64,000 nucleotides of DNA, taken from positions 236,530,001 through 236,594,000 of the forward strand of contig OZ024742.1 of assembly GCA_964016885.1 (NCBI GenBank), written 5' to 3'. Shown here in pieces: positions 1 through 64,000 of the stretch (position 1 is its first letter; every line of letters begins with the position of its first letter). The translations under genes were made by a program, and so were the position numbers. The notes beneath the pieces were generated by a model. It was not told where the DNA came from, did no database searches, and worked only from the letters and a program-made list of their open reading frames with translations. This DNA is from Eledone cirrhosa (lineage: Eukaryota).

Positions 1-811
1 ACTTGAAAACTCTGGTACAAACACTACACCTGTGACAATTATTGACACATAGTGCTGGGCCCATGGTACCATGTGACGACAAGTGCAGAGAGATCTCCAG
101 ATATAAAGCAATGACTGTGCCGTGAAGCTTTTATAGTGAGCAAAGGAACTGCACAAAGCCAGTCCCACTCTCTTAAACAAGATGATATTTACCAAAAAAG
201 CAGAACACGTCAACATCATTGGATACCATCAGAGTTGCAGGTGTTATATCAGAGTTTTCCTTCTCCTAGAATTCTGCCTTGACAAAGACGAAGGGGTCAT
301 CTCTCCCTATGAATTTGGATGGCCATTGACTCTTAAGAGCTCCTTTGCCCTTTGACAGGTTTTGTTTTTTGTCCTGCAGGATGTCCAAAGTCACCCTCCT
401 CACCAAGAAACCTTGGTGGGGTTGCCAGTTTAGTCGCCAACGACCCGACCATGAGCCACGTTGTACTGGGATACATGTTGCCAGTAGCACCAACTGGTGA
501 CCTGACACATATATATATGTACATACATATATACATACATGGTGGCTGCCAACTCGTTTTCGAGTACGGCCACTACTTTATATCCATATAGGAGAACCCC
601 TACCGACGCGCTGAACGAGTGTGACTTTTTAGTCTAGCCAGCGACTTGAAAACTCTGGTACAAACACTATGCTTGCGACAATTATTGACACATAGTGCTG
701 GGACCATGGTATCATGTGACGGCAAGTGCTGAGAGATCTCCAGATATAAAGCAATGCCTGTGCCGTGAAGCTTTTATAGTGAGCAAAGGCACTGCACAAA
801 GCCAGTCCCAC
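1..811 (-). mobile_element. RTE-like LINE 5'-UTR remnant with ~170-bp direct duplication (1-167 and 645-811)
   Basis: The minus strand carries CTAGGAGAAGGAAAACTCTGAT, a motif I associate with RTE 5' UTRs. The segment acttgaaaactctggtacaaacac...gccagtcccac occurs twice with substitutions. No coding motifs. Confidence 0.45.
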
Positions 812-870
812 AGTATATACATACATATATATATATATACATACATATCTCTATATATACATACATACCT

Positions 871-872
871 AT

Positions 873-957
<85 letters not shown>

Positions 958-958
958 G
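871..958. repeat. (TAGA)n microsatellite abutting the 3' end of the CR1-like LINE
   Basis: Perfect tetranucleotide run. Confidence 0.95.
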
Positions 959-971
959 ATATATATACTTT

Positions 972-2612
972 TTTACCCGTTCCAGCCATCCGGCTGAGGC
1001 CGTGCTGGTGCACAGCCCTTGTTGCTACACATTTTATCTCCAGCCTGTTTTGGTTGGCTACTGGTGCAACAGGGAGTTCGTTGCTGCTGCCCTTAGTTTT
1101 CCCTCGTGTCTTGCTGTGGGTTTATCCGGGATCCTGGATAGCAATGTGTCGAGATGTTTCTTGAAGACATCCACATCCACACCATGCAGATCCCACTCTC
1201 AGATCCCTCGGCATCTTGTTGAAGAGTTGAGGGCACTTGAACCCCAGGCTATTGCAATATCTGCTCCTTATTCTAGATGTGGAAGACGGGACCTTTGGCA
1301 CCACATAGTGTCGTCCTGTTCGACGGTTGGTCCAGCTCCCAATGCCAAAGTTTTGTGCTAGTCCCTCCAGGATTTTCCACATGTAGATCACTGCGTATCT
1401 CTCCTATCTTCGTTCCAAGGAGTTTAGCGCTCATTTCTTTTAGCCTCTCCCAGGAGCTTATCTCCTTCATCGTCGCAATCCTCTTGGTGTAGCTTCGCTG
1501 GATTGCCTCAAGCTCGGTGGTTAGTTTGACACTATGGAGTGACCACAACTGGGAGTCCAAGCGGCTTAGGACAAATGTCCTCCATAGTGTCAACATGATG
1601 TCTCGGTCTCTTGTCCGGAAAGTCCTCAAGATCCAGCCAGCGAGTCATCTGCACATTGTCGCCACTTTCATGATGTGTGATGAAAAAGATGCACCATCGC
1701 TCATGTCTATACCCAGGCCTCGTATCGATTTTGACACGACCATATCGGTCCCTCCTGGTCCGGCGTAACCGTGTTGTACTATATTTGTGTTTGCAGGTTT
1801 GTATTGTAGGGCTTGGAATTTGCCAGCATTAAACTGCATGTTGTTCTCTTCTGCCCATGTGTATATGGCATCCAGATCTTGTTGTAAAAGGGCAGCGTCA
1901 GCCGGGTTTTTGATTTCCTGTGCTACCTTAGTGTCATCAGCATAGCTAGTGAGGGATGTTGTTGTATGTACTACAGAGGGCATGTCTGAGAGAGCCACCA
2001 AAAGCAGTAGTGGTCCCAGGACTGTGCCTTGGGGCACTCTACTTGTTATTGATGTTTCCTTTGAGAGGGCTCCATTTTCTGAGACTGTCGCTTCTGTCCT
2101 TTAAGAAGTCGTGCAGCCACTCACCTACTTTTCCAGTTATGCCGAGTCCGTGTAGTTTGTGACATATCATTCCGCGGTCGACCTTGTCAAAGGCCTTCGC
2201 AAAGTCAAGATATATCACGTCCACATCTGAGCTGTCTAGCAGTTGTTTCAGTACCCAGTCCTAGTGATATAGCAGCTGTGTAAGGCAGCTTCTTTCTGGG
2301 CGAAAGCCATGCTGCGTGCTAGTCAGGCAGTCATTTTCCTCGAGGAAAGTGATCAGTTTCTTTCTGATGACTCGCTCCATGACCTTAATGGTATGTGACG
2401 TCAGGGAGACTGGCCTATAGATTTTAGCCTCCGCTCTGCTACCTCCTTTATGGATAGGGCATATTGTCCCTTCTTTCAGCTCCCTGGGTAGTACACCGCT
2501 AGCCAAGGAGCTTCTGAAGAGCGTCTTCAATGGAGTTGCTAAGGCCCGCTTACATGTTTTTAGGAGGACTGCTGGGAACCCATCAGGTCCAGCAGCTGAG
2601 TCTGTTCTAATT
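972..2612 (-). mobile_element. 5'-truncated, frameshifted CR1/Jockey-group LINE (reverse transcriptase and C-terminus)
   Basis: Consecutive ORF pieces contain AAGPDG, YRPVSLTS, QHGFRPERSCLTQL, YLDFAKAFDKV, PQGTVLGPLL, YADDTK, FNAGK, LGI and RTFRTR...LWS, with stops and frameshifts. Confidence 0.93.
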
Positions 2613-2618
2613 TCATAT

Positions 2619-2661
<43 letters not shown>

Positions 2662-2675
2662 CATACACATACATA

Positions 2676-3226
2676 CAGTAATCCACCGCTATATCGCGGT
2701 TCACTTTGCGTGGTCCCGCTACATCTTGGATTTTTCTTTTGAACATATCCATTTTCTTATCGCGGTACATACATCTAAATAAAAAATGTTTAAAAGTTAA
2801 ACTTATTAAATAAGTTTCGATGTGATTGAAGTGTATAGCGTAAGGAAGGGGCATGTTTTTATTTTTCATTCATATTACTGTTTTACTGATTGTGTTTTTC
2901 TCTAATCTACTATAAACCCTTCGTTGATTGACGGAAGATGTGTAGTGTATTACCAAGTGGCTAACGTGGCTGGTAATGGTCGTCATTGGTAACTAGTGGT
3001 ACGATCGTTGGTGGTAGTTTTGTATACGATCGTTACTGGCTGTTTTTTGGTGTTTAAATACAAAAGTGTGTTTTAATGAGTTTATATGTACTTAAAGCAA
3101 GTAGGAGAGGTATTTTAGGGCTTAAACTATGAAAACAACGGTTGTCTTTATGGTCTTTCTATATCACGGATTTTCATTTATCGCGGTCGGTTCTGGAACG
3201 TATCCCCCGCGCTAAACGGCGGATTA

Positions 3227-3229
<3 letters not shown>
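2676..3229. mobile_element. Tigger/pogo-like (Tc1-mariner) MITE, ~554 bp
   Basis: Imperfect TIRs CAGTAATCC(A/G)CCG...GGATTACTG flanked by TA on both sides; non-coding. Confidence 0.8.
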
Positions 3230-3301
<72 letters not shown>

Positions 3302-3361
3302 CATATATGTGTGTGTGTGTATGAACGTATGTATATGCATATGTATATGAGTATAAATATG

Positions 3362-3422
<61 letters not shown>

Positions 3423-3926
3423 ATATATATATATATAATTGAGGTGTGGTGTGAAGCCACGACAAAGACTACGGAAAAACAAACACTCTCTCCTCTTCAG
3501 CCAACCGCTGGAAGTCACTATAGTTTCGTTTCTTTAAATTTATATCTATATTATAAAGCTGACGGCCGTATGTATGTAACAAACTTTTCGCCAAACGGCT
3601 GGACCAAACAGCACCAAATTTACACCATAGATGTAACTTTTTCCAAGTAAGAAAGTGAGGGTATATTTGTCTACTAAATTTAGTTTAAAATGTTTAAAGA
3701 TATTTTATTGTTTATTTAAATATTCACTTCTTTAAAATCTTCAAATGTCAACACATCTGGTTAGCGCTCTCTCTCTCTGTCTTAGTCTGTCTTTTTAGAT
3801 AGATACATAACTATAACGTCGCGCCCTTATAATATCTGTCTGTATGTCTGGCTGTCTGTATTACGACAACCATTCTGTACATTGACTTCGCTGTGTGTGT
3901 GTATATATATATATAGTGTGTGTGTG

Positions 3927-3959
<33 letters not shown>

Positions 3960-3962
<3 letters not shown>

Positions 3963-4640
3963 GGAATCAACCACATCCAGGGATTTTACTAAGCATTCCA
4001 CCACATCTTATTACGGAATCACCTTTATGACTCACCCACACACACACCCAAAAATAATTTTTTTTTCCCACACGCCACATACACCCACAACACGCTTAAA
4101 CACCACACACACACGTGCGTACCACCACATATTTACACATTCAGCCTCCGGATTCCTCTCCCCCCCACCCCTCTATCCACACACGCACATACACTCCGAC
4201 CTACACCCCACCCCACACATACCTCTTCCTGAACATGCAACCCCGTTCTTCCCCCAATCCTTGCTTTCACATACACACACATACACCTACACACACACAC
4301 CACCTTCAGCCCTCCCCGCTCGGACACCCCGTCTCCCTCTCCCCACTCCACCCGCCACCACCCTACACGCCCCACACCCTTCCACCACCTGTTTTACCCC
4401 ATTTTAATTTTATTTTGATCATGCCTTTATTTTTAATTTCATTTGCACCGTTTCCTCTCACCCCCTTTTTGCTATATGTCTCTCCATCACTCCCCTACAC
4501 ACCCTTTGAACTCTCTTCCCACACACTTTTCACCTGAAGAAGGGCTTATGCCCGAAACGTTGTTCCCCACCACCACCCCACTCTCAAGAGCGTGAAATAA
4601 TAAAGAGACAATTTTTTTATTTGTACATTTTATTACAGCA
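3960..4640 (+). mobile_element. Penelope-like element 3' terminal region (C-rich tract plus minimal HHR)
   Basis: C/A-rich tract, then CTGAAGA-A-GGGC-TTAT-GCCC-GAAACGT-T and AATAAA; begins at a (TA)n run. Confidence 0.55.
4531..4564 (+). ncRNA. Minimal type-I hammerhead-like motif
   Basis: CTGAAGA core, stem II GGGC/GCCC, GAAA, palindromic ACGT stem III; stem I weak. Confidence 0.6.
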
Positions 4641-4943
4641 TTCCTTTATACGTATATATTCGTATATATACATAAATAAACATGTTATTTACAGTTGTAT
4701 AAAATAGAAGTATAATTGTTTCTACTTTTGGCACAAGGCCAGCAATTACACCAATACATTACTGGTACTTTATTATATATAATACGACATTCCTCTCTCT
4801 TCCTTACTCTGTTTTTTTAGACAGATACATAGCTATAACGTCGCGCCCTTATAATATGTCTGTATCTCTGCCTGTCTGCATTAACTTCGCTTCTAACCAA
4901 CTTTTAATTAATTAAATATATATATAATTATATATTCGTGTAC

Positions 4944-5432
4944 ATATTTTCAACAGTAATACTATACTATATATTTTCAACAGTAATACTGTACTGTACT
5001 AAATATTTTCAACAGTAATACTATACTATATATTTTCAACAGTAATACTGTACTGTACTGTATATTTTCAACAGTAATACTGTACTGTACTATATATTTT
5101 CAACAGTAATACTGTACTATATATTTTCAACATTAATACTATACTATACTATATATTTTTAACAGTAATACTATACTATATATTTTCAACAGTAATACTA
5201 TACTATATATTTTCAACAGTAATACTATGCTATATGTTTTCAACAGTAATACTGTAGTATACTATATATTTTCAACACTAAACTATACTATACTATATGT
5301 TTTCAACAGTAATATTATACTATATATTTTCAACACTAAACTATACTATATGTTTTCAACAGTAATATTATACTATATATTTTCAACAGTAATACTGTAC
5401 TATACTATATATTTTCAACAGTAATACTATAC
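4944..5432. repeat. Minisatellite, 28-33 bp unit (tatattttcaacagtaatactatacta), ~16 copies
   Basis: Directly visible tandem units with variable tactg/tacta sub-repeats. Confidence 0.92.
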
Positions 5433-5820
5433 TACACAGACGGTTTATCGTCTGTTTATCCATATATATATACGTCAGCCATATATATATATACGTATAT
5501 CTGGATGCCGTAGAACACGTCAATGGTAGCCGGGCGCCAGCCGGACGGGCCAACTACTATATATATAATATGCATGTGCATGTGTGTATGTAGATGTGCA
5601 TATGTCTATGTAGATGTGTGTTATGTAGATATAAGTCTATGTTTATATATGTATATATACTTGTACATGTATGTGTTTATGTGAGGTTGTCAATGTACAT
5701 TAACCGTCTCATTTCCTTCCAAATCAAACATTTATAGTTATATACAATTCCTACTAAATAGTGCATAATTGAAATTAAATAGATTGTTCGTTCAAATATA
5801 GAATACATACGACACAATGA

Positions 5821-5822
5821 CG

Positions 5823-5903
<81 letters not shown>
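5821..5903. repeat. (CTA)n microsatellite
   Basis: Perfect trinucleotide run. Confidence 0.95.
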
Positions 5904-5905
<2 letters not shown>

Positions 5906-8680
5906 GAATGTAGAGCGTTGTTAGTTTTTAATGGTTGCCATAGACATTTTGAATATCTTGGTTATTCTACATGATCACAAACGACACGAACATAATGCTT
6001 TCTCCACAGGAAATGCACACAAAAATTCCGTGATTGTAATCGTAATCTACTCCTTTAAAAGAGCATCCCTGAAAATGTTCACTAAAATCAACAACAAAAA
6101 GGCAAAAAAACAACACACTATTGAGTAAACAAAGTCGGAAGAGGAGTAAATTGTCGTTACGCTACCTATAGTATATTTAGATATATTTAACAAACAAAAA
6201 TATGGCAATCTATAACCATAATTATTTCGTGTGGTGGCGGGAAAATAGAAAAAACACAGCATTCCATTCTTCCTAATTTTCAATGCATTTCTTAATTAAT
6301 ACAAGTCAGTGAAGACAACCTTCTTTGAGTAATTGTCTATCTTAATAATTGTCGAATTCTGTCCAAAGCTGATAAGTGTTATTCATTTGCAACTGAAGTC
6401 GCACGTATGGACAAGAACTGTTAAATTAATCTAACAGTTTCATTCATAGCAAGCAAGAAAATAAGTTTATGAAGTAACTCTAAAATGACATTGGTTGACT
6501 TACAAAGCACTATTTGTTTTTGTCGCATCGCTAGTCTGAAGAGCAGATCAATAATGGAGTCGGATTCATAATTTCCATGGGGGACCTGAGCCAATCCTCT
6601 GCGAAACGCGCGTAACAGATTGATACACAATAAAAAACAAAATACATGTAAACGAAACTTCATTGTTCTTATTAAAATATATTAATATAAAAAGTAGCTT
6701 GTGCTTGTGCTTGTGCTTGTGCTTGTTTTTAAGAGCAGAGCTAGAACGAGGTTTTGATCATAAATATATCTTTTAAGGGAGTATTTTATCTTAAGGGAGT
6801 ATGTTTTTAAAAATTGAGTTGATGCTGCTTTTGTGCCAGTTTATTAAAATTTCTCTTCTTTAGCGACACCAGTTTGCGAAAGTAGGAGAACTGGTGTATA
6901 TGTTGTATACATGTACGTGCATGAGTGTATATGTATGTGTATGTATAGTTACATCGATGATGGTGATTAATCTGTATATATATGTATGTGTATGTGTATG
7001 TGTGGGTATATGCTTGTGTGAGAGAGTGTATGTACACAGTTACCATTCATTTGCTACCTTCGTTATTTGACATCATGACCTGGTAGTAGACTGATGTACT
7101 TGAAGAAATTTAAATGTTTTCCTCTCTATTCATTCACTCTATATCTCTGCTTATGTATGCATGTATGCATGTATGTATATATGTATGTATGTATGTATGC
7201 ATGTATGTATACATGTGTGGTGTTATGTGAGGGGTCCAGCAAACCTGAACAGCTCCGACCTCCCCCGAGGTCTAGATCTGGCCCTGTATGTATATTTATA
7301 TATAATCATAACAATAACAAAGATGTTTTATGTAAGCTGTTTAGAAGTACATTGATATTGACAACAATGAATTATCTCGAAAAAGAGTTAGGCAAACAAA
7401 TGTTTCTTTTTTTGGCAACTATCCTAGTTTATAAAGTTTATCAACAATTTAGGAGAAATTTTAATCTTTTTGTTATCATATTTCTAATGAAAGACACTGC
7501 TTATGGTTTTCAAATAATTTTGACCATAATCAAGAATGTTTAGTGGATTAGTAATATAACTAACTTGTTTACGATTAAATAATTTAACAAATGTTTTTAC
7601 ATAAGATTATGACGGAAATGTTTTTGATATATTATAAACACTTTAAAGTAAATAGCTTTATATAGTAGAACTTGTGGTGGTTTCAGGCTGTTCTTTGAAA
7701 AGTTGGTGTCTGGAGTATAAAGAAAGGTTCGTACATAAAATTATGAGGAAATGCTTTAAATTATATAAATAATAAAACATCCTTTTGAGGTCAATAAATA
7801 AATTACCACTCCACTACTAAGGTCGAATCTGCCACTCTTTCTCTTTCTCTGGATCAAATAAGCTGTACTTAGACCTGATGAATGATGGGTGCTGCTAGAT
7901 TTAAATTTTCATGACTCGATGTATCTCAAGATTGCGCTCTTACCACTCCATCAGGAATTCAGGGACCCAAGTAGAAAAAGAGAATTTTTGAAAACTTATT
8001 TTTTTTCTTCCAGAAATAAAAAGAGGGGTAAAGAAGAGAAACGTTAAATAAAAAAAAACCCATTTCTTCAGCTTGGCAACAGCTTATCTGGGTTTATAAT
8101 CTGTGTTAAAATTATTCTATTTTTTTATTATGTTAAAGTGAATTTAAAAAAATAAATGTAGAATTCCGATGTCAACTTTAAGCAATTTCTGTTTCCTAGT
8201 TTGAAATATAGTATCTAACACCGACATTTGCAGAGTTGGCAGATCAATTTCATAAGAAGTAGCACAAAGTGGTGATATTATCGCAGGTTATGTTAGAAGA
8301 CAGTCGAAAATGAAAATTCTGGTTAGTTAATATATTACTCCCCATTTCCTTTATTTTGAAAAAGAAACAAACTGGAAAAGAGTTTTAATGTTTCGGATGC
8401 TAGTACTTCATCGGAAGATAGAAAAGGAGAGAAGAGAGGATGTTTGCGCGAAAGGAGAAAAGGACGACAGACGAGAATATTAAAAGGGAAGAAAAAGGTA
8501 GGGAAGGGAGAAAAAGTTCACCTCTATCTAGATCGGTTCTAATTTACTTCATAGCTGATAATTTGATATTATATTGAAACATTAACATTTTGAAGTAAGA
8601 AGGAACCGAAATTAAAAAAGAAATAAAAACAATTGTGTAGTTTTCCAATGATTTACCGTCTTTATTTTATATCTTTGCAG

Positions 8681-9020
8681 CTTGCTTAATCAATGCTGGA
8701 ACGACACGGCCATTCTACGACCCACCTCGGTTAGATACCTCTCAACTGCCTCAGACAGATGTCGGAGGTGGTGGTCATTTAGAATCAATAGATATTGATG
8801 GGAAGTCATCAACAGCTGGATCTCCTCCAACGAGCAGTCAAAACGATTGCAGTAAACTCGGAAATACTCAAGATGCTCCAACTTCAAACGGAACACATGA
8901 AACTATTAAAAAACCCCTACATTCGACATTATGTAATGTTACTGTGCAGCTGGAATCTAAAGGGTTATGGGATCAGTTTGATAAACTATGTACAGAAATG
9001 ATTGTTACAAAAGCAGGAAG
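8681..9020 (+). CDS. Tbx1: Internal coding exon of a T-box transcription factor (Tbx1/10 subfamily-like), encoding the N-terminal region and the start of the T-box
   Basis: Pyrimidine tract + tttgcAG acceptor at 8680 and AG|GTAAGT donor at 9021. The 340 bp (phase 1 in, phase 2 out) are open throughout: CLINAGTTRPFYDPP...KKPLHSTLCNVTVQLESKGLWDQFDKLCTEMIVTKAGR. VQLE..LWD.F...TEMIVTKAGR matches TBX1/10. T-box identity is near certain; the subfamily call is less so. Confidence 0.88.
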
Positions 9021-9030
9021 GTAAGTGACG

Positions 9031-9031
<1 letters not shown>

Positions 9032-9120
<89 letters not shown>
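9032..9120. repeat. (CA)n microsatellite just inside the intron 5' end
   Basis: Perfect run 11 bp after the donor site. Confidence 0.95.
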
Positions 9121-9124
<4 letters not shown>

Positions 9125-9863
9125 CACTGTTACTGTCACAAAAGCATATTGGGTAACTTTAATAGAGTTCACCGTGTTGCAAGTACGCGGGAAAGATCTC
9201 TGGTTTGAGGAATCCTTCCTTTCACTGCCATTACTCTCGGCGGCGCTGAAAAGATTCATGGGCACTGACCTTCACGTTCTTACTAAACAGTAAAAAGAGA
9301 AGACTGATTCCTTTTTGTGATGATCAATATGGCGGCCTGAAACCTCTGGTCATTTTGGTTCTCGGACTGCCGTTTTCCTCCACCAAATTGCAAGGAGGTC
9401 GTATCGCCTGGGAAGGAGAGCTGGAATGGCTTATTAAGTACATATCTCTAGCTGTTCTCTGGCACATTACTTCTGTTATCTTGCCTGTGCAGTACATCAG
9501 CTGAGATACGCTATCCAGCTAATGGTGCACAGTTTGCCTCTTCTTCACCTTTTTCTTTTTGGTCATTATGATATTATAAATATATTTCGAATTCCTTCAC
9601 TGATACTCTCCAAGTATTATACAACTGCGAAAATATAATTTCTACGAGTATTAGAAAATTTAGATTAAAAATTATTAAGATGAGTCTTTGGATTAGTGTT
9701 TTAAAATTGGTTTAATTGCCAATAATATTTCAGAATTATAGGTGTTTGGTAAAAAACAAATCACTAAGTATTTAGGGTGTTGGTCGTATGATGACAAAGT
9801 TGTGAGTTCCTTTCCCGGACCGGGTGATACATTGTGTCTTTTGAGTAAAGCATTTTGTTTCAC

Positions 9864-10045
9864 ATTGGCAATATCGGTAGAGGGTCGGACGCCATGTTTT
9901 CCAGCATAGTTACGTCCCTTTACGATCTGAGTTCAAATCCCGCCGAGGTTGACTTTGCGTTTCATCCTTACGGGGTCGATAAAATAAAGTACCAGTAATG
10001 CACTGTGTAATTGCTGGCCTTGTGCCTAAAGTAGAAACAATTATT
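9864..10045 (+). mobile_element. tRNA-derived SINE with Nin/Deu-like central domain
   Basis: B-box-like gagttcaaatcc, core gccgaggttgactttgcgtttcatccttacggggtcgataaaataaagtaccag, tail ggccttgtgcctaaagtagaaacaattatt; several close copies in the window. Confidence 0.8.
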
Positions 10046-10602
10046 TCAGTTCATTCAAATGAAAAGGAATTCCAGAGACTGTAATCTCTGACTAAATTTA
10101 GATTCTTCTGAGGCATTCGACGGAAGCAAAATAAATAAATAAATAAGTAAAAATAAAGAATTCGCTTTTAAAAATAGTTATATCATAGGTAAAGCAAGAT
10201 CCTGTATTGTTGCTGTATCGGAAACATGATATAAGCCGATTTAATCGTTAGTTTCGCGATATCGTTGAATTTGGGCTATTTTTTAGTTGATCAATTAAAT
10301 GAGAGTGGTGGAAGGGAGAAAGAGAGGCAGGGGAAGAGACAGGCGGGGAGCAAGACACACACACATACACACACATATATATATATAATATACATACACA
10401 CACATATATATGTATGTATATATGTATATATTATATATATATGTATATTTAGTCTTCAATTTTATTATTATTACTATGTATATATTATATATATATATAT
10501 GTATATATATATGTATATATATATATATGTATATACATATATATGTATGTATATATTATATATATATATATACATATATATGTATGTATATATATATATG
10601 TG

Positions 10603-10653
<51 letters not shown>

Positions 10654-10666
10654 GTGTGTGTATATA

Positions 10667-10704
<38 letters not shown>

Positions 10705-11164
10705 TTTGTGTGTGTGTGTATATGTATGTATATATGTATATATATATTATGGGGAAAGACAAACAATTATGGTGCGTATTTTTTGTCTTTTTGTGTATTA
10801 GGTGATTTTTTACTTGTTCTTCTTCTACTGCGAAAGATATATAACATATAATAATAATAATAATGATGATTTCTTTATTGGCCACAAGGGCTGACATCAA
10901 GAAAAACATTTACAGACGGCACAGGACGGTACGATGTGGGTTTTGTGCGTGTAAATATTTTTATTATTTATATAAGAAAAGAAAAAAAGGACATACAAAC
11001 ATATATATATATATATAAACAATAAAAATGAAAATTGAAACAATGAAAAATTCCCCAATAGGAGGGAAACCTCCGAGGGTTACTCGTGGCGAAAACCACA
11101 CAAAGGACCACGGCCACCCTGACACCAGCGCAAGCGCCCTCTCTCAATTTTTCCATTTCTCAAA

Positions 11165-13580
11165 CTACAGACGTATATTCAGGGCGGTCCCGTTCACTCG
11201 GACCATTCTCGCTACATTCACCCACCTTTCAACAAACTTGCTAGAAGGCAGCACTTGCCTCTCCACCCTGATTTTCCTCTTCAAATGAAACTTGAAAAAG
11301 TTAATTAGGGATTCGCCGAAGAGGAAAGTGTCTGTCTTTAACCCTTTTAACCTTGTCCACCACACAATCTCTTTCGCCCTGTCGGACGGCATGGACTTGC
11401 CTCTCCAGGTGCCGAGCTGCAAGCCCACCGACTTTTCCTGGTTTATCTTTGCTCCTGTCACAGCTTCGTATTCCTTGAGAGCGGTGCCGAGCATCTGGAC
11501 GTGGCTGGTGCTCGACTCCACCATGGTGAAGTCGTCGGCGTAAGCCGACTCGGATTTCCCTGCATCCTAGTTCGCGTGGGACGCCCCTCATCGCCCCCAG
11601 TTTGTGCAGTAACGGCTCGAGAGCCAATACGTACCAGACGGACAAGAGGGGACAACCCTGGCGGACTGAACGCATGATGCTGAACGGCTGCGACAGGTGA
11701 CCGTTCACCCTCACAACTGAGCAGATGTCGCAACTGTACATTGCTGCGATCCAACCCCTGAAAACGGGCCCGAAACCGGCTGCCTCGAGGACCGCCGCCA
11801 GGTACGGATGGTCGACCCTATCGAATGCTTTGGATTAATCCAAGTTGATCAGGGCTCCACCTGTGCCAGGTTCCTGAACCACCCTCTTTATGATGTATCG
11901 CATGAGGTGGAGGTTGTCGTGAATGGATCTGTCCGGAATGGCGCATGTCTGCGCCTCTCCCACCAGACCCTTGACGACAAGCGCCAACCTCGTTGCTAAC
12001 ACCTTGGCCAAAATCTTGAACTCTGCGTTTAGCAGGGTTATGGGCCTGAAATTATCGATAACATCCCCCTTGTTCGGGTCTTTTCTCAGCAGGGCCACTG
12101 CTCCCCGGCTCACAAAACTGGGAATGCTCCCGTTCTGCTGGCAGTTGAAGTAGACGTCTGCCAAGAGGTCACCGAACAAGTCTGGCATAAATGCATAAAG
12201 CTCGTAGGGCAAACCATCCAAACCTGGCGATTTACCCCTTGTGCAGTTAGCCATCGCTTCCCGTATTTCACGGGCTGTTATTGGCTTTTCGCAACACTGT
12301 GCTGCGGTCGTCGAGAGCCGAGGCAGTCCGTCGAGGTATGCACTGAAGTTCCGGACCGCCGCCGTTCCCGAACAGTTCAGCAAAGTGCTGCCGAAAAGCT
12401 TCACACATCCGCTCGTGTTTGAGCATCACGTACCCGTTTTGGTCAGACAAAGACCGAATTGTGGTTTTGTTGCCACGTCGCGCCTCTGCCACCCGGGCCC
12501 ATTGGACGGCTTTTGTCTCCTCGTGTTTCAGAGCACGCGCTCTAGCTCTGACAACGCAGCCTTCGTGTTTTGCGTTGAAGAATTGGTCGAGTGCCAATCT
12601 CGCCGCAAGGACGTCGGTTGCGATGCCTGTCCTAAACGCCTCTTCTAGCTTTCTGACTAGCTCTCCCTCTACTCTATTTTCCTCTATCACTACTCCTTTG
12701 CTAAACCTAATCGACTCTACTTTAATTGCCCTTTTCAGGGCGAACCACCACTTGTTGTTGACGACCGCTCCCGTGAACGCCTGCTTAACTAATACGCTAA
12801 TCCGGTCTGTAGGCTTTGCGCGCCGGGAAAGACGCGTTCAGATTCCAGTAACCAGGCCCTTGTCTATGAAGTCTGTCTATGTCGATCTCACAGATCACAA
12901 ATGTGTGGTCTGTGTAGTCGACTATTTTAAATTGTGGACGACTTATACTAGCCTTATCTAGTTCTCTGCAGAATACCCTATCGAGATAGGATCTGGATGA
13001 CCCGATGCGGTTTGTCCATGTCCACATTGGCACATTCGGGTGATCCAGTCGATACCTGTCAGACAATTCAAAACGTCTGAGCAGGTTGGTGAGGCTCTTG
13101 CACCCTCCTCCCCTATCCACTAGCCCCATACGATCCCAGCGTGCATCCAAGATATCGTTCCAATCGCCCACTAACACTAAAGAGCGGAACGTTCCAAGAA
13201 AGCTCTCTAGACGCCTGAAGAAATCTGGCCGTCCTGCCCCTGTTGGGGCGTAGACGGCTACTAACCTGAAAGCATTGCTTTAGCTGCCGGTCACGTCCAG
13301 CACCACCGACTTACCTTCTGGGTCTAGGAAGATGGCGCGTATGGCGAGATCCAAGCCTCTCCGAAAAAGGACGCCCCCCCCGATCCTGGACGGCTGGGAG
13401 ATGCGTATACATCGTAGCCGCTGAAGATCGGTGCGAAGGCTTGTGCTTCGGAAATTCTGGTTTCACTGATGGCCACCACATCTATGTTTAGTGACCTGAC
13501 GTCGTTGAGCAGGTGACCCTGCTTCCAAGATGACCTCAGGCCACGTGCATTTATACTGCCTATTCTGAGTACGGCTATGT
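11165..13580 (-). pseudogene. LINE ORF2 endonuclease/reverse transcriptase, multiple frameshifts and internal deletion
   Basis: Collinear APE and RT motif fragments across ORFs 12797..13177, 12268..12690, 11835..12404, 11301..11741 and 11165..11524. Confidence 0.88.
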
Positions 13581-13594
13581 TGGATGAGAAAGGG

Positions 13595-15674
13595 TCACTT
13601 ACCTTGATCGTGTGGTGAAGGGACAGTAGAACCGTCCCTTTCGCTGGTCATGGGTGTTTCCAAGAGGATGTCAGTGTATATCCTTTTGGTAACCGACCCT
13701 CTGAAGTCTCCAACTGCGTTGGGGAATTTTTGTTTTAAAGGTTTGTACAGTTCTATTGAGATTTCGATGATCCTTATGTTTGTCGGGAGAGTTCTTGGTG
13801 TTGGTGGAGTGTAGTAGTTTTTTTCTGTGATGTCTGTGTGCTGCTTTATATATTGTATGAGATCTTTTTTTGCCATGTTTATGGCTGAGTACTCTTTGGG
13901 GGGAGGGGGGATTTTGTTGCTGTTTTCTTCTTGTTGCTGTTTGGTGTGTGTGTCTTGTTGTGTTTGCGTTGTTGGTGTTTTTGGTGATACTAGTGGTCGA
14001 GTGGTTGTTGTTGTCAGTGGTGCTTGTGGTGGTGTTGCTGCAAGTTTCCTTGCTGCCTTTACCCCTCTTTGTATGCTCTCGCTTTTGGAGGGTGAATCTA
14101 AGGGGTTTTTTCGTTTTTGTTTTTTGTGGCAGACCGTTTGCCACTTCACTTCCGCCTCAAACTCCATGTCGGATTCTGTGGCATCTGGGAGGGGTATGTG
14201 CTCCATGGCTGTTGGTGGTGGTAGTGGAGCCCTCTTCGGCAATTTTGTTGATGGTGTAGCTACTTCAAATGTAGCTATTGGTGTTGCCGCCACTGATGAT
14301 GCTGCTTTAGTTGTCCGTGGTCTTGGTACGGGTGCTACGGACGTTGGCCTCCTACTCACCGTGGAAGGGGCTTCTGCGTTTGTTTCCTGCCCTGCTCTTG
14401 GTAGCAGCGGACCAGGTATTGGAAGGAGAGGGGCCTTCTTCTTCGTTGTCTTCTGCGGGCAAAAGGCCCTGAGGTGACCCTTCGACCCACAGAAATAACA
14501 TTTTGGCCGTCTTCCTTCTACACTTATAAGGAGTTGGAGTCCTTCCTCGATGTCTATGATATCGGGGATAGCGTCGATACATTCCTGGTCAGTTTGTATA
14601 AGCATTTGCATGCCTATACCTGACCAGTTCTCTCTCCCTATTTTTTCTACGTGCAGCATGGTCGTCCTGTTCTCGATTCCAGCAAGGACAGACGCGGCCA
14701 GCCAAGGTATGGGCACGTCGGGTGGGACCTGGGTCACTTTAACCCTCACAATTTTCTGCCCGCAATAGGAGGGCACCAAGACTATCTCCTCATTCTTTAG
14801 GGTTTCCAAAGAGTGAGACTTTGCTTCCTGTGGGGTGGCGAAAAGTACGTCTACTGTGGCGTACTTTCTGCCTCGGGTGATGTGGGTTTTGCGTGCCCAG
14901 ACGCACCCCAAGGCCTTTTGGATTTGAGCCTCCGTGGCTCTCTCCACCCGATGTGAGATTTTGCTTACGGTGCGGTAAGTCACCGTCCGTAGCTGCTGGT
15001 CCTCGAAAAAAATCGGGTGGAGGTTTCAGGGAGACTCTATTGGCGCTTCTTGTCACCATGGCCCTTGCAACTGCCATCTCCTCCTCTGTGACTAACACTG
15101 TCTCGATATTTCGGGCGACACCTGCAAAAGAAGTAGTCCCTTTTTCAGCAGCACCACTATTGCTGCCGCTACTGGTCTTACTGGTGGTGCTGAGATCGCT
15201 ATTACATGTATCGATGTCAATGTTGTTTTCGTTGGTACAGTTGTTGGTGTTGTTGTTGTTGTTTTCGTTGATACTGTTGCTGTTGTTACTGTTATTGTGA
15301 CTGTTGTTATTATTGTTGTTTTTGTTGATACTGTTCCTACTATTATTGTTGTTATGGCTGTTGTTATTGTCATTGTTATTGTCGTTGTCGACCTTACCGT
15401 TGTTATTTTTGTTATTGTCGTTCTCGACTTTACCGCTGTTATTTTTGTTGTTGCTGTTGTTATTGATGGTGTTGTTGTTGGTGTTGTTGTTGGTGTTATT
15501 TGTGTTAGAAATATTTGTTAATTTTAAATCTGTAACAATCTTCTTTTCCTTTGTAATATTTTCGTTTATATTTACCACCGCTGGAACGTTGTCTTGTTGA
15601 CATGCTGATAAAGTCTCCCTCTCTCTGTGTTGTCTGACAGCGCTCTCTCTCTCTCTGTTTCTTGTGTTATCCAT
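13595..15674 (-). pseudogene. LINE ORF1 (Asn-rich N-terminus, CCHC zinc knuckle CYFCGSKGHLRAFC), split by one frameshift
   Basis: ORFs 14790..15674 and 13595..14983 join into one frame (PDFFEDQQLRTVTYR) if one base is removed from the A7/T7 run at 15006-15012. Confidence 0.8.
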
Positions 15675-16763
15675 GTTGAAATTTTTTCAAAAAAATATTT
15701 TTACACAAATACGAATACGACACCCCGTAAAGAGGTGCCGTATTATTTACGAGTGAACCCCTGTATTAGGTGGGTCACTTTTTCTAAACTTTTATCAAAT
15801 TTAAAACTTGAATAAAAGGTTTAGAACGGTTGAAAACGAAGTAAAACTTTGAAAAGAACTGGAGGCGATAAGAAGCGTGGCTTCACCAAGTAATAATAAT
15901 AATAATAATATGACAAAAATAAGGACTTTTTCTCACAAAGGGTTTATAAAAGCACAAGCGAATGTCACTAGTGAGGTTCCTATAATAGTAGTAAGAGTCT
16001 CCAGTCTCTTGACCAACCCCACCAACTATAACTAAATATGAGTAATTAATGTTGATTTTGTTTCTTACATTATCTACTAGCAATGAATACATATCACGTA
16101 CCGTGCCATTTAGTCTGAAAAAAAAAATGATTTAAAAAAAAACTGTAGATGAAAACTGACGGCAAACTAACACGAAGATGAGGAAAAATATCACATGGCA
16201 TTAAAACACAACAAAACAAACACACAACTGCAGAAGCAGACATTTTAAGATAATTGTTTCTACTTTAGGCACAAGGCCAGCAATTATCCAGTAGTTTTCT
16301 TATACAATACAGTTTGCAAAATGTTGGTGTATATATATAGTTTCTTACAACATAGTTATGGTATTTCAGCAAAGCGAACTGGATGTTCACTGTTCCTCTT
16401 CAGAGAACTTCTCTGATGATGCTCAGAGACCACCCAGCTTGTTTTGTTGAAACGCTATAGCAAGGTGTTGTCTACTAGCAATGAATACATATCACGTACC
16501 ATCGTATGAAACTTCGTATGAATAAATAAAATTATATATAAGTTCTATTATCAATATTGAGTTATCCCTCCTTTCTTGACTAACAATTTCACTAGATCTG
16601 GACACCGCCACCAACTCCAAAAGTGTTCCCTGATCCGGATAATCTTGTTAAAAGCCTGATTCGTGCACTCTACAGCCACAGTGTAACATACCCGCAGTCG
16701 TCTAGGAGGCGGAAGTTACATCCACCCGGTAGAACCAAAATGTGTATGTATTAAGGCCAGTGT

Positions 16764-17290
16764 AAAGAACGCTTCTTTAACCACAAGACGACCTTTAGTC
16801 ACCCAGACCACGAAACTAGCAAGCCACATATAGTCACTGAAGGAGGTGGGCGTGAACTTGTCCATCAAATGGATAGTCCTCGATAACCGAGACCATATGT
16901 AAATGGATCTAAGACGGGCAGATTCTGCATCAATGAATGATCAAATGCATTGTAGAGATTACGCAACAATGCTTGCCTTAACACGAGACTCGAATTTTTC
17001 AACCGCTGCCCCCACGTTTCAAAATATTTATTATGTGACTAGAATGACTCAGAATAACCAGAGGATTGACGTTATCTCAGGCTAAACTATCACAAGGATC
17101 CATTCTTCAAAAGTTATCTTCCCTACAACAGTCTAATTACAGTTACGCCCCTTGTTACGGAAATGAAACTGATCTCTTTTGCACAGAATCCATCCAGCTC
17201 AATAATACTTCCGTTCCCACTACAACCATACACAGGTTGAAAATTCTATTTCAGGTGAAACACGTGTTCTCAAGTATAGTTTAGTAATTT
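16764..17290 (+). mobile_element. Degenerate Penelope-like element: C-terminal part of GIY-YIG endonuclease plus 3' region
   Basis: Manual frameshifted translation KERFFNHKTTF...SHI*SLKE..SIKWIVL..PYVNGSK..FCINE..CLNTRLEFFNRCPH..KYLL resembles PLE endonuclease C-termini. A degenerate HHR end GGTGAAACACGTGTT lies at ~17254-17268. Confidence 0.6.
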
Positions 17291-17315
17291 CGGAATTAAC
17301 TCTCTCTCTCTCTAC

Positions 17316-17387
<72 letters not shown>

Positions 17388-17388
17388 C

Positions 17389-17431
<43 letters not shown>

Positions 17432-18079
17432 ACACACACACACACACATATGTATAATGTTTTGACCTGTGAATGAGGGTATTATCATGTAGAAATGATG
17501 ATGGTGATGGCTTCTTTCTTCTTTCGAAGTCAACTTTATGGAGGAGATGAATTCAATTTTAATTGACACCCATATCGTCGCCAACATCGCTCTCCTCGTC
17601 ATCATCATGTTCATCAATAACACTTATATTATACGTCCGTTTTCAATGCTTGCATGGTTGCTCAGGTTATGCTCGTCCGAGATTAATACGAGATATAAGT
17701 TCCATGTTTTATTAAGTTTTATTTTCACGGTTAGCTGCTCTTCCTAACGCCAAACAATTGTGCTGTGTGCATTTTAGCGGAGCAACAGCATGATTCTTTA
17801 CAGCGAGTAGTCGATGCATTTTATCGTGACACCAGCTGCACTATATTATTTTTACGTAGCACCAGCACTACCTCTTTACAGAGTGGAGTGAGTGCGTTCT
17901 ATTGTGGATACAGCACTTGTGAGGCTTTCATGTACTCAAGACTGAATACATATAGGCCAACCCATATTACCGACTGGTTTCGTGTAAGTATTGTTAGCAG
18001 CAAAATTAACTTTTGTCGTGTCACCCAACTTAATAATAATGGTTTCTCACATAGGGTGCAAAGCCTTAAATTGTTGAGG

Positions 18080-18245
18080 AAACGACAGTAAATTGAATCG
18101 ACCTCAGCACGTGTCGGTATTTTATTTATCGACCCTGGAATGATGAAAGATAAAACCTTGTCGGGATTTGAACTCAAAACGGAAAGAACTGGAACAAATG
18201 ACACAAAGCATCTTGCCCACACTCTACAGTATCTACCAATCAACT
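18080..18245 (-). mobile_element. Degenerate tRNA-SINE copy
   Basis: Reverse complement of the SINE core (ggtattttatttatcgaccc...gatgaaag...ggatttgaactc). Confidence 0.65.
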
Positions 18246-18359
18246 TACACCCCTTCGCCTTTTTAATCTTGGCACGAAGCCAAGGAATTAAAGAAGCTGA
18301 AAATTAACAACTTTTATTATTAAAAAGTTGACGTCAGTGGGATTTGAAATTTGAACGTA

Positions 18360-18505
18360 AAGTGCCGAGTGCAAATCTCGCCAAGGTCAACTTTGCTTTC
18401 ATCCTACCGAATTCCATCAAATAAAATACTAGTCTAGCATTTGGGTCGATATAATCGACGTTCCCCTGCCACTAAACTGCTGACCTTGCGCTTAAATTAG
18501 AACCG
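18360..18505 (+). mobile_element. Degenerate tRNA-SINE copy
   Basis: gagtgcaaatctcgccaaggtcaactttgctttcatcc...aaataaatactagt. Confidence 0.6.
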
Positions 18506-18855
18506 ATCCAACAATGCTTTAACTGCAATACAGATATTGAAAACAAAAGTATAACATAACTCTCTATATAAGTGTCAATTAATTCAACTTTATTTAAGCT
18601 AAAACAGAACGACTAATATGAAGCTAATTACATCAGTCGTTTTCTTACAGACTTGATCAAGATAGCTCATCTTCATATTATTTACAACTATTTGCTAATT
18701 TGTCTACTGTCTATTACTATTTCATATATATAATTCTTAACATTGTCTAGCCACATATTTTTCACTCATTCTCTAAATATACATTGTATACACACACTTA
18801 CTCACACACACATATATATATATAGATATACGTATACACACACACATATATATAC

Positions 18856-19090
18856 ATGTTTTTCCAAATTGAAGGATAAGTATTTTAGACTTTATTTTAT
18901 CATGAGTTAAGGCTCTATTGATTCTTCCCTGGATTTCACTAAATTCTGTGGATGAATTTATATCCTGATTCTCTTTTAAGATGAGTTTGAATTATTTTTC
19001 CTACATTTTCCCATGTTGACGACATAGTCGCATATATGTTATGGAATACTGTTAGCTTCTCGCTAAAACAATTTCTATACCTTTCATTTA
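18856..19090 (+). mobile_element. Diverged 3' fragment of the 631-bp HHR repeat family at 44.5-45.8 kb, inserted in (TA)n
   Basis: Reverse complement aligns with 44501-44751 and begins just downstream of the predicted ribozyme cleavage site and stem I. Confidence 0.8.
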
Positions 19091-19110
19091 TATATATACA
19101 CATATATATG

Positions 19111-19146
<36 letters not shown>

Positions 19147-19421
19147 ATATATATATATGTATATATATATATATAATATATATATGTATATATATATATA
19201 TATAAATATATAATATATATATGTATATATATATATATAATATATATATATGTATATAAAAATAAAAATACTAGAGTGTTGGAGTTAAACACCCTCTTCA
19301 TATTATAGAAATGACAGTATAAGATATAGCTCAATGTAATTAAACAGAGCCGAAGGATTATAAAAAATAAACCAAAGAAGCCTTCAATACATCAAAAGTC
19401 TTTATTAGCTTTAAAAGTCTT

Positions 19422-19440
19422 TATATATATATGTATATAT

Positions 19441-19521
<81 letters not shown>

Positions 19522-19523
19522 TA

Positions 19524-19556
<33 letters not shown>

Positions 19557-19900
19557 ATATATATATGTATATATATATATATAATATATATATATATGTT
19601 TATATATATATATATATAATATATATATGTATATATATATATATAATATATATATATATGTTTATATATATATATATATAATATATATATGTATATATAT
19701 ATATATAATATATATGTATATATATATATATAATATATATATATATTATATATATATATATATAATATATATATGTATATATGTATATATATATATATAT
19801 AATATATATGTATATATATATATATATATAATATATATATATATGTTTATATATATATATATATAATATATATATATATGTTTATATATATATATATATA

Positions 19901-19933
<33 letters not shown>

Positions 19934-19946
19934 TAATATATATATG

Positions 19947-20014
<68 letters not shown>

Positions 20015-20077
20015 TATGTATATATATATATATATAATATATATATATATATGTTTATATATATATATATATATATA

Positions 20078-20171
<94 letters not shown>

Positions 20172-20236
20172 TGTATATATATATATATAATATATATATA
20201 TATGTATATATATAATATATATATATATATATAATA

Positions 20237-20294
<58 letters not shown>

Positions 20295-20455
20295 TATAAT
20301 ATATAATATATATAATATATATATATAATATATATATGTATATATATATATGTATATATATATATTTATATATATATATATAATATATAATATATATATA
20401 TATAATATATATATAATATATATATGTATGTATATATATATAATATATATATGTA

Positions 20456-20499
<44 letters not shown>

Positions 20500-20592
20500 T
20501 ATGTATGTATATATATATATATAATATATATATATATATATAATATATATAGTATGTATATATATATATATAATATATATATGTATGTATAT

Positions 20593-20643
<51 letters not shown>

Positions 20644-20668
20644 ATATATATATATGTATATATATATA

Positions 20669-20699
<31 letters not shown>

Positions 20700-20967
20700 T
20701 GTATATATATAAATATATATATATGTATATATATGTATATATATAATATATATATGTTTATATATATATATATAAATATATATATGTATATATATAATAT
20801 ATATATATATGTATATATATATAATATATATATATGTATATATATATAATATATATATATATATAATATATATATATAATATATATATGTATATATATAT
20901 AATAGATATATGTAATATATATATGTATATAATATATATATAATATATATATATATGTATATATATA

Positions 20968-21014
<47 letters not shown>

Positions 21015-21168
21015 GTATATATATAAATAAATATATATGTATATATATAATATATATATATGTATATATATATGTATATATATATATAATATATATGTAT
21101 ATATATATATATACATATATATAATTATATATATTATATATATATAATATATATGTATATATATATAG

Positions 21169-21200
<32 letters not shown>

Positions 21201-21203
21201 TAA

Positions 21204-21253
<50 letters not shown>

Positions 21254-21284
21254 ATATATATATTGTTATATATATATATATATA

Positions 21285-21331
<47 letters not shown>

Positions 21332-21400
21332 TACACACGCATATATGTATATATATATGTGTATGTATACACACAGACACACACACATATAAATATATGT
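19422..21400. repeat. Long degenerate (TA)n array with TAA/TG interruptions
   Basis: Directly visible. Confidence 0.95.
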
Positions 21401-21516
21401 ATATATATATGTGTGTGTGTGCGTTGTGTGTACATATATATATTCATACATACATATATAATATACGTGAGTGTGTTTACGTGTATCTGTCTGTGAGAGT
21501 ATGTGTGGTATATTGA

Positions 21517-22160
21517 TATCCCTAAGTCGCTAACAGGCTGCGGGCTGTCCAGTTTGAGGCGGGCGTAGCTGACCAGTGAAGCACAAGGGGCCATCTCCCT
21601 GTCGGAAAGCAGCCCCTGGCGCCATCCTCATACGCCTATCATGTGCTACTTTCAATGTTTTGCCACCGCTGTTTGGCGACGCTGGAATGACCTCTGAAGG
21701 GCGCAGACCTGGACAGGGTTTTATGAGAGATGGGCAGCCGCCCATGTAGCACGTCTACCTTCTCCGCACCACCGGTGTTGTCCAAGGGAACAGCAGAGGC
21801 CAGTACAACTTGGCACAGTGGAGTCGCAGGAGCGGCAGAAACAAAGCTAGATGTAACATTGAACTGACTTAGGGTCCCGGGCTTTGGATCATCCTCGGGG
21901 TTTAATCCGAAGCCTTTCCATAAGTGGGTATAGCCGCAAAGCAGTGGAGATTTCCTTCTAGACTGACGAGTAGCATCTACACTGAACACAGGTTTGAAGG
22001 CACCAGAACCTACCTACGCCTCTTCTCCTGTCAGTAGGGACAGTCCTACCGGGTCTACATTGTAAGCCACACGAGATGACCAGGATCTGGACTTGGTGGC
22101 CAGAGGCTTTTTGAGGTGCATGTTGTGAGGATGTTTTAAGCAGCACGAGCTCATCCCCGT
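21517..22160 (-). mobile_element. RTE-clade LINE 5' UTR fragment (GC-rich, structured), without ORF
   Basis: GC-rich island ending ...cagctacgcccgcctcaaactggacagcccgcagcc, a motif I recall from RTE/AviRTE-like 5' UTRs; family assignment is from memory. Confidence 0.5.
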
Positions 22161-22469
22161 CGACCTAATGTGTATATATATATACCCGTCGACCTAATGT
22201 ATATATATATATAATATATATTCATATGTATATATTCCTATATGTATGTATATATATTTATATTTATATTTATATTTATGTATTTATATTTATACGTCGG
22301 TGCCAGTTTGAATCTCATCGGAGGTGTTTTTAGCTGTGTTGTTCCAATCTCTGCTTATCATGTCGACCTGACTTCAGGAGTTGGCTCGTATCCAGGCCCT
22401 GTTTAATCACGTCGAAGCAACTATTTTGTAGATAATAATCGCGATCGTACAAAATTACATTAAAAGCCA

Positions 22470-22660
22470 GGCCATTGGTTTTTCAGAATCGTTAGAGCGA
22501 CGTATAGAATGCATAACACTATTTCATTTGTACTCTCTACGTTCTAGTTTCAAATCTCACCGAGGTCAACTTCCCTTTGATCACTCATGTGTCGATAAAG
22601 ATAAAGTACCATAAAGCACTGAGATGGGATGAGGTACGCCTAATGAAAGGGCCCGAATAA
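22470..22660 (+). mobile_element. Degenerate tRNA-SINE copy
   Basis: tttcaaatctcaccgaggtcaacttccctttgatcac...gtcgataaagataaagtacc. Confidence 0.55.
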
Positions 22661-22930
22661 CAGGGGTTATGATCATACACTCTTGTTCATACCATGAAAC
22701 GTAAGGATGCGCAAAAACTTTCCATGTATACGAATTATAATATATACAACACGCACGGGTTCCTGGCCTCATAAAACTAACGGAGACCTTGGACATGACT
22801 AAAATGGTTCTTCCGTTTTACGATGTAATTGTTGAACTGAGGGTTTTCTTTAAAAAATATCCTATAATCAGTTCAAATGTCACACCACCTCATTTACCAC
22901 CTACAATGCCGTTAATATTCATAGAAGTGG

Positions 22931-22967
<37 letters not shown>

Positions 22968-23827
22968 AGGCTTGACGAATACCACATGTAAAGTTTACCT
23001 GATCAAGTCGACAACAGATGAACAGCGCCGAGAAGTAAAAACAAATATGTTTATAAAACAAACATATTAATCTAAGATGTTTTTAGTTTTTGCCTTATTG
23101 CCTTTTCTACCATTTTTAACGGTGGTGTTGTTGTTTTCATTTCATTTTATTCCACTATTTAGATAACTAAAAGTATTTGGGGAATGGGATGTGCACAAAT
23201 ATACGTATGTGTGTGTGTGTATGTGTATGTATATATATATATATATATATACACACACATGCGAGGGAGAGAGAGGAAAGTGAGAGTTGGAGGGTACGTC
23301 GAGGCAGAGGTCATTGTTAATGAGTCATGGGTTTTTTTCTTTTTTTTAATCACTTTAACCTCCACTTTGACAGCACCCCGTCACCAGCGGCGGAATAGAA
23401 GAAAACAACTTATTTTAAGAGAAACATCAACAACACAAGTACTACATCTCAACCCGCCCACTGCATTCTCTATGCACCCGACACTAGTCGTCAATCCCTC
23501 GGAGTCGCGGTTGATCGGTCTTCAGATTGCGGAGACTGGAACCGGAGTGGGTCTTGTTTAACTTTTAGTAACTATTTTGCACACCAGCTTGTTTGCTCTA
23601 GATATTTGCAATATGATTACATCTTTAGACAGTGATACATATATATATATTAGTGAATTATTGAGGTGGTACCTTTATGAGTACTCGATGCACAGGCAGA
23701 GTGTATATATTATGAGAAACGATGAAGTTTCGTTTACATGTATTAGAAGTTATGTATATAATAATATATATGTATATACATGTATATATGTGTTTGTGTA
23801 TGTATGTATGCATGTATGTACACACAC

Positions 23828-23868
<41 letters not shown>

Positions 23869-23933
23869 CATATACACACATATATATATATACACACACA
23901 TATATATACACACATATATATATATATATGTAT

Positions 23934-24107
23934 AACAAAGGATTGTGGTAAGGAACCAGATGGACCATAACGCACCAGAGTACTCAATACTTATAGTAGT
24001 AGAGTGGGAAATAGGAAAAAGTATGACCCCGACGGCAGAGTTCAAGCCGTTTCGACGGCTATTTCTGGACAGAATTAGCCGTCGAAACGGAGTCATACTT
24101 TTTCCTA
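23934..24107. mobile_element. Family A fold-back element (HHR half-motif) in (TA)n
   Basis: Inverted arms ataggaaaaagtatgac...ccgtttcgacggcta / agaattagccgtcgaaacgg...gtcatactttttcctat; homologous to 32885-33060, 36728-36925, 48621-48676 and 53085-53146. Confidence 0.85.
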
Positions 24108-24688
24108 TGCTTTCTGGAGAATAGAGGAAAGGTGTTTCCTCAAAAACCAGTATATATATATATATATATATATATATTTGATTGTGTGTATATCTGTATA
24201 AAAGTACATATATGTATGTTTATGTGAGTGAATGTGTGTGTATTGTGTATGTATTTATATATGTGTGTGTGTGTATTTATGTGTTTGTGTATGTATATAT
24301 ATATGGTTGTATGTGTGCATTTTTACTTATCGTTTGTTAACACGTATCATTTTGTCTTTATTTCGTTTTTTGACTTTGTATTTTTTATTCTTATGCATTT
24401 ATTTATTCTTATTACTTCATGTATATGTATGTGTATGCATCTATGTCCCTGTCTGTAGACGCATATATGCTTAAATGAAAATGTATACGTCTACGTACTT
24501 TTTAAGTATATACGCGTGGCTGAGTGTGTATGTTTATGTTCTGGATATTTATTGTTTATATATATATATTTTTTTTTTATATCCTTTTTCCCCTCTTCTT
24601 CTTCGCCCGTTTTTTTCTCAGCCTCACTTTCATATTTCTTAAATTTTCTTTTCAAATCCATATTTAATAAAAACACCATGTTTTTTTA

Positions 24689-24749
24689 TTCATTCTGACG
24701 ACTGAAAACAGATCTAGCATCTGCTTTCAAGAAACCACTGGTAAATGAA
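24689..24749 (+). ncRNA. Type-I hammerhead ribozyme candidate (family F)
   Basis: Stem I ttcatt/aatgaa, CTGACGA, stem II tgaaaacagat/atctgctttca, GAAA, stem III ACCA-c-TGGT, GUA triplet. Confidence 0.75.
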
Positions 24750-24867
24750 ATAATTATCTTATGTTGTTTATTACATAACTAATAAGCTCTGTAGACTACA
24801 TAGAGAACTCTTTTTTCCTGTACCTTTCCGACGGAATTACTTCATTTATATATATATATATATATTT

Positions 24868-25000
24868 ATTTATTAAAATAACAGATTAAAGTTTAAGCAA
24901 AGAATCGCTGCTTTCACCCTTAACGGAATCTTCTGAAGATTCCGTTAAAGGTGAAAGCAGCGATTCTTTGCTTAAACTTTAATCTGTTATTTTAATAAAT
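24868..25000. repeat. 66-bp-arm palindrome centred on an HHR core (family B)
   Basis: Arms 24868-24933 and 24935-25000 with one mismatch; centre ttc-t-gaa; right arm reads CTGAAGA ttccgttaaaggt GAAAGCAG...TTGCTT. Confidence 0.9.
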
Positions 25001-25088
25001 ATTTGCTCTACGGTTCTTATATATTTGATATATATTTATCCTTATCGAGCCCACTTTGGAATTCAGTCTTCAAATTTATTATTATTAC

Positions 25089-25113
<25 letters not shown>

Positions 25114-25119
<6 letters not shown>

Positions 25120-25977
25120 AATATGGGTGAGAAGAATACTGCTGGTTGCACATGGATAACATGTTATAAAATGAGTCCCTCATCAGTGATTTACCAAACG
25201 ATCATGGGTATTTCATCGCATTAAAAATCATATACCTCACGTTGGAGCCATAATAACTAAAATAAGTTATTAGGACAATAGAAACGCGTAAAGCGAGTGA
25301 GACAAGTAAACAACACAGGGGGAAGCTAACCGAATATGGAAATAAACACAAGCAACATAGTTATTCTTTCAGCATAAGCTGGGTGAATATATGAGCGAGT
25401 CAGAAAACAGACCTTTCGCTAGTGAATCCGGTGTTAGAAAGAATGAAAACCGTTTTCCCAGCGAACGGGAGGAAGAAAGAAGGGGAGAAACAGGGACTGA
25501 GTGAGTGGGAGTGCGAGGAAGAGGTCAGTAGAGAGAAAGAGTTAACTGACATGGCAGAGGGGACGAAAGAAAGTAAGAGAAACAGAGAGAACGAGGGAGC
25601 AGTAAGAGAGAAAGAGAGAAACACAGAATTGCAGTTTGGGTAAATATATGAAAAATATGGGTGAGAAGAATACTGCTGGTTGCACATGGATAACATGTTA
25701 TAAAATGAGTCCCTCATCAGTGATTTACCAAACGATCATGGGTATTTCATCGCATTAAAAATCATATACCTCACGTTGGAGCGATAATAACTAAAATAAG
25801 TTATTAGGACAATAGAAACGCGTAAAGCGAGTGAGACAAGTAAACAACACAGGGGGAAGCTAACCGAAGATGGAAATAAACACAAGCAACATAGTTATTC
25901 TTTCAGCATAAGCTGTGTGAATATATGAGCGAGTCAGGAACAGACCTTTGGCTAGTGAATCCGGTGTTAGAAAGAAT
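25114..25977 (-). repeat. 534-bp-period partial tandem (two ~330-bp direct repeats) between (TA)n runs; pseudo-LTR-like
   Basis: 25114-25444 and 25648-25977 are nearly identical, with a purine-rich spacer; CTGATGA on the minus strand lacks a complete HHR. Confidence 0.85.
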
Positions 25978-26930
25978 ATATATATATATATGCAATTATG
26001 TAAATATTTATCCTGTTTTATTTGAAAAACTTAAAATATTATAACCAGTTCGCTTCAGTGCCTAGTTCCATATTAATGTTTATCTCGTAACGTTAAATAT
26101 TAACCGTTGTGGAGATGTGTTTTCAAAATGTAATATTCACGATGTACTAATTAATTTATATTTTCATCACTTTCATAATTCTGAAGATTCCAATTTTTGT
26201 ATATCTAATTAATTAATTAGTAGTTAATTATTAATCAACACCCAATATGGAAGAAACGATCGTAAATTAATTAAAATGATATATGATTAACTGTTTTGGT
26301 CCTTTATATTATTATAATAATGTATATATTTATATACATACAACCTGCTTGTGTTTATGTGCGTATATTCTACCTTTGGTCACGTGTGTGTGGGTGTTGG
26401 TATTACATCAGTGTATATTTATATTCTATCTTAGATCACTAGTGTGTGTTTGTATGTGGTTGTTGTTATTCCATTTATGTTTTCTGTTCAGCCGAGGTTT
26501 TCTTAATTCTATTTCTGTAACCTCCCTAATTTCTCTAATTGTGGAGTCATTCTTATGTTTAGATATGATTTTAATTTCTATGTTGTCTGTATTACGACCA
26601 TGACTTAGTCGGGAGTGTTCATATAGTACTGAATTGTCTTTTTGTCCTGTTAGTTCACTCCAGTGTTCATCTATTCCCTCTTCCACGTATGTCGTTGCCA
26701 TGTTACTGCCGGCACCATCTTATACTATAGAATACATTTCTAGTTTTACAATTTATTTGTGGACTTACTATATTACACATTTCTTATTTGTACAGCGGGT
26801 ACATACATACATACATACATACATACATACATACATACATACATACATACATACATACATACATACATACATACATACGTTCATTCATTCATTCATTCAT
26901 TCATTCATTCATTCAAGTATTCATTATTCA

Positions 26931-27110
26931 TTGGCTGTATCGGTAGAGGGTCGGACGCCAGGCTTTGAAGTATAGAGCTACCTCCCTGTATGATCTGAGT
27001 TCAAATCCCGCCGAGGTTAACTTTGCCTTTCATCCTTACGGGGTCGATAAAATAAAGTACCAGTAATGCACCTAATTGCTGGCCTTGTGCCAAAAGTAGA
27101 AACAATTATT
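26931..27110 (+). mobile_element. tRNA-SINE copy
   Basis: Very similar to 9864-10045; possible TSD attattca. Confidence 0.85.
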
Positions 27111-27556
27111 CAGAACAAACAATCATAAATAACAATAAGCAGTTATATTTTAAGAATCGAATAAGGCTTTATCAAGCGAAAAGTCAAAATACATAGAACG
27201 TTTAAGCAGGCAATAAGATTTAAATGCATTTTATGAAAAAGGAATGTCTTTTAAAAACCATGCAAAGTTATATGTTTACTTGAGTTTTTTTCAAAAGGTT
27301 TGTTCGATTGCAGTGAATTGGTTAATGTATAGTTTATATATCTAGAAGATTGTTGTCGCTTTTCTTTATAAAGATATTATAGTTGGTGAATTCACTTATA
27401 AGAAACGTATATGGAATAATATATATAAAGAATATAAAAAAATATTGTATATATATAGAGAGACATATATATTTATATACATACACCGTAGTTCTGTATA
27501 ATTACCTTATTCAAATCTGGTTTTATATACATTCATGCACGTCCACACATACACAG

Positions 27557-27677
<121 letters not shown>

Positions 27678-28609
27678 GTGTAAATGATTAACATATATTA
27701 ATTCAAATATATGTACTTAGCAATAATATTTAGATAATTAATAGTCTAATTTGTGAATTTAACACCGGTTAACCTCTGAAATAATATTCTGAAACACATA
27801 CTTATTTGTTTATTTTGATATTAATATACTCTTCACACAGAGTTGCTGAAGCATGGATCAAACTACCTTCATCAGTCGTTAGCTGTCGAGACACTGCATC
27901 CTTTAAAACCTCCATGCTTCCTGAGATTCGCCAACACTACACCTAATATTCCCCCTCCATTTACAAGCACACATGTATATCATGACTCATACACTATTCA
28001 CTTCCCTGACATTTGTATAGTATTCTATGTACTATACATGCATCTTTAACGAGTTGTAGTTCACCTGAGCACTGTACACAATAATTTCATTATTATTATT
28101 TTCATTTTTATTATTATAATTGAGTATTATCGATTATTTAAAAACTACTATAGCAGATAGAACATCGTTGTAACAGCTGAAACATTAATATATATATATA
28201 TATTCACTGCGTATAACTTCATGGTACATAATATGATGTTAACTTTGCAGTAAATATATTTTAACCCCGTTAAATTCGTTGGATTGCCCGAGATAACTAT
28301 GATTATTGCTTTGTTGAAATTCAAAATTCATTTCAGGAAGATTTTTAATGCAAATTACACCATTTTTTAAACTATAAATTCCGATTCATTCTAGAAAATA
28401 CTACTTCCAAATAGCCTTTAAGGCAACTGATACTATATGTTTGATTTACCATATTCTTTGAACTATATTCGTAACTGTGATTTATTTTTAGAGTGATATA
28501 TATTATCTGTTTTTTCTTAAGTGATTTGTATTGGTATTTTAATTAAACCCTGATGACACCCATAGTCTATGCTCACTAATGGCAAATTGCATATACATAC
28601 ATACATACA

Positions 28610-28641
<32 letters not shown>

Positions 28642-28871
28642 CATATAAAGGGATAACAAAATATCGTTATAGGTAATCCAGTTAGAGGTTGTGAATACTT
28701 CGTATTATGGATAGTTTTAGCGTACGGCGTTGTTTGACTCAACAGGGGGTTTACGTAGGTGGCGAGGTTATGAGTTCTCTTGCATTCCTATATAAGTTTA
28801 TCTTGGAGTAATAATATTGAAAGAGTGAAGAATGACATGGTCAACAGTACAAAAAAGGGTTTTATTTACAG

Positions 28872-28956
28872 TCTAACAATTGTTTCACTGATTAAGTTGT
28901 CTAAAAATTGCCACTCAATTTTAAATACGTTGTTAGCTTAACCAGATCATCGGAGA
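28872..28956 (-). ncRNA. Degenerate HHR candidate (core CCGATGA)
   Basis: Stem II ctggttaag/cttaatcag, GAAA, palindromic stem III ACAATTGT, stem I tct/aga; one core substitution. Confidence 0.5.
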
Positions 28957-28975
28957 AATATATATATATATATAC

Positions 28976-29187
<212 letters not shown>

Positions 29188-29191
29188 TATA

Positions 29192-29405
29192 AATCAAAAT
29201 ATAACAAATATGTGTGAGTTTTGTGCTTCTCAATAAACCAGCTCAATAGACTTTGTCCAGAGCCATAATAATTCAAGTATAAAAGATGTATGTATATATA
29301 TATACATACATCTTTTATACTTGAATTATTATGGCCCTGGACAAAGTGTATTGAGCTGGTTTATTGAGAAGCATAAAACTCACACATATTTGTTATATTT
29401 TGATT
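29192..29405. repeat. ~107-bp-arm palindrome centred on a short (TA)n
   Basis: Arms symmetric about 29298/29299 with a few mismatches. Confidence 0.9.
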
Positions 29406-30117
29406 CTTCACATTTGTATTTTACAGCTCTATATCCTTTAAATTGTTGAGCTGATGGAACTAATATTTCCGCACCTCTTTCTAACGTAATGAACGTCCAC
29501 TTTTGTTTATATCTAATGTCTTGGGTTGAACGTAGCTACACCATGCTGCTTTTAGTCTGGTGCGACCTTCGTTGGATTTTTCTCTTGATATAGACAGGTA
29601 TATTGTTTTATATGCTATTTTTTATATGCTATTCTTTCCATTAGATCGATGAGACTCGATGAATGTTCCATTAGATCGATGAGACTCGATGAATGTTGAT
29701 AGTCTATCATGTCTTAATCATAATCGATAGTTTGTGATCGATAATCGATTACATAGATCGATTTTAAGTTATAGTTTACAAAACACGAAATAGCACTATA
29801 GATTCCGCCTAGAGTACATATTTCTCTTTGAAATATATGCTCAGTATATATACAATATACTGTTTTCTCACTGATTATATGGACCTTTTTCTCTCCCTAT
29901 ATATATATAATTGCGAAACAGCATTACTAAAGCTGTCTGGGTGTCTGGCAGTTGCCCCAATATTGGTTTGTATTTATTTTCTTGATTTATTATTTTAAAT
30001 TGAGTCTGGCAAGCCCTATTGTTCATAGTTAGTATTTTTTTCACCTTAGCGAATTTGGTCCCTTACGATTTGAACACATATATGTATATATATCTGTGTT
30101 TATCTCCCTTTTATATT

Positions 30118-30170
<53 letters not shown>

Positions 30171-30854
30171 CACACAGATATATCTTTTATACTTGAATTA
30201 CATACATACACATTTATGTAAGTATATATATAACAATAATATTAAAACGAAGTCATCGGAGGGACCGATATATGTCTTCAATCTTTTTCTCACTCAATCA
30301 ATGCTTTAATTAAACCAGCATCATTAAGATACCAATCAGAAAGGAAAGCAGAGTGCATACTAATGTATGAAATAGTGAGAAAAACGATTTCGTGAGGTAA
30401 GAATTTTGATTCTCTGGCCCTGGACCAATGCACAAATCTCCGCTACTCCATCTGCTGGCGACTGTCTATGTTGGACTGGCGTGCACAGAAATTAGGTAAT
30501 TACGTAATCGATTAAGAGTAAGTTCATTAGCTGGAAATTATGTTCTTCGGAACAAATCATATACGAGCCCACTATTTAAGGTGTGGAATAGTCATTACAG
30601 TAGTCAGATCCACTTAAGAGTGTCATGTGACGGTGAAGGGGAGCTAAGCTAGTATTCCTTATTTTCGAGGAACACGCTGGTACGTTTTTATAAATTGCAA
30701 AATGTAAAGAATGGGACAATAAGAATTCAACCCGGCCTTCTGTATAGAAAGCAAAGAATAAATTACAAACAATTAATAAAAATCGATCTATAATAAACAG
30801 TAAAAAGTTCAACTTACAATTTGTATGCGGGTTATCCCTGAGAGTTTAAATAAT

Positions 30855-31040
30855 AATTGTTTCTACTTTTGGCACAAGGCCAGCAAATACCCAGTGCATT
30901 ACTGGTACATTATTTTATCGACCTCGTAAGGATGAAAGGCAAAATTAACCTCGGCGGGATTTGAACTCAGATTGGAAAGGGCCGTAACTCTATGCATCAA
31001 AGTATGGCGTCCGACTCTCTACCGATACTGCCAATCCACC
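30855..31040 (-). mobile_element. tRNA-SINE copy with 16-bp target-site duplication
   Basis: Reverse complement of the SINE; gagtttaaataataat at 30842 and 31041. Confidence 0.88.
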
Positions 31041-31189
31041 GAGTTTAAATAATAATAATATTAAAAGTCATCGGAAGGACCGATATATCTTCAACCGTTT
31101 TCTCACTCACTCAATGCTTTAATTAAGCCATATATATATATACAATTATACCTTTACCCAAGGTTTCACGAAGTTAGACGATCTAAAGA

Positions 31190-31260
31190 TTCCTTCTGAT
31201 GAACGAATTCAGACGCTTCTGTTAGAATCGTCTAACTTCGTGAAACCTTGGGTAATGGAA
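31190..31260 (+). ncRNA. Type-I hammerhead ribozyme candidate (family F), preceded by an inverted partial copy (31154-31182)
   Basis: Stem I ttcctt/atggaa, CTGATGA, long stem II acgaa..agacg.ttct/agaa.cgtct..ttcgt, GAAA, stem III ACC-ttg-GGT, GUA; downstream flank homologous to 24750-24845. Confidence 0.75.
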
Positions 31261-31352
31261 TAATTATATTGTGTTGTTTATTATATAATTAAATAGCTCT
31301 GTACTATACATAGAGCACTCTTCTTTCCTTTAGCTTTTCCACGGAAATACTT

Positions 31353-31396
<44 letters not shown>

Positions 31397-31397
31397 A

Positions 31398-31508
<111 letters not shown>

Positions 31509-32164
31509 GAGAGAGATTCTCCTTGTGCTCAATGGCAAGGAGGAGGAGGAGTTTAATTTATTTGGAGTTTGCAATCTGTGCAACTGATTCAACCAACCAT
31601 CACAGCTGCTAGTGCTATGTGATGTGAGTTTGATTGTTTGTTACAGTCACGAAAAAAATGACGTTCAGCTAAGTGAGTCTCGTGGCTAGACGTCTTCTCT
31701 AGTCGGTTTTCTAATCCAAAATAATTCAGAGCACTTTTTGAGGGATCGCTTAGCCTAATTGAAACCTATTGGCCGGTCGGATGTGGCCCGCGGACCGGGG
31801 GTTACCGCCCCCCGCTCTACGGATTGACATCAGAATGTTTGTCCAGAGTCGATTCCCAGGCTGATTGACTCGCAGAAGTTGCCCTATTAGAAAATGTCTT
31901 GAAAATAGAAAGATAGAGAGTGGATTGCATAAAGTTATAAATTATTTCATTGCGGCTATATGGAAAAGAATGGGGAAGAGAGGAAGAAATACATCTCATC
32001 TGAGGAGGTGATACAATCGATTGAATGAACTGATCAAATAGCTAGCCATTTCACCGAACATACGGAGTAATGCAATATCAACTCCTGTCAGATTCGGAAT
32101 TTAAACAACTACACATTGGATTCAACCGACCTAGTGTTTTCCTAATTGAGGAATTTTGAGTGAA

Positions 32165-32625
32165 CGCACATGGCTAAGTGGTTCGATTCTCAAACTGAAT
32201 GACGCGTTATGATCTTCGGCAAGATTCTTTATTACTCACCTAAAATAAATGAGTACCAGTGACAACCGAGGGTTAGTCCTGTGAATGAGCCCACCTCCCA
32301 GGTGAAGGTGAAGGTAGTGAACTCTCATCACTAAACGGGAGAAACTCCGCACCTTACTTCATCTAACCTGTGGAAATATGTAAAAGCGGGAGTGTTATGA
32401 TAATAATAACAGTAACTCACTCAATAGGTTTGAGTAGATTGGATCCAAAATTAGTAACATGTGGACATAGCATGGCAGAATGGGTAAGTGGTTTATTCGC
32501 AATTATTAGGTATGGGGTCGATCCCGTTGCATCTCATCTTAAGTATATGTCATTTACTATAGCCTCAGGTCAATCCATGCCATGTGTGTGAAATTGGGTA
32601 GATGGAAACTGTTTGAAAGCGCTTC
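32165..32625 (+). mobile_element. Two degenerate tRNA-SINEs of other families (CORE/OR-like)
   Basis: A-box-like tggctaagtgg / tggcagaatgg; tail ctatagcctcaggtcaatcc...gggtagatggaaact. Confidence 0.5.
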
Positions 32626-32755
32626 GGATGGTCTGTTTCTGTTATTGGGCGTAGTATGTCCGGTTCGATACCATCTTGAGCAGGTGTAATTTACCATAGC
32701 CACGATTAGAGCCACACACACACATACATATACACATATACACACACACATATAT

Positions 32756-32824
<69 letters not shown>

Positions 32825-32884
32825 TCACACATAAAACGAGTAAATCAGAAAAAAGTTGGAATTCCTTTTATTAATATATATATA

Positions 32885-33060
32885 TAACGCACCAAAGTAC
32901 TCAATACGTAGGGTAGTAGAGTGGGTAATAGGAACGAGTAGGACCCCGACGGCTGAGCTCAAGCCGTTTCGACGGCTAATTCTGGACTATATGGTATTTA
33001 GTCCAGAATTAGCCGTCGAAACGCCTTGAGCTCTGTCGTCGGGGTCATACTCGTTCCTAT
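32885..33060. mobile_element. Family A fold-back element
   Basis: Inverted arms around tatggtattt; in (TA)n. Confidence 0.85.
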
Positions 33061-33098
33061 ATATATATATATATGTGTTTCTTTATTTATAGATAGAG

Positions 33099-33145
<47 letters not shown>

Positions 33146-33162
33146 GTGCGAGAGAGAGAGAA

Positions 33163-33201
<39 letters not shown>

Positions 33202-33214
33202 ATAATAACGATTT

Positions 33215-33405
33215 CTGATTTTGGCACACTGCCTGCAATTTATGGGGAAGGGAAAGTCGATTGTATCGGCCACAGTATTTAACTGATACTTTATTTAATC
33301 GACCTCGCAAGGATGAAAAGAAAAGTTGATATTAGCTGTATTTAAACTCGTAATGTAAAGAGCAGGAACAAATGCCGTAAAACATTTTATCCGATTTACC
33401 AACGA
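33215..33405 (-). mobile_element. Degenerate tRNA-SINE copy
   Basis: ttttggcacac...ctgatactttatttaatcgacctcgcaaggatgaaa. Confidence 0.6.
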
Positions 33406-33810
33406 TAATAATGGGAAAGAAAAAAAATGCTCTAGTTTGCGTATGTGAGCGTCAGTGCGCATGTGCGTTCTTGTCTATATGTGAGCGTCAATGCATATAT
33501 TTGTGTATATATGTGAATATTTGAGCGTGTAGTTTTACCTACAGCTGTTCCCCTCCCATCAGACGTAATAAGAATGTAACAGTTAAACACGTGAGAATGT
33601 GCTTGGAATGAGGAAGGAAACATTAAACATTAATGTAATAGAATTACTTAGTTACATTATTATTATACAGCGATATAGTGACTGTTGTTTAACTTACTTA
33701 TTGCTGGCTTTTTATACACTGACTGCATCTTAAACTACTTCCTGAATGTTAATGGACTGGCTGAGTATTTATGAATTGATTGAATGTTAATAGGTCTGAC
33801 TGCATCTTAA

Positions 33811-34016
33811 CCCTTTAGCATTTAAACCGGCCATATCCGGCCAGAATTCTCTCACCTCTTTCTGTTCAAACCAGTTATAACTGGCTGCTTATACTTATGT
33901 TAAGGTATTGTTCTCAAAATAAATATCATCAAAATCTCATAAATTCAATATTATGTGACAAAGTGTTTACCATGAAAATACAATAGTAAATATAGTGTAA
34001 TGTAAATGCTAAAGGG
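33811..34016. mobile_element. piggyBac-type MITE, 206 bp
   Basis: TTAA|CCCTTTAGCATTTA ... TAAATGCTAAAGGG|TTAA; lies within a degenerate ttaatggactgactg minisatellite (33715-34240). Confidence 0.85.
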
Positions 34017-34426
34017 TTAAAGGTACTGACACAATGTTAATTGATTAACTGCCTCGAAATGGACTAACTGAAATGATTGTTTTAATGGACTAAGTGAATG
34101 TTAATGGATTTACTGCATTTTAATAGACTGATTGCAACTTAATTTCACTGACCACACATTAACGGGCTGACTCATTGTTGATATGGAGTATTTGTTGCTT
34201 TTTAATAGACTGATTGCTGTTGCATAGACTGACTGCAACTTAAGTTTTCCTATGAGACGAAGGTGTATAGGAACCATGTCCTGATTTCAAATACGATTGA
34301 CATACATACACGAGAGTGAGAGAAAGAGAGAGAGAGAGACATAGAGAGAGAGAGAGTCCAATAAATATATATATACATATATATATATATAGAGAGAGTG
34401 AGAAATTTATTTCGTATTTCTAAAGA

Positions 34427-35232
<806 letters not shown>

Positions 35233-35496
35233 ATACACACATAAAGCACACACACACACACACACACATATATTTATATAAAAATAAATAAATAGTCGGC
35301 GAATTGGCCGAGTAGTTAAGACGTCGGATAGAATGCTTTACTGTATTCGTCCCAGCTCATAGCGCGCTCTGAGTTCAGATCTCCGAGTTCGAGGTCGATA
35401 AAAAAGGGCCAGTCCAGCACTGGGGATTGATTCTTCCTCTATAGAAAACAGTCGGCTGTGTTCATACCTGGAGAGGGTTGGGCTCCGCTAGGTTTA

Positions 35497-36162
<666 letters not shown>

Positions 36163-36174
36163 TATATATATATG

Positions 36175-36287
<113 letters not shown>

Positions 36288-36288
36288 G

Positions 36289-36355
<67 letters not shown>

Positions 36356-36370
36356 GTATATATATATATG

Positions 36371-42300
<5,930 letters not shown>

Positions 42301-42396
42301 TATATTAATGTACGTTATTCCGGGTTGAATCGGAGGTAACCACAGTAAGTAAGGTACTCAATACATAGCAGAGTATAACAGTTTTAATATAGAAGA

Positions 42397-42445
42397 GATT
42401 CTACAGGACTAGAACTGTTTCATTCATTAGAAATCATCAGGAATC
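42397..42445 (-). ncRNA. Type-I hammerhead candidate (family C), mirror copy
   Basis: Exact reverse complement of the + strand motif. Confidence 0.8.
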
Positions 42446-42496
42446 AGATTCCTGATGATTTCTAATGAATGAAACAGTTCTAGTCCTGTAGAATCT
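42446..42496 (+). ncRNA. Type-I hammerhead candidate (family C)
   Basis: agattc CTGATGA tttc-taat-gaat GAA ACAG-ttctagtc-CTGT A gaatct; GUA triplet. Confidence 0.8.
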
Positions 42497-42521
42497 CTTC
42501 TATATATATTTATGTATATAG

Positions 42522-42572
<51 letters not shown>

Positions 42573-42610
42573 ATATATATATACATATATATATATACAT
42601 ATATATATAC

Positions 42611-42677
<67 letters not shown>

Positions 42678-42764
42678 CATATATATATACGTGTATATAT
42701 ATATGTGTATATATATATATGTGTATATGTATATATATATGTATATATATATATATATATATAC

Positions 42765-42895
<131 letters not shown>

Positions 42896-43589
42896 CATAT
42901 ATATATACATATATATATATACATATATATATATACATATATATATACATAAGTTTTAATATAGATGAGATTCTACAGGACTAGAACTGTTTCATTCTTT
43001 AGAAATCATCAAGAATCTGGGTATCAAAAAATAAATATGGTATTTATAGGTCTCTACAAGTGGTAGGAGAGGGTGGGGAGTGGGATGGGTGTAGGTCATT
43101 GGTTAATAGAAAAGGAATTCATTAAAAGCTAATTCTACAAAGCTATAGTTTATTTTTATTAATTTTTGTTTTTAGTAACAAAGGCAGACAGAATTCAATT
43201 CTAGAAACAGGTTCCGGATGGCATACCATTCCTTGTCATTAAGTTTCTCTTAAGCTAACATATGTCTATAAGATCAGTGGGGGGTCAGTCATGGTAGATA
43301 GAATTAAAGGAAAGGGAGTTTCTTTAAAAGCTAAATTCATTAAGGTTCTACCAAGTTACAAAGGTTTAGAGAATTCTGTAGACAGATTCAAAATACTGAG
43401 TGCATATCTTACAATTATCTTCGAACTTCTCTTAAACTAATCAACTATATGCCAAAAATCAACAGACACATTCACAAAAAAACACACTCACTCACACACT
43501 CGCGCGCAACCATAAACACATATACACATACACATATACACACATAAAAACACACACACATATATAAATATATTTATATATATATATAT

Positions 43590-43631
<42 letters not shown>

Positions 43632-43637
43632 ATACAT

Positions 43638-43676
<39 letters not shown>

Positions 43677-43767
43677 CACATATATATACACTCACACACA
43701 TACATACATACACACAAATATACATGTGTATACAAATACATACATATACACATACATATATATATAT

Positions 43768-43805
<38 letters not shown>

Positions 43806-43860
43806 CATACATATACACACATACATATATATATATACATATACACACACATACACACAA

Positions 43861-43893
<33 letters not shown>

Positions 43894-44277
43894 CATAAAC
43901 AAATATATACATACACACACACAAACACATACACATACATATATATACACACACACACACACACACATATACACATATATAAGAAAAAAGCACCCTACAT
44001 ACACATATATACATATACATACATACATATACACACACATATATACACACACACACATAAACACATATATACACACAGACACACACACACATACACATGC
44101 ATATATATAAATATATATAAATATATCTATATATATACATATATACACATACATACACAGACATATACATAAATATACACATATATACAAACATATATAC
44201 GCATATATACACACATATATATACATATATATACACGCATACACACACAAATATATATACACACACTCTCTCTCACG

Positions 44278-44345
<68 letters not shown>

Positions 44346-44756
44346 CACACCTGCACACACACACATATATATATATACACACACATACACACACATATAT
44401 ATATATATACATACATATACATATATACATACATACACATACATACACATATATACACACATATATATATATATACACATATATATACATATATACATAT
44501 ATAAATGAGAGGTATAGAGATTGTTTTAGCAAGAAGCTAACGGCATTCTATAACATATATGCGACTATAACGTCAAGATGGGAAAAGTAGTTAACGAAAG
44601 ATTTAGGAAAAATAACTCAAACTCATCTCAAAAGAGAATCAGGATATAAATTCATCCACATAATTTAGTAAAATCCAGGGAAAAATCTATAGACCTTTAA
44701 CTCATGATAAAATAAAGTTTGAAACACTTATCCTTCAATTTGGAATAACATCAAAT

Positions 44757-44837
44757 GCTCTGTATAGTCTTAAAAGACTATTTCATGAAAACTTTCAGTG
44801 GAGATGGTCACGGTTGGATTTCATTCATCAGCAGAGC
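44757..44837 (-). ncRNA. Type-I hammerhead candidate
   Basis: gctctg CTGATGA atgaaa...tttcat GAA ATAGTC-ttttaa-GACTAT A cagagc; three 6-bp helices, AUA triplet. Confidence 0.85.
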
Positions 44838-45387
44838 TCAACAGAAAACCAGGGCTCTCACAGTAATATAATCCGAAAAAGGCAATTCTAAAACTGGCTA
44901 GTTCGCCTTCATGTGTATTTATGAAAAAGCACATGAGGAAAAAACGGGGCTAGTGACGTCATGATGGAAGTGAATGTTTATTTACAAGAAATAGCAGTCA
45001 AATACATTCTGAAAAAAAACTCTACAAAAGGAGTTCAGCAAAATAGCAATAATTATCACAGTTTTTATGAAAAAAACCGGGATTAGTCACAGATAGTTTA
45101 AGCACTCTAGGAAAAGAATCCGAGTATAAATATAAATGAGAGGTATAGAGATTGTTTTAGCAAGAAGCTAACGGCATTCTATAACATATATGCGACTATA
45201 ACGTCAAGATGGGAAAAGTAGTTAACGAAAGATTTAGGAAAAATAACTCAAACTCATCTCAAAAGAGAATCAGGATATAAATTCATCCACAGAATTTAGT
45301 AAAATCCAGGGAAAAATCTATAGACCTATTACTCATGATAAAATAAAGTTTGAAACACTTATCCTTCAATTTGGAATAACATCAAAT

Positions 45388-45468
45388 GCTCTGTATAGTC
45401 TTAAAAGACTATTTCATGAAAACTTTCAGTGGAGATGGTCACGGTTGGATTTCATTCATCAGCAGAGC
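45388..45468 (-). ncRNA. Type-I hammerhead candidate, second unit
   Basis: Same sequence as 44757-44837, offset 631 bp. Confidence 0.85.
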
Positions 45469-46066
45469 TCAACAGAAAACCAGGGCTCTCACAGTAATAT
45501 AATCCGAAAAAGGGAATTCTAAAACTGGCTAGTTCGCCTTCATGTGTATTTATAAAAAAGCACATGAGGAAAAAACGGGGCTAGTGACGTCAGGATGGAA
45601 GTGAATGTTTATTTACAAGAAATAGCAGTCAAATACATTCTGAAAAAACTCTCCAAAAGGAGTTCAGCAAAATAGCAATAATTATCACAGTTTTTATGAA
45701 AAAAACCGGGATTAGTCACAGATAGTTTAAGCACTCTAGGAAAAGAATCCGAGTATAAATATAAATGAGAGGTATAGAGATTGTTTTAGCAAATACATAC
45801 ATAAATATACACACATAAAACACATATACACACATAGATATATATATATATATACATACACATACATATACACACATACACACAAATATATACACATACA
45901 AATAAATAAGTACTCAATAAATATACGCATATACGCAGGCACATAAAAACACCTCTACAGGCAGAAAATGTAGATAGGAAAGAGGTACTCACATAACCAT
46001 TAGTGGCCGTATTTCAGGTTGAGGAGGGGGTGGGGGTAGGGTGGGCAGGAGGTATAGGGGCCAACC

Positions 46067-46117
46067 AGATTCCTGATGATTTCTAAAGAATGAAACAGTT
46101 CTAGTCCTGTAGAATCT
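46067..46117 (+). ncRNA. Type-I hammerhead candidate (family C)
   Basis: agattc CTGATGA tttc-taaa-gaat GAAACAG...CTGTA gaatct; followed by the family C tail to 46202, then (TA)n. Confidence 0.8.
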
Positions 46118-46210
46118 CATCTATATTAAAACTTTTATACTCTGCAATGTATTGAGTACCTTACTTACTGTGGTTACCTCCGATTCAACCCGGAATAACG
46201 TAATATATAT

Positions 46211-46301
<91 letters not shown>

Positions 46302-46374
46302 CATATATATACATATATATATATACATATATATACATATATATATATATATATACATATATACATATATATAC

Positions 46375-46431
<57 letters not shown>

Positions 46432-46482
46432 TACATATATATACATATATATATATATATATACATATATACATATATATAC

Positions 46483-46689
<207 letters not shown>

Positions 46690-46742
46690 TATATACATAT
46701 ATATATACATATATATATACATATATATATACATATATATAC

Positions 46743-46809
<67 letters not shown>

Positions 46810-46844
46810 TATATACATATACATATATATATATACATATACAT

Positions 46845-46875
<31 letters not shown>

Positions 46876-46994
46876 CATATACATATATATATATATATAT
46901 ATATAATATAATATAAGAGAGTATTGAAGTTTGCTTGAAGCATTGTGGAATAATAAGGTAATTTTCTTTAAGTCGTTTGGAAGCCTCGGCAATG

Positions 46995-64000: not shown

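What the first reader, a model, noticed from the sequence alone, without database searches (positions are those of the whole stretch)
44501..45792. 631-bp tandem with one well-formed hammerhead per unit: candidate large retrozyme / circRNA generator
SEEN: 2.05 head-to-tail copies of an ORF-less unit. Each has an identical minus-strand type-I HHR with three 6-bp helices and an AUA site, with cleavage predicted near 44763 and 45394. A diverged copy at 18856-19090 starts just after the ribozyme, as expected for a cDNA of the cleaved RNA. KNOWN: metazoan non-LTR retrozymes are HHR-bearing tandem repeats, typically a few hundred nt, processed to monomers and circles. INFERENCE: a minus-strand transcript would release an exact 631-nt monomer, longer than typical. 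The more-than-unit-length permuted insertion fits reverse transcription around a circular template.
Basis: partly seen in the sequence, partly recalled or inferred. Interest (0 to 1): 0.8.

Follow-up and report, generated by a model that had tools for sequence, protein, structure and literature searches.

The report
Mobile hammerhead-ribozyme repeat (animal retrozyme)
This is one of at least 850 scattered copies of a 630-base non-coding repeat that carries a hammerhead-ribozyme motif and sits in TA microsatellites, and the shape of the copies suggests that a Penelope-type reverse transcriptase likely copies a predicted RNA circle from one fixed start point, which makes a long-proposed but unproven jumping route testable.

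Summary
Confirmed: 2.05 units (631, 629 and 32 nt; 98.6% alike), each full unit with an identical minus-strand type I hammerhead (6/6/6 bp, AUA, cuts after 45394 and 44763). It belongs to a dispersed family: 853 exact end junctions, 755 exact cut-spanning motifs, and two older subfamilies (about 90% and 82% alike). Only core position N7 varies much. 223 of 232 elements start at one fixed site 263 nt downstream of the cut, at (TA)n; the other end is random, with no excess at the cut. First and last passes of one insertion share variants (common 111 of 113; 14 private against 0.07 expected), independent of age. Best reading: a non-LTR retrozyme copied by target-primed reverse transcription around a monomeric circle, likely by the abundant Hydra-type Penelope-like elements. 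No RNA data; no sequence link to a partner found; some arrays grew or shrank locally. The scan noted a similar TA-targeted repeat without ribozyme in another genome. New member of a known kind, with unusually clear insertion footprints.

The parts
44501..45131 (-). Unit 1 (631 nt), young subfamily A; RNA sense is the minus strand
45132..45760 (-). Unit 2 (629 nt), 98.6% identical to unit 1
45761..45792 (-). Partial third pass (unit positions 1-32); variable end, where cDNA synthesis is inferred to have stopped
44496..44505 (-). Fixed end: (TA)n joined to ATAAATGAG; inferred reverse-transcription start, about 5 nt (ATATA) of homology to the target, 263 nt 3' of the cut
44757..44837 (-). Type I hammerhead 1 (stems 6/6/6, AUA); predicted cut between 44763 and 44762
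45388..45468 (-). Type I hammerhead 2, identical; predicted cut between 45394 and 45393
44763..45393 (-). Predicted 631-nt cut-to-cut monomer; circular fold z -3.7 (opposite strand -2.8; 30 shuffles each)
44608..44731 (-). Predicted long G-U-rich rod between cut and start site (second copy 45239-45362); candidate protein-binding element
44513..44552 (-). Predicted terminal hairpin ending 12 nt before the start site (second copy 45144-45183)
44954..44961 (.). TGACGTCA palindrome (CRE-like, label recalled), also in subfamily C; candidate internal promoter element, untested
43530..44500 (.). TA/CA microsatellite target on the fixed-end side; similar DNA resumes at 45793
18856..19091 (+). Truncated copy (unit 1-251, 85%) of older subfamily B, in (TA)n, stops before the ribozyme
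54655..54714 (+). 60-nt copy (unit 1-60, 78%) of subfamily C, in (TA)n

Best explanation
It is a dispersed, non-coding, hammerhead-bearing repeat that sits in TA microsatellites with one fixed end and one random end, and it likely moves as a self-cut, re-ligated 630-nt RNA circle that a Penelope-like (likely Hydra-clade) enzyme would copy from one internal start site, round and round, until it falls off. Steps: (1, inferred) a copy holding two ribozymes, like this one, is transcribed on the minus strand; (2, predicted) the ribozymes cut out a 631-nt monomer; (3, inferred from published retrozymes) a host ligase closes it; (4, inferred) a GIY-YIG/RT protein binds the structured stretch between cut and start site, nicks (TA)n and primes at unit position 1; (5, shown as a footprint) copying runs through the ribozyme and the unit junction without excess stops or scars and ends at random; (6, shown) most insertions are under one unit and hold at most one ribozyme, some exceed one unit, and arrays later expand or contract in place.
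For: Family size: 853 fixed-end junctions, 258 internal junctions, 755 cut-spanning motifs, backward-pattern controls 0. Polarity: 223 of 232 elements start within unit positions 1-15, and 33 of 35 elements picked on the ribozyme alone do so; a longer TA-like site at positions 54-60 gave 0 TA-joined starts. Target: (TA)n at 127 of 138 fixed ends and 102 of 138 variable ends in loci not picked on TA. Read-through: 138 ends over 64,933 nt at risk, none in excess at the cut; 3 of 277 crossing passes have an indel at 259-267. Single template: in 72 arrays (19,182 bp of first/last-pass overlap) common variants are in both passes 111 of 113 times; 14 variants seen in no other of 174 elements are in both passes (chance about 0.07); variants present in all passes track subfamily background (36 of 69 comparisons), patchy ones do not (7 of 129; random 12.8%); 42 haplotypes in 59 arrays. 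Shared private variants do not rise with array age (rho -0.002; 5 in 5,095 bp of difference-free overlaps, 9 in the other 14,087 bp). Ribozyme kept across three subfamilies with N7 free and one U-A to C-G swap in stem II. Three inverted structures (L095, L207, L310) resemble the inverted truncated copies described for PLEs. Partner candidates: a 709-aa ORF with YRDD and CxCX5C, 108,678 first-look candidates, many long open frames among 94 scored; Hydra PLEs carry hammerheads and insert in (TA)n. A PLE enzyme starts internally, downstream of its hammerhead, on nicked AT-rich DNA.
Against: No RNA evidence of any kind. No sequence link to an autonomous element: BLAST of 140 loci and a 38-unit profile over 276 sequences (1.17 Mb) hit only the family, unlike Xenopus, where 24 of 57 families match known elements, mostly PLE ends. 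For the anole PLE, uncleaved RNA was the main substrate and cleavage was not needed. Arrays change in place: a 63-bp deletion is in three units but not the last pass at C26:5.84 Mb; duplicated loci L099/L100 hold 1.87 and 0.87 units; L020, L009, L033 and L097 show patchy sharing. One variant (443C) is patchy in two arrays of one subfamily and occurs nowhere else; with A-run columns unmasked the patchy class rises to 13 of 152, still below random. Covariation is weak: 1 of 88 pairs changes on both sides, and the structure came from the same alignment. The first stem II pair is unpaired in 17 of 24 rows (older subfamilies). Only 1 of 9 predicted Xenopus retrozymes cleaved in vitro. Naiad PLEs also favour (TA)n.
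Confidence: 0.62

Rival explanations
1. Same family and same enzyme, but the template is an uncleaved linear multimer transcribed from young, uniform arrays. The ribozyme trims ends or matters little, and long arrays are kept up by unequal crossover.
For: Uncleaved RNA was the dominant substrate for the anole PLE. Local expansion and contraction are shown here. No scar at the cut is expected. 443C is patchy in two related arrays. The Xenopus preprint favours local amplification of PLE ends.
Against: Full units within one array differ by 0.60% on average, so daughters should inherit unit-to-unit differences; inherited patchiness is at or below the random level. 42 haplotypes in 59 arrays would each need a homogenised source. 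Shared private variants do not depend on age. A 6-bp helix III predicts cleavage as a single motif (inference). I saw no copy of a source's upstream flank, but did not test this genome-wide.
Confidence: 0.24
2. The template is the cut linear monomer, held shut by stem I. The reverse transcriptase jumps from its 5' end to its own 3' end, so no covalent circle is needed.
For: It gives the same single-haplotype passes. Stem I pairs the monomer's two ends in the predicted fold.
Against: No excess stops at the cut and indels in only 3 of 277 crossings; jumps would be expected to leave both (inference).
Confidence: 0.09
3. A DNA-level rolling-circle element (Helitron-like) or a satellite spread through DNA circles; the ribozyme is a passenger.
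For: One fixed end, tandem passes and single haplotypes could also come from DNA rolling-circle copying (recalled).
Against: No TC...CTRR ends (motifs recalled) and no preferred stop at the unit end, where the rate is among the lowest. The ribozyme core is conserved over 18% divergence. Predicted pairs hold better on the ribozyme strand (96.5% against 80.5%; biased, since derived on that strand). PLE-type inversions are present.
Confidence: 0.04
4. An ordinary PLE pseudo-LTR, or a one-off local duplication.
For: PLE ends carry type I hammerheads; 8 of 186 ribozymes had a Hydra-type ORF piece nearby on the same strand (these 8 were not inspected one by one).
Against: Hundreds of dispersed copies. 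Units close on themselves in up to 7.4 passes. Element ends go into (TA)n or unrelated DNA, and 36 of 264 loci hold such ORF pieces anyway.
Confidence: 0.01

Closest known systems
Metazoan non-LTR retrozymes (Cervera and de la Pena 2020, PMC7229834; review PMC7761336)
   Same: Non-coding, low-GC tandem units with one type I hammerhead each, no LTR, PBS or PPT seen, co-occurring PLEs; the circle-and-reverse-transcription model is theirs.
   Different: Unit 630 nt against about 170-400 nt; 6-bp helix III against the usual 1-2 bp; mostly sub-unit insertions with one fixed start in (TA)n. In the parts read they describe no such polarity, and the review says the repeats show no motif that points to the mobiliser. 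Their circles were shown by northern blot; here nothing is.
Vertebrate non-LTR retrozymes as PLE derivatives (Li, Clavereau and Pollet 2026, 10.64898/2026.07.22.740005)
   Same: [quoted passage not shown]
   Different: No homology to a PLE end found here. They suggest local tandem amplification; here first/last-pass sharing points to multi-pass copying at insertion, with local change on top.
Hydra-clade Penelope-like elements (Craig et al. 2021, 10.1101/2021.04.23.441226)
   Same: (TA)n targeting, hammerhead near one end, heavy 5' truncation, partial tandems, inverted copies.
   Different: The repeat has no ORF and no detectable sequence likeness to the Hydra-type elements sampled; it shows one start site, whereas most of the other hammerhead families here show two distances to (TA)n.
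Anole Poseidon PLE mechanism (Frangieh et al. 2024, PMC11167929)
   Same: Internal start of reverse transcription downstream of the hammerhead cut; AT-rich target.
   Different: There the start lies about 85 to 150 nt past the cut, at two sites, without homology, on uncleaved RNA; here 263 nt, one site, about 5 nt of TA homology.
pDo500 satellite of Dolichopoda crickets (PMC2837043; search listing and abstract start only)
   Same: Hammerhead-bearing tandem DNA; unit of roughly 500 bp (recalled from the name).
   Different: Described as satellite DNA; this family is dispersed as short polar insertions.

Membership tests
non-LTR retrozyme | Tandem units, each with a complete type I hammerhead | tested here: met
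non-LTR retrozyme | No protein-coding frame | tested here: met
   longest ATG ORF 41 codons; no tblastn match to the Hydra-type protein (best E 9.5)
non-LTR retrozyme | Multicopy, dispersed, mobile | tested here: met
non-LTR retrozyme | No LTR/PBS/PPT organisation; GC below 50% | tested here: met
   ends and flanks; GC 0.30 for 44001-46000 including flanks; PBS and PPT judged by eye only
non-LTR retrozyme | Self-cleavage in vitro | not testable with these tools
   fold and conservation only
non-LTR retrozyme | Expressed as linear and circular monomer | not testable with these tools
   no RNA holder listed
non-LTR retrozyme | Stable, self-paired monomer fold | tested here: met
   z -3.55 linear, -3.7 circular; 59% of bases paired; the opposite strand also scores -2.8
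non-LTR retrozyme | Target-site duplication | tested here: inconclusive
   both ends lie in (TA)n
PLE-derived non-autonomous element | Sequence homology to a PLE pseudo-LTR | tested here: not met
   on 1.17 Mb of sampled loci only; not a whole-genome test
PLE-derived non-autonomous element | PLE insertion footprint (internal start 3' of the hammerhead, random 5' truncation, inversions, microsatellite target) | tested here: met
Autonomous PLE pseudo-LTR | Contiguous with an RT/GIY-YIG ORF | tested here: not met
Hydra clade (candidate partner, locus L233) | Single ORF under 3 kb, C-terminal nuclease, CxCX5C linker, DKT motif | tested here: met
   709 aa with CNCRNRADC; NKT in this copy, DKT in L131 and L035; atlas neighbours carry HTH_animal, RVT_1, GIY-YIG; motif-based, no tree; Pfam and PDB gave no hit
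Plant LTR retrozyme | Type III hammerhead in LTRs | tested here: not met
   type I topology

The most novel reading that the evidence does not exclude
The family is a genomic record of rolling-circle target-primed reverse transcription: a Hydra-clade Penelope-like enzyme recognises a structured site on a ribozyme-closed 630-nt RNA circle that shares no sequence with its own element, primes at one fixed base from nicked (TA)n and writes up to several identical passes into the chromosome. This would be direct support for the circular-template model of retrozyme and PLE tandem formation, and a natural circle-to-genome writing system.
Probability: 0.45. Interest if true: 0.68.

Novelty: new member of a known kind. 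Interest (0 to 1): 0.5.

Why it matters
Animal retrozyme circles are known, but the papers read here present their return to the genome as a hypothesis (PMC7229834, PMC7761336, PMC4209133), and a 2026 preprint leans to local amplification. This family is young and numerous enough to read the mechanism from its copies: one start site, a defined target, scar-free read-through of the ribozyme and one haplotype per insertion. It names a template, a target and a candidate enzyme with intact copies in the same genome, so an in vitro test is straightforward. If the template is linear, it is still a clear case of a hammerhead SINE-like passenger of Penelope-like elements.

Tried and rejected
Rfam: no hammerhead at gathering score in the window, or at E<=5 in 44400-45900. 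Tandem Repeats Finder cannot see the 631 period (limit 500). Sequencing runs: no RNA holder listed; four of six runs of unrecorded kind, laid as contigs, cover the unit but show no strand, level or joints, so they are no evidence either way. Related ribozyme families hinted by loose ends were not found in this genome (21 and 2 matches; the 21 were read and are family members, the 2 were only covered by the profile scan). Second start site near unit position 59: 0 matches. Pile-up of ends at the cut: none. L099/L100 as a flank transduction: they are a 99.9% duplication over 3.4 kb. 423A in L033 and 197A/199T in L191 as inherited variants: alignment artefacts of indels. Pol III promoter: no A or B box by my patterns, and seven U-runs on the RNA strand; the bacterial promoter scan was at chance level and is irrelevant. 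The hammerhead-like motif of the Hydra-type element has a CAGAAGA core and did not fold as a hammerhead in the lowest-energy structure, so it is a lead only. Pfam hit 1 of 7 PLE-like peptides (GIY-YIG, below cutoff); PDB none. Literature searches listed no paper on this family or on fixed-start, single-haplotype footprints in animal retrozymes; most subscription papers and the bioRxiv supplements were not visible, and I opened no PMC supplements. Earlier scan notes: none by sequence or in this genome.

Full report
Observation. Window 44501-45792 holds a 631-nt unit, a 629-nt unit 98.6% identical to it and 32 nt of a third, between TA/CA microsatellites. The minus strand of each full unit has the same type I hammerhead at 44757-44837 and 45388-45468, with three 6-bp helices, the core CUGAUGA...GAAA and an AUA triplet; predicted cuts are 44763|44762 and 45394|45393, giving a 631-nt monomer. 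Rfam misses it. The dimer has no ATG ORF over 41 codons. The monomer folds better than shuffles (z -3.55 linear, on a stretch shifted by one base; z -3.7 circular against -2.8 for the opposite strand).

Family. The genome is 3.0 Gb in 1,796 contigs; I take it to be an animal, perhaps a cephalopod, from recalled size and repeat content, and did not test this. Exact patterns give 853 junctions of (TA)n with the unit start, 258 internal unit junctions and 755 motifs spanning the cut; backward controls gave 0. The copy at 18856-19091 belongs to an older subfamily B (about 90% to A) and the 60-nt piece at 54655-54714 to subfamily C (82%, 638-nt unit, 335 exact matches of a 30-mer). All three have the same layout. 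Across 239-277 passes the 12 fixed core bases carry 0.5% minor alleles against 2.9% overall, and N7 is U, C or G, as expected for a hammerhead under selection. In 24 aligned copies 95.3% of cells pair in an 88-pair model, against 34-46% when partners are slid, but only one pair changes on both sides, the first stem II pair is unpaired in 17 rows, and the model came from the same alignment. Structure support is therefore modest outside the core.

Polarity. Of 232 distinct elements recovered, 223 begin within unit positions 1-15 (221 within 1-5). Many loci were picked on that end, so the fair test is the 35 elements picked on the ribozyme alone: 33 start there. Of the nine exceptions, three are the inverted arms of L095, L207 and L310, one borders an N gap, and five were not examined further. 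A longer TA-like site at positions 54-60 gave no TA-joined start. In loci not picked on TA, (TA)n borders 127 of 138 fixed ends and 102 of 138 variable ends. Of 92 elements taken from the first 100 of the 853 listed places, 17 exceed one unit. The longest array fetched has 7.4 passes. On the ribozyme strand the fixed end lies 263 nt downstream of the cut, the side where reverse transcription must begin.

The cut site is not a barrier. In 144 subfamily-A elements there are 138 ends over 64,933 nt at risk (2.1 per kb). Positions 255-270 have 1 end against 3.9 expected, and 245-275 have 7 against 7.5. Ends recur at TA-like spots such as 28, 32, 60, 69 and 434. Of 277 passes that cross the cut, 3 have an indel and 22 a substitution at 259-267. 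So the 18856-19091 copy is an ordinary truncation, and the template was either re-ligated or uncut.

Circle or linear multimer. A circle predicts one haplotype in all passes; a read-through transcript predicts inherited differences between passes, since full units within an array differ by 0.60% on average (1.50% between arrays). I compared first and last passes in 72 arrays (19,182 bp), leaving out elements under 92.5% identity, L100 (duplicate), L054 (interrupted), overlaps under 50 bp, CpG sites and A/T-run columns. Common variants were in both passes 111 of 113 times. Fourteen variants seen in no other of 174 elements were in both passes, against about 0.07 by chance, and 71 were in one. 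All-pass variants matched subfamily background in 36 of 69 comparisons, patchy ones in 7 of 129 (random 12.8%; 13 of 152 with run columns unmasked). There were 42 haplotypes in 59 arrays. Shared private variants did not rise with age, which argues against later gene conversion. Against this: arrays do change in place. A 63-bp deletion lies in three units but not the last pass at C26:5.84 Mb, duplicated loci L099/L100 hold 1.87 and 0.87 units, and several arrays show neighbour-only sharing. One variant, 443C, is patchy in two related arrays and found nowhere else. 'Private' is relative to a sample of 174, so uniform young source arrays remain possible. The window's own two units differ only by changes that look post-insertion.

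Partner. The loci are full of Penelope-like ORFs. One family has a 709-aa frame with YRDD and a CxCX5C linker, 108,678 first-look candidates and many long open frames among 94 scored; its atlas neighbours carry HTH_animal, RVT_1 and GIY-YIG, though Pfam and PDB gave nothing. These motifs match the Hydra clade, which carries hammerheads and inserts in (TA)n. Several other hammerhead families lie at fixed distances from (TA)n. No sequence link between the unit and any of them was found in 1.17 Mb, so the partner is a guess from target and footprint; Naiads also favour (TA)n. The candidate recognition element is the predicted rod at unit 108-231 plus the hairpin at 13-52.

Literature seen. 10.64898/2026.07.22.740005: parts 1-3 of 5, main text through the discussion, supplements closed. 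PMC7229834: parts 2-4 of 6, results and discussion. PMC11167929: parts 1-3 of 4, whole main text. 10.1101/2021.04.23.441226: passages and the Hydra section. PMC4209133 and PMC7761336: passages. PMC13282606: passages, no mention of hammerhead, ribozyme or retrozyme in the main text. PMC2837043: listing only. These establish retrozyme circles in coral, mussel and axolotl, unit lengths of 51-972 bp, the proposal that PLEs copy circles into more-than-unit cDNA, and internal initiation on uncleaved RNA for one PLE in vitro. Seven searches listed no report of this family or of this footprint analysis; unseen supplements could hold either. One earlier scan note describes a TA-targeted Penelope-type tandem repeat with a tRNA in another genome (unchecked).

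Verdict. A new member of the non-LTR retrozymes by every feature testable here; cleavage, expression and circle are untested (no RNA holder listed). It works like a non-autonomous Penelope-like element but fails the homology test for descent from one in the DNA sampled. Monomeric circle 0.62, uncleaved multimer 0.24, end-to-end jumping on a cut monomer 0.09, other 0.05. Interest 0.5.

Noticed in passing
window:58765-58830: A minimal type I hammerhead (plus strand, palindromic short helix III) of a different, abundant family, about 130 nt upstream of a (TA)n border; typical of PLE ends.
   Followed up: partly
loci L001-L275: At least seven further hammerhead-like families lie next to (TA)n, most with two preferred distances 60-100 nt apart, like the PLE 'tail' from two start sites. 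Their bodies were not reconstructed.
   Followed up: partly
L124:1827-3179 and L233:1495-3624: The Hydra-type PLE has an intron after the ORF: 15 copies keep the GT donor, one (L124) is spliced and joins the ORF's 3' side to 5' leader sequence. Its hammerhead-like motif has a CAGAAGA core.
   Followed up: partly
window:55569-55650: tRNA-like sequence (Rfam RF00005, 48 bits, minus strand) in microsatellite DNA; probably the head of a tRNA-derived SINE.
   Followed up: no
window:11168-15025: Broken LINE on the minus strand: a 476-codon frame with a CCHC knuckle followed by endonuclease and RT pieces, Tx1-like by recalled motifs.
   Followed up: no
window:45950-46200 and 54999-55190: Two fragments of another TA-bordered repeat whose relatives carry a CUGAAGA hammerhead-like motif.
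   Followed up: no
L097 (G000:C1:203.70 Mb): A 4.7-unit array with alternating haplotypes (units 1 and 3 alike, 2 and 4 alike): a two-unit block duplication, or possibly a dimeric template.
   Followed up: partly
L207 (G000:C3:229.40 Mb): An inversion whose second arm begins at unit position 327, where the first arm ends (326), as twin priming would give.
   Followed up: partly
unit positions 345-359, about 438-457 and 568-585: Three imperfect copies of an A-run/CCGGG/TAGTCAC-like motif, one overlapping TGACGTCA; possible promoter elements.
   Followed up: no
runs X1, X5, X6 on window:44773-44810: Contigs in three coded organisms share stem III and part of loop II of this hammerhead but differ on both sides, hinting at related families elsewhere; not found in this genome.
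   Followed up: partly
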